Of a stretch of DNA of 64,000 nt, positions 1-64,000 are shown piece by piece. A program made the translations under genes and the position numbers. Numbering within the stretch: position 1 is the first letter of the stretch; the number at the start of each line of letters is the position of its first letter. Source of the stretch: Turneriella sp. (GTDB lineage Bacteria; Spirochaetota; Leptospiria; Turneriellales; Turneriellaceae); contig CBDIID010000003.1 in NCBI GenBank assembly GCA_965279515.1, positions 576,001 through 640,000 of the forward strand, written 5' to 3'. The notes below the pieces were generated by a model, which saw only the letters and a program-made list of their open reading frames with translations, was not told where the DNA came from and ran no database searches.

Positions 1-1727
1 GCAACTTCAGGCAGTTTATCGGCAAGATTCTGCGTCTCAGCCGGGTCTGCGCCCAGATCAAATAGTTCCCGCGCCCCCGTCTCTTTGCGGATAAATTTGT
101 ACCGGGCATCGACGATGCCTGAAAATTCTTCCTGCCAGTAGGCCTGCAGGTGCGCCACGGTTTCGGGGCCGCCCTGCAGCATTGAGCGGCCGACATGCAT
201 CGGGCTCGTGAGGCGCTTCAGGTCTAAAAGATCGAGCACAGTCGGCAGCACGTCGACATGGCTTGTGACACGGCCAACTTCACCAGGCTTAATACCATCA
301 TACCAGACAAAAAGCGGTACATGGATATTCTCTTCATAGATAAAGAAGGGATGGTTGTAATTGCCGCGGTGCTCATAAAATGCCTCACCGTGATCGCCAA
401 AAGCGATGAGGATGGTATCCTTCATGAGGCCCTTTTTTTCGAGTTCGGCAATCAGCGTGCCGAACGCATCGTCAGCGAAATGGATGGAGTTAAAAAAATT
501 GCGCTGCTGCTTTTTGAATCCGGCATCTTCGCCCAGAAGTTCGGGATAGTCTTCAGGCATATCATAGGGATGGTGCGGCGCGAAGGCGAAAAGCTCGGCG
601 AGAAAGGGTTGCGCCGCATCGGCCGCGACAAAATCGCCGAGGGGCTTAATGAGCGCACGCTCATCTGCGGCCCCCCACGGTCCCATGCCTTTTGCATAAG
701 GCGGCTTCTTCACGGTTTCTGCATCCATCAGCAGGTCAAAATCACGCTTCTGCATGAAGCGCTTCTGTTTCGCATAGCCGAGATAACCGGCGTGCAGGCC
801 CACAGTGCGGTAGCCTTGCTTCTTCAAAAGCTGCGAAAGGCAGGGAACGGGAAAATCAGGCAGGGCGAGGGAAATCCACGCGCCGTCAGGCAAGGCATAG
901 GCGCTGCAGTGCACATTGTAGAAGGCATTGATGCTCAACGGCACATTGGCGTAGTGCCGTTTGAAAAACAGCGATTTTTCTTTGAGCTTATTGAGGTTGG
1001 GTGTGAGTTCCTTGCCTTGGATTTTTTTGCCGATCACAGAATACGGTGTCGATTCGAGAAAGTAGAGGATGATATTCTTCTTTTTGCCGCGCGGTAATGC
1101 TACGGGAGAAACATAGCCGCCGCCCGGTGCATCGAGTTCGGGAATCACATCGTCGCCACTGACTGCGACCGAACTTATGGCCGCCTTCGCCTTGCCGCCG
1201 AACGAAGCGCTGAGCGGATTAGAGATGAGTCCAGGCGGCCGCGGCTGAAGCACGATCGAGAGAATAATTCCCGCAAGTGCCGCGCTGCCTTGGACAAGAA
1301 CCTGCCGGCGCGGCTGCCTGATGCCGCGGCGCGCGATCAGGAAAAACAGAACAACCAGAACCCCCAAAAGCGCAAGGTGTGGCAGGCCGATTTCATAGAG
1401 ACCCGAGACGAAATTCTCGCGCCAGATCGAGAGCGAGTCGGTGCGAATAAATGCCCAGGTAAAAGGCCGCTCATACAGTTTTGCAAAACCGAAAGCGACA
1501 AAAAGGAAAAGGCTGACGAAGAGGAAAATCCCACCTAAAACCCATTTTCTGAATTTTGTCTGCAGTACCCCGCTCTGCAGCGACGCAAAGAAAACGGCCC
1601 ATGCAGCACCCCCCAGCAAGTTGGCCGCAAGATCACGCCAGGACGGCGTCGCGGCGCCTGGGCCGAGAAAAACGAGTATGAAAGCATGGTAGGCGATAAA
1701 AGGAGAAAACCAAAGCAGGTATATCAC
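1..1727 (-). CDS. Membrane-anchored sulfatase / LTA-synthase (alkaline phosphatase superfamily) protein, runs off the left edge
   Basis: Absent from the ORF track; translated by hand from GTG at 1727. N-terminal TM helices, then NIILYFLES, TPNL, HHPY, FGDHGE, HVPL and SHVDVLPT motifs. Confidence 0.85.
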   Translation of the reverse strand, partial: MIYLLWFSPFIAYHAFILVFLGPGAATPSWRDLAANLLGGAAWAVFFASLQSGVLQTKFRKWVLGGIFLFVSLFLFVAFGFAKLYERPFTWAFIRTDSLSIWRENFVSGLYEIGLPHLALLGVLVVLFFLIARRGIRQPRRQVLVQGSAALAGIILSIVLQPRPPGLISNPLSASFGGKAKAAISSVAVSGDDVIPELDAPGGGYVSPVALPRGKKKNIILYFLESTPYSVIGKKIQGKELTPNLNKLKEKSLFFKRHYANVPLSINAFYNVHCSAYALPDGAWISLALPDFPVPCLSQLLKKQGYRTVGLHAGYLGYAKQKRFMQKRDFDLLMDAETVKKPPYAKGMGPWGAADERALIKPLGDFVAADAAQPFLAELFAFAPHHPYDMPEDYPELLGEDAGFKKQQRNFFNSIHFADDAFGTLIAELEKKGLMKDTILIAFGDHGEAFYEHRGNYNHPFFIYEENIHVPLFVWYDGIKPGEVGRVTSHVDVLPTVLDLLDLKRLTSPMHVGRSMLQGGPETVAHLQAYWQEEFSGIVDARYKFIRKETGARELFDLGADPAETQNLADKLPEV

Positions 1728-1783
1728 GGTTTCGCAGGGCGGGAAATCCTCATACAGCGGCAATTTCAAACCGATAGTCAAGT

Positions 1784-2473
1784 ATGCGCTATAAATGGGC
1801 CAATGTGAAAAACCCTGCCTGGGATTACCCCGAGGTCTATACCACGATGACCATCCACTATGACCAGGTCAAGGTCGAGGCCAACCGCGCCGCGGGCCAG
1901 GTGCGCCTCGAGATCAAGACGCTGCGGGGTGAACACTATGAGAGTATCATCAAACAGGGTGTGGTTTTACGCGAAAAGGACCTGAGGACGGGTGCACTCA
2001 CTGATCTCACCGATATGATCAGCATCTACCGCAAAGATTTCAGTTCACTGCCGGATACCCCGCTTTTGGAACTCATCGGCGGCAACTATGGTATTCTCAC
2101 CGAGTTCCTGGGAACCGCAGAGCGCATTGTCGTTAAAGAAGGCAGTGTCGCGACGAGATTCTGGAAATCAATCAAAGGCCTGCCCACAGCAATACGGCAT
2201 TTTTTCGGCAATCTCTGGCGCAACTTCCGTTATTACAGCGCATCGGCGCGCCCCGCCGATTTTGTCGATATGGCGCTCATCGGTGCCGCGACGTACACTG
2301 CCTTTACTTATAATTTTGATTACCTGAGCGCAGGCTTCACGCTCTGCATTATGGCGGCGTTAACGGGCCTGGTCGACTGGCTGATCCGCAAACGCGAACC
2401 GTGGCTGATGAAGATCTATGCCGCCGTCGCGCTGGGGTCGGTAGCCGTCTACCGCGGCTATTTTTTCCAGTAA
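1784..2473 (+). CDS. Hypothetical protein with C-terminal TM helices
   Basis: 229-aa ORF filling the gap; hydrophobic C-terminus; no motif recognised. Confidence 0.7.
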   Translation: MRYKWANVKNPAWDYPEVYTTMTIHYDQVKVEANRAAGQVRLEIKTLRGEHYESIIKQGVVLREKDLRTGALTDLTDMISIYRKDFSSLPDTPLLELIGGNYGILTEFLGTAERIVVKEGSVATRFWKSIKGLPTAIRHFFGNLWRNFRYYSASARPADFVDMALIGAATYTAFTYNFDYLSAGFTLCIMAALTGLVDWLIRKREPWLMKIYAAVALGSVAVYRGYFFQ

Positions 2474-2476
2474 AAC

Positions 2477-2737
2477 CTAGCGCCGCCGCGCGTAGTAGAG
2501 TTTCAGAATAAAAATAATCACCACCAGGGTGAAGGTTACGGCGTTCGCCGCCACGATCGGCACGCCACCGATTAAGATTCCGTAAATCAGCCACAGCATC
2601 GTGCCGCTGGCCAAGAGCAGCATCATCCACGCCGAAATGTCGCGCCCCGATTTGGTTTTGTAAACGCGGATGACTTGCGGCACAAAAGACAGCGTCGTGA
2701 TCGTGCCGGCGATGAAACCGACCTGTTCGGCGGTCAT
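2477..2737 (-). CDS. SemiSWEET / PQ-loop sugar transporter
   Basis: MTAEQVGFIAGTITTLSFVPQVIRVYKTKSGRDIS (PQ motif), 3 TM helices; ATG at 2737 overlaps the upstream stop (ATGA). Confidence 0.9.
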   Translation of the reverse strand: MTAEQVGFIAGTITTLSFVPQVIRVYKTKSGRDISAWMMLLLASGTMLWLIYGILIGGVPIVAANAVTFTLVVIIFILKLYYARRR

Positions 2738-3117
2738 CGCGCCCGCCTGCCCGTCACCGAAACTTCCCAGCAGGCGGGGTTGATACAGCTTTTTCCACTG
2801 CAAATGTTGCGCAGCCGCTCTTTCGGCGAAAGTTTTCTGACATAGATTTCATAGGCAAAACGGTGCGCCTTGACGACCTTAAAATCATTCAGCCAGAACT
2901 GGCCATAGCCGTCGCTGGTGCGCGATCCCTTCCAGCCCCAGCACTTGCGGTTGCGTTTGTCGAGATAGTCTTCGAAGCGCCGGCGTACGGGAGCCGCGAC
3001 TTTCAGTTTTCCGGTTTTTTTGGCTTTTTTCTTCGCGGGCTTTTTAATGACGACTGCCGAATCCGGTGCGCTGGCTGGTGTCGTCTGCGTTGCTTTTTTT
3101 CCGGGCCAAAAGCGCAT
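2734..3117 (-). CDS. HNH endonuclease-like protein with degenerate active site
   Basis: CWGWKG..DGYGQF...AHRFAY...C...CINP pattern of phage-type HNH_3 proteins. Confidence 0.7.
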   Translation of the reverse strand: MRFWPGKKATQTTPASAPDSAVVIKKPAKKKAKKTGKLKVAAPVRRRFEDYLDKRNRKCWGWKGSRTSDGYGQFWLNDFKVVKAHRFAYEIYVRKLSPKERLRNICSGKSCINPACWEVSVTGRRAR

Positions 3118-3232
3118 CCGGTAAAAACCGTCAGTTTAAACATAGCGAAAAGAAAAAACCACCGCGGGCACGAAAAGAATCGAAGAATCGGAAATCTTAA
3201 CGCCGTGTTCGCCGTACCGCCGTGGTTCTTTT

Positions 3233-4801
3233 TTAAACTTGCAGGACTTTTTTCGCCGCTTCAATGCCCTGATACTGCGCCTCTTCGAAATTGCTCATCC
3301 CCGAAAGATCGCTGTGGGCGCCGAAAAAATTCCGGTCGATGCCGGTGAGAATTTGGCGCGCGTCTCCAGTGATAAACCCAGGTTGCGGGCGAATCATCGC
3401 ATGCGCCCAGCGGTAGATACCGACCTCTTCGATATGATCGCCAATTGCCGGGTGCGGCCGCCGCAGTTCACTCACGGCAAAATCATAGATCTCCGTTTCT
3501 GACATCGCAAGAAGTTTTCGCCGGCTGGTGAGCGTATCGTCACCGTCAAAGGCATGGAAGAATGTCAACGTACGCGCATGGGGCAGCTTACCCGCTTTCT
3601 GGTGCTCGGCCACGACATAACCCAGCGAGTGCGAGCCAAACGTGACATTATCCCATGCCGGTTCGAGGGCGCCAAAATGGTTCACGAGTAAATTGACCGT
3701 CAGCCAGGGCGAATACAGGAATGCCTTCGCGGCAGCAGCTTTTTCCGCAGCGAGCGCCGGGTAGACATAGGGTAGGATAAACTTCGGTGCTGCGAAAATA
3801 ATTTTGTTGGCAGTAATTTTCCGCACGCTGTTCTGTGCATGATCTTGAAAAGAAAGGCTATAGCCCTTGGCTTCTTTATCAATCCGCCTTAGGCTATGCG
3901 CCGGATGTATTTTGGGGCCCAGCTTGCTCCGCAAATATTCGGCGATAAAACCATTCCCTTCGGGCCAGACAAGGTTGTGCGATTCGGAACGCGCTGCAAA
4001 GTAATGCAACAGTGCCCAGGCGCTGGTATTCTGGCGGTTTGAGCCGTATTCATCGCGCAGGATATAGTCGACATACCACAGGAGCCGCGTCGAGGTAAAG
4101 CCCTGCTCTTTTAAGAATGTAGCTGCCGTGATGCGGTCATAGGCAAGAAGTTTCGGATCCCGCGAACATTTGGCGATCGGAATGGTAAAGGCGGTTGCAC
4201 CGTCATTGCCCCGCCTGCGACGGAATGATTGCATCAGTGCGGAAAATTTTTCGATTTCGCGGCGGTCATTTTCGCGGGCCCCCATTAAGGGAATGAGGCC
4301 TTGCTGCCATTGGCCGTAGATAAAGAGGCGCTCTTCGGGCTCATGCACCAGAAACTCATGTCCGAATTTACCATCTTTAAGTATGCCCATTTCGGCAAGC
4401 AGCTCACGTACATAGTTAGCGTCCGGCCCGGGTGTCGGCAAATAGTGCGCCCCCCAGGGATAGCGGCCGAGGCGGTTTTCACCCCAGGCTGAATTACCGC
4501 CGGCGCGGTCTTCGAGTTCAAAGAGCGCAAAATCAGAGAGGCCTTGTTTCTGCAGATACCAGCCCGCCGACATACCGCTGATGCCGCCGCCCACGATTGC
4601 CACCTCAACCTTTTGACCGGCAGCGCCTTCCGCAGCGGCAAAAGGTGTGCGCAGTGCATGGCCGCGCAACAGGGCGGGACCCACAAAGTTTACGGGTGGT
4701 GTTTTTTTACGCAGCCTGAACCACAATGCTCCCGAGAAGATGGCAAAGATTCCAGCCAGCGCGGCCAGAAATCCGCGGCGGCTGATATCGTGTTCTTTCA
4801 C
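3233..4801 (-). CDS. Tat-signal FAD-dependent oxidoreductase (flavin amine oxidase family)
   Basis: SRRGFL twin-arginine motif, IVGGGISG FAD motif, WGAHY, AHSDLSG..FEEA. Confidence 0.85.
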   Translation of the reverse strand: MKEHDISRRGFLAALAGIFAIFSGALWFRLRKKTPPVNFVGPALLRGHALRTPFAAAEGAAGQKVEVAIVGGGISGMSAGWYLQKQGLSDFALFELEDRAGGNSAWGENRLGRYPWGAHYLPTPGPDANYVRELLAEMGILKDGKFGHEFLVHEPEERLFIYGQWQQGLIPLMGARENDRREIEKFSALMQSFRRRRGNDGATAFTIPIAKCSRDPKLLAYDRITAATFLKEQGFTSTRLLWYVDYILRDEYGSNRQNTSAWALLHYFAARSESHNLVWPEGNGFIAEYLRSKLGPKIHPAHSLRRIDKEAKGYSLSFQDHAQNSVRKITANKIIFAAPKFILPYVYPALAAEKAAAAKAFLYSPWLTVNLLVNHFGALEPAWDNVTFGSHSLGYVVAEHQKAGKLPHARTLTFFHAFDGDDTLTSRRKLLAMSETEIYDFAVSELRRPHPAIGDHIEEVGIYRWAHAMIRPQPGFITGDARQILTGIDRNFFGAHSDLSGMSNFEEAQYQGIEAAKKVLQV

Positions 4802-5640
4802 ATGCCCCAGTCGCGCGGCGTGCGGAACTCGCGGCCGATTGTGACGGGCGAAATTTTTGCAATGACGGGCATCACGCGCTTATACGCGTTGCGCTCGACG
4901 CGCTTTAAGACTTTATCGACAACAGCCTCATCGGCGCCCTGCGCGCGCACCAATTCTTTCAGGGCAGAAACCGTGTAATTGCGCTCAAGCCAGTAGAACA
5001 GGATTACATCCGCCAGCGCATAGCTGAAGCCCATCTCGCCTTCGTCGGTCTGCCCCGACCATAGGTCGGCGCTGGGGGCCTTGTCGAGAATTTCTGCAAT
5101 CACACCGAGCTCGCGCGAGAGCACAAAGACCTGGTACTTGTAGAGATCGCCCAGGGGATTTACGGCCGAAGCCATATCGCCCCAGAGTGTCGAATAGCCT
5201 AAGAGGATTTCAGTTTTGTTGCTCGTACCGATGACGAGCGCGCCGTCACGCGCCGAGAGATCATACAGCACAATCATTCTCAGGCGGGCCATGACATTGC
5301 CGCGTCGTGTGGAAGACATTTCGGCCTCACGCGCAAAGTACGCATCGGCCATGGCCGTGATCTCGACGGTTTCATAGGCAACGGAAAATTTCTCGCAAAG
5401 TTTCACTGCATCGCCCAACGAATCGGGATTGCTCGATTTGTAGGGCATCAAAACCGCGCGCACATTCTCGGCGCCGAGAGCTTTGACGGCAATAGCCAGT
5501 GACAAGGCGGAGTCAACGCCCCCCGAGACACCGAGTACGGCTTTTTTCAGACCGGTTTTTAAGACCTCGGCGCGAACGATTTCAGCGAGGGCGGCAGCGA
5601 TAAAGGCGGCGTTGAAGCCGGGCAAAAGGGAGTTAGACAT
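4798..5640 (-). CDS. nadE: NH3-dependent NAD+ synthetase
   Basis: GVSGGVDS, GNVMARLRM, GTSNKTE, APSADLW motifs. Confidence 0.95.
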   Translation of the reverse strand: MSNSLLPGFNAAFIAAALAEIVRAEVLKTGLKKAVLGVSGGVDSALSLAIAVKALGAENVRAVLMPYKSSNPDSLGDAVKLCEKFSVAYETVEITAMADAYFAREAEMSSTRRGNVMARLRMIVLYDLSARDGALVIGTSNKTEILLGYSTLWGDMASAVNPLGDLYKYQVFVLSRELGVIAEILDKAPSADLWSGQTDEGEMGFSYALADVILFYWLERNYTVSALKELVRAQGADEAVVDKVLKRVERNAYKRVMPVIAKISPVTIGREFRTPRDWGM

Positions 5641-5794
5641 GGCAGTCGCACAGAACCAAATCCGCAAAAGGGGGCGTAAATCTGAAATTCAGCCCGGGCT
5701 ACGTGGTCGCCAGGCCGTCGGTCGTTTACGCTCGGTTGCCGGCCGCCCGCCTCGACTTTTCTTGGCGCGCTGTCTCTGTCTCCAAAAACCCCGC

Positions 5795-7024
5795 ATGTCT
5801 GAAATTTCCCGCGCTGCCAAAGCCGCGATTCTCGTGTCGGCGCTTGGCTACTTTGTCGATATCTATGACCTGCTGCTTTTCCTGATCGTGCGCAAACCCA
5901 GTCTTGCGGCACTGGGTATTCCCGACACAGGCCTCGCTGAATATCTCTTCAGTATCCAGATGGCAGGTATGCTGGTCGGGGGTATTTTCTGGGGCATCCT
6001 GGGCGATAAAAAAGGGCGGCTTTCGGTACTTTTTGGTTCTATCACCATGTATTCGCTTGCCAATATAGCGAATGCCTTCGTCACCAATATCGAGCAGTAT
6101 GCGATACTGCGTTTTATCGCCGGCATCGGCCTTGCGGGCGAGCTCGGGGCAGGCATCACGCTCGTTTCAGAACTTATGCCCAAAGACAAACGCGGTTATG
6201 GCACGATGATCGTCGCAGGCTTCGGTATTTTCGGCGCCGTTGCCGCGAGCCTCATCGGCAAATTCATGAGCTGGAAAGCCGCCTACATCATCGGCGGCAT
6301 CGGCGGTATCGCCCTGCTCCTGCTGCGCATCGGCGTCACGGAATCAGGCATGTTTGAAAAGGTATTGAAGCACGAAGTCAGGCGCGGCTCTTTCCTGAGC
6401 CTGTTCGCCAACCGCAAACGCCTGTCGAAATACCTCTACTGTATTCTCATCGGCGTACCGCTGTGGTTCGTGATCGGCATTCTGATTGGCCGGGCAGATA
6501 AGTTCGGCATTGCGCAAGGTGCACTGTTTTCACCCGACCCCGGCATTGCCATCGGCATCACCTACTTCACTCTTGCCCTGGGAGATTTTGCGGCCGGCGC
6601 GCTCAGCCAGTATATCGGCTCACGGCGCCGCGTTGTGCTCTACTGGCAGCTCATGAATCTCGCGGTCATCACGGTATTCCTGTTATCCAAAGGTTATGGC
6701 GAGACTTATTTTTACGTATTCTGCGCCTTATTGGGATTTATCAACGGCTACTGGGCTGTTTTCGTGACGATAGCGGCGGAACAGTTTGGCACCAATATTC
6801 GTTCGACGGTCACAACCACGGTACCGAATTTCGTGCGCGGCAGCGTCTCGGTCATGACGCCGCTGTTTATTTTTCTCACGGGTAAATTTGCCAAAACGAG
6901 CGGCGACCTTTCGGGTATGATTCCCGCCGCCTTTATCGTCGGCGCGATCGCGTTTTCGCTGGCGCTGTTTGCACTCTCGCGCCTCGAGGAATCACACGGC
7001 AAAGACCTGGATTACAACGAATAG
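5795..7024 (+). CDS. MFS transporter
   Basis: 12-TM pattern, GILGDKKGR motif A; ATG at 5795 preferred over the track start. Confidence 0.9.
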   Translation: MSEISRAAKAAILVSALGYFVDIYDLLLFLIVRKPSLAALGIPDTGLAEYLFSIQMAGMLVGGIFWGILGDKKGRLSVLFGSITMYSLANIANAFVTNIEQYAILRFIAGIGLAGELGAGITLVSELMPKDKRGYGTMIVAGFGIFGAVAASLIGKFMSWKAAYIIGGIGGIALLLLRIGVTESGMFEKVLKHEVRRGSFLSLFANRKRLSKYLYCILIGVPLWFVIGILIGRADKFGIAQGALFSPDPGIAIGITYFTLALGDFAAGALSQYIGSRRRVVLYWQLMNLAVITVFLLSKGYGETYFYVFCALLGFINGYWAVFVTIAAEQFGTNIRSTVTTTVPNFVRGSVSVMTPLFIFLTGKFAKTSGDLSGMIPAAFIVGAIAFSLALFALSRLEESHGKDLDYNE

Positions 7025-7041
7025 TCGCAACGTTTTTGATT

Positions 7042-7764
7042 TTATTTTTTCGGGTGTTTGGCCGAGCAGAGTTTCAGATTGAACCTCGCGGCCCGGACCA
7101 CCGCTAACCATACATCCGCATCCGAAGGCGGGTAATTGTTTTTTATCTCATCGTCGGATAGAGCGGCCTCGGTTTCTAACGTTTTTAAAGTAGCCCGGCA
7201 GGCTGCAGAATCTCCGAGCTTATATTGCGTTATGGCAATATCGTTTTTTATCCACCCGGTTTCAATCCAGTCGAAAGTTTTACTACATACGTTAAACAAC
7301 TCGCTGAGGGTACTGAGCGCCCCGGTGTACTCTTTCTTATCGTAGAGATCTTTGAAGCGCTTTCGTGTCTTCGTCCGCGACAAGGTGTCGCAGCCGCCGG
7401 CGGGCTGAAGATACAATCCCTCAAAGACCGCGCGTGCGCCGCAGTAATAGCTGCATTCGGGCCCGCTTTGAATAACCTCAATATCCTTCCCTTTTTTCGT
7501 AAAGGTCACGATACATTCTTTTTCTTTGTCGGCGGCTTCCAATCTTGCCTGGTTATTTTTGATTTCGCCGGATAACCCACAGGTATGAAAATTGCTCCCG
7601 ACGGAGGTAATTTCAAAGAGCATTTTTCCCCGGGTCGTTTTGATATTCAGGTTTCCCCAGCCACCTTCGGGGATATACTCACCCGGCCTTAGGCCTTCAC
7701 CGGAATTTGCCGGGAAAGTCATGGCGAATAACAAACCATAAATAAGTAAAATCTTCTTTTTCAT
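7042..7764 (-). CDS. Hypothetical secreted protein, Cys-containing with TPR-like C-terminus
   Basis: MKKKILLIYGLLFAM signal peptide; several Cys; helical C-terminus. Confidence 0.7.
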   Translation of the reverse strand: MKKKILLIYGLLFAMTFPANSGEGLRPGEYIPEGGWGNLNIKTTRGKMLFEITSVGSNFHTCGLSGEIKNNQARLEAADKEKECIVTFTKKGKDIEVIQSGPECSYYCGARAVFEGLYLQPAGGCDTLSRTKTRKRFKDLYDKKEYTGALSTLSELFNVCSKTFDWIETGWIKNDIAITQYKLGDSAACRATLKTLETEAALSDDEIKNNYPPSDADVWLAVVRAARFNLKLCSAKHPKK

Positions 7765-7888
7765 ATGCTCTCGCCGCCGCACCGGAATCCAATTTGTCTC
7801 TTCGGCATGCGTACGCTGCGACCGACAAGTTTCTTCGCTGCAATCTCAATCATCTCCGGTTCGGGATTTTTGAGAATACCCATGGGTA

Positions 7889-9133
7889 TTAACCGACGAG
7901 TTTGACAAACTTGCGCTTGCCCGCGCGCAGGATAAAATCTTCGTTTACCGGCATCTTAAAATCGCTGAGCACAGTCTCTGCCTCGCCGTCGATGCGGTAG
8001 ATGGACTTCGCGTCGATCATACGCCGCGCCTCTGAGTTCGACGGCGCGAGGCCCGCCTCTTTGACAACGGCGACAAGCTGGCTGCCCTTCGTGTAGCGGA
8101 ACTCGGGGATATCCTGCGGAATACCGCGCTCTTTCGGATTATGCACCTTGCTCCATTCTTCACCCGTCGCGGCCGCAATCTCTTCCGATGTAAAACGCGC
8201 CGTAATCTCGCGCGCGAGATCGGCCTTTGCCTGCTTGGGATGCAGGTCACCATTCGCAATACGCTCTTTGATACTTTTGAGATCCGCCACGGATTTATCG
8301 GAGAGCAGATTATAATATTCGAGCATGAGCTCATCTGAGATGCTCATCAGCTTGCCATAGATGTCGGTCGGGGATTCCTGGATACCGATATAGTTGCCGA
8401 GTGATTTTGACATTTTCTTCACGCCGTCGAGACCCACGAGCAGAGGCGTCATCAGCACACACTGCTGGCCCTGGCCATACGAAGCCTGCAGGTCGCGCCC
8501 CACCAGCAGGTTAAATTTCTGGTCTGTGCCGCCGAGTTCGACGTCGCTTTTCAGCGCCACCGAGTCATAGCCCTGCATGAGCGGGTACATAAATTCAACC
8601 AGCGAGATGGCCTGGCCAGCCGCATAACGCTTCGAAAAATCGTCGCGCTCAAGCATACGCGCAACGGTATATTTCCCCGTCAAATGCAGCATATCTTCGA
8701 GTTTAAGTCCGTTCAGCCATGCGGAATTAAATACAATTTCTGTTTTTTGCGGATCGAGAATTTTAAATACCTGCTCTTTGTAGGTTTTTGCATTCGCCTC
8801 GACCTCTTCGCGCGACAGCACTTTACGCGTCTCTGACTTGCCCGTCGGATCGCCAATCATCGCCGTATAGTCGCCGATCAGAAACAGCACGTGGTGGCCG
8901 AATTTCTGGAACTGGCGGAGCTTTTGGATGAGGACGGCATGACCCAAATGCAGGTCGGGCGCGGTCGGGTCAAAACCCGCCTTTACCCTGAGCGGAATCT
9001 TTTTATTATACGCGTCGAGAAGTTTCTTGCGAAATTCATTAACGGGTAGGATTTCCTCTGCGCCACGCGCCAGTTCTGCAAACTGATTTTCCAGTTCGGC
9101 GGGAAGTTCGATCTTTTCGTGCGCTGAAGCCAT
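7889..9133 (-). CDS. tyrS: Tyrosine--tRNA ligase
   Basis: [13 protein letters not shown] (HIGH), KMSKS, C-terminal S4 domain. Confidence 0.97.
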
Positions 9134-9181
9134 CCGCTATGTTTTTCCGGCGCGATGCCGCGAAAACTACAATGCGCCAGC

Positions 9182-9631
9182 CTAACGCGGCAAGCTATCC
9201 CAGTGATCCATCCGTTCGCGGCGTTCCTGTCTGAAGTTAGTGACCTCGAGTTTCACACCGTCGGGATCTGTGAAAAAGATCGCATAATAGTCGGGCGCAT
9301 ATTCTTTATGGTATTGCGGAATGGAGACCTGCAAACCCTTTTGGCGCATCGCCCCGGCAGCCTTATCGACGTCTTCTTCGGCGTTGACACGGAAACAAAA
9401 GTGGTGCAGCCCCGGTTTATCGGCACTGAAATCCGCCTCAGTTTTTGCGGGGCGTATCACAAAGCCGAACTGCCGGTTAAAATACTGGATATGCGCATAG
9501 CCGTTGAGCATGAATTTATTCTTGCGGAAACCCAGGATGTCTGCGAGCACCTGGTCGTAATATTGCTCTGACCTGACGATATCGCTGACGGACAGGTAAA
9601 TGTGATCGATACCGATGACTTCTACAGGCAT
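9182..9631 (-). CDS. VOC / glyoxalase family protein
   Basis: IDHIYLSVSD, GLHHFCF, FFTDPDGVKLE. Confidence 0.9.
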   Translation of the reverse strand: MPVEVIGIDHIYLSVSDIVRSEQYYDQVLADILGFRKNKFMLNGYAHIQYFNRQFGFVIRPAKTEADFSADKPGLHHFCFRVNAEEDVDKAAGAMRQKGLQVSIPQYHKEYAPDYYAIFFTDPDGVKLEVTNFRQERRERMDHWDSLPR

Positions 9632-9725
9632 ACCACGCAGATAGCAAGCGCATGCAGGGCGTAAATCCCCATAAAACCCGCCGGCGAACTGATTGACGCC
9701 GCGTTTTCGGGGGTAAGTCATCCCC

Positions 9726-10025
9726 ATGGCCGCCAAAAAGCAACAAAGCCCGACCTCATTACCGGCCGACCTCACGTTTGAAAAGGCCCTGGCCGACCTG
9801 GAAGAAATCACGGAAAAACTCGAGGACGGCAAAGAGTCCCTCGAAGAGTCGATGAAGCTCTATGAATACGGCCTCGCGCTCAAAGAATTCTGCGAGCATA
9901 AGCTCAAAGAAGCTGAAGGCAAGTGGCTGATGCTGAAAAAACAAAAAGACGGAACTGTATCGGCGGAGGAGATACCGAACGATAAGATTCCGGAACAGAA
10001 CGAGCTGCAAGGGCAGATGTTTTGA
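9726..10025 (+). CDS. xseB: Exodeoxyribonuclease VII small subunit
   Basis: TFEKALADLEEI..LE.G..SLEESMKLYE.G..L...C...L..AE. Confidence 0.93.
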   Translation: MAAKKQQSPTSLPADLTFEKALADLEEITEKLEDGKESLEESMKLYEYGLALKEFCEHKLKEAEGKWLMLKKQKDGTVSAEEIPNDKIPEQNELQGQMF

Positions 10026-10999
10026 AAAACGACATCAAGGCGGCGATTGAAGACACCTTCCGCGCGGCGGAATCATCGCTGGCGCAGAATCTCGCCACAC
10101 CGGCATTTTTGCCACAGGTCGCCCGTGCGGCGGAAATTCTCGCCGAATCGAAAAACCGCATACTGACCTGCGGTATGGGCAAGTCGGGTCTCATCGCGCG
10201 CAAAGTCGCAGCCACGCTGACTTCGACAGGTTCACCGGCCGTATTCCTGCATCCCGCCGATGCCCTGCATGGCGACATCGGCAACCTGCAGTCCAAAGAA
10301 GTCGTACTGGCTTTTTCCAATTCCGGCGAAACCCGCGAGATCATTGAAATCCTGCCGCACATAAAACGCCTGCAAGGCAAACTCATCGCCGTGACGCAGA
10401 AGGCGGACAGTACACTCGCCCGCGACGCCGACGCCGCTATTATCTACTCCATCACGCGCGAGGGATGCCCCCTGGAACTTGCGCCGATGGCTTCGACCAC
10501 GATATCGCTCGCCATCGGCGACGCGATCGCCACGGCACTCATTAAGCTGAAGAAATTCCGCCGCGAAGATTTCGGCAAGTACCACCCCTCAGGAACGCTG
10601 GGGCGCAAGCTTTTGACGCGGGTCAAGGATGTCATGCAGCCCGCGGCCGGAATTTTGCTGACACGTGAGACGCCGTTTGAGAAAATTCTTCCGAGAATGA
10701 TTTCGGCGAACCTGGGTTCCATGATTATTGTCGGCAGCAAGGGGCATGTACGGGGAATTTTGACCGATGGTGATATCAAACGCCTGCTCGAACAATTCAC
10801 CGAGAATCCCCAAAAACTGTTCTCTGCGAAGGCCGGCGAAATTATGACCCCCGATCCGGTTTCGATTCGCGAGGGAGCGCTTGTGGACGAAGCCTTTGCG
10901 CTCATGCAGGAGAAACACACTTATAATTTACCCGTTGTAAATACGGCAAAAAAGCCCGTCGGCATCGTGCGTATGCATGACCTGATGATTACCGGTTGA
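10022..10999 (+). CDS. kdsD: Arabinose-5-phosphate isomerase (KpsF/GutQ family, SIS + CBS domains)
   Basis: GMGKSG, HPADALHGD, SNSGET, HPSGTLG, CBS pair. Confidence 0.92.
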   Translation: MKNDIKAAIEDTFRAAESSLAQNLATPAFLPQVARAAEILAESKNRILTCGMGKSGLIARKVAATLTSTGSPAVFLHPADALHGDIGNLQSKEVVLAFSNSGETREIIEILPHIKRLQGKLIAVTQKADSTLARDADAAIIYSITREGCPLELAPMASTTISLAIGDAIATALIKLKKFRREDFGKYHPSGTLGRKLLTRVKDVMQPAAGILLTRETPFEKILPRMISANLGSMIIVGSKGHVRGILTDGDIKRLLEQFTENPQKLFSAKAGEIMTPDPVSIREGALVDEAFALMQEKHTYNLPVVNTAKKPVGIVRMHDLMITG

Positions 11000-11006
11000 G
11001 GAATAT

Positions 11007-11810
11007 ATGTCGACTATCGCCAAAGACAAAGTAACCAAAGCTGTTGAAAAGTTGCAAAAAGACCGTATCGTTATTTTTCGCATCAATGCGCTCACGCGCA
11101 TCGGGCGCGAAGAGCTGATGAACATTTTTGCGCGCCTTTTTGAAGAATTTCAGCTCAACCCCGCGCTGCTCTTTAACCTGTATTCGGCGGTCGTGGAAGT
11201 TATCTTCAATGCCATCAAGGCAAATGCCAAGCACATCATCTTCAAATCTGAAGTCAAAATGAAGCTGATGAAGCAGAAGTTCGAAGACATTGAGACGCTG
11301 CTACAGATCATTTTCCACGAAGAAGTCCTGCGCGATTTTATGACCCGCCATATTATCCCTGAAAAACTCAAAAAGCGCGTCAATACCGTGCTGCAACTCG
11401 AAGAGAAAAGGCGCACAGGCAGGGGATTATCCGACCGCGACCTGGAGCTTTTACGGGAATTTAAGCAGCTTCTCGAAGAAGAAGAGGTCATGATTCACTT
11501 TACCATCGCCATGACCGATGAACGCATTACATTCAATGTAGTGAATGATATTCCGATTCTCAGCAAAGACATGGCCCGCATCGATCAAAGCCGGCAAACG
11601 CATAAAAAGCTCTACGACGAAGGCCGCTCGACAGATTATTTCGGCCCTGACTATATCGACCTCACCGAATCCGCGGGATTTGGCATCGCCATGGCAGATG
11701 AGATCTATTATGAGATGGGTCTCGATCCGCTCAGCCATTTCTCCATTTCGGCATCCGACGGTTCGACGAGGGCGGTAATGTATTTTCCCCGCCACAAATT
11801 TTCGTTCTGA
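11007..11810 (+). CDS. Hypothetical protein with GHKL/HATPase-like boxes
   Basis: EVIFNAIKAN (N-box-like) and ESAGFGIAM (G2-like). Confidence 0.6.
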   Translation: MSTIAKDKVTKAVEKLQKDRIVIFRINALTRIGREELMNIFARLFEEFQLNPALLFNLYSAVVEVIFNAIKANAKHIIFKSEVKMKLMKQKFEDIETLLQIIFHEEVLRDFMTRHIIPEKLKKRVNTVLQLEEKRRTGRGLSDRDLELLREFKQLLEEEEVMIHFTIAMTDERITFNVVNDIPILSKDMARIDQSRQTHKKLYDEGRSTDYFGPDYIDLTESAGFGIAMADEIYYEMGLDPLSHFSISASDGSTRAVMYFPRHKFSF

Positions 11811-11906
11811 CCTGAACACGTTTTAAGCTGGTCAGGCCTGCCCTACCCGCAATAATGGATATAAAGACCTTTATTTAATTTTATTATCCCTGCCAGAGGA
11901 GTTACC

Positions 11907-13961
11907 ATGTCCCACTATAAACACCTGCTCGAACCGGCGAACATCCGGCATATGCGACTCAAAAACCGAATGGTTAAACCGGCGCAGTGGCTCGTCTATG
12001 CGGAGAGCGACGGCTCCGTCGGTACACGCACGCTGGCTTTTTATGACAGCATCGCCCGGGGCGGCGTTGGACTAGTCACCGTCGAAGAGAGTATCTGCGA
12101 TTATCCCGGCGGCGCGAGCGCAATGCCGCACCTGCGCCTCGACGAAGACCGTTTTATTCCGGGGCTTAAAGAACTTGCCGAAACCATTCACAGGCACGAT
12201 GCGCGGGCCATTGTCCAGATTACGCATGCCGGCCCTGCGCATAACCCGCAGGCCGGCGGTGACGCTGTGGCGCCGTCCCGCCTTGAACCACCCGCCGAGC
12301 CCCCTTTTGCCGTCGCCCACGAGCTGACGGTTTCTGAAATCGCGACGCTTGTGGAGAAATTCGCGCAGGCCGCACTGCGGGTGAAAAAGGCCGGCTTCGA
12401 CGGCGTTGAATTGCATATGGCGCATTATGCGCTGATTAACTCCTTTTTATCCCGCGTTCAGAATAAACGCAGCGATGCCTATGGCTGTGAGAATCTGGAA
12501 ACACGGTCGCGTTTCTCGCGCGAAATTCTGCTGCGCACACGCGAGCTGTGCGGTGCAGATTTTATCATCGGCATCCGCATGAGCAACAAGGAATGGGGAC
12601 ATCCACTCGGCACCACGGTCGAAGAGGCAGCCGAATTTGCGAAAATTTTTGAAAAAAACGGGGCGGATTACCTGCAAGTCAGTACGTACGGGTATGGCGC
12701 CTTCGCGCTGTGCGCCCTGCCCGAGCTCGTGGTTTACCCTGAACCCGCACCGGAAGCCAAAGCTTTTGCGGAGCGCATTCCGGACGGAGCCTTGGTTCCC
12801 GAAACGCACATCATCAAACAAGCTGTAAAAATTCCCGTATCGGCCGTCGGGTATCTTGACCCTGAAGCGGCGGACAAAGTTTTAAAAGAGGGCAAGGCAG
12901 ACCTGATCTGCTTTGGCCGCCGCCTCATGGCAGATCCCGAAATGCCGCTGAAACTCGCGGCGGGGCGTGAGGAGGAAATCCGCCCCTGCCTGCGCTGCAA
13001 TGTCTGTCTGTCAGATATTCTGCTCGCGCAGCCGGCCCGCTGCCGCATCAACCCGTTTATGGGCAATGAGGCCAGGCTGCAGATAAAACCCGCGGCGAAG
13101 GTTAAGACAGTCATGGTCGTAGGCGCCGGCCCGGCCGGCATGGAAGCGGCACGTGTCGCCGCGGAGCGCGGTCACCACGTGATGCTCTATGACCGCTCGC
13201 CTGATCTCGGTGGACTCATACCGATGGCATCTTTCATCAAGGGAGCGGGTGTTGCTGACAACCTCATGCGCATGCTGCCGTGGTACCGTCACGAACTCAA
13301 ACGTCTGGGGGTAGAGCTGCACCTCGGAGTCGATGTCGATGCTGAACTCGTGAATCTCATCGAACCTGACGCTCTGATTCTCGCACTCGGCGGCAAACCC
13401 GTATTGCCTGAAATTCCGGGTATCGCTGGCGACAACGTGATCACCACGGAAAATCTCAAGAAGTCGGCGCAGCCGTATCTGCACCTGTTGGGCTCAAAAA
13501 TGGTCGCGGCACTGAGCAAAATCTATCTGCCCGTCAAAGACAGCGTTGCCATTATCGGCGCCGATCTCGCCGGACTCGAAGCGGCCGAATTTCTCGTCAA
13601 GCGCGGGCGTAAAGTGACGCTGATCGAAACCGCGCCACAGCCCGGGGCGGGCATGCCGCTGGTTTGGCTCGTACGACTCATGCCATGGCTCGCGGCAAAG
13701 GGTGTTGCAATCCATGCCGGCGTTCAGATAGAGCGCATTACAGAGGCAGGTGTGGAGATCCGCAACGCGGAGGGTCAACCGGTTACCGTCACGGCTGAAT
13801 CCGTGATGGTCATGCCACGCTATGAACGTAACGCGGCGCTCGATACAAAATTCGGCAACCTGAAATTAAAGCCGGTAGTGATTGGCGATGCGAAAGGCGG
13901 AGATCCGCGCTATATCCAGGGCGCGGTGTTCGACGGCGCAGAAGCGGGCGCGGCGATTTGA
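11907..13961 (+). CDS. NADH:flavin oxidoreductase (OYE barrel + FeS + FAD; FadH/BaiCD-like)
   Basis: AGFDGVELHMAH, RPCLRCNVC..C, VGAGPAGMEAA. Confidence 0.92.
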   Translation: MSHYKHLLEPANIRHMRLKNRMVKPAQWLVYAESDGSVGTRTLAFYDSIARGGVGLVTVEESICDYPGGASAMPHLRLDEDRFIPGLKELAETIHRHDARAIVQITHAGPAHNPQAGGDAVAPSRLEPPAEPPFAVAHELTVSEIATLVEKFAQAALRVKKAGFDGVELHMAHYALINSFLSRVQNKRSDAYGCENLETRSRFSREILLRTRELCGADFIIGIRMSNKEWGHPLGTTVEEAAEFAKIFEKNGADYLQVSTYGYGAFALCALPELVVYPEPAPEAKAFAERIPDGALVPETHIIKQAVKIPVSAVGYLDPEAADKVLKEGKADLICFGRRLMADPEMPLKLAAGREEEIRPCLRCNVCLSDILLAQPARCRINPFMGNEARLQIKPAAKVKTVMVVGAGPAGMEAARVAAERGHHVMLYDRSPDLGGLIPMASFIKGAGVADNLMRMLPWYRHELKRLGVELHLGVDVDAELVNLIEPDALILALGGKPVLPEIPGIAGDNVITTENLKKSAQPYLHLLGSKMVAALSKIYLPVKDSVAIIGADLAGLEAAEFLVKRGRKVTLIETAPQPGAGMPLVWLVRLMPWLAAKGVAIHAGVQIERITEAGVEIRNAEGQPVTVTAESVMVMPRYERNAALDTKFGNLKLKPVVIGDAKGGDPRYIQGAVFDGAEAGAAI

Positions 13962-13967
13962 GCCGCG

Positions 13968-15356
13968 TTATGCAACTGAGGACAATAGTTTTTCAGCCGC
14001 CTCAATCTGTCGCGCGACGGCATCCGGGTTGGTCGAACCTTCCCCCTGGCGGCGCGCCACAGAGGCGAGCGGTGAGAAAAAATCCGCCGGGAACTCCAGG
14101 GGAAATCCCGCTACTTTTTTCCAGTCGTCACCCGTGAGCGTCTCGAGGCGCTTTTGGTTGTCTTCGGCAAACTTTACTGCCCCGCCGGCGACCGCATGCG
14201 CGTCGCGGAACGGCACCTGCTTTTCGCGCACGAGGTAATCTGCCACATCGGTTGCAAGAGCGAAGCCGCGCGAAAGATTTTCGATCGTGCGGTTTTCGTG
14301 AAAACGAATGTGATTCAATATTTCAGTCATGCCGAGAATACCCTGCCGCGCCTGCACAACTGAATCGAAGAGATAGACTTTGTCTTCCTGCAGGTCGCGG
14401 TTGTAGGTCAACGGCAGGCCCTTGAGGTTAGTAATGAGCGCCTGCAGGTTGCCATTCACCCTACCCGCCTTGCCGCGTAAGAGCTCGGCGATGTCGGGAT
14501 TTTTCTTCTGCGGCATGATCGACGAGCCCGTCGTCACGGCATCGCCGAGCGTCACATAACCAAACTCGGTCGAATTATAGATAATAATGTCTTCGCAGAA
14601 ACGCGAGATGTGCAGGTAGAGCCGTGTCACCCAAAAGTGATAGTTGAGCTGGTAATCGCGGTTGGCGACGCCGTCCATGCTGTTCGCATACGGAGCGTCG
14701 AAGCCAAGCTCTTTGGCCGTCTGTGCGCGATCGACGGGATAGTTCGCGCCGCCCAAGGCTGCCGAACCGAGCGGAGATAGCCGGGTAGAAGTGTTCACAA
14801 AATCCAGGAATTCGAGGTCGCGCGCGAATTGCCAGAAATAAGCCATCAGATAGTGCGAGAGCAGCACCGGCTGTGCAATCTGCAAGTGCGTATACCCGAT
14901 CCAGATTTTCGTGCGGTTCGCTTTAGCCAATTCCAGGATCTTGCCTAAGAGGTTCTTCAGATCGCTGCGGTGCTCGAGCAAAGCCTCGCGCACGAAGAGG
15001 TGGGTGTCGACCGCGACCTGGTCGTTGCGCGAGCGGCCGGTATGCAGCTTTTTGCCCGTGTCGCCGATGATTTCGGTGAGCCGCGATTCGACATGCATGT
15101 GGATGTCTTCCAGCGCCGGAGAGAATTTCATTTTGCCGGCGGCAATTTCCTCTTCGACCAGCTTGAGGCCGCGTTCGATGTCCTTAAATTCTGCGGCTGT
15201 GAGAACCCCGATTGACGTGAGCATGCGTGCATGCGCGAGCGACGCGCGGATATCGACGCGGAAGAGCGCGTGGTCGTAAGAGATCGACTCGGAGATCTCT
15301 TCGGTTATCTTTGAAGGGGGCGTTTCAAAACGCCCGTGCCACAACTTCTCCGCCAT
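13968..15356 (-). CDS. argH: Argininosuccinate lyase
   Basis: LHTGRSRNDQV, GYTHLQ, GSSIMPQKKNPD. Confidence 0.97.
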   Translation of the reverse strand: MAEKLWHGRFETPPSKITEEISESISYDHALFRVDIRASLAHARMLTSIGVLTAAEFKDIERGLKLVEEEIAAGKMKFSPALEDIHMHVESRLTEIIGDTGKKLHTGRSRNDQVAVDTHLFVREALLEHRSDLKNLLGKILELAKANRTKIWIGYTHLQIAQPVLLSHYLMAYFWQFARDLEFLDFVNTSTRLSPLGSAALGGANYPVDRAQTAKELGFDAPYANSMDGVANRDYQLNYHFWVTRLYLHISRFCEDIIIYNSTEFGYVTLGDAVTTGSSIMPQKKNPDIAELLRGKAGRVNGNLQALITNLKGLPLTYNRDLQEDKVYLFDSVVQARQGILGMTEILNHIRFHENRTIENLSRGFALATDVADYLVREKQVPFRDAHAVAGGAVKFAEDNQKRLETLTGDDWKKVAGFPLEFPADFFSPLASVARRQGEGSTNPDAVARQIEAAEKLLSSVA

Positions 15357-15359
15357 GCG

Positions 15360-17123
15360 TCAAAGCGCAAGCTTTGCCAGATCACGATCACGCAAATACT
15401 GCGGATAGAGTTCGTAGAGCGGCTCCAAGAGCGGCAGCAAGCGCATTGCACGCGGCAGGTTCCCTTTCGGAATCACCTCTTTGCGCGCGAGTGCCTGCAT
15501 CAAATTCACCTGGCCGTGCCAGAAATAATGCGCCACATCCGCAGGCAGGGAAAACTCGACTTCAGGCGTGAAAGCCCGCGCCGCATCGCCCGTGAGAACC
15601 TGCTTCGACTTATCGTCGGTTGAGCCGTCGAGTGCAATCGCCCCATCGGGCGCCGCATAGTTGAAACGGATCTTCAGTCCCGAGTTTTTCAGGGGAGCGA
15701 AAAGTTTGGGATCAGCCTGCACTTTAAGGAAGTATGTACCGAGTACGTCGTAGAGCCCCGCTTCATCCTTGAAAATCGCCTTGAGTTTCTTGGTTGCACC
15801 CGTTGTGCGCGCAGCCTTGAGCTCCGATTTTGAAACCGGAATCGGCTTCAGGTTCTGCGAATACGCCTCTTGGACAATTTCTTTTACCGACAGCGCGGAA
15901 ACCGGCTGGGGATTGTTGAGCATCGCGCCGTCTTCGAGCGCTGTTCTCACAACCTGCTCGAGTTTCGCAAGGCCATCCTTGACGCCCGCGTCGCGCAGGT
16001 TGAGCGCATGGCCGCAGAGCGCATTGAGTTTTTGATTCATGGCGCGCAGTTTACCCGCCAGCGACTGGGCGCGCTGTTTAGTCAACCAGTCGTCGACTAA
16101 GCTCAGCTGCGTGACGGCCTGATTGACGGCAAAGTTGTCAAGCCGCGCCACTGCCTGCCCAAGTTCGCGCACCGGATAAAATCCACTATCGCCGAAAATC
16201 TGCGCGATGCGCGCATAACGCGCCGCAGAGCTTTCCATGTTGTGCTCCACGCTGAACGGCAGGATAATCGAATTCGCGAGACCATGCGGAATGTGATACA
16301 CTCCACCCAGCGCATGGCTGATACCGTGGACAATGCCCACGCCACCGTGGTTGAAAGCGACGGCCGCGAGAAATGACGCAGTCAGCATCGCACCGCGGGC
16401 GTTGAGGTCATTGGGGACGGCAACTGCCTGCAGAAGATTCTGCACAATCAGTTCAATCGCATAGAGCGCGAGGGCATCGGAAACCGGGTTTGGGTTCTGG
16501 CCCGCATAACACTCGATGGCGTGCGTGAGGGCATCCATACCCGTCGCCGCCGTAACCTTGCCCGGCATCGTCGCCGTCATCTCAGGATCGAGAATCGCAA
16601 TATCAGGAAGGAAATGATCTTCAGCAAACGGCAGTTTCACCGAATTCGCGTCGTCTGAAACCATGGCAAACTGTGTCACTTCAGAACCGGTACCTGAAGT
16701 GGTGGGGATAAATACCGATGGCAGAAGGCGTTCTTTGAGAAGCTGGGCACCCATGTGCTGCTGTAAGGGACCGCCCTTGACCATCAGCAGGTTGATGACT
16801 TTAGCGGAATCCAGCACGCTGCCGCCGCCGATCGCGATCACCATATCGCATTTGTTCTTAACACCGAGTTCTGCGGCTTCGGTCACAACCTTGAGCTCGC
16901 TGTTGGGCGGCACGTTGTCGTAAGTAGCGGCGATGGTGATTTTTGAACCGGCAAGACCGTCCTGCACCTTCTTCGCGAGGCCGGCTGCGACGATCACCTT
17001 GTCGGTGACGAGCAAGGCGCGTGACCCGTTGAAGTTGGCGAGTTCTTCGCCAAGGCGTGAGGCGAGGCCGATGCCATACCGCACATTAGTCGGCAGGGAA
17101 AACTGGTAATAATCAGGTAACAT
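15360..17123 (-). CDS. Iron-containing alcohol dehydrogenase with C-terminal SCP2-like domain
   Basis: GGGSVLD, PTTSGTGSE, DALTHAIE, HGISH, HGLAN; C-terminal FWHGQVNLMQALARKEVIPKG SCP2-like signature. Confidence 0.88.
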   Translation of the reverse strand: MLPDYYQFSLPTNVRYGIGLASRLGEELANFNGSRALLVTDKVIVAAGLAKKVQDGLAGSKITIAATYDNVPPNSELKVVTEAAELGVKNKCDMVIAIGGGSVLDSAKVINLLMVKGGPLQQHMGAQLLKERLLPSVFIPTTSGTGSEVTQFAMVSDDANSVKLPFAEDHFLPDIAILDPEMTATMPGKVTAATGMDALTHAIECYAGQNPNPVSDALALYAIELIVQNLLQAVAVPNDLNARGAMLTASFLAAVAFNHGGVGIVHGISHALGGVYHIPHGLANSIILPFSVEHNMESSAARYARIAQIFGDSGFYPVRELGQAVARLDNFAVNQAVTQLSLVDDWLTKQRAQSLAGKLRAMNQKLNALCGHALNLRDAGVKDGLAKLEQVVRTALEDGAMLNNPQPVSALSVKEIVQEAYSQNLKPIPVSKSELKAARTTGATKKLKAIFKDEAGLYDVLGTYFLKVQADPKLFAPLKNSGLKIRFNYAAPDGAIALDGSTDDKSKQVLTGDAARAFTPEVEFSLPADVAHYFWHGQVNLMQALARKEVIPKGNLPRAMRLLPLLEPLYELYPQYLRDRDLAKLAL

Positions 17124-17164
17124 GCGTTATAATTCAGGTTTGAGAGAGGCCGACAACAAAAAGG

Positions 17165-17178
17165 TGAACATATGCTCA
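17165..17178. promoter_or_regulatory. Palindromic candidate operator TGAACATATGCTCA
   Basis: 12/14 self-complementary, in the short divergent gap between the ADH gene and the kinase gene. Confidence 0.35.
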
Positions 17179-17194
17179 ATATACGGTTTACCAT

Positions 17195-19141
17195 GTGAAA
17201 ATCAGAAACGGTTTGCCACTGCTGCGTAACCTCATCGCCAATTTTTTCCTGTCGGGTTCAACAGAGCTCTCGACAGAAAACCGCCGCCGGATCATACTGA
17301 TCAACGGTATCCTGCTGCTGGGTTTTTTCGCCCTCGCCTCGGCAGCGCTCAGCGCAGGTTTTGCCCGCAACATTCCCCTCGCGCTGATGGACGGGGTCTT
17401 TGTATTCATCGACCTTGGCCTGCTGGTCTGGCTTCGGCTAAGCCATGGGGTGCGCATCGTGGGTATCGCACTGACCCTGCTGATTTTGCTGCTTTTTATC
17501 TTTTTGCTCGTGACCGGCGGAGACAAAAATACCGGTCCGTTATGGCTCTATCTTTTCCCGCTGTTCAGCTTCTTTCTGGTCGGCGGCCGTTCGGCAATTT
17601 CGTTGAACGTATTTCTGCTGATCACAACTGGCATTGTACTCTTTGTGCCTGGCGCAGCACGGACCGTCTATGAAGCTGCCTTTAAAGGGCGCTTTCTGGG
17701 ATCGCTCGCCGTACTGACGGGCATCACCTATATCTTCGAATACAGCCGCAAGGACGCGGAAGATAAGATGCTGGCAGCCCAGAAAGAGACCGACGACATC
17801 TTCCGCGCGATCCGTGAAGGTCTGTTTTTGCTGAACCGCCGCGGCGAGAAATTCTACCTGGGTTCACGATTTTCCACTGTTGTCGGTCAAATGCTCGCCA
17901 CGCAGGAACCGGCAGATACGGAGTTCATCCCCCTGCTCAAAGCACACCACGCCGATCTCGATGAAGACGGTCTCGCGAAATACCTTGCGTTGCTTTATAA
18001 TGAAAGCCTCGACGAGGCGATGCTGGCCGAACTCAACCCGCTGAAACTGGTCGAGGGGGATAACATTCTTTCCTTCACCTTTTACCGCGTGGTGAACCTG
18101 GCAACGCAAAAAATTGAAAGCGTCATGTGCACGATCGAAGACAAGAGCGAAGAAGTGAAACTGCAGCGCTCGCTCGCGGCGCGCGAAGAATCGGACTCAC
18201 AGCAAACGGCACTGCTGTTGCAGATTCTGCATACCAACCCCAAACTGCTCTCTGACTTTCTTGAAACCGCGGGGGCCTATGAACGGGAAATCAACGACTT
18301 ATTGAGCAATGCGGCCACCGTCGACGCCGGTCTGCTCGATACGGCATTCCGCAAGGTGCACACGATCAAAGGTGACGCGCGGGCACTGGGGCTCGACGCC
18401 GTCGGCAACCGTGCACATAGCGTCGAAGAAAAGATCGTCGCGCTCCAAAAGCAGGATATTGTCAGCGGGGGCGATCTTCTTCCGCTTGTCGTCGACCTCG
18501 GGGGACTCAGGCAGATTTTCGCCACACTGCGCGAGCTGACAGCACTGATCCGCGCGCACCGCGGAGAGGCAGCAACCTCGGAGACACCGCTCAAGGATAC
18601 GCTCTACAACCTGGTGCGGCAGCTCAAACTCAACGGCACCAAAGAGGTGCAGCTCGACACGGCGCTGTTCGACGAAAACCGCCTGCCGGTACGTACCGTG
18701 CGGCTGATGCAGGAAGTACTGATCCAAATGATCCGTAACAGCTTTGTGCACGGTATTGAAGAGGTCACGGAGCGCCTGCGCGCCGGCAAAAAGGCAACGG
18801 GCATTATTTCGCTGAAGCTCAGGGAAGCCGGTGGCGTCGTTGCGCTCCACTACAGCGATGACGGCAAGGGTCTCGATCCGGCGAGGCTCAAGGCGCGGGC
18901 GGTGGAAACCGGTATCGCATCGGCCGATGAAATCGCCCAATGGGATCTCAAACATATCTATTCACTGATCTTTCGCCGGGGACTTTCGACTGCCGAAAGC
19001 GTCGGCGCAGACGCCGGCCGCGGCATAGGCATGGATATTATTCAGGAAAATGTTCGCCAACTGAAGGGCCGAATTAAATTGAGAAATAAACCCGGCAAAG
19101 GCGTCGAATTTGTCTTCGAATTTGCTGCGGACGCAAGATAG
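17195..19141 (+). CDS. Membrane-bound CheA-like histidine kinase (TM + Hpt + HATPase, no CheW domain)
   Basis: About 6 TM helices, FRKVHTIKG Hpt, RNSFVHGIE N-box, DDGKG, GRGIGMD. Confidence 0.85.
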   Translation: MKIRNGLPLLRNLIANFFLSGSTELSTENRRRIILINGILLLGFFALASAALSAGFARNIPLALMDGVFVFIDLGLLVWLRLSHGVRIVGIALTLLILLLFIFLLVTGGDKNTGPLWLYLFPLFSFFLVGGRSAISLNVFLLITTGIVLFVPGAARTVYEAAFKGRFLGSLAVLTGITYIFEYSRKDAEDKMLAAQKETDDIFRAIREGLFLLNRRGEKFYLGSRFSTVVGQMLATQEPADTEFIPLLKAHHADLDEDGLAKYLALLYNESLDEAMLAELNPLKLVEGDNILSFTFYRVVNLATQKIESVMCTIEDKSEEVKLQRSLAAREESDSQQTALLLQILHTNPKLLSDFLETAGAYEREINDLLSNAATVDAGLLDTAFRKVHTIKGDARALGLDAVGNRAHSVEEKIVALQKQDIVSGGDLLPLVVDLGGLRQIFATLRELTALIRAHRGEAATSETPLKDTLYNLVRQLKLNGTKEVQLDTALFDENRLPVRTVRLMQEVLIQMIRNSFVHGIEEVTERLRAGKKATGIISLKLREAGGVVALHYSDDGKGLDPARLKARAVETGIASADEIAQWDLKHIYSLIFRRGLSTAESVGADAGRGIGMDIIQENVRQLKGRIKLRNKPGKGVEFVFEFAADAR

Positions 19142-19149
19142 GATAAAAA

Positions 19150-19506
19150 ATGAAACTACTGATCGTCGACGATTCCACGCTAATCCGCAGCGCGATTGAG
19201 ACCTTTGTGAAGGACATGCCCTTCGAAATCGTCGGTCAGGCGGCTAACGGCCTGGAGGCGGTTGAACTTTTTAAGCAGCACAACCCCGAATACGTGACGA
19301 TGGATATCACGATGCCTGAAATGGACGGCCTGCGGGCCATGAAAGAGATGCTGAAGATCAACCCCAATGCCCGCATTCTGATCGCCTCGGCGATTTCAAG
19401 CCAGAGCGTGATCGTCGAAGCACTCTCTGCCGGCGCAAAACATTACCTGAACAAGCCTTTTAATGCCGAAAAATTGAAAGCGGCGATGCAGAAAATACTC
19501 GCCTGA
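19150..19506 (+). CDS. Single-domain response regulator (CheY-like)
   Basis: LIVDDS, MDITMPEMDG, KPF. Confidence 0.92.
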   Translation: MKLLIVDDSTLIRSAIETFVKDMPFEIVGQAANGLEAVELFKQHNPEYVTMDITMPEMDGLRAMKEMLKINPNARILIASAISSQSVIVEALSAGAKHYLNKPFNAEKLKAAMQKILA

Positions 19507-19570
19507 GCTTGACCGGGCCGCGCCTGTGCGGTAAGCGGTTCACCCGAAACATTCGGTTTAAGGAGAAGCT

Positions 19571-19768
19571 ATGAAACAATTAGGTATTTCGCTCGCGCTA
19601 TTCGGCATCGGGTCGTTCATTCTGAACTTCATGCACTATGAATTCCGCCTGCTGATGTGGATCGACCACTGGGGTCGCGGTGCGGGCATCGCGATTCGCG
19701 TCGGTCTTATCGTCTTAGGCGCTGCACTGTTCTTTTTCGGCATGAAGCGCGAAAAAGAGGCGGGCTAA
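19571..19768 (+). CDS. Small 2-TM membrane protein
   Basis: AAGGAG RBS, two hydrophobic helices, LLMWID.WG motif. Confidence 0.75.
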   Translation: MKQLGISLALFGIGSFILNFMHYEFRLLMWIDHWGRGAGIAIRVGLIVLGAALFFFGMKREKEAG

Positions 19769-21117
19769 GCCACCGACAATTTTTCAGATTTTTTTCTGCC
19801 GCGCAGGTACACCTGCGCGGCAAGTATACAAAGGAACGCCACCAGCGCCATCGCCCTGAAAATATTCGTATAGGCGGCGTCCGGTGCAAAACCTTTTTGC
19901 CAGACCAGCGCCGTCGCCGAGATCGCAACCCCGAATGCCCCGCTGAAAAACTGCATCAACTGAAAGAGGCCGAGCCCCGAACCGATTTCATTCTTCTCCA
20001 GGATCCGCGACATCTCATTCGAGACAGCTGTGGTCAGGAAAGTAAAGGCGATGCTGAGCAGCATATAAGCGCCCATAATCCAGAACACCGATTCAATGGC
20101 GAACAGCGCAAAGAGCACGGTCGCCAAAAAGAGCAAACCGGGGATATAGAACAGGATGCCGCCATTGCCCGCGCGGTCGATCACCTTGCCGACGAGCGGG
20201 GAAAGAAACATCGCCGTCAGCGAACCCGGAAAAATCACAAGGCCCGCATGGATCGCCGTCATCTGGTAGTGTTTAATCAAAAGCTGCGGCATGAGAAAGA
20301 GCATTGAAAAACTCAGTACGTAGGCCGCAATGCCCACAGCGCCCAGCGTCAGGTAGCGCCGGTTCGAAAACAGCGCAGGCATGACAAAGGGCGAAGCTGC
20401 CGACCGTATGCGCAAGGCAAAAGCCAGCACGGCGGTTAATCCCACTGCGAGTGAAATAAGTGATTTCTGCGTCATCGCCAGAAGCAGCGCAGTGATGCTC
20501 ACGGCCGAAAGAATTGCCCCCAGTGCATCGAAGCTGCCCGGCTTCGGCGTTTCGCGTGGCAGAAGTTTTGCGAAAACGGGGATGAGTAGAAGTGAAACCG
20601 CGGTCAGCAGAAAGAGCACATGCCAGCCGAGATACTGTACAATCGCGCCACCGACGACGGGCCCCAACCCCAGGCCCAAACCGACCGCCGACATGACCGT
20701 TGCCATCGCGCGGCCCCGGCGCTCGAGCGGAATATAACGCGACACATAGACGAGTGCGAGGCCGGGTATTGAACCTGCGCCGGTGGCCTGCAAAACGCGC
20801 ATGCCAATGAGCAGGAAAAAATCATGGGTAAAAAAGCCGGCTATCGCAGCCAGCCCCAGAGAGAAAAGCCCAATGATAAAAAGGCGACGGATCGGCACGA
20901 AATCGGCAAGGCGGCTATAGGTAATAGAGGCGACGGCGAATGTGATTGAATACGCCGTCACAATCCATGACGTATCGGAAATCGGGCGGGAAAAATCGCG
21001 GGCGACAGACGGCAAGGCCAGGTTAAACATCATGGTATTCATGATGACGAGTACGATGGCGATGCTCAAGAACAGGGAAATCCAGCGTTCTGTTTGGCGT
21101 GTGGGCTGCATGACCAC
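19765..21117 (-). CDS. MFS efflux transporter (14-TM DHA2 / Tet(L)-like)
   Basis: NTMMFNLALP, WIVTAY, GPVVGG, FD..GA motifs. Confidence 0.85.
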   Translation of the reverse strand: MVMQPTRQTERWISLFLSIAIVLVIMNTMMFNLALPSVARDFSRPISDTSWIVTAYSITFAVASITYSRLADFVPIRRLFIIGLFSLGLAAIAGFFTHDFFLLIGMRVLQATGAGSIPGLALVYVSRYIPLERRGRAMATVMSAVGLGLGLGPVVGGAIVQYLGWHVLFLLTAVSLLLIPVFAKLLPRETPKPGSFDALGAILSAVSITALLLAMTQKSLISLAVGLTAVLAFALRIRSAASPFVMPALFSNRRYLTLGAVGIAAYVLSFSMLFLMPQLLIKHYQMTAIHAGLVIFPGSLTAMFLSPLVGKVIDRAGNGGILFYIPGLLFLATVLFALFAIESVFWIMGAYMLLSIAFTFLTTAVSNEMSRILEKNEIGSGLGLFQLMQFFSGAFGVAISATALVWQKGFAPDAAYTNIFRAMALVAFLCILAAQVYLRGRKKSEKLSVA

Positions 21118-21228
21118 AATATGTGCATATGCACGTTACGTGGCAAAAAAAACCTGCAATGTCCTTTACGGCCATGCGGGGGAACGAACCAAATCCCCGC
21201 TGGGTCATCACGATAAGCCTTTTTGCCC

Positions 21229-24200
21229 ATGAATCTCATACAGACCTCGATTCTCCGCCCCGTCTTCGCCTGGATTCTGATGTCGAGTCTCATCATATTC
21301 GGCGCGGTTGCCGCGATGCAACTGGGCGTCAGCCAGTTGCCCGATATCGATTTTCCAATCCTGAGTATCACTGTGACCTATGAGGGTGCAACTCCCGAAG
21401 TTGTCGAATCAACGCTGCTCATGCCGATCGAAGAGCGCCTGTTGGGAATCGAAGGACTCAAACAGATGCGCTCGAGTGCGCGCCAGGGTTCGGGCCAGGT
21501 CGTGCTGGAACTCGACTTAAAGCGCAACGTCGATGTCGCGCTGCAGGAAGTGCAGGCCGCACTCAGCCAGTTGAGGCTGCCCATCGGTATCGATCCGCCG
21601 GTGATCGCGAAGACGAACCCCGAAGACCAGCCGTTCATGTTCGTCGGCGTCTTTGCGGATAAACCGCTGCCCGAACTCATCCGCTGGATGGATGTCTTTC
21701 TTCTCGACCAGTTCCGTTTTATACCGGGCATCGGCGAGGCTTCGGTGACGGGTTACCCCGAACGCAATTTACGCATCTGGCCCGACATCGCGAAAATGCG
21801 CCGTTATGACATTACCGTTTCAGACCTTATTACCGCCGTAGAAACGCAGCATATTGAAAGCACCGCGGGACAATTCATCAAGGGCAAAGAAGAGTTGCGC
21901 GTGCGCTGGCTGGGTGAAGCCGCCTCGCCCAAAGATCTCGCCAAGGTGCGCATCTTAAAACGCGGCGGCGAAAATATCTTCGCCTCCGGTGCAGCTCTCA
22001 CCATCGGCGATGTCGCGCGCGTCGAAGACGGCCTCAGCGACCAGCGCCGCCTCGCGCGCCTCAACGGCAAGGATGCGCCCGGCATCGGTATCGGCATACG
22101 CAAACAGCGCGGCCAGAACGAAGTTGCACTGGCCGAGGCCGTGCACAAAAAGGTCGCTGAACTGCAGAACCAGTTGCCCGAAGGTTATTCGCTGCAGGTC
22201 AACATCGACTTTTCGCGCGCCACGAAGGCGACGGTTTTTACCACCTATGAGAAGCTGATCATCGCGGCGCTGGTGACTATCCTCGTCTGCTTTGCCTTTC
22301 TCGGCAGCTGGCAGGGCGCGCTCAATATCATCTTTTCGATTCCCACCTCGATCGTCGGCACCTTTCTCATCATCTACTTCGCCGGCTTCACACTGAACCT
22401 GTTCACGCTCTTAGCGCTCACCCTCGCGATCTCGATCGTGGTCGACGATGCGATCATGCTGCTCGAAAATATCGTGCGCCACTACCGCATGGGCAAATCA
22501 GCCGCGCAGGCAGCTTACGACGGCTCGATGGAAATTTTACCGGCGGCGACAGCCGCTACGCTCGCGGTGATTGCGGTCTTCTTACCCGTCGTCGTCATGG
22601 ACGGCGTGATTGGCAAATTCTTTTTCCAGTTTGGCATTGTCATGTCGGCAGCCGTGCTCTTGTCGCTCGTCGAAGCGGTAACGATCACGCCGATGCGCTC
22701 CGCGGCATTCCTCAGCACGGCGCCCAAAACAGGCCGGCTGGAAATGTATCTCGAGCGCGTTTTTGAAGAACTCGGCCACAAATATGCACGCCTGCTCGCG
22801 AAGGTTCTGAAACGGCCAAAGACCGCCAGTTTGATATCCTTCCTGATTTTTGCGCTGTCGCTGATTCTGATCTCCCAGGTGCGGCAGGAATTTGTTCCGC
22901 TGCAGGACCAGGATTATATCATCGGCAATGGTCAGGCGGCCGCCGGTTCATCGCTGCCCTATACGGTAAACCGCGCCAAAGAGTTTGAAGTGCTGCTCGG
23001 CAAGCACCCTGACGTGGAAAGTTTTTATACCAATGTCGGCGCCGGCGGTCTGGCTGCGGAAATTAACCAGTTCACGATGCTCATCCGCCTGAAGCCGCGT
23101 GCGAAACGGAAGAAGAAACACTCGCAGATTATGGATGACCTGCGCAAGGAGTTCAAAACCATTCAGGGCGCCCGGGTGTCGCTGCGCGATTTTTCGAGCC
23201 GCGGTCTCACTTCAGGCAAACAATTCCAGGTGTCTTTCAACATATTTGGCAGCGATCTCGAAATTCTCGACGCCAAGGCCAAAGAAATTATGGAGCGCCT
23301 GACGAACGAGGGCCTCACGCAGGATCTCGACACCGATTTCAAAAGAAATTTTCCCGAACTGTTAATTTCACCCAACCGCGACGCCATGGCCGCGCGCTCG
23401 GTCAGCATCCAGTCTGTCGCCACGACACTCGGCGCCACGGTTGCAGGCCTGCGCGAGGGCCGTTTCACGGCCGACGGCCGGCGCTACGATATCCGCATCA
23501 AGATGCCCGAAGACAAGGTGACCTCTCCCAAAGACATCGGCAATATCATGGTGCGTAACGCCGCTGCCAACAACGTGCCGCTCAGCGAGCTGGTAAAATT
23601 TTCCGAAAACAAAACCTTCCAGTCGATTACGCGCGTAAACCGGCAGCGTGCGATTGGCGTCTTCGGTAACGTCGCGGGCGGAAAATCACAGGCTGTGGTA
23701 CTGGCACGCGCGCAGAAGATCGCGCAGGAGATTCTGCCCAAGGGTTATTCCTTTGCGCTGGAGGGTGGCGCGGCTGGCCTGACGGATTCTTTTAAGAGCC
23801 TCAACCTTGCGGTGCTGTTGGGCATCCTCATCGCCTACATGATTCTCGCCGTGCAGTTCAACTCGTTTGTGCACCCGATTTCAGTGCTCGTCGCCCTGCC
23901 CTTCAGCCTCACGGGCGCACTCATTACGCTTTGGGTTTCCGGAGTTTCCCTGAACCTGTTCAGCTTTATTGGCCTGGTGGTGCTCATGGGCATCGCCAAG
24001 AAGAATTCGATTTTGCTCGTGGAATTTACCAACCACGTTCGCGCCGCGAAAACCATCACGGTGCGTGAGGCACTGATCGAAGCCTGCCCGGTGCGGCTCA
24101 GGCCCATTCTCATGACGTCGACGGCGACGGTTTTTGCGGCGCTGCCGCTCATTCTGGGCGACAGCGTCGGCCAGGAAACGCGCACGCCGATCGGCCTGAC

Positions 24201-24444
24201 CATTGCCGGCGGCACGATCGTATCGACAGTTTTCACGCTCTTTATCGTACCCTGCATTTACCTGATGCTGACCCGCTTTGAAAAAGAAAAACATACGCTG
24301 CTGACGATCCATTCACCCCAGGGCGATTTCAAAACCCCGGTGATGGATCCGCCGCATGAAAAGGACGGCCTGCGCGAAATACCCGTACCTTTTGAAGAAG
24401 AACCGCCGGTGCCGCGAAGAAAAAAGAAAACCAAAACGACTTAG
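21229..24444 (+). CDS. RND efflux permease (AcrB/MdtC family)
   Basis: RPVFA, PDIDFP, VVDDAIMLLEN, KKNSILLVEF, RLRPILMT. Confidence 0.95.
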   Translation: MNLIQTSILRPVFAWILMSSLIIFGAVAAMQLGVSQLPDIDFPILSITVTYEGATPEVVESTLLMPIEERLLGIEGLKQMRSSARQGSGQVVLELDLKRNVDVALQEVQAALSQLRLPIGIDPPVIAKTNPEDQPFMFVGVFADKPLPELIRWMDVFLLDQFRFIPGIGEASVTGYPERNLRIWPDIAKMRRYDITVSDLITAVETQHIESTAGQFIKGKEELRVRWLGEAASPKDLAKVRILKRGGENIFASGAALTIGDVARVEDGLSDQRRLARLNGKDAPGIGIGIRKQRGQNEVALAEAVHKKVAELQNQLPEGYSLQVNIDFSRATKATVFTTYEKLIIAALVTILVCFAFLGSWQGALNIIFSIPTSIVGTFLIIYFAGFTLNLFTLLALTLAISIVVDDAIMLLENIVRHYRMGKSAAQAAYDGSMEILPAATAATLAVIAVFLPVVVMDGVIGKFFFQFGIVMSAAVLLSLVEAVTITPMRSAAFLSTAPKTGRLEMYLERVFEELGHKYARLLAKVLKRPKTASLISFLIFALSLILISQVRQEFVPLQDQDYIIGNGQAAAGSSLPYTVNRAKEFEVLLGKHPDVESFYTNVGAGGLAAEINQFTMLIRLKPRAKRKKKHSQIMDDLRKEFKTIQGARVSLRDFSSRGLTSGKQFQVSFNIFGSDLEILDAKAKEIMERLTNEGLTQDLDTDFKRNFPELLISPNRDAMAARSVSIQSVATTLGATVAGLREGRFTADGRRYDIRIKMPEDKVTSPKDIGNIMVRNAAANNVPLSELVKFSENKTFQSITRVNRQRAIGVFGNVAGGKSQAVVLARAQKIAQEILPKGYSFALEGGAAGLTDSFKSLNLAVLLGILIAYMILAVQFNSFVHPISVLVALPFSLTGALITLWVSGVSLNLFSFIGLVVLMGIAKKNSILLVEFTNHVRAAKTITVREALIEACPVRLRPILMTSTATVFAALPLILGDSVGQETRTPIGLTIAGGTIVSTVFTLFIVPCIYLMLTRFEKEKHTLLTIHSPQGDFKTPVMDPPHEKDGLREIPVPFEEEPPVPRRKKKTKTT

Positions 24445-24534
24445 CGCCCGCCGGGAGAATCCCCTGGCCCAGGCTGAGGTTTTACCGAAGGTGATAGGAC
24501 GACGGGGAAGCGGCTTTCGCAACTCCCGAAAATA

Positions 24535-24960
24535 TTATCCGAGCTTTTTCAGCATCGCGACAGCCCGCGACACCTTGCTTTCAATGCCTTCGGCCTGGGG
24601 ATTTCCCGCATCGGGCGAATTGGCGCTGCGAATCTTATATTCTTCGGTTGCAGTCACTGAAGCGGCTCGCGCCGGTTTCTGTGTTTCACCGTCATCGCTG
24701 AGCAGGCATTTGAGTGCGAAAACAAAACTATCGCCGATCTTATCGAGCATCGGCTTGTGGTTGGCATTGCGGTAGAAACCGTAGGCCACGAGCGGCATCT
24801 CTTTATCAAAATAGAAAAAATCGCCCAGCCGTATCAGGCCGGTTTTATAGCCGATCGTGCTGAAAATCTTCCCTGCCTCGAAGTACCGGCCCTCGTTGAA
24901 GAGCAGGTTCCCTTTTCTCATCAGTTCGGCTTTTTGCGCGTCGTTGAGGGCCATACTCAA
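24535..24960 (-). CDS. Hypothetical TPR-like protein
   Basis: LMRKGNLLFNEGRY helical repeat; last gene of the partner-switching operon. Confidence 0.65.
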   Translation of the reverse strand: MSMALNDAQKAELMRKGNLLFNEGRYFEAGKIFSTIGYKTGLIRLGDFFYFDKEMPLVAYGFYRNANHKPMLDKIGDSFVFALKCLLSDDGETQKPARAASVTATEEYKIRSANSPDAGNPQAEGIESKVSRAVAMLKKLG

Positions 24961-24973
24961 TTATCGGCCAAAT

Positions 24974-27817
24974 TCAGGTTCTTTTGAGACAGACAAGTGC
25001 AATATCGTCAGAAAGATCGCTGGGGCCGGGTTGATCCAGCTTGATCTGCGAGAAATCCTCAACTGCCTTGGCGAGCGCAGCGAGAATCGCATCGGCGCTG
25101 TCTTTTGACTTACCCGCGAGCACCTTTTCCATTCTGTCATACCCAAACTGCTCGCGCCCGGGATTCATCGCTTCGCTGAGGCCATCGGTATACTGGAGAA
25201 AAACATCACCCTTCTCCAACATAATCTTGCGGGGCTCCATCGTCGTGACAAAAAAATCGTTGTCGTCCATGCCGAGTGGCATGCCGCCGGCGGGAATATA
25301 TTCGGTCTTACCATTCGAGTTATGGAAAACCAGCGGCTGCGAATGGCCGGCAGAGAGATACTGTAACTCGCCGGTTTTCAGGTTGTAGAGGCCCAAAAAG
25401 AATGTCACAAACATATGCGAAGGAGTTTCGATATACAGCTGCTCGTTCAGTTTCAGCATAATGTTCTTAATCGAAATCTCTTTTTCACGCAGCTGCGCAT
25501 GGAGCGTCGCACGCGTCATCGCCATCACGAGCGCCGGCCCGACGCCGTGGCTCGAGACATCGCCCATCGCGATCGCGACATAGTCGGTACCCAGGGCGAT
25601 GTAGTCAAAATAATCGCCGCCGACGCCTGCCATTGCCTTATAAAACCCAGCCAAGTCGGCACGGCCGGCAATATTCTTCGGTGTCGACGATGGCAAGAGG
25701 CGCTTTTGAATCTCTTCGGCGGCCGCCAGCTCGCCGCGCATCTCTTCGCGCTCCTTGAGGCCAACCACCATGCCGTTCAGGCTTTGGCCGAGCGTGGCGA
25801 GTTCGTCATAACCCTTGCCGTCAAAGGTGACCTGCAGGTTGCCGTTTTTCACCAGCGCCGATGTCGAGCTTAACGATGCAATGCGGCGCACTGCAAACCC
25901 GGAAAAGTACCAGGCCGCGAAAATAGCGAGAATCGCAATGCCCGAAGAGAATATCACGAGCCAGCGCGTCGACGCGAGTATGCGGTTGAGACCCTCGGTT
26001 TTGTTGATGATCGCAAGGTTGAAACCCACAACATTTTCGCTGAGTAGCTGCGCCGCAAGCCCGCCGGCTTTCCCCGATAACAGGGGAGAAGTATCGAGAA
26101 AGTGCATATACTCTTCGGCTTCGGTGCGCGTCACGGCCAGCACGCCACCCGCCAGCGGCGACTTCACGCCGCGCGGCACCTGGACCTCTGTTTCATTGGT
26201 GGCCGAATAGATAAACTGGCGGATGAGCTGGAAATTACGCGCCTGGTCGTTGCGGCTCTGCACGCTTCTCAGTTCCTGCGACAACTGGTCTTGCTCTGAA
26301 ACGAGACTCAGCCTCACCTTGGCGAGGAGCGCCGCATCGCGCAGCCGCAGCAGGGCTTCGGCAAGAATAAGTTCGGGATTTTCGAGGAGACTGGTTTCGC
26401 GCGCTTTCAGGCTGTATTTTTCACTTTCCGCGGCTTCGATCGCCTGCCGCTCGCCTTCAATTTTGTTCAAAAGCTCGTCGGCGGTGGGGGAATCCTGCGG
26501 CGCTTTTTTCGCTTCGACCTTCTTCAGCAGGTCTTCAAAATCTTTGATTTTTTTCTGCGCCGCGGCAATGACATTCTGCCGCTCTTTCATGAGCGCTTCA
26601 ACGCCCTTAAAATGTTCTTTTTCTTTTTGCGCAAATTTGACAATCGCTGCCAGTGCGCTATCGCGCTTATCGGCAACGGCCTTGTATTCCTTTGCCGCCG
26701 TCATGAATTCGGGGTCACGGAACGGAGGTACACCCTTCTCACGGAGATTTTTGATACGCTCTGCCTTGGTTTCGGCGAGCGTCTTGAGTTCGGCGGCAAA
26801 TCTGGCGTCTGCGTCGGTAAATTCTTTCAGCGAAAAGCCGGGTTCTTTACCGATTTCTGTCGCGCGCCTTGCCCTTTCGACCACCGGTATGTTCACAAAG
26901 ACGGGAGAAAACTGAGACTCAAAGGGGGTTTGCTGGACGTTGAACTCCGCCTTGGAAAAAAGCAGCTTTTCATCGCCGAAAAAGTTTTGCTTAAACTTCG
27001 TGAATTCGGCGTGGCGAAAAAGTTTTTGCGTCGCAGTGCCGCTCTGCGGAAAAAACGACGCTGTATCGAGCTGCTCGGCCTGGTCTGAATCATAGCTCAG
27101 AATGCGGATCGACTCGGGACGGAAGCCCGTACGCTCGATACGGCCGGAGAACAGCGGCCCGAAAGGACGCCTCAGATCAGCGAGTAATTTTGTCCTGAGC
27201 TTCGTGACATACTGTCTCAGCCAATCGGGGGGATTTTCCATCGCCGTGAGCTTCATTTCATTCACGGCAATCTGCGACGCCATGCCCTTCCAGCGCGCAA
27301 AATCCACCGGGGTGGCAGTCGCATTCATCGTCACGTCGATAAACCCCTTGAGCATCGCCTCAAAATCCTTGAGGTTTTTATCGGTGAGGTATGTGCTGTA
27401 ATACGTATCAAAACGGCGCGTCTGGTAGGTGTAATTCACCCGCGCACCGAATGCGGCGCCGACGCCACGGAAAAAGTTACCGACGCTGGAATCTTTTTTA
27501 CTGCGATCGACTTTCTGGAAACGTTTGGCCTCCATGGTTTTTTGCCGCAAGCGGATACGGAAGTTTTCGAGCTGCACCAGCCCGCCGGAAATTTTATGGA
27601 GCTCGGCAACATGCGAGGCGACGAAATCGAGCGGCGCCTGCGTCTCGCGCGCAAACGACGCCGAAAGCTCTTCTTTCTGGCGGAAATAACTGAAAATAAA
27701 ACTGAATACCAGGAGCGCGCTGACGAAAAACAGCGTAAAGACCGTGAGCTTTAACCGGATGCCTGGTGCGATTTTTGCCCAAATTCCCGGTTTTTTATCT
27801 GTCACTTTTTTCCCCAT
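24974..27817 (-). CDS. Membrane sensor SpoIIE/PP2C phosphatase with HAMP domain
   Basis: 2 TM helices, large extracytoplasmic region, HAMP (DELATL), IQKRLLP, GGDYFD, DVSSHG, YTDGLSE, DDIA. Confidence 0.92.
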   Translation of the reverse strand: MGKKVTDKKPGIWAKIAPGIRLKLTVFTLFFVSALLVFSFIFSYFRQKEELSASFARETQAPLDFVASHVAELHKISGGLVQLENFRIRLRQKTMEAKRFQKVDRSKKDSSVGNFFRGVGAAFGARVNYTYQTRRFDTYYSTYLTDKNLKDFEAMLKGFIDVTMNATATPVDFARWKGMASQIAVNEMKLTAMENPPDWLRQYVTKLRTKLLADLRRPFGPLFSGRIERTGFRPESIRILSYDSDQAEQLDTASFFPQSGTATQKLFRHAEFTKFKQNFFGDEKLLFSKAEFNVQQTPFESQFSPVFVNIPVVERARRATEIGKEPGFSLKEFTDADARFAAELKTLAETKAERIKNLREKGVPPFRDPEFMTAAKEYKAVADKRDSALAAIVKFAQKEKEHFKGVEALMKERQNVIAAAQKKIKDFEDLLKKVEAKKAPQDSPTADELLNKIEGERQAIEAAESEKYSLKARETSLLENPELILAEALLRLRDAALLAKVRLSLVSEQDQLSQELRSVQSRNDQARNFQLIRQFIYSATNETEVQVPRGVKSPLAGGVLAVTRTEAEEYMHFLDTSPLLSGKAGGLAAQLLSENVVGFNLAIINKTEGLNRILASTRWLVIFSSGIAILAIFAAWYFSGFAVRRIASLSSTSALVKNGNLQVTFDGKGYDELATLGQSLNGMVVGLKEREEMRGELAAAEEIQKRLLPSSTPKNIAGRADLAGFYKAMAGVGGDYFDYIALGTDYVAIAMGDVSSHGVGPALVMAMTRATLHAQLREKEISIKNIMLKLNEQLYIETPSHMFVTFFLGLYNLKTGELQYLSAGHSQPLVFHNSNGKTEYIPAGGMPLGMDDNDFFVTTMEPRKIMLEKGDVFLQYTDGLSEAMNPGREQFGYDRMEKVLAGKSKDSADAILAALAKAVEDFSQIKLDQPGPSDLSDDIALVCLKRT

Positions 27818-28299
27818 TCACGCCTGAGTTTTAAAACGTTGTGTTCGGCCGCGCGCTCATACGCTGAATCCAGCGTGGTGAGCGCAATAAGCCCCAGGCC
27901 ATTTTCAAGGCCTTCTTCATAATAGAATTCGGTATTGGATTTATGCTCGAGGGGATTAAACGGCAGGCCGTTATCGCGGATTTCAAACTCGACCTGCGTT
28001 GGTTCCTTACGCATCGTCAGTGAAATCTGCGCCGCCTCAAGCGCCTTCGCATCGGGAAAACCGTGCTCAATGATGTTGGCCACCGCCTCGTCGATCGCGA
28101 GAATAATGCGACTCTGCGCGATTGCATCCAGCCCGGCGTTCAGGTCTTCTGTAATATCGATATGCTTCGTCGAATCAAGAAAAGCACGCACGGCCTCGCG
28201 CACGCCCTTCAGCTCATTCAGGTCGCCGGAAATTTTCAGTGCAATCTCGGTACGCAAAATTACAAATCGCCTCTCAGAGGTTTTTCTCCCCTTCAGCAA
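27802..28299 (-). CDS. Anti-sigma factor Ser kinase (RsbW/SpoIIAB-like)
   Basis: LAIDEAVANIIEHG, IRDNGLPFNP, GLGL. Confidence 0.85.
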   Translation of the reverse strand: MLKGRKTSERRFVILRTEIALKISGDLNELKGVREAVRAFLDSTKHIDITEDLNAGLDAIAQSRIILAIDEAVANIIEHGFPDAKALEAAQISLTMRKEPTQVEFEIRDNGLPFNPLEHKSNTEFYYEEGLENGLGLIALTTLDSAYERAAEHNVLKLRREWGKK

Positions 28300-28621
28300 G
28301 CGAATTGTAGACGTTGACCCGCTTGGTAAAAAACATCAGGTCCATCGTGTCGCGCACCTCTTTACTGAGCGATGAGAGCGCCATCTTGCCGCCCTTGTCT
28401 TTCAGCGTTTTGAGCACTGCATTCAGCGCGCCGATACCGGCGGATGCGACATATGTGAGCCGCGTGCAATCGACAAGGAGCGACTCGACGCCCTTCGCGA
28501 TGAACTCGTCGAGCTTGGTTTTCAGCGTTGGTGTGGTTTTGGCATCGAGCTCTCCGGTGAGTTCGATCACCGCCTTCTTGCCGTTTAGTTTTTCCTTGAT
28601 TTCAATCTGCGCGTCAGCCAT
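28274..28621 (-). CDS. STAS anti-anti-sigma factor
   Basis: LTGELDA, LTYVASAGIGAL with phospho-acceptor Ser. Confidence 0.9.
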   Translation of the reverse strand: MADAQIEIKEKLNGKKAVIELTGELDAKTTPTLKTKLDEFIAKGVESLLVDCTRLTYVASAGIGALNAVLKTLKDKGGKMALSSLSKEVRDTMDLMFFTKRVNVYNSLAEGEKNL

Positions 28622-28629
28622 AGTTCCCC

Positions 28630-29544
28630 TTATCCCTTCTTTAAGACCTTCCACAGATCTTTCTTTGTGATGACGTTATAGAGCATGCGTTCAAGGCGGT
28701 CAATTTCATAATAATAGCGGATCGCCGAATTGCCCTCGAAGATCATCGCGTACTTGCGGATCATCCGCACGGCGACCTTAAGGTCACCTTTCATGATACC
28801 CTGCGAAATACGGAAATACAGGTCGGTTGCGAGCAGCTGGTTCAGCGACTCTTCGAACATCCGGTCGCGCGCCTTCAATGCATCGATCACCTTGCGCACA
28901 TCCTTATCCGCATAGGTTTCGGCGTCAGAATACTCCATCATATACCGCGACAACAGCTGCGCGGCCCGCTTAAAGTTATCGGTGCGCGATGCGACCAGAA
29001 TCTGCTGGTAGAGCATCTGTATTTCGCGCGTGATGCGCGCTCGTTCTTCTGTGACGCCCAGCTTTACGGGCTCCAGCGCCTCGGCGATCTTGGTCTCTTC
29101 CATCGAATCGAGAGTTTGTTCGAAGGTCGTGGCGCTGCGGTCATTGTTAACACTTTGCCATTCGGTCATGGGGGATTTCAGGATGCCGAGGAATTCAATC
29201 GATTCTTTGGCTTCACCGATTTGCGGCAGCATCTGGATGATTTCGAGGAAAAAAACCGAAGCATCGCCCAACACAGAGAAATTTTCTGCCATCGCTACAC
29301 CGATCATGCGTTTGCAGTTCGGTGCCAGCGTCGTGCGGTAGGCCGGGTTCTTGAGTTCGGCGCGCAGGTGCTCGAGGGTTTTGCGTGCATCACCGGCACG
29401 CCTTTCCCACGCGGCATTAAACAGCGGGTCATAGAGATATTTTTTGAAGTTACTTTTGCCTGCCTGCGCCAGCAAACGTACCAAACGGTTATACTCCTGC
29501 GCCTGTTCGGAGCGCGATGGAGTCAGTGAATATAAATCTTCCAT
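28630..29544 (-). CDS. Hypothetical helical protein, first gene of the partner-switching operon
   Basis: 304-aa ORF tightly coupled to the STAS gene. Confidence 0.75.
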   Translation of the reverse strand: MEDLYSLTPSRSEQAQEYNRLVRLLAQAGKSNFKKYLYDPLFNAAWERRAGDARKTLEHLRAELKNPAYRTTLAPNCKRMIGVAMAENFSVLGDASVFFLEIIQMLPQIGEAKESIEFLGILKSPMTEWQSVNNDRSATTFEQTLDSMEETKIAEALEPVKLGVTEERARITREIQMLYQQILVASRTDNFKRAAQLLSRYMMEYSDAETYADKDVRKVIDALKARDRMFEESLNQLLATDLYFRISQGIMKGDLKVAVRMIRKYAMIFEGNSAIRYYYEIDRLERMLYNVITKKDLWKVLKKG

Positions 29545-29637
29545 GCCCTGCGGGTTAGCCCAAGGCAGTTAACCACAGGGGCAAGTTTTTTTTGATAGAC
29601 TGCACGGGCGACTTCGCTGATTATCTGCCTGAACAAT

Positions 29638-30786
29638 ATGAAAAAAAGTTTTATCTGCTGCGCTTTTTTGGCACTACCCCTGATAATGCAGCTCAACGCG
29701 GCCAGCGATGCCGCCAGCGCATTCGGCGCCGACAAATGTGAGGCGCCTGCAGCGGGAAAATTCAACGCCTCGCGGTATATCGACCATTTCGCCTTTGAAG
29801 AGGCCCTGCCGTTCTGCGACAAAGGCGCCAAATGTTCACATTCCATGAGAAACTGGCTGGCTGTGCGCGAGTTTTCACTCGGCAACTATGCGGGCGCAGA
29901 GAAATGGTTCGACGAAGCGGTGAATTTCGCCGCCCACGAAAAGCCCGGCAAGACCTGGACCAAAAAAAAGGGCTGGGGCGCGCTTGAGGATATCCGCCGT
30001 TACCTGAAACAGAGAGCCGAACTCGGCCGGATTTCCCCCGACTATGTGCAGCGCATTCGTGTTATTTATCCGCGCCACACCCGGGCGACGGCGCCTTTCA
30101 CCGCAAAGACGCTCGAATACGACGCCTCAGCCTGCCGGCTACGCCACATCGAGATGAATTTTGGTATGCTGCGGCAATATATTGAGCTCTTCTCACGCGG
30201 CCGCCTCAGCATCGCCGTCGATTACCAGGTTGTCGACGGAGCAATGACACGGCTGACCCAGCGCGCACAGGGCGTACTGGAAAGCATTGAGCCGTGGACC
30301 GAATCCATGTCTGCTCTTATGGCAGATACTGCGGCCAACTACGATCTCGCCTGGTTTGTTTATCCGTATAAAGGCGGTATTGCAACCGGTGGCATCGGCG
30401 GCCTGCCCCTGACGGCGGATGCGACGAAAAAGGTCCGCATGCGCCGCGTCTGGTACCCCGATGGCTGGGGCCGATTTGTAAATTTTCCGCAATTTTTCCA
30501 TGAATACCTGCACACCGTCGAATTCAGCCTGGGGCTGCAATTGACGTCGCACAACCCGGCGCAGACGGCAAAAATACTGAAAGAGACCGGCCTTGAAAAG
30601 GGCAATTCCGGTGAAACGGATTACGCCGAGTGGCATTTCGCCAATACTATCCCAGGCAAACGAACCTGGGAAGAGGCCTTTGGCTACCCGAAACGTAAGC
30701 AGAGCCGTGAAATGGAAACCGATGCAAAAGCCGATGAAATGCCGATACATAAGGAAGAACGTCTAACGAAGGACGACGAGTCATGA
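29638..30786 (+). CDS. Secreted protein with HEXXH zinc-peptidase motif
   Basis: Signal peptide, [10 protein letters not shown]. Confidence 0.65.
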
Positions 30787-32192
30787 TATTCCGCAAAACC
30801 AAGATCATCTGTACCATCGGTCCCGCGACAAATACCCTGGATAAGATACGCCAGCTCGCTGCGGCTGGCATGGATATCGCCCGCATCAACATGTCGCATG
30901 GCGACCAGAAGGGTCACCTGGAAGTTATCCAGAAAATCAAATCATTTAATAAGACCGCGGCGATGCCGATTGCGATTCTACTCGATACGCAGGGCCCCGA
31001 GATTCGAACCGGCGATCTATTGGAGAATTTTACGCTGGCAGTGGGTGACAATATCGAGATCACTGCAGCGGGCTCTGAAAATACAGAAAATAAAAGTGTC
31101 ATCACGGTCAACTACCGCGACATGCTGAAAGATCTGAAAGCGGGCGACCGTGTGACGCTCGACAACGGTATCATTAACCTCGAAGTCGTCGAAAAAACAC
31201 AGTTTGGCCTGATGTGCAAGGTCGTCGACGGCGGCATCGTTAAGTCGCGCCGGCACATCAACCTGCCGGGCATCCGTGTTAACCTGCCGTCGATCACCGC
31301 CAAAGACGTGCAGGATATCATGTTCGCAGTGAAGAACGATGTCGACTTTATCGCACTCTCGTTCGTGCGCACCGCCGCAGACGTCGAAGAATGCAAGCGG
31401 ATGATCGAGCGCTATAACGGGCACGCACAGGTTATCGCGAAAATCGAAGATTCACAGGCGGTGCAGAATTTTAAAGAGATCATCACCGCGTCGAATGGCG
31501 TCATGGTGGCGCGCGGCGATTTAGGCGTCGAAGTGCCGATTGAAGATCTGCCAATCATCCAGCGGCGTATTATTAAAGAATGCGCGCAACAGGGCAAGCG
31601 CGTCATCGTCGCCACTCACCTGCTCGAGTCGATGATTGAAAACCCTATCCCGACGCGCGCCGAGGTGACCGACGTGGCCAATGCCGCCTACGAAGAAGTC
31701 GACGCCGTCATGCTTTCGGGCGAAACCGCCGCAGGTAAGTTCCCGATCAAGGCCGTCGAGACGCTCGACAAGATTCTGAAACGCATTGAACGCACCGGCG
31801 GCATTGGCTGGTCACGCGACTTTAAATCCGAAGAAGTCAAAGCCGCGTTCGCCGAGTCATCGGTCGAACTCGCCGATCACCTCAAGGCCGAAGCCATCGT
31901 GGTCTTTACCCGTCGCGGGCTGACCGCCGACTTTGTCACCGCATACCATCCCCGCTACGCTACCGTATTTGCCTTCACAAACATGTCGCAGGTACGCCGC
32001 AAGCTGCTTTTTAACCGCGCCTGCTACCCATACCGCATCGATTTCTCGAGCGACCCCGAACGCACGATCAAGACTGCCTTCGAGCTTCTACGAAAGAAGA
32101 AACTCTTGCCACCCGGCACACGTATCGTTATTGTCTCCGACATTATCGCGGGTACCGACCGCGTCGAATCAATTCAGGTAAGGAACCTTTGA
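30783..32192 (+). CDS. pyk: Pyruvate kinase
   Basis: [37 protein letters not shown]. Confidence 0.97.
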
Positions 32193-32755
32193 AAATATAC
32201 ACTAAAACCGGCGACAGGGGCGAGACCTCGCTCTTTGGCGGCGCGCGCGTCAGCAAAGATCACCCGCGCGTTGCGGCTTATGGCGAGGTAGACGAGCTCA
32301 ACAGCTTTGTGGGTTCGCTCGTCTCGCTGTTGCACAAGGGGGATTTATCCCTCAACAAAAAGGTTTCGACCGGAATTCAGGAGTTTCTGCAGACCATGCA
32401 GCACCGTCTATTCGACCTGGGCGCGGAACTCGCGGCCACCGACCCGAAATTCGTGGAAAAACTGCCGCGCCGCATCACCGAGCAGGATGTTGCGATTCTC
32501 GAAGGTTCGATCGATACCATGACGATGGTCTTAAAACCGCTGAAGAATTTTATCCTGCCGGGCGGCTCATCGCCCGCTTCTGCAGCGCATATCTGCCGCT
32601 CGGTGTCGCGGCGGGCCGAACGCGCCATGGTGGCGGCAGGCGATACGCCCGAGCTCCTGATTACCTATATCAACCGGGTTTCGGATTATTTTTTCGTACT
32701 GGCACGCTACTTCAATCATATCACCACCACCGCCGAAACCGAGTGGGAAAAATAG
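32189..32755 (+). CDS. PduO-type ATP:cob(I)alamin adenosyltransferase
   Basis: [38 protein letters not shown]. Confidence 0.93.
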
Positions 32756-35068
<2,313 letters not shown>

Positions 35069-36331
35069 TTGGTTCAGAGCGAGCAGAAACCCGCCGCTAA
35101 CAGCGCGGCGCCGCAATCCTTCGGGGCGCTGCGCCACCCCGGCTTTCGCGTGTTCTTCGTTGGCGGCGTTCTCGCGATGCTCGCCGACAATGTCGAGCAT
35201 GTCATTACCTATTGGGTGGTTTTCCAGCAGTTTCAATCGCCGGCCTTAGGCGGCTTTGCAGTCATCGCGCACTGGCTGCCTTTTCTGTTATTCTCGGTTC
35301 CCGTCGGTGCGCTGGGCGAACGTGTCGACCCCCGCAGGCTGATACAGTGCGGCATGCTGCTGTTCATGTCGGTGTCGGTCATCTGGGGTGTTTTGATTCT
35401 GACGGGTTCATTGCAACTCTGGCATGCGGGTGCTCTCCTGGTGATGCATGGCTTTGCCGGAGTTCTCTGGAGCCCACCCACACAGCTCTTGCTGCACGAT
35501 ATCGTCGGCCGCGAAAAATTACAGAGCGCGGTACGCCTTAATGCCACAGGCCGTTACCTGGGAACATTCCTGGGGCCCGCGCTGGGCAGTGGTTTTTTGC
35601 TGTGGCTCGGCCCGGCCTACGGCCTGTTCGCCAACGCACTCATCTACCTGCCGCTGACACTCTGGTTGTGGAAAGCCCCGTACGGGCCGCGCTTCCGTAA
35701 GCAGGCAGCAGCGCCGAGCGTCGCGATGCGGAACATCCGCGATATCTTCGCTGCCATCTCGAGTATCGGCCATTACCCGGTGATCGCGACCATGACGCTG
35801 CTTGCGGGTGGTGCGGCCTTTTTGATCGGCAACTCATACCAGGCGCAGATGCCGGGCTTTGCCCATGATTTAGGCCATGGCGACCCGGGGATTGCCTACA
35901 GCATGCTCTTGGCCGCCGACGCCGCGGGGGCGCTCTCTGCCGGCATCGCCCTCGAAACATTTGGTTTGCTGAGGCCCCAGGCGCGTACCGCGTTGATTTT
36001 AGCCTTACTCTGGTGCTTAGCGCTGGGTAGTTTCGCGCTCGTGCCGAGCTACCATCTCGCCCTCGTGCTGCTTTTTGCGGCAGGCTTTCTCGAACTATCG
36101 TTTAATTCGATGACGCAGACTTTGGTGCAGCTGCATGCGCCGGCTGATATGCGCGGGCGCATGATCGGTGTGTTCTCGATGGCGGCCTCGGGCATGCGCA
36201 TGTTCAGCGGCCTGTCGGTCGGCCTCATGGGGCACTGGCTCGGCATCCACTGGTCGCTCGCCATCAGCGCGGGGCTCATTTCTGTTCTCGTCAGCACCCT
36301 CATCGCGCGCCAAAGCCGGTATGAAAAATAA
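35069..36331 (+). CDS. MFS transporter (EntS / MFS_3-like)
   Basis: 12-TM pattern, ALRHPGFR N-terminus, MRGRMIG. Confidence 0.88.
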   Translation: MVQSEQKPAANSAAPQSFGALRHPGFRVFFVGGVLAMLADNVEHVITYWVVFQQFQSPALGGFAVIAHWLPFLLFSVPVGALGERVDPRRLIQCGMLLFMSVSVIWGVLILTGSLQLWHAGALLVMHGFAGVLWSPPTQLLLHDIVGREKLQSAVRLNATGRYLGTFLGPALGSGFLLWLGPAYGLFANALIYLPLTLWLWKAPYGPRFRKQAAAPSVAMRNIRDIFAAISSIGHYPVIATMTLLAGGAAFLIGNSYQAQMPGFAHDLGHGDPGIAYSMLLAADAAGALSAGIALETFGLLRPQARTALILALLWCLALGSFALVPSYHLALVLLFAAGFLELSFNSMTQTLVQLHAPADMRGRMIGVFSMAASGMRMFSGLSVGLMGHWLGIHWSLAISAGLISVLVSTLIARQSRYEK

Positions 36332-36899
36332 TCCCGGCCTGGAGTTCTGGTTCTTTTCCATAAGCCTTATCACCTTGCGCGCCGCCGACGTCGCCATCAC
36401 CTATATTGTCTCGCCCGATTTGCGCTGGGAAATCAACCCCCTGGTTTCAGTCGCTGGTTTAGGATGGCCAAGCCTGATCACGAGCAATATCGCCGGTGTC
36501 GCGATTATCCTGATTCTCTTTCACTACTCCCGGGGTCAGGGCGGGGATTTATTTCCGCGCGAACCCGGCTATTCCGTAAAGGAATTCGTTTCGCACTATC
36601 TGTTCGGCGAGCGGCATGCGTTTAGGAAGATCTATTACGTCGTACCGACAAACCGGCGGGCCATCATCGAATATGCCGGCTATGTTTCGATACGGGTATT
36701 AACGGTATGGAGTCTTATTGTTGTTGTTCACAATGCGCTGGTCTGGCATTCGGAGGATTTCCGGGAGATAATGTCAGGTCTGAAATTATGGCTTGGAGTA
36801 TATGCTCTGCTCGCTTTTTTGACAATCGTCTACTCGCTGCGTTTTTTTAAGGTTCTGCATCTTAAATATCGAATCCTGCACCGACCTGATCTCCCCTAA
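36321..36899 (+). CDS. Hypothetical membrane protein
   Basis: ATG at 36321; D..IT...PDL..EINPL motif; 4 TM helices. Confidence 0.7.
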   Translation: MKNNPGLEFWFFSISLITLRAADVAITYIVSPDLRWEINPLVSVAGLGWPSLITSNIAGVAIILILFHYSRGQGGDLFPREPGYSVKEFVSHYLFGERHAFRKIYYVVPTNRRAIIEYAGYVSIRVLTVWSLIVVVHNALVWHSEDFREIMSGLKLWLGVYALLAFLTIVYSLRFFKVLHLKYRILHRPDLP

Positions 36900-36950
36900 G
36901 CCAGATATTTTGTTTACGGGACAGATGGTGCGGTCTGCATAACCGGCGTT

Positions 36951-37751
36951 ATGGCCCGCTTGAAGCATAATATCACAAACTACGTACTGGTGGTATTTTT
37001 AAGCTTTGCGGGTTTTTCGTGCGCGGCAACCTATGAATCCACCACAAGTAGCAACAATACGAAATTCACTTTTACGCTCGGCGCACCAGGATACCCCAAT
37101 AAGCGCGTTTCGGCATATATCTTCGCCAGTGGGGCCTTGATCGGCGTGGTACGCTCAAATACGATGACTGATTCCAAGGGCAATCTGACGGTAACGGCGC
37201 AGGCGGTGGACAGCAACAATTGCCCAACCGGGGGAACGATCAACCATAACGGTCAGGGGCTAAGCCTCCACTTCCGACTGGACGGCGAAGGTAACAACAG
37301 TATCATCAATCCGACAGCTTGTCTGAGTGACGCAGGCTTTCTGGATGCAGCGAACTTCGGTTATACTTATAACTATCCCACCAGTTACTGGCCCTTGAAT
37401 ATTTCTTATATGTCGATCACGAGCAAGGTAACGTATACGCTTTCGGGCACGGGCGTCGCAAGTCTAACGAGAAAGACCCGGTGCAGCGTCGTCGACGGTA
37501 CGATTGCCAACCCGGGGTATTTTACCAGTTCAAATATGGGGTATTTTGAGGGAGATATCACCTATAATGCAGGTGGAGCCCCCACGGGCGGTTCTCAGAT
37601 CTCTGCGTTCAAAATTCCCTATGGCACAACGGGTACGTATAAATACACGTGCTGGATCGATGCTAATAACAGCGGCACTTACAACACAGGCGACAAAATC
37701 GCAACCTCCACAGACCCAGCAACTATGTCGACATGGACGACGGTGCCATGA
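36951..37751 (+). CDS. Lipoprotein, paralog 1
   Basis: Lipobox-like FAGFSC; Thr/Ser/Gly-rich beta-type composition; ends CWIDANNSGTYNTGD..WTTVP. Confidence 0.75.
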   Translation: MARLKHNITNYVLVVFLSFAGFSCAATYESTTSSNNTKFTFTLGAPGYPNKRVSAYIFASGALIGVVRSNTMTDSKGNLTVTAQAVDSNNCPTGGTINHNGQGLSLHFRLDGEGNNSIINPTACLSDAGFLDAANFGYTYNYPTSYWPLNISYMSITSKVTYTLSGTGVASLTRKTRCSVVDGTIANPGYFTSSNMGYFEGDITYNAGGAPTGGSQISAFKIPYGTTGTYKYTCWIDANNSGTYNTGDKIATSTDPATMSTWTTVP

Positions 37752-38551
37752 TGAAATACCGCTGCCACATCCTGTTATATATCGCTCTCGGTCTTGCAGC
37801 GTGCGTGAATAACGGCACGGCATCTCTTACCACTTCGACATCGTATCCGATGTCGCTCCGGGTGGCGCTCCCCGCCTACCCCAACAAAAAATTTTCCGCC
37901 TACGTTTTTGCAGATAACGCCCTGGTTGGCGTTGTGCGTTCCACTGCCGTGCTCGATTCCGCAGGTTCGTTGACTGTGGATGTCATGGCTGTGGATGCCA
38001 ACAACTGCATCACTTCGAAACAAGCGCTCGCCCCGGCCAATCTCGTTTACCATATCCATTCGCGCGTCGACAGCAACGGTAATTCAACTTATATCAACCC
38101 CTCGGGTTGCCCCACTGATGCAGGCTTTCTGGCGAGCGCAGGGCAAGGTTATATGGAAATAAGACAGCCCACAAGCTATACCTCGTGGTTTAACTATATA
38201 GGCTATGTGTACACGACCTCAGCAGCTTCATTCAGCTTTACCAACACCGGGCTGGGCAATGCAGCCGGTGTCAGAGCACAATGTAATATTGTCGATGGGC
38301 AGATTTTAAATCCAACAGTACTGGTTACCTCGACCTTGGGAGGCAATCAGGCAACGATGACTTTTTCGGGTGGCACCAGCACCACCAGCCTTTCAACCAC
38401 TCCATTTACTTTCGCCAGCGGCTCAGGAATGGCTCTGAAATACGCCTGCTGGATCGACGCCAACGGTAGCAACAGTTACAATTCGGGTGATTTAATCGCC
38501 AGCGGTCCGGGAACTGTGGCTACCATCTCCAGCTGGACTACCGTCCCTTAA
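37748..38551 (+). CDS. Lipoprotein, paralog 2
   Basis: Lipobox LAAC; ends CWIDANGSNSYNSGD..WTTVP; ATGA-coupled to paralog 1. Confidence 0.78.
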   Translation: MMKYRCHILLYIALGLAACVNNGTASLTTSTSYPMSLRVALPAYPNKKFSAYVFADNALVGVVRSTAVLDSAGSLTVDVMAVDANNCITSKQALAPANLVYHIHSRVDSNGNSTYINPSGCPTDAGFLASAGQGYMEIRQPTSYTSWFNYIGYVYTTSAASFSFTNTGLGNAAGVRAQCNIVDGQILNPTVLVTSTLGGNQATMTFSGGTSTTSLSTTPFTFASGSGMALKYACWIDANGSNSYNSGDLIASGPGTVATISSWTTVP

Positions 38552-38564
38552 CCGCGGACCAGAT

Positions 38565-39401
38565 ATGAAAAAACAGACCAGCTTATTTCTATCGGCGATC
38601 CTCCTTCCGGGATTTATCCTTGCACAGGCAACCCAAAAACCGACGAAAATTGATTTTTCATCGGGTGATGCGGCCACGGAAACAGCAAACACCGCGGAGA
38701 AATCCACGGCGGGCGACGATAAGCTCGATCCTGAAACGCAGCGCCTGATCCAAGAAGCGCGCGAAAAAATCATCAGGGAACGCGCAGAAAAACTCGCCGC
38801 GGAAAAGAAGGCAGCCGAAGACGAAGCCCGGCGCAAAGGAGAAGAAGAAAAATTAAAATCCAGGCGCCCCAGTGATGCCCGGGTTTATGTAGGAGCAGTG
38901 GGGTCTCTGGGGGTGTCGCTGAATTCTTTTAATGGTACAGGTTATGCATTCGGCGGCACCCTGGATGCTATTTTTGCAGAACGTTTCGGATTGCACTTTG
39001 GCTTCTCGACCGGCTCTTTCAAGACCAAGGGCTCTACGCTAAAGGCTGGTAATTCGACCCTCACTATTAGCGGTGGTGAATCTATCGGCTATCTCGAATT
39101 TGATTTCGCGGCAGCATACATCTTTCCTAAATTTTTAAACATAGAGACATCTCTGGGTGGCGGCGTCATGTTTCACCAACTGGGCGCAAAAGCATTTGGT
39201 TTTGGCAACCAGGCAGCCCCGATGATTCTTGCATCGGCATTTTTCCCGATTGTTCCTTATATCGAGACAGGTATTCTCACCAATATTGCTTTTCCGCGGG
39301 CCTCAAGCGTTACTTCCGCAAGCGGAAGTTACGCTTTGGATAACTCACAGAGCCTGACCAACCTGAGCATCTTCGTCTCTGTCAGGCTGCTCGTGCATTA
39401 A
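38565..39401 (+). CDS. Putative outer-membrane beta-barrel protein with N-terminal coiled coil
   Basis: Signal peptide, charged helix, then about 8 amphipathic strands ending LSIFVSVRLLVH. Confidence 0.65.
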   Translation: MKKQTSLFLSAILLPGFILAQATQKPTKIDFSSGDAATETANTAEKSTAGDDKLDPETQRLIQEAREKIIRERAEKLAAEKKAAEDEARRKGEEEKLKSRRPSDARVYVGAVGSLGVSLNSFNGTGYAFGGTLDAIFAERFGLHFGFSTGSFKTKGSTLKAGNSTLTISGGESIGYLEFDFAAAYIFPKFLNIETSLGGGVMFHQLGAKAFGFGNQAAPMILASAFFPIVPYIETGILTNIAFPRASSVTSASGSYALDNSQSLTNLSIFVSVRLLVH

Positions 39402-39425
39402 CGAACAGCGCCGCCGGGTACTGAA

Positions 39426-40070
39426 TTATTCTGTTTTCTTTTTGTAGTTCGTGCCGAAGACGTAGTCCCAAAGCGGCGAGGTAAAACCGAAGTTCGAATC
39501 ATGGTCTTTGTGATGATGCACCATGTGTTTTTTCTTTAAAATCTTGAAAATACGGTTCTTGAACACAAAGAAGTGCGTGGCAAAATGCAGAAAGTCATAG
39601 ATAATGTAGCTCGTTACAAATCCCACAAAAAACGGAAGGCCGTTGAGGCCCAGGGCCCCTTTCGAAGCAAAATAGACGCCGATCGCCAAGGGCACGCTCA
39701 CTGCAGGGGGCATGACCAGACGGGTCGCATCGTTCATCGCATCGTGGTGGATGCCATGCGAATAGAAGTACAATTTCTTGAAGAAGTTGTTTATCATCGG
39801 CGGATGGAACACGAAGCGGTGCAATGAATATTCAATCAGCGTCCAGAAGCCCACGCCAAACAGGGCATAGAGCGCAAAATGCAGCGGCGAGATGTGGTAG
39901 AAATAAAACGAGGCAAAAGCGCAGAACAAGATGACCGGGATGAAGATGGCAAAGGGCACAATCGGGTGCACATAGGAGAAACTCTCCAGAAAATCGCTCT
40001 TAAACATGCGGATACGGTATTGCGGGCTGCGCGCCACCGCCTCTTTAATCGTTAAACTTTCTTTTGCCAT
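39426..40070 (-). CDS. Fatty acid hydroxylase / sterol desaturase family protein
   Basis: HRFVFH, HGIHH, HFATH, HMVHH His boxes; NFGFTSPLWD. Confidence 0.92.
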   Translation of the reverse strand: MAKESLTIKEAVARSPQYRIRMFKSDFLESFSYVHPIVPFAIFIPVILFCAFASFYFYHISPLHFALYALFGVGFWTLIEYSLHRFVFHPPMINNFFKKLYFYSHGIHHDAMNDATRLVMPPAVSVPLAIGVYFASKGALGLNGLPFFVGFVTSYIIYDFLHFATHFFVFKNRIFKILKKKHMVHHHKDHDSNFGFTSPLWDYVFGTNYKKKTE

Positions 40071-40226
40071 GGGTTTCCTGTAAAGTGGCGAATTAGCCGC
40101 CCCTGTCAAGCCTTCTCTTTGAGACACCGCGTAAAGCGGTGTACCACCCCCGGCACGGTAGGGTAAACAAAAGTACCCGTTAATGATTGACGCGCATGCG
40201 GAATATCCCCTTGTATTAAACCGAAG

Positions 40227-40799
40227 ATGCCGAAAAAAAGTCCATCCGCCACCCCTAATTTTCTCATGCAGAAAATCTTTGACCTGATAGCGCCGTTCAT
40301 TCTCGCCGATCACCGGGTCAGTCCGGGCGAGCTCAATATTCTCGCCGAACAGTATGTACCCCTGGTTTCTGAGCGGCTGAATCCGCTGATGCAAAATATC
40401 ATCAAACAGAGCGATAGGCTGCTCGTGAAGGCATCAAAATCGCGCAAGCCACTGGTCAAGAACCTCGCCGCCCTGAAAAAGGCTGCCGCGCTGCATAACC
40501 GCGAAATTGCCAACACACAGGAGCAACTGCGGCAGATTGTCATTACGCAATTCGAACAGCTGTCGGCGGCCAAACCGGCTGCGGCGATGACGAATTTCAG
40601 CGACGCTGTTAAATTCTTCCGCGAGCTGAACGACAGCACTATCAATTCGCACCTGCTGAAGGCGATTATCCGCATTCTCAATGAAAGCACCAGGTTTGAA
40701 CCCGCGACGCTCAAGCTATTGGCCCTGATCGGCGCCATGTGGGATGTCGAACCGGCGAAGCTGGCAAAGGAAGTCAAACCAGTCGGGAAGTTCAAATAA
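40227..40799 (+). CDS. Hypothetical helical protein (TerB-like AD..VS.GE motif)
   Basis: ILADHRVSPGE; best ORF in the interval. Confidence 0.55.
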   Translation: MPKKSPSATPNFLMQKIFDLIAPFILADHRVSPGELNILAEQYVPLVSERLNPLMQNIIKQSDRLLVKASKSRKPLVKNLAALKKAAALHNREIANTQEQLRQIVITQFEQLSAAKPAAAMTNFSDAVKFFRELNDSTINSHLLKAIIRILNESTRFEPATLKLLALIGAMWDVEPAKLAKEVKPVGKFK

Positions 40800-40835
40800 G
40801 CCGGCGAGAGACCTGCGGTAGCAGGCCATAGGCGT

Positions 40836-41177
40836 ATGGAGATTACACAACGCACTGCCGGCGATGTTACGGTAATCACCCTCGCCGGTGAGATCGATCT
40901 CTATAATGCGGCCAGCCTCAAATCGGCCGTCGCCGCGCTGACGGCTGAGCAAAAATACCGCATCGTTCTTAATATGAAACGTGTCTCTTACATGGATTCA
41001 ACGGCGATCGGGGTTTTGGTCAGCGCGCTGCTTCTGATAAAGAAAAATAACGGCGATCTGAAACTGGCGCAGACAGAGCCGAGCATTCAAAAGGTGCTGC
41101 GGCTGACCCATCTGGACGACTTCATTGAACTCTGGGATTCCGAAGAAGAGGCTATAGCTTCGTTCCAGAAAAGCTAA
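40836..41177 (+). CDS. STAS anti-anti-sigma factor
   Basis: LAGEIDLYNA, SYMDSTAIGVL. Confidence 0.9.
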   Translation: MEITQRTAGDVTVITLAGEIDLYNAASLKSAVAALTAEQKYRIVLNMKRVSYMDSTAIGVLVSALLLIKKNNGDLKLAQTEPSIQKVLRLTHLDDFIELWDSEEEAIASFQKS

Positions 41178-41212
41178 ACGTTCTTCTTCATAAGACTTGA
41201 CGTGGGGGCATC

Positions 41213-41812
41213 ATGCCTGCGCAACGGGCCATGGACCTCAAGTACGGTAACAAAAATATTCTCGCGGGCGGCATCGCACTATTGCTTGCCCTGCCAATGA
41301 CCTTCTTCATCGAACGCGCCGGCGCCAACCATGGCTTCCATGACAAGGCGGCGCAGGCCGTGATCGACACCAAAAATACAGTGCAGCTCGAAGACGATCT
41401 TGTCACCGAAGCCAAACGCGGCCCGGCATACCGCGTCGGCGGCCTCTATTACAAGAACTATTATCCAGATTCTTACGTGCGCGTCTTCAACTTCTACCGC
41501 GAAGCGGGTCAGAACACTCGCCTTTTTCTCATCGTATTCGGTTTCCTGAATATTCTCATCGGTATTGCCGTGGGCCTCAAGTCCGGCGCCGGCAAATCGC
41601 TGCGCAAGACAACATCGATTCTCGCGCTTGTGGGATTTCTCTTTGTGCTGCGTGATTTTGTGTTTTTCTGGGGCCGTTACGGGGACGCCGACTTTTCGCC
41701 GATGGGCAGTGCACCCCTGCTCTACCCCATCATGATTATTGGCGCGCTGGCGATGTTTCTCGCGATACTCTTCTCGCTGATCATTTTCCGGCGCGGAATT
41801 CAGAACTCGTAA
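41213..41812 (+). CDS. Hypothetical membrane protein
   Basis: 4 hydrophobic segments. Confidence 0.7.
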   Translation: MPAQRAMDLKYGNKNILAGGIALLLALPMTFFIERAGANHGFHDKAAQAVIDTKNTVQLEDDLVTEAKRGPAYRVGGLYYKNYYPDSYVRVFNFYREAGQNTRLFLIVFGFLNILIGIAVGLKSGAGKSLRKTTSILALVGFLFVLRDFVFFWGRYGDADFSPMGSAPLLYPIMIIGALAMFLAILFSLIIFRRGIQNS

Positions 41813-41815
41813 TTT

Positions 41816-42511
41816 TCAGGCATAGGGCCGCGCCGCGGCAACCTGGATAATGTCACGCGTTGCCGGGTTGATCGCGGTGAGCGATCCGCCATAGACGCAA
41901 CCCGTATCGATGCCTGTTGATTTTTGCCCTTTAATTATTTCATGCTGGCGTTCGAGGCCATAGAGGTAGCGCGCCGGCGTGTGGCCGAAGATAACATGTT
42001 TGCCCGGCCACGACGCTTCATTGGATATCCACTTCATTCGGATATACATCAGGTCGCGCGGTGACTGCTGATCGAGGCGCGCTATTTCGGTATTCACGCC
42101 CGCATGCACCGCGATAAAATCTGAACCTTCGTGGTAGAGCGGCAATGCTTCGATAAATGCGCGGTGGCTTGCTGGCAGATCGCCGTATATGCAATCAGGC
42201 TCTAAACCATACGATTGCAAAGTCTGCGGCCCGCCGTTGACCCGGTGCAGCCAGAGCGCCGTATCGGGATTATCCTGATCATGGAAATAGTCGAGCAGCA
42301 TCTGCTCGTGGTTGCCGCGCAAAAACACACTGCGCTGTTTTTCCAGCATCAGCCGCTCGATGCAGCCTTTGCTGTCGGGCCCGCGGTCGATATAGTCGCC
42401 GAGAAAGATCAGCTGATCGTCCTGCGGAATCTTTTTCAGCAGCGCTTCGAGCTCGCTGAGACAGCCATGGATGTCGCCGATCAGCCAGATATTTTGCGGA
42501 GTGTCAGGCAT
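41816..42511 (-). CDS. Metallophosphoesterase (PPP-family Ser/Thr phosphatase)
   Basis: GDIHG, GDYIDRG, RGNHE, VHAG, FGHTP, IDTG. Confidence 0.93.
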   Translation of the reverse strand: MPDTPQNIWLIGDIHGCLSELEALLKKIPQDDQLIFLGDYIDRGPDSKGCIERLMLEKQRSVFLRGNHEQMLLDYFHDQDNPDTALWLHRVNGGPQTLQSYGLEPDCIYGDLPASHRAFIEALPLYHEGSDFIAVHAGVNTEIARLDQQSPRDLMYIRMKWISNEASWPGKHVIFGHTPARYLYGLERQHEIIKGQKSTGIDTGCVYGGSLTAINPATRDIIQVAAARPYA

Positions 42512-42606
42512 GGCCGTGAGATAGCCTTAGCAACGGCAAATAGCATGGCAACCTCTTAGGGCATACAGGCCGAACCCAATAATTTTTTAGGCCAGCGGGG
42601 AAATTT

Positions 42607-43059
42607 ATGGAAGAAACAACACAAGACGAACTCTACCTGACGGTCTTTCTGTCGGGGGCGCACAGCCCTTGGGGCAAGGAAATCGACGAATTCATCGAAA
42701 CCAAGCTCGGGCATGAAATCATCTCGCTCAAGGCAGCTGAGCAAAACGCCCCCGTGAATATTGAGGCGCTGGAACAGGACACGGAAGATTGTTCGTTTGC
42801 CATTATCCTGCTCACCGACGCCAGTCCGGCGGCTCGGGAGAGATTGATCCACGAAATCGGCTATTGCCAGGGCACGTTCGGCTACCACAACGTGCTGGTT
42901 TTAAGGCATGAAAGCGTCCCCGAATTTACCAACCTGGCAGGCATTCTGTACGAGGTGTTTTCCGGCGATAACATCAAGGCGGCATTTCCGCGCATCCGCG
43001 CCGAAATCGACGCAGCGATAGAGAGATTTTCGAGCGAAGAAGAAGAGGATGAGGATTAA
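42607..43059 (+). CDS. Stand-alone TIR-like protein (CAP12/Pycsar-type TIR family)
   Basis: VFLS, FAIILLT, AR.RLIHEIGY..G..G...V, TNLAGILY pattern. Confidence 0.78.
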   Translation: MEETTQDELYLTVFLSGAHSPWGKEIDEFIETKLGHEIISLKAAEQNAPVNIEALEQDTEDCSFAIILLTDASPAARERLIHEIGYCQGTFGYHNVLVLRHESVPEFTNLAGILYEVFSGDNIKAAFPRIRAEIDAAIERFSSEEEEDED

Positions 43060-43079
43060 AGCGTGGGTTATAGTATTGG

Positions 43080-44492
43080 CTAAAACACGCCCGCATCGAC
43101 GTCTTTGATAAAGCGGATCACGCCGCCCATAAAGACCTCCTGGTCATCCCACATCGACAGGTGACTGCCATTGGGGCAGAACAGAAAACGCCCCCTTTTC
43201 ACCAAGCGGCTCTGTTTTTCCATAGCCTGTGGATCCATGGTATCGTATTTTGCACCGATCATCAGTGTCGGCACGGTGATCTCTTTCAGGCGGTGCATGA
43301 TATCCCACTCCGCTAAACGGCCGCCGATGCCGAATTCGCTCGGGCCCTGCATCAACGTGTAGATCCCGCTATTGACATGATCCATGGAGCGCTTCAGGCC
43401 ATCGGGCCAGTCTTTCAGCCGGCAGATGTGCTTGTGGTAAAAATGCGGCAAGAGCAGCTCCATGTAGCGCGGATTCTCAAAATCCTTTTTGGCTTCGATC
43501 GCCCTGATCTCGGCGAGCACCGCGGGATTCATCTGCTTCGCCAGCACCTCATTCGCATACCTGCCATACGCCGGCGCACTCGCCATCATATTCGAGATTA
43601 AGAGCCCCTTCAGATTCTTCTGGTATTTGAGTGCATACTCCATCGCCAGAATGCCGCCCCAGGAATTACCGAGCAGGTAAAAATTTTTGCCGTCGGCGCC
43701 GATCGCCTGGCGCACCTGTTCGACCTCTTCGACAAAACGACTGACCTGCCAAAGGCTGTTATCTTTGGGCTGGTCGCTGAAGTGCGAACCCAGCTGGTCA
43801 TATTGATAGAATTCAAAGCCCTCTTTCGCAAAGAACTTTTCGAAACATTCCATATATTCATGCGTCAGCGCCGGCCCGCCATGCAGTAACAGGATTTTGA
43901 TTTTCGGATTATTGCCGAAACGTTTAGTCCAGACCTGGAATTTCCCTGCGGGCGTTTGGATGGGAATCATCTTTACGCCTTCGGCAGCGGCGCTTGTATT
44001 TTCGCCGAAAATCGCATGTGCAAAGGCCGGCGACTCAAAGTCGACATCCCCGACCTTGCTGAAGGTGATCTCGCCCTGCTCATTCAGAACATAGGTTGTC
44101 GGTATCGCGTGGATGCCATAGGTCTCGAAAGATTCTGCGAGAGTATAAAAGGCAAACGGATATTGATGGCGTTGGCGGTAGCTAAGCATCGTGCCCATAC
44201 CTTCGTCCGTGACAAGCGCTACATCGACCTGCCTGAGCTTACCCTGCCATGCTGCGTGTAGTTTAGGCAGTTCGCGCGCGCAATCATGGCACCAGCTCGC
44301 ATAGAAGACGATCACGAGCGGGCGGCCAGGCCGCGGTTTCAGGGTGACTTTTGCGCCGAGAGCATCGGTGACGTTGAGGTTTGACAAGGTCAGAGGCGGA
44401 GCCACACGGTACTTGCTGTACGTGTAGACGATCAGCAGCAAACCAACCAGCACCGCGACGGCGATGGCCCAGGTTTTAGGTTTGTTCAGCAC
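43080..44492 (-). CDS. TlpA-like thioredoxin fused to proline iminopeptidase
   Basis: N-terminal TM, FYASWCHDC, IPTTY; then LHGGP, DQLG, GNSWGG, GSH. Start uncertain (GTG 44492 or track start 44525). Confidence 0.82.
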   Translation of the reverse strand: MLNKPKTWAIAVAVLVGLLLIVYTYSKYRVAPPLTLSNLNVTDALGAKVTLKPRPGRPLVIVFYASWCHDCARELPKLHAAWQGKLRQVDVALVTDEGMGTMLSYRQRHQYPFAFYTLAESFETYGIHAIPTTYVLNEQGEITFSKVGDVDFESPAFAHAIFGENTSAAAEGVKMIPIQTPAGKFQVWTKRFGNNPKIKILLLHGGPALTHEYMECFEKFFAKEGFEFYQYDQLGSHFSDQPKDNSLWQVSRFVEEVEQVRQAIGADGKNFYLLGNSWGGILAMEYALKYQKNLKGLLISNMMASAPAYGRYANEVLAKQMNPAVLAEIRAIEAKKDFENPRYMELLLPHFYHKHICRLKDWPDGLKRSMDHVNSGIYTLMQGPSEFGIGGRLAEWDIMHRLKEITVPTLMIGAKYDTMDPQAMEKQSRLVKRGRFLFCPNGSHLSMWDDQEVFMGGVIRFIKDVDAGVF

Positions 44493-44542
44493 AAATCCGC
44501 CTGAAGGCCTCGCCGGCAACGTCAAATAGAATCGTAAATCCT

Positions 44543-45511
44543 ATGGATAACCTGACACATTCCATGACCGCTGCCATTGCAGCAAAATTCGTCCGCAAGG
44601 GCGGCGAAGCACTGCCGGCGCGCCCGATCTTCTGGCTGCTCATCGCCAGCGTCAATTTTCCCGACCTGGATGTGGTGATGGCGCTGTTCCGCGATCCGAT
44701 TCTCAGCATCAAGACGCACAGGTGGATTACCCACTCTGTTCTCGCTGCCCCGTTTTTTGCAGTCATACCCGCGGCGTTATTTTACCGTTTCAGCAGCATC
44801 AAGGATTTCCGTGTGCTATGGCTCACGGCGCAACTGGGTATTTTCCTGCATATCTTCTGCGATCTTGTGACGCCCTATGGAACCCAGCTTTTGGCGCCCT
44901 TTTCAACCCAGCGCTTTACGCTGGGTTCGCTATTTATCGTCGATCTGTATTTCTCGTTCGGCCTGCTGGCGCTGATCCTGCTCGGCAGGTACCATGCCCG
45001 CCGCAAAAAACTTTGGCAGAGGTTTGCGCTGGGGTATCTGATATTTTATCTTTTGGGCACATTTTGTATCCACGAGTATGCCGATGCGCGGGTGCGGCGC
45101 GTGGTGCGCGAGAAGCAGATCGTGTTTGAGAAGATCTCAACGCTGCCCTTGCCTTTAAGCGTTTTTGACTGGGTGGGCCTTGTCCAGGCAAAGGACGGTG
45201 TTCATCGTGTTTTTTTCTCTTTATGGAATAACCAGATGGTGTTCGAAGACCTGAAACACGCCGACGATGTCTTCGCGCAAAAAGCGAAACAGCATCCGCA
45301 CACGCAGTGGTATTTTGGCTTTGCCCATCATCCCCGATTGATTTCGTATACGCAGGACAAGAACCAAATTGTTGAAATACAGGATCTGCAATTTTCTGCG
45401 CCACTCAAACTCATCAAGATGATCGGTGCCGAGCGGCGACGCCCGCCCTTTACCTTAAGATTCACCTACAACGCCCAGGCTGAACTCACAGGCAGCACGT
45501 TCAACGAATAG
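44543..45511 (+). CDS. Membrane-bound metal-dependent hydrolase (YdjM family)
   Basis: MDNLTHS, PDLD, HRWITHS, HIFCD..T.YGT. Confidence 0.88.
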   Translation: MDNLTHSMTAAIAAKFVRKGGEALPARPIFWLLIASVNFPDLDVVMALFRDPILSIKTHRWITHSVLAAPFFAVIPAALFYRFSSIKDFRVLWLTAQLGIFLHIFCDLVTPYGTQLLAPFSTQRFTLGSLFIVDLYFSFGLLALILLGRYHARRKKLWQRFALGYLIFYLLGTFCIHEYADARVRRVVREKQIVFEKISTLPLPLSVFDWVGLVQAKDGVHRVFFSLWNNQMVFEDLKHADDVFAQKAKQHPHTQWYFGFAHHPRLISYTQDKNQIVEIQDLQFSAPLKLIKMIGAERRRPPFTLRFTYNAQAELTGSTFNE

Positions 45512-47314
45512 CTAGGCCTCGGCCGGTTCATCGCGAAACGGTGACCGGGATTCATACTCTGTCGCGGCAAGTTTGCCCACATAATAATTACCGACCGTCC
45601 GGTAGAACCAGTTGTCGGAGTGGAAAAGTAAAAAATAATCTTCGCGTTCTGCACCGACCGTGGACTTGATTTCGAGCGCTGTACGGCCCAAATGGATCGC
45701 CGGGAGTTTTTTCGCAATGCCCTCTTCGACATAATCATAGAGCATGCGTTGGTATAATTTCTGCTCTGCGTTGACCGCGCTCTCAAAGCCGACATAGTGG
45801 GCGATGAGTCTGTCCCCCGCATCCATCGAGCTGCGGAAACCGACGAGGCGGTTCTCGAAAAAATAGCCGTAGAGTGAAAATTCAGGCATGCCGGCAAGGC
45901 GCATAAAATAGTCTTCGGAAACCTGCTCGAGGTTAAATTTGTCGAGACGCACGATATTGCTGAATAATGCGTTGATTTCTGTTTTGTACTGAGCGATCTG
46001 CGGCAGGTTCAATTTCTGCATCGTCACCGCGGCGCTTTTTTTCAGCGTGCTCTGGTAGCGCTGCCGGTACTTCGTGCGCATCGCGGCCACGTAAGCCGCC
46101 ACTGTCGGCCAGACATTTTGCACCACCATGTTCGGGTCGACCTGGAACTTTTTAAACTCGGCCGGCGTCTTTTTCAGCGGCAGGGGAATATCCTTGATAA
46201 TGACCGCGTCAAAATCGATGGCATCTTTGAGTTTGCGGAGCGCGGCTGTGACGGCGTCGGCCTCGTCCATATCATCGGGTTTCGAAACGAAACGAAAATC
46301 ACCGGTGAGGTTCGGGCAGCCGTTAACCAATATCGAAATCTGGCGGTTTTGTACGAAGAATTGGATCACCCTGCGCACAAGGCTCTTACCCAGCGAGCCT
46401 TTGGCCTTTACGTATCCCAAAAGCTCGCGCGGCGTCACGGTGAGTTTTTGAAACAGCAAAAGCGCATCTGAGCCATTGGGACCTCCCACTTTGACAAAAT
46501 AGCTCTGCCCCTCGATGCCATGGCTCACCTGCGAGATGTAGGATGCGAGCCAGAGTTGGTCCTTGAAGTACAGGTCAACACCCTTGATCTGGTCGAGTTT
46601 TGTATAGATGATCGAACCGATTTTTTTCTGCAGCCGGCGCCGCGCAATGGCGCGCGCGATTTTTTTACCGATGACAATCAGCAGCAAAAGGACGGTCGAC
46701 ATGCCGAAATAGATCGGAATGTAATACAGGGGATTTTTGACGTAGGGACTCAGTGCCGTGGTGATGAGCGCAATGCAGAAAATGCCCGGCATCAGCCCCA
46801 AAAAGGTGCCGACGATATAGAGGCGCAGGTTAACGCCCACGGCGCCGGCGAGGTAGTTCTCGATCGTGAACGGTGCCACCGGGGTCAGGCGGATGATCAT
46901 CACGGTGGCAAGGCTCGGCGAACGCAGGGCATCCTTCAGATCGGAAAGCCGGCGGTTGTCGAGAAATTTGAAAACCTGCTTTTGGCTGAACCAGGCGCCA
47001 AAATAATAATTCATGATCGCAGCCGTCATGGTTCCGGCAAAACAATACAGGATTCCCGGAAAAAGACCAAAGCTTAGAATGGTACCATAGAGCAGAATAC
47101 TGATGGGGAAAACAAAAAGACTCAGCAGGCAGTAGATACCCACAACCAGGAACCCGGCCCAGGGGGTGTTGGGAATATTCCGGACGCTATTACTGATCGA
47201 GTCGATCAGCGCGGGATCCAAAAATTTCCAGGATAGCCCGAGCGCAAACAGCAATAACAGCGGAAAACTCAGCCGCAGCAGATCGACAAAACGGCCCATC
47301 TTGCTCCGCGCCAT
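45512..47314 (-). CDS. DedA/VTT (TVP38) domain fused to GNAT/FemAB-like domain
   Basis: IRLTPVAPF..NY.AG, GTFLGLMPG; C-terminal MRTKYRQR, HYVGF, LGRTALEIK..VGA. Confidence 0.8.
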   Translation of the reverse strand: MARSKMGRFVDLLRLSFPLLLLFALGLSWKFLDPALIDSISNSVRNIPNTPWAGFLVVGIYCLLSLFVFPISILLYGTILSFGLFPGILYCFAGTMTAAIMNYYFGAWFSQKQVFKFLDNRRLSDLKDALRSPSLATVMIIRLTPVAPFTIENYLAGAVGVNLRLYIVGTFLGLMPGIFCIALITTALSPYVKNPLYYIPIYFGMSTVLLLLIVIGKKIARAIARRRLQKKIGSIIYTKLDQIKGVDLYFKDQLWLASYISQVSHGIEGQSYFVKVGGPNGSDALLLFQKLTVTPRELLGYVKAKGSLGKSLVRRVIQFFVQNRQISILVNGCPNLTGDFRFVSKPDDMDEADAVTAALRKLKDAIDFDAVIIKDIPLPLKKTPAEFKKFQVDPNMVVQNVWPTVAAYVAAMRTKYRQRYQSTLKKSAAVTMQKLNLPQIAQYKTEINALFSNIVRLDKFNLEQVSEDYFMRLAGMPEFSLYGYFFENRLVGFRSSMDAGDRLIAHYVGFESAVNAEQKLYQRMLYDYVEEGIAKKLPAIHLGRTALEIKSTVGAEREDYFLLFHSDNWFYRTVGNYYVGKLAATEYESRSPFRDEPAEA

Positions 47315-47392
47315 AACAAGTCGCTCTGCGATTGGTAAACCGAACGTCAATGGGTTGACGGCGCGTGGGATAAGTAAGCGTGCTGTCCGACT

Positions 47393-47893
47393 ATGATGCC
47401 CAACCTTGCAATTGTTGCAGCTGCAGCGCTTATCCCTCTTTTGATGGGATTTATTTGGTACCACCCGAAAGTATTCGGCACCGCGTGGATGAACCTCGCG
47501 GGCCTGACTGAAGAAAAGATGAAAGGCGCGAATATGGCCCTCGTCTTTATCTTAAGTTATGTTTTCGCTTTTATGATGGGGCTCGCGATTATGGGCATCG
47601 TCATACACCAGGGACATATTTATTCGATTCTCGTGAAGACACCAGGCTTCGGTGTGGCTGGTTCGCCCGTGATGACCATGCTCGACGGCTTCATGCGCGA
47701 TTATGGCCATAATTTCCGTACTTTTAAGCACGGTGTTTTCCACGGTGTATTGTTTTCTATCTTTTTTGTTCTGCCTCTCATCGCGACGGGTGCGATGTTT
47801 GAACGCAAAAGCTTCAAATATATCTTCCTTAACTGGGGTTACTGGCTCGCCACGATCTCCCTCATGGGCGGCGTGATCTGTCAGTTTGCTTAG
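47393..47893 (+). CDS. DUF1761 family membrane protein
   Basis: GFIWYHPKVFGTAWM, FRTFKHG. Confidence 0.85.
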   Translation: MMPNLAIVAAAALIPLLMGFIWYHPKVFGTAWMNLAGLTEEKMKGANMALVFILSYVFAFMMGLAIMGIVIHQGHIYSILVKTPGFGVAGSPVMTMLDGFMRDYGHNFRTFKHGVFHGVLFSIFFVLPLIATGAMFERKSFKYIFLNWGYWLATISLMGGVICQFA

Positions 47894-47896
47894 GAT

Positions 47897-48005
47897 AATC
47901 TAAAAGGCGCATCTTGGGAAAACCGAGGCAGGCCGCTTCGGCCGCTTTAGCAGCACTTTGCAAAGCAAAGTGCGGGGCCTCTGGTTTTCCTGCGCATTTT
48001 AGATT
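47897..48005. repeat. 109-bp palindromic intergenic element (MITE/REP-like or structured RNA)
   Basis: Ends AATCTAAAA/TTTTAGATT; long imperfect stem; two internal perfect hairpins. Confidence 0.6.
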
Positions 48006-48073
48006 TCACACGGTCACAATCGCCCCCTTATAAAACAGGGTTTACGTACCCACCCCCCAATCCCTGATGCGTC

Positions 48074-49552
48074 ATGGCATCTAAACGTAACCCCATCAAA
48101 CGCGCCGCCCTCGTCCTGCTCACTGGTCTCATTCTCTTCATCGGCTATACAATCATCTTCACGGAACCACGCATCCACCCGGTTACACCCGGCTCGACAG
48201 CCCCCGCCGTCGATTATGCCGCGCTAAGTCTTGAGGCCGCGGCAGATCTGCAAAAATATATCCGCATCGCGACGGTGCGCGGCAAAGAGCGCGAGGGTGC
48301 GCTATTCCTGAAAGCCATTCTCGATAAGCGTGGCATTCCCTCGCGGCTCATTGCCTACCCCGGCAAGCCTGACCGCGTCTCTTTGGTTGCGGAACTCAAG
48401 GGTAAGGATTCCAGCAAGGGCGGACTCATTCTCACGAGCCACATCGACGTCGTCGAAGCCGATGCCCGCGAATGGGTGCATCCGCCTTTTGCCGGCCTGC
48501 TTGCGGGCGGCAATGTCCATGGCCGCGGCGCTGTCGACACTAAAGGCTTAGGCATCATGCAGCTCTATGCGTTTTTACTCGCGCACGAGAAAAAAATACC
48601 GCTCGAAACCAATCTGATGTTCCTCGCGGTTGCCGACGAAGAGAGCCGTTCGGAGCACGGCATGCGTTTTCTGGTGCGCCAGCACCGTGACATCTTCAAT
48701 GGTTATGAATATGTCTGGAATGAAGGCGGCACAGGCAGTAAGGACGTGGCCATCAAGGGCACGAAACTTTTTAATATCCAGCTCGCAGAAAAGGGCGCTG
48801 TGTGGCTGGATCTCAAATCGAAGGCCAACCCCGGCCACGGCAGCACTCCGCCTCTCACCTATGCGGCGAAGGCGATGGTAGATTTTTTAACCGAAGTGCA
48901 GACGATTTCGGAGAAAACGCAGATCGACGACCAGGCCGCGGCATTTTTTTCTTCGCTGGCAGACCTGTTGCCCTTCCCGCAATCCTTTGCGCTGCGCCGC
49001 TCACGCAACCCCGCGCTTTTTCCGCTGATTAAGAAGAGTATCAACCTGAGCCGCCACCTCATCGCCATGACGCGCAATACCGTCAGCATCACCGGCATCG
49101 ACACGCACCCGATCGGCATCAATGTCATCACGTCTGAAACGACGGGGTCTATCGACATGCGCATTTTGCCCGGGCTGGATGAAAAACAGATGGTCGAACG
49201 CATCAAGGCCATCGGCGCAAAGCATAACGTCGAAGTCACGCCGCGCCATATGGAGGCAGGCTCGATTTCTCCGATGGATGGCCTGCTGTTCCGCGTCATC
49301 GCAGGGGTTGCGGTCAAGACAGTGCCCGGCTCGAACGCCGCACCCTTCATGTCGCCTGGCACAACCGATAGTTCTTACCTGCGGCAAATTGGCCTGAAAT
49401 GTTACGGGCTGATTCCCGCCCTGCTGTCAACAGAAGAGATCGACGGCATCCACGGCAAGAATGAAAGTATGGCGGTCGACCACCTGAAAGTGGGGATTGA
49501 GATACTCTTTAAGTCTGTAGTCGAGTACAACTACCAGTTACAGAAAAAATAA
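48074..49552 (+). CDS. M20/M25/M40 metallopeptidase with N-terminal anchor
   Basis: SHIDVV, GRGAVDTKG, DEE, NEGG, GTTDS, IHGKNE. Confidence 0.92.
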   Translation: MASKRNPIKRAALVLLTGLILFIGYTIIFTEPRIHPVTPGSTAPAVDYAALSLEAAADLQKYIRIATVRGKEREGALFLKAILDKRGIPSRLIAYPGKPDRVSLVAELKGKDSSKGGLILTSHIDVVEADAREWVHPPFAGLLAGGNVHGRGAVDTKGLGIMQLYAFLLAHEKKIPLETNLMFLAVADEESRSEHGMRFLVRQHRDIFNGYEYVWNEGGTGSKDVAIKGTKLFNIQLAEKGAVWLDLKSKANPGHGSTPPLTYAAKAMVDFLTEVQTISEKTQIDDQAAAFFSSLADLLPFPQSFALRRSRNPALFPLIKKSINLSRHLIAMTRNTVSITGIDTHPIGINVITSETTGSIDMRILPGLDEKQMVERIKAIGAKHNVEVTPRHMEAGSISPMDGLLFRVIAGVAVKTVPGSNAAPFMSPGTTDSSYLRQIGLKCYGLIPALLSTEEIDGIHGKNESMAVDHLKVGIEILFKSVVEYNYQLQKK

Positions 49553-49612
49553 CCAGTCCCTTCGTTGAAATGGCTATTCAGCATAGCCATCCCTGCGGGC
49601 AAGTCAACAACG

Positions 49613-50491
49613 ATGGATTTTGTAGATTATTACCAGGTACTGGGCGTCAGCAAATCGGCGACAGACGAAGAGATCAAGACCGCCTACCGCAAACTCGCGC
49701 GTAAATACCACCCCGACCTGAATCCCAATAACAAGGATGCTAAAAGTAAATTCCAGCAACTCAATGAAGCCAACGAGGTGCTCAGCAATAAGGAAAATCG
49801 CCGCAAGTACGACCAGTACGGCAAGGATTTCAAACACGTCGATGAAAGCGCAGGGCCGCGGAATTCGTATTCCTCTCCCGGCGGCGGTCCCTTCACTTAT
49901 TCCGGCGGCAATGAAGATTTTTCCGACTTCTTCCGCTCGATGTTCGAGGGCCGCGCGGGTGGCGGCCGCGAAGTTAAATTCCGGGGCCAGGATATTGCCG
50001 CCGAACTGCACTTACCGCTGAGACAGGCATATAAGTCGCACCAGGAAATTCTGACGGTAGGCGGCAAACAGATCCGCGTCACTATACCCGCGGGGCTGGA
50101 AAACGGGCAAACGCTGACGCTGGCAGGCCAGGGTGGCCCCGGAATGGGTGGCGGCCCGCAGGGCGATCTCTATATCACTTTTGCCATTGCGGATGATCCG
50201 CAATTCAAACGCCTGGGAGCCGATCTCTATACAACCGTCGATCTCGATCTTTATACCGCAATACTCGGCGGTGAGGTCGTCATCGACACGCTCGACGGAA
50301 GCGTAAAACTGAAAGTTGCTCCCGAGACGCAAAATGACTCCAAGGTAAAATTAAAAGGCAAAGGCTTTCCGGTCTTTAAGAAAGAGGGAGAGTTCGGCGA
50401 CCTCTATGTAACCTTTAAAGTAAAATTGCCGACCGGGCTTACGTCGAGGCAGAAAGAACTCTTTAGCGAACTATCACAGGAGGGAAAATGA
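49613..50491 (+). CDS. cbpA: DnaJ-class co-chaperone CbpA
   Basis: J domain with HPD, DnaJ_C, no Zn finger, followed by cbpM. Confidence 0.88.
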   Translation: MDFVDYYQVLGVSKSATDEEIKTAYRKLARKYHPDLNPNNKDAKSKFQQLNEANEVLSNKENRRKYDQYGKDFKHVDESAGPRNSYSSPGGGPFTYSGGNEDFSDFFRSMFEGRAGGGREVKFRGQDIAAELHLPLRQAYKSHQEILTVGGKQIRVTIPAGLENGQTLTLAGQGGPGMGGGPQGDLYITFAIADDPQFKRLGADLYTTVDLDLYTAILGGEVVIDTLDGSVKLKVAPETQNDSKVKLKGKGFPVFKKEGEFGDLYVTFKVKLPTGLTSRQKELFSELSQEGK

Positions 50492-50781
50492 GCGTCGCCG
50501 AAAATCTGATTCCTGTCGGGAAATTTTGCGAAAGCCACCAGATCGACATCACCTTCGTTGCGCGTTTGCGCGAGAACGGGCTTGTGGATCTCGTCAGCGA
50601 CAGCGACGTACTTTATGTGCATGTGGAAAACATCCCCCGCCTGGAGAGAATTGTACGCCTGCATTTCGAACTCAACATCAATGTCGAAGGGATCGAGGCA
50701 ATTTCACACCTGCTCGAGCGGCTTGAAGAGAAACAACAGGAAATCACCCTACTGAAGAACCGCCTGCGCCTTTATGAGTGA
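50488..50781 (+). CDS. cbpM: Chaperone modulator CbpM
   Basis: MerR_2-like, RLH.EL.IN.EGI; coupled to cbpA. Confidence 0.85.
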   Translation: MSVAENLIPVGKFCESHQIDITFVARLRENGLVDLVSDSDVLYVHVENIPRLERIVRLHFELNINVEGIEAISHLLERLEEKQQEITLLKNRLRLYE

Positions 50782-50784
50782 GAC

Positions 50785-51303
50785 ATGGAAACGGCAGAAC
50801 GGATTGTCACTTACTTAGGCCAGCTCACCGCGTATGCGCAGGCGCAACTTGCGGATAAAGATCTCGCAGCAGACGCGGTCCAGGAAGCCGTGGCAAAGGC
50901 GGTGAAAGCAGCGGCAAATCTCAGGGAAGAAGATAAACTTCTGCCCTGGCTCTACAGCATCCTCAGGAATACCATCGCGGATCTATCCCGTAAACAGGCG
51001 CGCGAAGTAGCCACAGCAGCCTTAGCCGAAGACATGGCGGCGCCCGACGCTGCCGAACGCGACCAGGCCTGCGAGTGTTTTAAACCACTCATCGCCACCC
51101 TGCCCTCCGATTATGGTGAGATCATCAGGGCAGTCGATCTTGAAGAAGAACCGCGGGAGAACGTGGCAGCCCGCCTGGGCGTCACGGTACCCAATCTGAA
51201 CGTAAAAATCCATCGTGCCCGGGAGAAATTGCGGAGCGCCATCGAACAAAGCTGCAAAATGTGCGCAAAGCATGGTTGCCTCAACTGCACTTGTGTACAC
51301 TGA
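50785..51303 (+). CDS. ECF sigma factor with CxC linker and C-terminal Cys-rich domain (CorE-like)
   Basis: sigma2 (DAVQEA, WLYSILRN), ACEC, sigma4 (HRAREKL), CKMCAKHGCLNCTCVH tail. Confidence 0.88.
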   Translation: METAERIVTYLGQLTAYAQAQLADKDLAADAVQEAVAKAVKAAANLREEDKLLPWLYSILRNTIADLSRKQAREVATAALAEDMAAPDAAERDQACECFKPLIATLPSDYGEIIRAVDLEEEPRENVAARLGVTVPNLNVKIHRAREKLRSAIEQSCKMCAKHGCLNCTCVH

Positions 51304-51380
51304 GGGAGAAACTGCAGATTTTTTTCCACCAGGTGTAATATTTCAGGAGTGCATGAGTCTGCCGGGTATAGGAGATTTAT

Positions 51381-53726
51381 ATGAACCATAGCCACCACAA
51401 CCACGAACACACGCATGAAACGCTGCCCCAGGGCAAGGTCAAAGACCCCGTCTGCGGCATGATCATCGATCCCGCCCGGGCGGCTGCAAAGCAACAATAC
51501 AAGGGAGAAACGATTTACTTTTGCAACCTGGGTTGTGAGAAGAAATTCCTGCTTTCGCCTGAAACATACCTGCAACCAAAACCCAGGGTGAAAGTTGCGG
51601 CCGCCCCGACGCAGCATGGCGCGATGTATACCTGTCCCATGCATCCTGAGATACTCCAGGACCATCCCGGTGATTGCCCTAAGTGCGGCATGGCACTTGA
51701 GCCCGTGACACCGACCGCAGAGCCGACAGAGAACCATGAGCTTCAGGATATGAAACGCCGCTTCTGGCTTTCAACCGTTCTGACGCTGCCGCTCTTTGTC
51801 GCATCGATGCTCGATATGGTGCCGGCATTATCCCTGCAACACCGGCTGCCGCAGGGCTGGTTTGGCTGGCTGCAATTCGCCCTGGCGACACCGGTCACGC
51901 TCTGGGCAGGATTTCCCCTGCTGGCGAAGGCGTGGCGTTCGATAAAAAATATTTCACCGAACATGTTTACGCTCATTGGTTTGGGTACGCTGTCGGCGTA
52001 TTTTTTCAGCGTCATCGCGCTGGTTTTTCCGCAGTGGTTTCCCGCGGCTTTCCGCGGCCATGGCGGCAGTGTAGATCTGTATTTCGAAGCAGCCGCGGTG
52101 ATCACAAGCCTCGTGCTTTTGGGGCAAGTGCTTGAACTTACCGCGCGCGACGCCACCGGCGGCGCGATCAAGGCGCTGCTGGGGCTTAAAGCAACGACCG
52201 CGCACCGCGTGACTGCGGCAGGCAGCGAAGAGGATATTCCCCTCGAGCATGTGCATAAAGGCGATTTATTGCGCGTCAGGCCCGGCGAAAAGATTCCCGT
52301 CGATGGCATCGTCACTGAAGGGCAAAGTTATGTCGACGAATCGATGATCACGGGTGAAAGCATTCCCGCAGAGAAACGCGCCGGCGATGCTGTCACTGGC
52401 AGTACCATCAACACAACAGGTTCTTTCGTCATGAAAGCCGAACGCATCGGCAGTGAAACACTGTTATCGCAAATTGTAAATATGGTGAGTGCCGCGCAAA
52501 GGAGCCGTGCGCCGATTCAGCGCCTCGCCGACCTCGTCTCGGCCTGGTTTGTGCCGGCGGTCGTGCTGGTGGCCGCCCTTACATTCGTTACCTGGACAAT
52601 CTTCGGCCCCGAGCCGCGTTATGCCTATGCGTTTGTCAACGCCGTGGCAGTGCTCATCATCGCCTGCCCCTGCGCGCTGGGGCTTGCGACCCCGATGTCG
52701 ATCATGGTCGGCGTCGGCAATGCCGCGCGCCAGGGTATACTCATCAAAAACGCCGAAGCCCTCGAGGGCCTCGGCAAAGTCGACATACTCGTCGTTGATA
52801 AAACGGGCACGCTTACCGAAGGCAAACCCTCTGTCGTCGCGACCTTCGCCGCTGCGGAGTTCAGCGAACAGGCGGTTCTCGAAACCGCCGCGGCCCTCGA
52901 AAAATCGAGCGAACATCCGCTGGCGCGCGCCATCGTAGCCGCTGCAAAAAATGCATCCGGCAGCGTTACAGATTTCCAATCCGTGACGGGCAGCGGCGTG
53001 ACCGCGAAGGTTGCCGGTGTCGAATATGCTCTCGGTAACGAAAAGATGATGCTTGACCGCGGGATATCCGACTCTGCTGCCGATGCTTTTGCCCGCGAGC
53101 ACCGCGCCCGCGGCGAAACCGTTGTGTACCTGGCGCGCGGCAATAACCTTGCCGGTCTCATCGCCATCGCCGATCGCATTAAAGCCACATCGCCGGCGGC
53201 GATTCAGGCGCTGAAGGCAAACGGCATTCAGGTGGTGATGCTCACCGGCGACAATGCGCAGACCGCGCAGGCAATCGCGCATGCGCTGGGCATCGCCGAT
53301 TTCAGGGCCGACGTTAAACCCGCTGACAAGGCGGCGTTTGTTGAAAAACTGATCGGCGAAGGCCACAGCGTGGCGATGGCGGGCGACGGCGTCAATGATG
53401 CACCGGCGCTGGCGCGCGCGCATGTCGGCATTGCCATGGGTACCGGCACCGATGTCGCGATGGAAAGCGCGGGGATTACCCTCGTCAAGGGCGATCTCAT
53501 GAAAATCGCCACGGCGCGCGAGCTCAGCGTCGGCACGATGCGCAACATCAGACAGAATCTGCTGTTTGCCTTTGGTTATAATCTGTTGGGAGTACCCATT
53601 GCCGCGGGGCTGCTCTACCCGTTTTTCGGCATTCTCTTGAGCCCGATGCTCGGTGCCGCAGCGATGAGCCTCAGCTCCGTTTCGGTAATCAGCAATGCGC
53701 TGCGGTTGCGCAAGCGAGCAGCATAA
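51381..53726 (+). CDS. copA: Cu(I)-translocating P1B-type ATPase with YHS and heavy-metal-binding domains
   Basis: His-rich N-terminus, [39 protein letters not shown] and MxxSS motifs. Confidence 0.93.
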
Positions 53727-53729
53727 AAT

Positions 53730-53757
53730 GAACCCCATGCAACCGTCAGGCGTCTAA
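53730..53757 (+). promoter_or_regulatory. Candidate ECF-type promoter GAACC-N16-CGTCTAA
   Basis: Same layout as the motif upstream of the paralog at 54749. Confidence 0.55.
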
Positions 53758-53783
53758 ACATATATTTTTGAGGAGATCAAACC

Positions 53784-54050
53784 ATGAAAACAAAATTCAC
53801 CACCACCCTGGCCGTCGCCGGCCTCTGCCTTTTTGCAGCGGGCATCTATGCCGGCGTCTCAGCAAAGTCGGCAGACAGAAGTATGGCGGAGTACTCAACA
53901 GCACCCATCGACCCGAAAAAGAAAAAGGCGGGTGAGGAATGCAAAGCCGCCGACGAGTGCCAACGTCACCACAGCTGCGTCAAAACCGGCGAGAAGAGCA
54001 TCTGCACCGCGCCACAGCACTTTAATCCGCCGAGCATTCCAAATACTTAG
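53784..54050 (+). CDS. Small secreted Cys/His-rich protein, paralog 1
   Basis: GAGGAG RBS, signal peptide, KKKKAGEECKAADECQRHHSC...CTAP. Confidence 0.82.
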   Translation: MKTKFTTTLAVAGLCLFAAGIYAGVSAKSADRSMAEYSTAPIDPKKKKAGEECKAADECQRHHSCVKTGEKSICTAPQHFNPPSIPNT

Positions 54051-54535
54051 TCTGCGGGAAAGCCCGCCAGGTATTCCTGGGTTTTGCCGGCCTTCTCGGC
54101 TTTCACAAGCTTCTCCATAGATTCCAATTTGAATTGGGGATCCGATTTCTTCAGCACTTGATATACCTGTATGGTTGCAGTAATCGCCGCAGGTACATCG
54201 TGCTCCTTTTTACCGGAGGCCAGTTGCGATTTCACGCTGCCTGAGATATAAGCACAGAGCAGAATGGGACTCAAATCCTTTTTGCCGGAAGTCTTATCCT
54301 TGATCCAGACGACACCCGTGCGTTGCCCTATCAAAACAGAAACATCGGAGCTTTCGGTCGCAAAGCCCAACATGACCCCGCAATGGGGCTTGGCATTGGC
54401 GATGGGGTCAGCCCGAAAGGCCTTGCTCGCGGCTTCAAACTGCGCAGCGGTAAACTGCGGCTTATCTTCGCCGTGTAGCATGCCGATGGTAAAAATGCAC
54501 GGGGGCAGCAATAACTTTGCGAATATGTTTTTCAT
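54047..54535 (-). CDS. Hypothetical secreted protein
   Basis: MKNIFAKLLL signal-like N-terminus. Confidence 0.65.
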   Translation of the reverse strand: MKNIFAKLLLPPCIFTIGMLHGEDKPQFTAAQFEAASKAFRADPIANAKPHCGVMLGFATESSDVSVLIGQRTGVVWIKDKTSGKKDLSPILLCAYISGSVKSQLASGKKEHDVPAAITATIQVYQVLKKSDPQFKLESMEKLVKAEKAGKTQEYLAGFPAD

Positions 54536-54748
54536 GGGTCGCTCCGCTCGAAAGTGCTTTGTTGACTGGTATCCAAGCCAGTCTGCCGAATGCCATTTTT
54601 TCACAATATAAGCAGTCAACGGAAATAACCGAACGCATCGCGCATCCCGCGGATAAAATTTTACTTTTCTGGGCTTGAATGGAAATCAATCTCATCCCTC
54701 TCCTGACCTACTTTGGGATGATTCGCCGCAGCCCGCTGCAAATAAAGT

Positions 54749-54776
54749 TGACCTTTCACGGCCGGGCGGCGTCCAA
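54749..54776 (+). promoter_or_regulatory. Candidate ECF-type promoter TGACC-N16-CGTCCAA
   Basis: Same layout as 53730-53757. Confidence 0.5.
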
Positions 54777-54802
54777 TACTGGACACTTTTAAGGAAACAA
54801 CG

Positions 54803-55063
54803 ATGCTAAAAACAACCACAACAATTCTGCTCATCGCGGGCATGGCCCTCATCGGTGGCATAACGCATGCAAAGCAACGCGCGCCGGCGATTATGGCCGA
54901 CGAAGCCCCGCCCGAGCCGCCGGATCCGAAAAAGAAAAAGCCCGGCGAAGAATGCAAGGCCTCTGACGAATGCCAGCGCCACCACGAATGCAAAAAAGAT
55001 GGCGACAAGGGAGTCTGCACGGCGCCGCCAGCACCGAAACTGCCACCGGGCGCCGTGACCTGA
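54803..55063 (+). CDS. Small secreted Cys/His-rich protein, paralog 2
   Basis: AAGGA RBS, signal peptide, KKKKPGEECKASDECQRHHEC...CTAP. Confidence 0.82.
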   Translation: MLKTTTTILLIAGMALIGGITHAKQRAPAIMADEAPPEPPDPKKKKPGEECKASDECQRHHECKKDGDKGVCTAPPAPKLPPGAVT

Positions 55064-55120
55064 CGGGCGCGGCAATGGGTTGGAATACCACCTGGGTGGC
55101 GGCGCTCAGCTATTCCTGAA

Positions 55121-56038
55121 TCAGATTTTTGCGGCGCGCGCCGCTAAGCCCCGTGCGACGCGGCTGGTCTCCGCATCGTTGCAGAGCGCCAGGCTTAATT
55201 CCCAAAGCCTGTCCTGGGCCGCGCGATCCAGGATATCCGCGTTTTCCTTTATCTCGCTATAAGCATGCTTTTTCCAGGTGAACAGCTTACCGGATTTCTC
55301 CAGGCTGTTGTTCTGCGCTTCGAGAAATAACGGCGCCATTTCTCTGCCGCAGTCTTCAATGGAAATAAACGTTCCGAAAAATTTCATGAGCCGGGCCATG
55401 AATTTCATGCCTTTCGGGATGATATTCAGCTGATTCGTCCAGACGGTCTTGTGAATATGGTAACTAATGAAGGCCGGCGGCTTTTGCAACGGTGCGTACA
55501 ATGCATGCAGCTTGTGCATCAGCATGCGCTTGGCGGCCATGCCCTGAAAGATTCCCCGCTCAAAGTTCCATTTCTTTTGCAACTGGAGGTCATCCCAAAA
55601 GATCTGCCCGTAGTTTGTGGCGTTGAAAATAATACGCCCCCCGGTTGTCGAACTTTCCAGTAAGGGCAAGAGGTTGAGCGCCAGCATGAACTGCGAGAGG
55701 TAGTTCACCTGAAAATGCGCATCCATACCATCTTCGGTCTCGATGCGGCGCGCCGCATAGCCGAGCCCCGCATTAATGAAGAGGGCGTCGAGAGACTGAT
55801 GTTTTTTGCGCAGCTCGCCGACCGCAGCCCTGACATCGCTGAGTTTCATGAGGTCGCATACGATGAGGGATGTTCTCGTGTTCCCGGTGCCGCTTTCGAT
55901 TTCGCGGAGTACCGTTTCGCCCAGGGTTTTTGACCGGCAGAGCAGGATCAGCTCATGGCTGTGCATCTCGGCGGCGGCGAGAATTTTGGCCACTCCCTTA
56001 CCCATGCCGTTGCTCGCACCCGTGATCAGGATCTTCAT
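55121..56038 (-). CDS. Short-chain dehydrogenase/reductase
   Basis: ITGASNGMG, INAG, FQVNYL; canonical YxxxK not evident. Confidence 0.85.
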   Translation of the reverse strand: MKILITGASNGMGKGVAKILAAAEMHSHELILLCRSKTLGETVLREIESGTGNTRTSLIVCDLMKLSDVRAAVGELRKKHQSLDALFINAGLGYAARRIETEDGMDAHFQVNYLSQFMLALNLLPLLESSTTGGRIIFNATNYGQIFWDDLQLQKKWNFERGIFQGMAAKRMLMHKLHALYAPLQKPPAFISYHIHKTVWTNQLNIIPKGMKFMARLMKFFGTFISIEDCGREMAPLFLEAQNNSLEKSGKLFTWKKHAYSEIKENADILDRAAQDRLWELSLALCNDAETSRVARGLAARAAKI

Positions 56039-56250
56039 AGATTATTCGGTCGATAAATCTTTTATACTCTGGCAAGAGCAAAACACAGTCGTATGAAAGT
56101 CCCGGCGTGATAAGGGTATTTCGGCGGTGGAGTATTCCCTAGGCGACTGCGGCGTGGCCCGGCACATGCCCCCTCGCGTTAGCCGAACCCTGGCCTGATC
56201 CGTCGCTGGAAATAAAAAACAGCAGGAAAAGTGAAATTGTTCCCACATAG

Positions 56251-56312
56251 AAAAAAAAGGCCGGCAAAGCCGGCCCCGGTCGTGCGTCCCGAGGGGAACC
56301 CGCCAGTGAACC
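56251..56312 (-). mobile_element. att-like site 1 (tRNA-3'-like core + terminator)
   Basis: A8-GGCCGGCAAAGCCGGCC hairpin; TGCGTCCC at 56283; GAACC 17 nt later. Confidence 0.65.
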
Positions 56313-56392
56313 TGAATGGGAGGTGGAGGTGCCGCTATAAAGGCAGATGCGATTTTTGTTGATTTTTTGATCCCATTTAGCCCATTGAGCGT

Positions 56393-56596
56393 ATGTCAGC
56401 TAAGGCCGAGCTAGTATCCTATTTAGAAACCTTGCCGGACGAACTTACGACAGCCGATCTATTGTACGAAACCTATTTCTTTCACGGTGTTAAATCCGGC
56501 TTAAATGACATCGAAAACGAAAAGACCCAGTCACATGATGAAGTCATACGGAGACATGAAGCGTGGCGAAAATCTCGTGGTCTGACTTCGCCTTAA
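56393..56596 (+). CDS. Putative antitoxin, copy 1
   Basis: 67 aa, acidic, GL.DIE.....SHDEV motif, overlaps the toxin gene. Confidence 0.8.
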   Translation: MSAKAELVSYLETLPDELTTADLLYETYFFHGVKSGLNDIENEKTQSHDEVIRRHEAWRKSRGLTSP

Positions 56597-56880
56597 ATCA
56601 TCTGGAAGAAATCCGCGACGACCTTGCCCGGTATTCTCTTCAGGCAGCAGATCGCACCTATTCGGGTATTGTGGAACATGTCGGCCTCTTAAGTGCGAAT
56701 CCTTTGCTCGGTAGAACAGTTCCTGAATTTCCCGCAAGCCCCTTGCAAGAAATTATTCATGATGATTATCGCATCGTTTATAGAACCGACGCTGACATGG
56801 TCAGAGTTGTTTTTATCGCTCACGGCAAACGCGATCTGAGGAAGTTTCTCAGGATGATGATCGATACACAGAACAATTGA
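56563..56880 (+). CDS. RelE/ParE family toxin, copy 1
   Basis: ISWSDFA..HLEEI, P.LGR.VPE, YRIVYR, IAHGKRD. Confidence 0.9.
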   Translation: MAKISWSDFALNHLEEIRDDLARYSLQAADRTYSGIVEHVGLLSANPLLGRTVPEFPASPLQEIIHDDYRIVYRTDADMVRVVFIAHGKRDLRKFLRMMIDTQNN

Positions 56881-56964
56881 GCGGACGAATGGCTAAACTT
56901 TGCTTGAGATGAACTCTGGTTCGATTCCCCGACGGGGTCAGTGACTTATTGACCTAAAACAATA

Positions 56965-57046
56965 AAAAAGCCCAAAGATGAACCAATGAAATCAAGGGTT
57001 CACCTTTGGGTGAACTATGCGTCCCCTAAGGAATGCCGTTCGAACC
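56965..57046 (-). mobile_element. att-like site 2 (tRNA-3'-like core + terminator)
   Basis: A-run, CCCAAAG.TGAACC/GGTTCA.CTTTGGG hairpin; TGCGTCCC at 57018; GAACC 16 nt later. Confidence 0.65.
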
Positions 57047-57063
57047 GTCTTGTTTAAGTAAGG

Positions 57064-57231
57064 TTATTTACCTGTTTTCGCCTTTTTTTTAGGTTTTATT
57101 GTCCGGACAACGAAACGCGTATTTGTTTGTTTCGCCAGTTTGCGTGCATAGGCTGTCGCCTCGCGAAGGGATTTATTGATAGCCACATTTTCCGGGCTCA
57201 AGGGCTTTGATTTAAGTGCTTTTGCTTTCAT
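57064..57231 (-). CDS. Small basic partner protein of the zeta-like ATPase
   Basis: 55-aa ORF (MKAKALKSKPLS...) overlapping the ATPase 3' end. Confidence 0.65.
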   Translation of the reverse strand: MKAKALKSKPLSPENVAINKSLREATAYARKLAKQTNTRFVVRTIKPKKKAKTGK

Positions 57232-57733
57232 GATCACTCGTTTCCAGTAAACGCATTGGAGCAGGACTACTGTCATATATCTTCCATGAGTCGGCAAGTT
57301 TTTTATAACTCGGCAGGTTTTCCAAGCCACGAATAAACCGCCTGCGAATAACATCGGCAGGAATATTGTGACCGCCTTGTTTGACCCGCTGTCTGACACG
57401 TTCGATGGCAAAATCCGCATTCGGAAGACTCAGGAAAATTATCTCCACGTGATAACCTTTCTTCTTCCAGCTATCGATCCGCCGTAGGTAATTCTTTGCT
57501 GACAATGTTGTCTCAAAAGCAAAGCTCACCTTTTGCTCCGCCAAATGGCTCATCTGCTTGAGTAATATACGTCCCGCTTCGACTGCAGCAAGCTCCGGCT
57601 TTAAAGGGGCAATACCTGAAGCCAAAATATCAGCATTCAGGTAATGCTTTATGTCCGGATAGTTCTTGAGAAAGAATTTTGCAAACGTCGTCTTGCCTGC
57701 CCCGTTTGGTCCCGCAATGATGAAGACCTTCAT
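57212..57733 (-). CDS. Zeta-toxin-like P-loop kinase/ATPase (COG4185 type)
   Basis: IAGPNGAGKTT, NAD, FETTLS, RV..RV..GGH.IP. Confidence 0.88.
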   Translation of the reverse strand: MKVFIIAGPNGAGKTTFAKFFLKNYPDIKHYLNADILASGIAPLKPELAAVEAGRILLKQMSHLAEQKVSFAFETTLSAKNYLRRIDSWKKKGYHVEIIFLSLPNADFAIERVRQRVKQGGHNIPADVIRRRFIRGLENLPSYKKLADSWKIYDSSPAPMRLLETSDHESKST

Positions 57734-57773
57734 TGTGCCCAGAAGGTCAGGACTACAACTTTACATTGGCAAC

Positions 57774-57837
57774 AAAAAAAAAAGGCCGGCAAAGCCGGCC
57801 CCGATCGTGCGTCCCGTGGGGAACCCGCCGGTGAACC
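57774..57837 (-). mobile_element. att-like site 3
   Basis: A10-GGCCGGCAAAGCCGGCC hairpin; TGCGTCCC at 57808; GAACC 17 nt later. Confidence 0.65.
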
Positions 57838-57917
57838 TGTGTGGGAGGTGGAGGTGCCGCTATAAAGGCAGATGCGATTTTTGTTGATTTTTTGATCCCA
57901 TTTAGCCCATTGAGCGT

Positions 57918-58121
57918 ATGTCAGCTAAGGCCGAGCTAGTATCCTATTTAGAAACCTTGCCGGACGAACTTACGACAGCCGATCTATTGTACGAAACCTA
58001 TTTCTTTCACGGTGTTAAATCCGGCTTAAATGACATCGAAAACGAAAAGACCCAGTCACATGATGAAGTCATACGGAGACATGAAGCGTGGCGAAAATCT
58101 CGTGGTCTGACTTCGCCTTAA
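57918..58121 (+). CDS. Putative antitoxin, copy 2
   Basis: Protein identical to copy 1. Confidence 0.8.
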   Translation: MSAKAELVSYLETLPDELTTADLLYETYFFHGVKSGLNDIENEKTQSHDEVIRRHEAWRKSRGLTSP

Positions 58122-58405
58122 ATCATCTGGAAGAAATCCGCGACGACCTTGCCCGGTATTCTCTTCAGGCAGCAGATCGCACCTATTCGGGTATTGTGGA
58201 ACATGTCGGCCTCTTAAGTGCGAATCCTTTGCTAGGTAGAACAGTTCCTGAATTTCCCGCAAGCCCCTTGCAAGAAATTATTCATGATGATTATCGCATC
58301 GTTTATAGAACCGACGCTGACATGGTCAGAGTTGTTTTTATCGCTCACGGCAAACGCGATCTGAGGAAGTTTCTCAGGATGATGATCGATACACAGAACA
58401 ATTGA
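58088..58405 (+). CDS. RelE/ParE family toxin, copy 2
   Basis: Protein identical to copy 1; one synonymous change (CTC/CTA). Confidence 0.9.
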   Translation: MAKISWSDFALNHLEEIRDDLARYSLQAADRTYSGIVEHVGLLSANPLLGRTVPEFPASPLQEIIHDDYRIVYRTDADMVRVVFIAHGKRDLRKFLRMMIDTQNN

Positions 58406-58489
58406 GCGGACGAATGGCTAAACTTTGCTTGAGATGAACTCTGGTTCGATTCCCCGACGGGGTCAGTGACTTATTGACCTAAAACAATA

Positions 58490-58572
58490 AAAAAGCCCAA
58501 AGATGAACCAATGAAATCAAGGGTTCACCTTTGGGTCTCCTATGCGTCCCGTGAGGCACCCATCGGTGAACC
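58490..58572 (-). mobile_element. att-like site 4
   Basis: Same hairpin as site 2; TGCGTCCC at 58543; GAACC 17 nt later. Confidence 0.65.
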
Positions 58573-58845
58573 TGAGTGGCAGATTGAGGTGCCGCTCGCG
58601 TGATGCAGCTAATTTGGAAGCCGACAACTTCATTTTTATCTGACCCCAGAAATGGATGGACTCCCGTTTGTTGAGTCAGCCTACGCCGGGGCATACGTTT
58701 ACCTAATACTGACTCAAAATAGTCTAACCCTACTCATATCGGCCCCTACAGGTAATAGAAGCATAACTTCCCGGTTTGTTAACGTAAGAAATCATATGTT
58801 GCCCCTTAAGGTAATCTTGAATCAGACCGGAAATATGTTGCCACT

Positions 58846-61800
58846 TTGAGAGATAAACTACTGCCTGACCGCCGCTTGCAAAATATAAGTCGCCATATCA
58901 TTATTCCACGCTTGCGCTTTGTTGCGAAGTGGGTTGCGTTTTTTACCTTAACATCCGGGTATTGGCCTTTGTTCAGCGCGGTCGACATTAATGAGTCGAC
59001 CACTTCCGTAGACATACACCCTGAGATATTCGTCGCCGAAGACGCGGCGAAGAGATTGTCAATCGCAGATGTGCTGGCCGGCAAGCTGGATTTTCACTTG
59101 ATTCAAGGCCAGACTGTAGCCCCAGGATTTACCAAAAGCGCGTACTGGGTAAAGTTTCCGTACAGCCTCACGGCGCTAAAACAATGGATTCTCGAGCTTG
59201 AATGGCCGCACCTTGAATACCTGGACTTATACATATATGACGGCCAAACACAAATTAAGAGCCGAATGAGTGGTTACATGCGCGCCCCTTCGGCTCGCGA
59301 CTATCTGAATCGAAATTTCATCTTTGACCTACCTAAGACAGACGGAAAAAGGTTCGATGTTTACATTCGCTTCGAATGCCAGGTGCCGCTGATCGTCCCC
59401 ATTGCAATAAGAACGCTCGGCGACACCTTTATCAAGAATGCTGCTGAAAAAATGTTTTATGGATTTGTATTCGGTGTTATCGGGATTATGCTTTTGTATA
59501 ATTTTTTTCTTTTCTTGACCTTGCGCGACATCAATTATCTTAATTATGTTTTCTTTTCGCTCTGTTTCGCCGGTTACAGTGTTGCCGTGAGCGGCTATCT
59601 TCGGGAATTTTTACCCGATTATCCCCGAGTAAATCTCTACGGTGTACCTGCGGTGGTGTCATTGGTGTGGCTCAGCAATTACTGGCTTGTCCGTACGTTC
59701 CTGGAATTGAAGAGTCGTAGCAAAACACTCTACTGGATTTATACGGCAGGCATCCTGATTTCTCTTTTCGGTTTTCTTCCTGCAAGCTTTATCTATCCAT
59801 TTCACACCGACATACTGCTGGATTTTCATTCATTGATTTCAGGGCTATTACTCCTAATCTCTTCGGGGTATGTCTGGCTGCGCGGCCACAGGGCCGCTCG
59901 TTATATGTTCTTGGCTTTCATCTCCTGGATCAGCGGCATGATTTTGTTGCTGGCGCGCAATTGGGGGCTTCTACCGCACAATTTTTTTACCACGCATGCG
60001 CTCCAAATAGGTTCGTTGCTCGAAATGTCGTTATTCTCACTCGCCCTCGCCGATCGCATTAATATCATCAAAGCGGAACGGGAACAAGCGCAACGTGGCG
60101 CGCTGGAGAGCGAAAAGAAAGCAGTTGAAAGCCTGAAGAAAGCGGAGGCAATCAAGGATACTTTTCTAGCGCACACGTCTCATGAATTGCGGACCCCTCT
60201 ACAGGGTATTATGGGCCTAACGGAAACAATTTTAGCTCAGACCGGCGATGTCACAATGCGCGAAAACGCGGACCTAATCATGCAAAGCGCTCGCCGCTTA
60301 TCGAATCTGATCAACGATATTCTTGACTATTCACGCATGAAAGAGCACGACATCATGCTCAATCGGGCCGATCTAGACCTTGGGCTACAAGTCAATAAAG
60401 TTATGCGAAGCCTCGAATTTGCGTCCAGGAGTAAAGGGGTTCCAATCTTCAACAACATTCGCACTGGTACCGTCTTCGTGAGTGCGGACGAACAGCGGTT
60501 ACAGCAAATTTTGTTCAATCTGATTGGGAATGCTCTGAAGTTTACGACAATCGGCTCTGTCAGTATAGAGGCAATGGAAGAGAGCGGGCAGGTTTCAATC
60601 CACATACGCGACACGGGTCGAGGAATTCCAGCCCCGAAAATCGAAGGAATATTCCAAAGGTTTGGTCGAGTCGACGATAACAATACCGACGGCACGGGGC
60701 TTGGTCTTACGATCACGAAAAGCCTGGTAGAACTCCACGGTGGAAGGATCCACGTCGAATCCATAGTAGATCGCGGCTCAACCTTTACGTTCAGTTTACG
60801 TTCGGCGCAAAGTTGCGGAGAACTGGCACCATCAGCAGAAATTCAAGCTGCAAATGCCACCGTAAGACAGGTAGCGATAAAATCGAAATACGTGCTCATC
60901 GTCGACGACGATCCTTTTATTTTGCGGAGTACTTCAGAACATCTGCGTCGCCGCGGCTTCGAGGTGGCTACCGCGCACGACGGTGCCTCGGCGCGTAGTC
61001 ATTTATTAGAAGGGGAAATCCCCCCCATACTTGTGGTATTAGATCTAATGTTGCCCGACGTTTCGGGTATTCAACTCTGTCGCGAATTTCGGGAAAAATA
61101 CGCCGCGAAAGACTTGCCGATTCTAATGCTGACAGCGCGCACTGAATTTAGGGATTTTCTTAGCGCAGCAAACGCGGGCGCAAACGATTATCTGACCAAA
61201 CCATTTGAAACTGCCGACTTGTTTCTGCGGATCGATAATCTTCTGACGCTGGCTACATTGCGCAGAGACCTGGAGACAACGGAAAGCCAGTATCTACGAC
61301 GGGTTTATGAAGACATGCACGACCATCTCGGCAGCTTGCTGACTGATATTTCGGTAATGACTGGTCAGCTACGCGAGGGCGAACATTTCGATTCGGCCGT
61401 CGTTCGGGAATTACAAAAGCAGAGCGCCTACGCGCTGCGAATTCTGCGCGAGCGTCTGCAAGCAATGGCCGATCAGGCCGAGCTGACGAAAGATTTTTTC
61501 GGCAGCCTAAACGCACAACTGTTGAGGCGGTACATAAACGCCGGGCGAACCTTGCGCTTCACCATTGAAAAAGAAGTATCGCCTCAGCTTATGCGCGAGG
61601 AAAATATGCTACTGCGCAGGGAGATCTATTTGCTCGTCAGCGAAATTGCCACGAATGACCTTAAATACGGTGTGAACGAGGCCGTTTGGTCGTGGTGGTG
61701 CGAGTCCGCGTTGCTTTGCCTAAAAATTACGACGCATAGCAATTATAACCCGACGATTCAAAAAAGAGGATTGGGTACGGCCAGCATCGCGAACCGCATG

Positions 61801-61905
61801 GCGGCGGTGGGTGGAAAGATTAGCTACGAATTGCGGGAAACTCTGCTCGACATAAGCGTTGAATTCCCCATGATTGCTCAGGAAACTTCATCGTTCCCTA
61901 TCTAA
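58846..61905 (+). CDS. Hybrid sensor kinase: 7TMR-DISM + HisKA/HATPase + REC + second HisKA_3-like module
   Basis: 7 TM helices with FSLALADR, SHELRTPL, NLIGNALKFT, GTGLGL, VDDD/DLMLP/KPF, EDMHDHLG; start uncertain. Confidence 0.9.
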   Translation: MRDKLLPDRRLQNISRHIIIPRLRFVAKWVAFFTLTSGYWPLFSAVDINESTTSVDIHPEIFVAEDAAKRLSIADVLAGKLDFHLIQGQTVAPGFTKSAYWVKFPYSLTALKQWILELEWPHLEYLDLYIYDGQTQIKSRMSGYMRAPSARDYLNRNFIFDLPKTDGKRFDVYIRFECQVPLIVPIAIRTLGDTFIKNAAEKMFYGFVFGVIGIMLLYNFFLFLTLRDINYLNYVFFSLCFAGYSVAVSGYLREFLPDYPRVNLYGVPAVVSLVWLSNYWLVRTFLELKSRSKTLYWIYTAGILISLFGFLPASFIYPFHTDILLDFHSLISGLLLLISSGYVWLRGHRAARYMFLAFISWISGMILLLARNWGLLPHNFFTTHALQIGSLLEMSLFSLALADRINIIKAEREQAQRGALESEKKAVESLKKAEAIKDTFLAHTSHELRTPLQGIMGLTETILAQTGDVTMRENADLIMQSARRLSNLINDILDYSRMKEHDIMLNRADLDLGLQVNKVMRSLEFASRSKGVPIFNNIRTGTVFVSADEQRLQQILFNLIGNALKFTTIGSVSIEAMEESGQVSIHIRDTGRGIPAPKIEGIFQRFGRVDDNNTDGTGLGLTITKSLVELHGGRIHVESIVDRGSTFTFSLRSAQSCGELAPSAEIQAANATVRQVAIKSKYVLIVDDDPFILRSTSEHLRRRGFEVATAHDGASARSHLLEGEIPPILVVLDLMLPDVSGIQLCREFREKYAAKDLPILMLTARTEFRDFLSAANAGANDYLTKPFETADLFLRIDNLLTLATLRRDLETTESQYLRRVYEDMHDHLGSLLTDISVMTGQLREGEHFDSAVVRELQKQSAYALRILRERLQAMADQAELTKDFFGSLNAQLLRRYINAGRTLRFTIEKEVSPQLMREENMLLRREIYLLVSEIATNDLKYGVNEAVWSWWCESALLCLKITTHSNYNPTIQKRGLGTASIANRMAAVGGKISYELRETLLDISVEFPMIAQETSSFPI

Positions 61906-61909
61906 CCAG

Positions 61910-62530
61910 CTATAGATTAAACTTTTTCATCAACTGAATGCGCGAATGTACGCCGAATTTCTTGTAGATATGCTTGATGTGCGTCCGCACGGTATCGAAC
62001 GTAATGCCGAGTTTGTGAGCCACCTGTGTCGCACTCGCCCCGGTCGATAGTTCTTCCAGTATGTCTCTTTCGCGGGGCGTCAATCCATCGAGCTCGGTAT
62101 TACGTACGGGCGCGCCTTGTTTCATCACGCGGAAAATTCGCAGGGCAATGACCGGCGATATGGAACCTTTGCCTTCCGCTACATCTTTGACAGCTTTGCC
62201 CAACTCGCCGACTTCAGATTTGGCAATATAGCCGACCGCCCCGGCGGAAAGCCCGTCGAGTATGCTGGATTCATCCGCCTGATTGGTCAAGATCATGCAA
62301 TTGAGGTCAGGTATTTGACCCATGATTTCATAGATGAGCTTTATGCCCTCGGGTTTCGGCAGATTCAAATCGACAATCAGGACATCGAGGTCCCGTACGA
62401 CACCCAGTTGCTGCCGCAGCTTCTCGGCGTCCTGCCACGTAAAGACTTCGCTGCCAGGCATTTGATCCTTTAAAATTTGCGTCACCTGCTTTAGAAATTT
62501 CCCGTCGTCATCAATTATTCCGATACGCAT
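61910..62530 (-). CDS. NarL/LuxR family response regulator
   Basis: IIDDD, DLNLP, GYIAK, LTPRE...TVRTHIKHIYKK. Confidence 0.92.
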   Translation of the reverse strand: MRIGIIDDDGKFLKQVTQILKDQMPGSEVFTWQDAEKLRQQLGVVRDLDVLIVDLNLPKPEGIKLIYEIMGQIPDLNCMILTNQADESSILDGLSAGAVGYIAKSEVGELGKAVKDVAEGKGSISPVIALRIFRVMKQGAPVRNTELDGLTPRERDILEELSTGASATQVAHKLGITFDTVRTHIKHIYKKFGVHSRIQLMKKFNL

Positions 62531-62614
62531 ACTTTTCCACAAACCTTGGCACACTTCGCAGATCTTCTCTAATCTGGCATGTCATTAATTACCACGTGGC
62601 AGGGGTTCTGTCCA

Positions 62615-62666
62615 TACCCCAGATGGGGGAGAAGTGGCGCCCAGTGGACCTCGCCCAATTGGGGGA
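62615..62666. promoter_or_regulatory. Two 16-bp pseudo-palindromic boxes (candidate response-regulator sites)
   Basis: TACCCCAGATGGGGGA at 62615 and TCGCCCAATTGGGGGA at 62651. Confidence 0.5.
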
Positions 62667-62737
62667 TTTACTTCGTTCTAAAATTAACTTAGGCATAGAC
62701 GGTGCAGTAAAATTTATGAACTATCAGGAGTCCGAGT

Positions 62738-64000
62738 ATGCAGAGAACACTCTTAATAATTTTGATCACTATTTTTCTTGTCACATGCGGAAAAACTGGC
62801 AACGAGAATACAGCAGCAGGTACAACGGGACCGGATACCACACCGCCAACGTTAGTCTCTTCAATCCCTGCGAACACCGCAACGGGCGTGGCTCCGTGCA
62901 GCGGCAACCCGTGCATCGGTAAAATTACACTCTCGTTCAGCGAGAGCATGGATACGACGTTTTCTCAGACTTTAACTACCGAGATAAGTAATAATAATGC
63001 CGGCACGACCTATGCAAGCGCACCGAACAATGGCACAACGTTTACCTGGAGTACGACCACATTTAGCAACGACACACTCACGATCAACATTAGCTGGCAC
63101 TGGTTTCCTGAGAATTCGAAAATCCGCTACACTGTCACGGCTGCGGGGATCAAAGATTTGGCAGGCAATGTGATTGGGGCTGATGTGCAGCGGACCTTCA
63201 CAACAACCGCACCACGACCAGGATTTGCCATCGCCGATACGGGCCAAACGCAATGCAGCTCGGGTGCTTCGGGCAACAACACCATGGCAGCCTGTCCGCA
63301 AACAATTACAGGCCAAGACGGAAATTCTGTCGATAAACCCGTGGCACGCAGCTTTACGGGCCCCACGCAGTATGGTGTCACGGGGAACTACACCACTACT
63401 GACAATGTTACCGGACTTGTTTGGGCTTCGTGCAGCGAAGGCCTTTCGGGCGCGACCTGCGCCACAGGCACGGCATCGACGCTGGTATGGACTAACGCAA
63501 TCAACCAATGCGCGGCGCTGAATGCAGCCAACTCCGGTGTCGGTTATGCAGGTAAGACAACATGGCGGCTACCGACTTCAATGGAGTTGGAGTCAATACC
63601 CAATTTGGGAACCTCGTCGCCCGCAATCGACGTGGCATTTTTTCCGGGGACAGTTTCCTCGACTTATTGGTCATCAAGCACCAATGTCGCCGCCGCGGCT
63701 GATGCCTGGCATATTAACATGAGCGACGGTCGCTCTTACATTGCAACGAGTAAAACAACGAGCAACCCGGTCCGTTGCGTTGCCGGTGCTTCGGCAGGTC
63801 CGGGCACAGTGCCTGCTTATACTGACAATGCCGATGGCACCGTGACCGATGCCCGGATAAGCCTGCGCTGGCAAAAGTGCAGTAACGGGCTCAGCGGGAT
63901 TTCTTGCGGTACTGGCACGGCGACGCAAAGCACTTGGGTGAATGCGATTGCCTATTGTCAGGGTCTAAGCCTCGCAAGCAAAACATGGAGACTTCCTTCA
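62738..64000 (+). CDS. Lipoprotein with Ig-like (Big_5) and tandem DUF1566/Lcl domains, runs off the right edge
   Basis: Absent from the ORF track; hand translation gives MQRTLLIILITIFLVTC lipobox, DTTPP, F.ESMD, KDLAGN, DTGQ, D.VTGLVW, WRLPT..EL, YWSSS, VRCV, and a second DN.DGTV.D...L.WQKC..WRLP. Confidence 0.88.
   Translation, partial: MQRTLLIILITIFLVTCGKTGNENTAAGTTGPDTTPPTLVSSIPANTATGVAPCSGNPCIGKITLSFSESMDTTFSQTLTTEISNNNAGTTYASAPNNGTTFTWSTTTFSNDTLTINISWHWFPENSKIRYTVTAAGIKDLAGNVIGADVQRTFTTTAPRPGFAIADTGQTQCSSGASGNNTMAACPQTITGQDGNSVDKPVARSFTGPTQYGVTGNYTTTDNVTGLVWASCSEGLSGATCATGTASTLVWTNAINQCAALNAANSGVGYAGKTTWRLPTSMELESIPNLGTSSPAIDVAFFPGTVSSTYWSSSTNVAAAADAWHINMSDGRSYIATSKTTSNPVRCVAGASAGPGTVPAYTDNADGTVTDARISLRWQKCSNGLSGISCGTGTATQSTWVNAIAYCQGLSLASKTWRLPS

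Follow-up and report, generated by a model that had tools for sequence, protein, structure and literature searches.

The window analysed here is a stretch of 64,000 nucleotides from Turneriella sp. Towards its right end, four copies of the octamer TGCGTCCC (the core) lie on the plus strand at 56283, 57018, 57808 and 58543, as the first-pass annotation had reported, with measured core-to-core distances of 735, 790 and 735 bp. The cores are flanked by arms of several types, termed H, T, R and tRNA′ below, and enclose small gene pairs resembling toxin-antitoxin (TA) modules. The features are as follows.

56251..56282, minus strand: H arm of site 1 (A-run, GGCCGGCAAAGCCGGCC hairpin, CCGGTCG); predicted hairpin and U-run terminator on the minus strand
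56283..56290, plus strand: core 1, TGCGTCCC, reverse complement of the 3′-terminal 8 nt of tRNA-Glu
56291..56336, plus strand: R arm of ParE copy A, a putative P′-type half-site (...ACCC-N6-GAACC) with a conserved extension
56393..56596, plus strand: 67-aa ORF, presumed antitoxin, upstream of ParE and overlapping it; no family match
56563..56880, plus strand: ParE-family toxin, copy A (PF05016, E = 1.2e-13)
56918..57017, plus strand: T-end module, copy A; hairpin at 56970-57011, whose 3′ half (56997-57011, GGTTCACCTTTGGGT) is the T arm, a putative P-type half-site
57018..57025, plus strand: core 2, a copy of TGCGTCCC
57026..57046, plus strand: tRNA′ arm at the start of the zeta cassette, a degenerate version of the tRNA-Glu acceptor/T-arm sequence whose GAACC is spaced from the core as in a P-type arm
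57064..57240, minus strand: 58-aa ORF downstream of the zeta-like gene; homologous ORF in the G009 cassette; no family match
57212..57733, minus strand: zeta-toxin-like P-loop kinase (PF06414, E = 5.3e-13)
57776..57807, minus strand: H arm of site 3; closes the zeta cassette and resembles a terminator
57808..57815, plus strand: core 3, a copy of TGCGTCCC
57816..57861, plus strand: R arm of ParE copy B
57918..58405, plus strand: ParE cassette copy B (67-aa ORF at 57918-58121, ParE at 58088-58405)
58443..58542, plus strand: T-end module, copy B; T arm at 58522-58536
58543..58550, plus strand: core 4; the midpoint of the inverted repeats falls inside it
58551..58596, plus strand: R arm of element E3 (~13.1 kb), which extends beyond the window end
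58846..64000, no strand assigned: start of the E3 cargo, accessory DNA with a 7TMR-DISM hybrid histidine kinase, a LuxR-type regulator and a secreted protein

Architecture of the recombination sites

Alone, the octamer is not significant (four copies found, 2.8 expected; at least four in 34 of 100 shuffles). The extended pattern, with GAACC 16 or 17 nt to the right of the core, occurs four times against 0.01 expected, and none of 100 shuffles reaches four. The hairpin described to the left of the core is real at all four sites. The H arms of sites 1 and 3 have a stem of 9 bp that leads into a U-run on the minus strand, and sites 2 and 4 a stem of 14 bp that leads into U6 (z = -4.3 and -5.4). 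Alignment likewise bore out the proposal that left and right arms combine independently: sites 2 and 4 share a left arm, while a 54-nt right arm is common to sites 1, 3 and 4 (85-93% identity). In this notation the arms combine as H|R at sites 1 and 3, as T|tRNA′ at site 2 and as T|R at site 4.

At site 4, the T arm (GGTTCACCTTTGGGT) is 87% complementary to ACCCATCGGTGAACC, from which it is separated by 21 nt, with the midpoint in the core. T and R thereby form 15-nt inverted repeats centred on the core (58522-58536 and 58558-58572; midpoint 58547, core base 5) within a 51-bp attP-like site. The dyad layout is similar at C3:647663, and the same attP-like layout is visible in sites of two relatives, G007 and G008. 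Arms reading GGTTC...GGGACGCA had been taken for tRNA 3′ ends; they are instead the inverted half-sites R and T of this attP-like site. The reported likeness of site 2 to tRNA-Glu held in that its right arm is a tRNA half-site, but one whose outer motif has moved 5 bp outward. GAACC ends 16 nt past the core in the tRNA arm and 21-22 nt past it in the tRNA′ and R arms, and the offset of TCGAACC between the tRNA arm and tRNA′ is exactly 5 bp. For LI integrase, the zinc-ribbon motif is placed at positions 11-19 in attB and 16-24 in attP (PMC3783163), a difference that the 5-bp offset matches.

The four arm types appear to follow the logic of large serine recombinases (LSRs), with H and the tRNA arm as the host side and T and R as attP-like half-sites. 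The H arm is probably a terminator hairpin on the host side (B′-type); the arm found at site 1 directly follows tRNA-Glu in relatives G005 and G011. On the right, the outer motif lies about 5 bp nearer the centre on the host side, and on the left no motif mirroring that of the tRNA arm is recognisable in H, so attB would be strongly asymmetric.

Other readings of these segments were discarded. Stems in the 54-nt R arm, which might have marked a structured RNA or the 3′ half of a tRNA-like fold, show no consistent covariation by eye across eight R arms, and a candidate sigma-54 promoter in the R-arm extension, also read by eye, has a spacing off by one. GGTTCGATTCC at 56918 was rejected as a tRNA gene with its T-stem unpaired. 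Scans of the window for tRNAs and RNA families found nothing, the tRNA-Glu lying outside it, and a scan of 56000-58900 found no sigma-70-like promoter.

The tRNA-Glu target and its serine recombinase

A minus-strand tRNA had been predicted to the right of the window; a tRNA-Glu ending in GGGACGCA is found there on that strand, 67 kb away (C3:699427-699499), and is the single tRNA-Glu of the genome. The integrase expected next to it is also present, directly beside the tRNA, although it is an LSR and not a tyrosine integrase. This 562-aa protein (C3:697777-699465) is encoded by the sole Resolvase-domain gene of the genome and matches PF00239 Resolvase (E = 1.8e-26), PF07508 Recombinase (8.9e-22) and PF13408 Zn_ribbon_recom (8.3e-11), as well as the SPbeta, TP901-1 and TnpX recombinases among solved structures. 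Its N-terminus reads YLRVSTKKQ, which we take to be the catalytic-serine motif, and the reading frame is intact (a 570-aa open frame with no internal stops). The last codons span the T arm and core and overlap tRNA-Glu by 39 nt. The protein is at most 26% identical to LSRs in a phage collection, and no relatives were found in a viral contig collection. Ahead of the site at C3:660484 lie the remains of an LSR C-terminus (33 aa, 58% identity). No gene was recognised as a recombination directionality factor. The window holds only the left 2.3 kb of the 67-kb array, which also contains islands of 13-39 kb.

Toxin-antitoxin cassettes

Each unit between cores carries one two-gene TA-like module and no recombinase ORF, as first described. 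The units are nevertheless of two types and not three, since the same ParE cassette occupies both unit 1 and unit 3 (56251-57025 and 57776-58550, 775 bp, 98.8% identity). The two copies differ at nine positions, eight of them in the arms and one in the ~690-bp interior. The 735 bp of the ParE unit hold two ORFs between an R arm and a T end, with no recombinase or transfer genes; from its sequence it would be a non-autonomous mini-element bearing both P-type arms. The 790-bp zeta unit appears to represent a second cassette class, with the tRNA′ arm at one end and a terminator-like arm at the other; its counterparts in relatives hold other TA pairs in the corresponding place. The T end is not private to the ParE unit: positions 56918-57011 match, at 100% identity, the terminal part of the 13-kb island E3 beyond the window. 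Recombinase-less elements that share the module are this E3 in G000, two elements in G008 and one in G007.

The ParE toxin (PF05016) resembles a ParDE system in having an upstream ORF, of 67 aa, that overlaps the toxin gene by 34 nt; the ORF has no Pfam or NCBIfam match. Compared with epsilon/zeta, PF06414 covers residues 52-145 only of the zeta-like protein, and the small ORF, which matches no family, lies downstream and not upstream. The zeta-type gene pair recurs in G009. NCBIfam and PADLOC left the four cassette proteins unnamed, none of the 19 other family genomes searched contains the interior of the ParE cassette, and no forms intermediate between an autonomous element and the ParE unit were found.

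Four runs of one study contain the locus, stored as contigs only, and these contigs break at the repeat boundaries. The depth of the ParE contig in them is ~2x that of its neighbours, which does no more than fit two copies. Metagenome runs holding a small share of the locus gave pieces of 238-271 nt without context.

Occupied and empty sites in relatives

Both states of the target are found in the genus. H|core|tRNA-Glu is present in G005 and G011, and H|R together with T|tRNA-Glu in G000 and G007; G002 has the endA terminator joined to tRNA-Glu with no cassette, and G009 the endA terminator joined to a tRNA′-zeta unit. Cassette content varies as anticipated, with three different TA cassettes replacing one another at one position among Turneriella relatives. 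At the tRNA′ position lies a ParE-type pair in G003, G005, G007 and G011, a zeta-type pair in G000 and G009, and a third pair in G001. Copies of the tRNA′ arm are better preserved in G005, G007 and G009. Copies of the ParE-type cassette in G005, G007 and G011 share 95.9-97.3% identity, whereas for the chromosomal flank on the far side of tRNA-Lys the value between G005 and G007 is 79%, and the G011 flank aligns with neither. One cassette at 96-97% identity beside a sole alignable flank (G005-G007) at 79% indicates recent transfer.

G007 provides an independent second case, in which an LSR 52% identical to the one described here lies beside tRNA-Glu with the same LSR and island layout. Its sites are T|tRNA, T|R (34.7 kb away), H|R (a further 24 kb) and H″|tRNA′. 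Two metagenome contigs join the T arm of an LSR to tRNA′ arms (LSR-T|tRNA′-zeta-X|tRNA′ in L079 and LSR-T|tRNA′ in L075). Among the cassette-bearing genomes G001, G003, G005, G009 and G011 (the last 99% complete), no LSR match was obtained at E <= 1e-20.

Origin of the array

The window sites are probably hybrid att sites of an LSR that targets tRNA-Glu, and the TA units recombinase-less cassettes in a 67-kb island stack. The first-pass annotation had proposed non-autonomous cassettes stacked at a tRNA-type site by a recombinase acting in trans. That interpretation stands as regards the tRNA, the adjacent recombinase, the variation and the recombinase-less units; the type of enzyme, the identity of the arms and the number of cassettes have been revised. 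The region would be the tRNA-distal end of a stack of integrative elements that the LSR built onto the 3′ terminus of the only tRNA-Glu gene. The LSR gene sits at the tRNA-proximal end, and its reading frame continues across the element's attachment arm and the 8-bp core to enter the tRNA. The chromosomal attB would be H|core|tRNA-Glu, H being the terminator hairpin of the tRNA, and the element attP would be T|core|R, 51 bp long with 15-nt inverted half-sites around the core. Strand exchange within TGCGTCCC would restore the tRNA and place the element's own hairpin and U-run (the T end) directly behind it, shifting the previous terminator outward. Exchange in the core would make the H|R sites 1 and 3 attR-like, produce T|tRNA′ at site 2, and leave T|R at site 4 as an attP-like junction between elements. 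This LSR probably made the junctions, with a crossover presumably at GT or TC inside the core. Integration was probably repeated; cassettes may travel in circular form in trans, or in cis along with neighbours via alternative H|P′ sites, and the TA genes may stabilise the array.

The pairing of sites places a constraint on this model. Canonical serine integrases recombine attP with attB only (PMC3783163). The internal T|R junctions, the ParE unit at H|tRNA′ and the LSR element on an older T arm would require non-canonical pairs, pre-formed composites or homologous recombination, and the T|R junctions in particular argue for relaxed pairing or another route. The split of ParE copy differences between arms (eight) and interior (one) is also not predicted by a simple copy-and-reinsert model. 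The asymmetry of attB, the five cassette-bearing genomes that gave no LSR match and the failure to recognise a directionality factor weigh against the model as well. A broader proposal, put forward tentatively, is that the tRNA-Glu 3′ end serves in this genus as a serine-recombinase capture platform, a functional integron analogue with different chemistry. A cassette would then consist of a P-type half-site (the tRNA half-site with its motif 5 bp outward), cargo and its own tRNA terminator. The LSR of a large defence island, acting in trans, would insert, exchange and shed such cassettes, and each H|P′ junction could serve as an alternative excision end at which the island gains or leaves cassettes.

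An unlikely alternative is that the array is a fossil of old LSR relics, immobile today, in which homologous recombination or a 1,525-bp partial tandem duplication produced the window layout and the second ParE copy. The repeat is indeed clean and direct (period 1,525 bp, 775 bp, 98.8% identity), and a 1,525-bp circle of zeta plus ParE recombining within a resident ParE cassette would yield the same map with no non-canonical LSR reaction. Signs of decay are also present, as the core at C3:647663 lacks one base, the R arm at C3:655040 lacks a core and only an LSR remnant is left at C3:660395; the contigs showed no joints. Against immobility, however, are the intact LSR frame, the core-exact junctions on both sides of ParE copy A, an unoccupied H″|tRNA′ beside the homologous zeta cassette of G009, and the cassette identity of 96-97% across species compared with 79% for the one alignable flank (G005-G007).

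That a tyrosine integrase duplicated the tRNA 3′ end, as in a classical tRNA island with the TGCGTCCC copies as its direct repeats, is very improbable. Such ends are usual targets of tyrosine integrases (PMC4383910), and in relatives the tRNA′ arm retains 15 nt of the tRNA end (CCCCTAGGGGACGCA). The repeat common to all sites is nevertheless just 8 bp, the arms assort independently and T|R is dyad-symmetric. All four Phage_integrase matches of the genome (C3 1.40, 2.78, 2.93 and 4.83 Mb) lie more than 600 kb from the array, and ORFs of C3:640-700 kb, a set without three border-crossing and some short ORFs, gave no Pfam match to this family. Recombination of folded, single-stranded attC-like hairpins is hardly conceivable, even with a strong hairpin in every left arm and sub-kb, promoter-poor TA units stacked at a single site. 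No IntI-type gene lies near the array; hairpins H, T and X differ in sequence, each occupying the position of the tRNA-Glu terminator and followed by a U-run; and the conserved parts are half-sites of double-strand type, symmetric about the core. The earlier label of an integron-like system without attC or IntI is apt in that neither is involved, but the analogy with integrons is functional only.

Comparison with known systems

The closest parallels to the array come from several lineages. The Dehalococcoides ssrA islands (DsiB, CcrB-like) are likewise arranged in tandem behind a single-copy small-RNA gene, with repeats of its 3′ end as boundaries. A serine recombinase of ~540 aa lies beside the target-proximal boundary, and fifteen islands without an integration module are proposed to be cis-mobilizable (PMC3146451). 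The present array differs in its tRNA-Glu target and 8-bp core, compared with a 20-bp repeat, in its single recombinase gene with no DsiA-like partner seen, and in its sub-kb, TA-only, recombinase-less cassettes, each element bringing its own terminator hairpin. In the SCC and pseudo-SCC elements of staphylococci (CcrAB), LSRs build stacks at the 3′ end of a single conserved gene, and some of the stacked elements carry no recombinase gene. The Enterococcus cassette chromosome is reported as a similar system (PMC6222049). These elements differ in having the protein-coding target rlmH, kilobase lengths and resistance cargo. CIMEs keep attL and attR, have lost integration and transfer genes, and share their site with an autonomous element placed in tandem (PMC5704250). 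They are described as decayed ICEs or IMEs, mostly with tyrosine recombinases, whereas the 735-bp ParE unit gives no sign of being a decay product and its arms are putative LSR-type half-sites.

The array shares with the serine integrases LI/A118, Bxb1 and phiC31 a domain set, a dyad-symmetric element site of ~50 bp, a short identity between partner sites and, in the right half only, an outer motif ~5 bp nearer the centre on the host side. The model integrases do not recombine attP with attL, attR or attP, whereas the array implies such events or another route, and the host left half-site H is without a matching motif. Chromosomal integrons also stack sub-kb cassettes of one TA pair at a single capture site, where these may stabilise the array. 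In contrast to them, the present locus has no IntI, attI or attC, and its sites, at the end of a tRNA, appear to consist of double-strand half-sites used by a serine recombinase.

Among the matches listed from open-access text, no earlier description of a tRNA-Glu LSR array was found, nor any title on this array among those on Turneriella genomic islands. LSRs are usually described as strict attP x attB enzymes that insert within protein-coding genes, and tRNA ends are generally assigned to tyrosine integrases. To our knowledge, the 735-790 bp units with one TA pair are the smallest known non-autonomous passengers. The locus may offer a compact natural case of an LSR family that targets the last 8 nt of a tRNA while restoring the gene and its terminator, with the unusual feature that stacking of elements is tolerated at an LSR site. 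If the sites are active, their short arms, which include B-type and P-type versions of one tRNA sequence, would form a test set for how half-site spacing controls which pairs recombine, a question that bears on LSRs as genome-engineering tools. TA modules and defence islands gather here at one hotspot in a little-studied spirochaete genus. Among the 14 genus genomes searched, the histidine kinase of E3 has a close homologue (68%) only in G003.

Core repeats and the units they delimit

The 8-nt core TGCGTCCC is found four times in the window by motif search, and 60 nt were read on either side of each copy. Two types of left arm (H, a probable host-side terminator hairpin, and T, a probable element-side half-site) and two types of right arm (R, also probably element-side, and tRNA′, a degenerate tRNA-Glu-like arm) were distinguished; junctions are written left–right across the core.

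Core copies in the window
56283, plus strand: site 1, H–R
57018, plus strand: site 2, T–tRNA′
57808, plus strand: site 3, H–R
58543, plus strand: site 4, T–R

The bare 8-mer is unremarkable (4 observed, 2.8 expected; 34 of 100 window shuffles give at least four). Requiring GAACC 16-17 nt to its right, as described in the first-pass annotation, returns these same four places only, far above chance (0.01 expected; 0 of 100 shuffles reach four). The core-to-core spacings of 735, 790 and 735 bp also measure as that annotation reported.

A repeat finder identified units 1 and 3 as a single sequence in two copies (56251-57025 and 57776-58550; 775 bp, 98.8% identity), along with a 54-nt right arm common to sites 1, 3 and 4. 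Both units carry a ParE-family toxin gene with an overlapping 67-aa ORF upstream, while the opposite strand of unit 2 holds a 58-aa ORF and the gene of a zeta-toxin-like P-loop protein; protein family searches gave no match for either short ORF. The ParE cassette copies, A (unit 1) and B (unit 3), differ at nine positions, eight within the arms at most 35 nt from a core and one in the ~690-bp interior.

Differences between copies A and B (window coordinates)
56279-56316
56709
57012-57014: 3-nt change through which the T arm of site 2 becomes a short, perfect palindrome (GTTCACC...GGTGAAC)

The H arm consists of an A-run, the hairpin GGCCGGCAAAGCCGGCC and CCGRTCG. The T arm, GGTTCACCTTTGGGT plus 6 nt, makes up the 3′ half of a 14-bp hairpin that has an A-run ahead of it. 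Read on the minus strand, each of these left arms places a hairpin and U-run immediately behind GGGACGCA. On the right, the R arm reads ...ACCC-N6-GAACC followed by a conserved extension, and the tRNA′ arm reads CTAAGGAATGCCGTTCGAACC.

A large serine recombinase at the end of a 67-kb array

Further arm copies, sought by BLAST against the whole genome, lie downstream of the window only, on the same contig (C3, CBDIID010000003.1), of which the window spans positions 576001-640000.

Further junctions on C3
~647663: T–R site, core short by one base
~655040 (L001:15030-15075, on a stretch right of the window): R arm lacking the core, inner part also replaced, a decayed junction
660484: T-like–R site
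699426: T and core, then a complete tRNA-Glu

The single tRNA-Glu that ARAGORN finds in the genome lies on the minus strand (C3:699427-699499), and reverse-complementing its 3′ end, GGGACGCA, gives the core; a minus-strand tRNA right of the window had been predicted from the sequence alone. An adjacent integrase had been predicted as well. A recombinase gene does adjoin tRNA-Glu, but of another type: the ORF ending at C3:699465 encodes a 562-aa large serine recombinase (LSR). Its domains are Resolvase, Recombinase and Zn_ribbon_recom, and comparison with solved structures relates it to the SPbeta, TP901-1 and TnpX recombinases. It is the sole Resolvase-domain gene in the genome. A genome search for Phage_integrase gave four matches, every one more than 600 kb from the array, and Pfam found none in the scanned ORFs of C3:640-700 kb, a scan that covered all but three ORFs crossing locus borders and some short ones.

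The last LSR codons are the T arm and core, and the gene overlaps tRNA-Glu by 39 nt. Since the frame passes through T arm and core and stops inside tRNA-Glu (C3:699426-699465, L003:19426-19465), the last ~13 residues would differ between the integrated (T–tRNA) and excised (T–R) states. A second decayed junction, at C3:660484, keeps 33 aa of an LSR C-terminus (58% identity) in front of the site (L002:395-493).

From site 1 to tRNA-Glu the array spans 67,143 bp, in units of 735 bp, 790 bp, 735 bp, ~13.1 kb, ~12.8 kb and 38.9 kb. The last, the 39-kb LSR island, carries defence-type genes at C3:660661-678745 (L002:661-18745): a Hma-like SNF2 helicase and methylase, an E2/E1/JAB fusion protein, a Mokosh-like helicase and an ImmA/IrrE-HTH pair. 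Phage-type recombination genes are also present, and further along are Rad52-like, Gp157-like, DUF932 and sigma-70-like genes and a DDE transposase. The 13-kb element encodes a 1019-aa 7TMR-DISM hybrid histidine kinase (window 58846-61905) whose only close homologue among the 14 genus genomes is in G003 (68%, one in-frame TAG), other matches being at most 41%. ARAGORN lists 39 tRNA genes and no tmRNA gene in this 4.9-Mb, 99.99% complete assembly.

Arms resembling serine-integrase half-sites

The T and R arms of site 4 form a pair of 15-nt inverted repeats (87% complementarity) separated by 21 nt and centred on core base 5. This 51-bp dyad-symmetric site is matched at C3:647663 apart from one lost base. 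The outer motif, GAACC, reaches 16 nt past the core in the true tRNA arm and 21-22 nt past it in the R and tRNA′ arms. Where relatives have kept the tRNA′ arm in good condition, its TCGAACC lies further from the core than that of the tRNA by exactly 5 bp. In LI integrase sites, the zinc-ribbon motif is reported at positions 16-24 in attP and 11-19 in attB (Rutherford et al., PMC3783163), an outward shift of 5 bp in attP that is exactly the difference between the tRNA′ and tRNA arms here. On the dyad symmetry and this spacing, we read T, R and tRNA′ as probable P-type half-sites and the tRNA arm as a probable B-type half-site. The initial interpretation of the array holds in large part; what changes is the type of recombinase and the nature of the arms, which spacing and dyad symmetry suggest are LSR half-sites. 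No mirrored outer motif is found in the H arm, so the inferred attB would be asymmetric, a weakness of this assignment.

R arms are conserved for ~24 nt past the inverted repeat (TGAGTGGCAGATTGAGGTGCC and variants; window 56313-56336, 57838-57861 and 58573-58596), likewise in G005, G007 and G008. A 94-nt module at the T end of the ParE cassette also ends the 13-kb element and is found once in G007 and twice in G008. It opens with GGTTCGATTCCCCGACGGGGTCA (window 56918-56940 and 58443-58465; L001:7563-7585), which is conserved, with changes, on the G008 contig L031. About 17 of 24 positions of its reverse complement agree with core plus tRNA arm, so GGTTCGATTCCCCGACGGGGTCA, which lies ~95 nt from the T–core junction, is probably a host half-site copy, inverted and decayed.

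Empty and occupied sites in relatives

Thirteen other genomes of the genus (G001-G013) were compared. The unoccupied site, H–core–tRNA-Glu, is carried by G005 and G011. In G002, an endonuclease-like gene and a terminator hairpin lead to tRNA-Glu without a cassette, and in G009 the same gene and hairpin are followed by core–tRNA′ and a zeta-type cassette. G007 has an LSR (52% identical) beside tRNA-Glu at a T–tRNA junction, with the same read-through layout, a T–R junction 34.7 kb from tRNA-Glu, an H–R junction 24 kb beyond and, after that, a 630-bp cassette with H′′–tRNA′ at its end; G007 is an independent repeat of the entire architecture. In G008 (assembly 86% complete), T–tRNA and T–R are separated by 4 kb and no LSR was found. 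The left arm adjoining tRNA-Glu is H-type, T-type, another hairpin or none across these genomes, and the position is therefore a hotspot.

G005 contains its tRNA-Glu/cassette region twice (L026 on C4, L027 on C7). In the C7 copy the tRNA is damaged and the cassette frame-broken, with an H′′–R site 13 kb off; the region may be truly duplicated, or the MAG may combine two strains.

Cassette content varies among relatives, as the first-pass annotation had proposed to check, with three kinds of toxin–antitoxin pair between core–tRNA′ and the next core.

Pairs at the tRNA′ position
ParE-type, unrelated to the window ParE cassette, 629-631 bp: G003, G005, G007, G011
zeta-type: the present genome (G000), G009
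third pair, 703 bp: G001

The first 38-41 nt of the cassette, the tRNA′ arm, are ~90-95% alike in all of these. The ParE-type cassettes of G005, G007 and G011 are 95.9-97.3% identical, while beyond tRNA-Lys the chromosomal flanks of G005 and G007 share 79% identity and that of G011 aligns with neither, which argues for recent horizontal movement of this cassette. The interior of the window ParE cassette has no match in 19 other genomes of the family. In metagenomes, T arm and core occur on five contigs, leading into tRNA-Glu in two and the R arm in one, while two are LSR 3′ ends leading into a tRNA′ arm. One of the latter two, contig L079, continues from the tRNA′ arm into a zeta cassette and then, past a hairpin of a different kind, into another core–tRNA′.

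Proposed mechanism and its difficulties

The anatomy suggests that a T–R element would integrate at H–tRNA-Glu by strand exchange inside TGCGTCCC, restoring tRNA-Glu, setting its own hairpin and U-run behind it and leaving H–R at its far end. Sites 1 and 2 would then bound a ParE mini-element that entered an H–tRNA′ site such as the unoccupied one in G009; a second copy would occupy the next site, between sites 3 and 4, with larger islands after it. Cassettes may move as circles with the LSR acting in trans. They may also move in cis: if H–P′ junctions are attR-like, excision between H–P′ and T–tRNA would take or leave the intervening cassettes. The L079 layout is consistent with the cis route.

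Several observations are difficult for this model. The model serine integrases treated in PMC3783163 recombine attP with attB only, so internal T–R junctions and insertion at H–tRNA′ would call for homologous recombination, pre-formed composites or a relaxed choice of partner sites. The clustering of differences between the ParE copies in the arms (8 of 9) is a further problem, as is the persistence of cassettes in genomes without an LSR match. No joints appear in the contigs of the sequencing runs that cover the locus.

Searches of open-access text found no prior description of a tRNA-Glu LSR array. Closest among described systems are the tandem islands at ssrA in Dehalococcoides, and SCC composite islands are a further analogue. 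In Dehalococcoides, a CcrB-like serine recombinase is reported at the target-proximal edge, and 15 ssrA islands without an integration module have been suggested to be cis-mobilizable (PMC3146451); PMC5704250 gives definitions of such elements and of accretion. Compared with these systems, the array is set apart by its target, a tRNA with a core of 8 bp, by the pairing of one half-site in a B-type and a P-type version, by self-supplied terminators and by sub-kb units holding a toxin–antitoxin pair alone.
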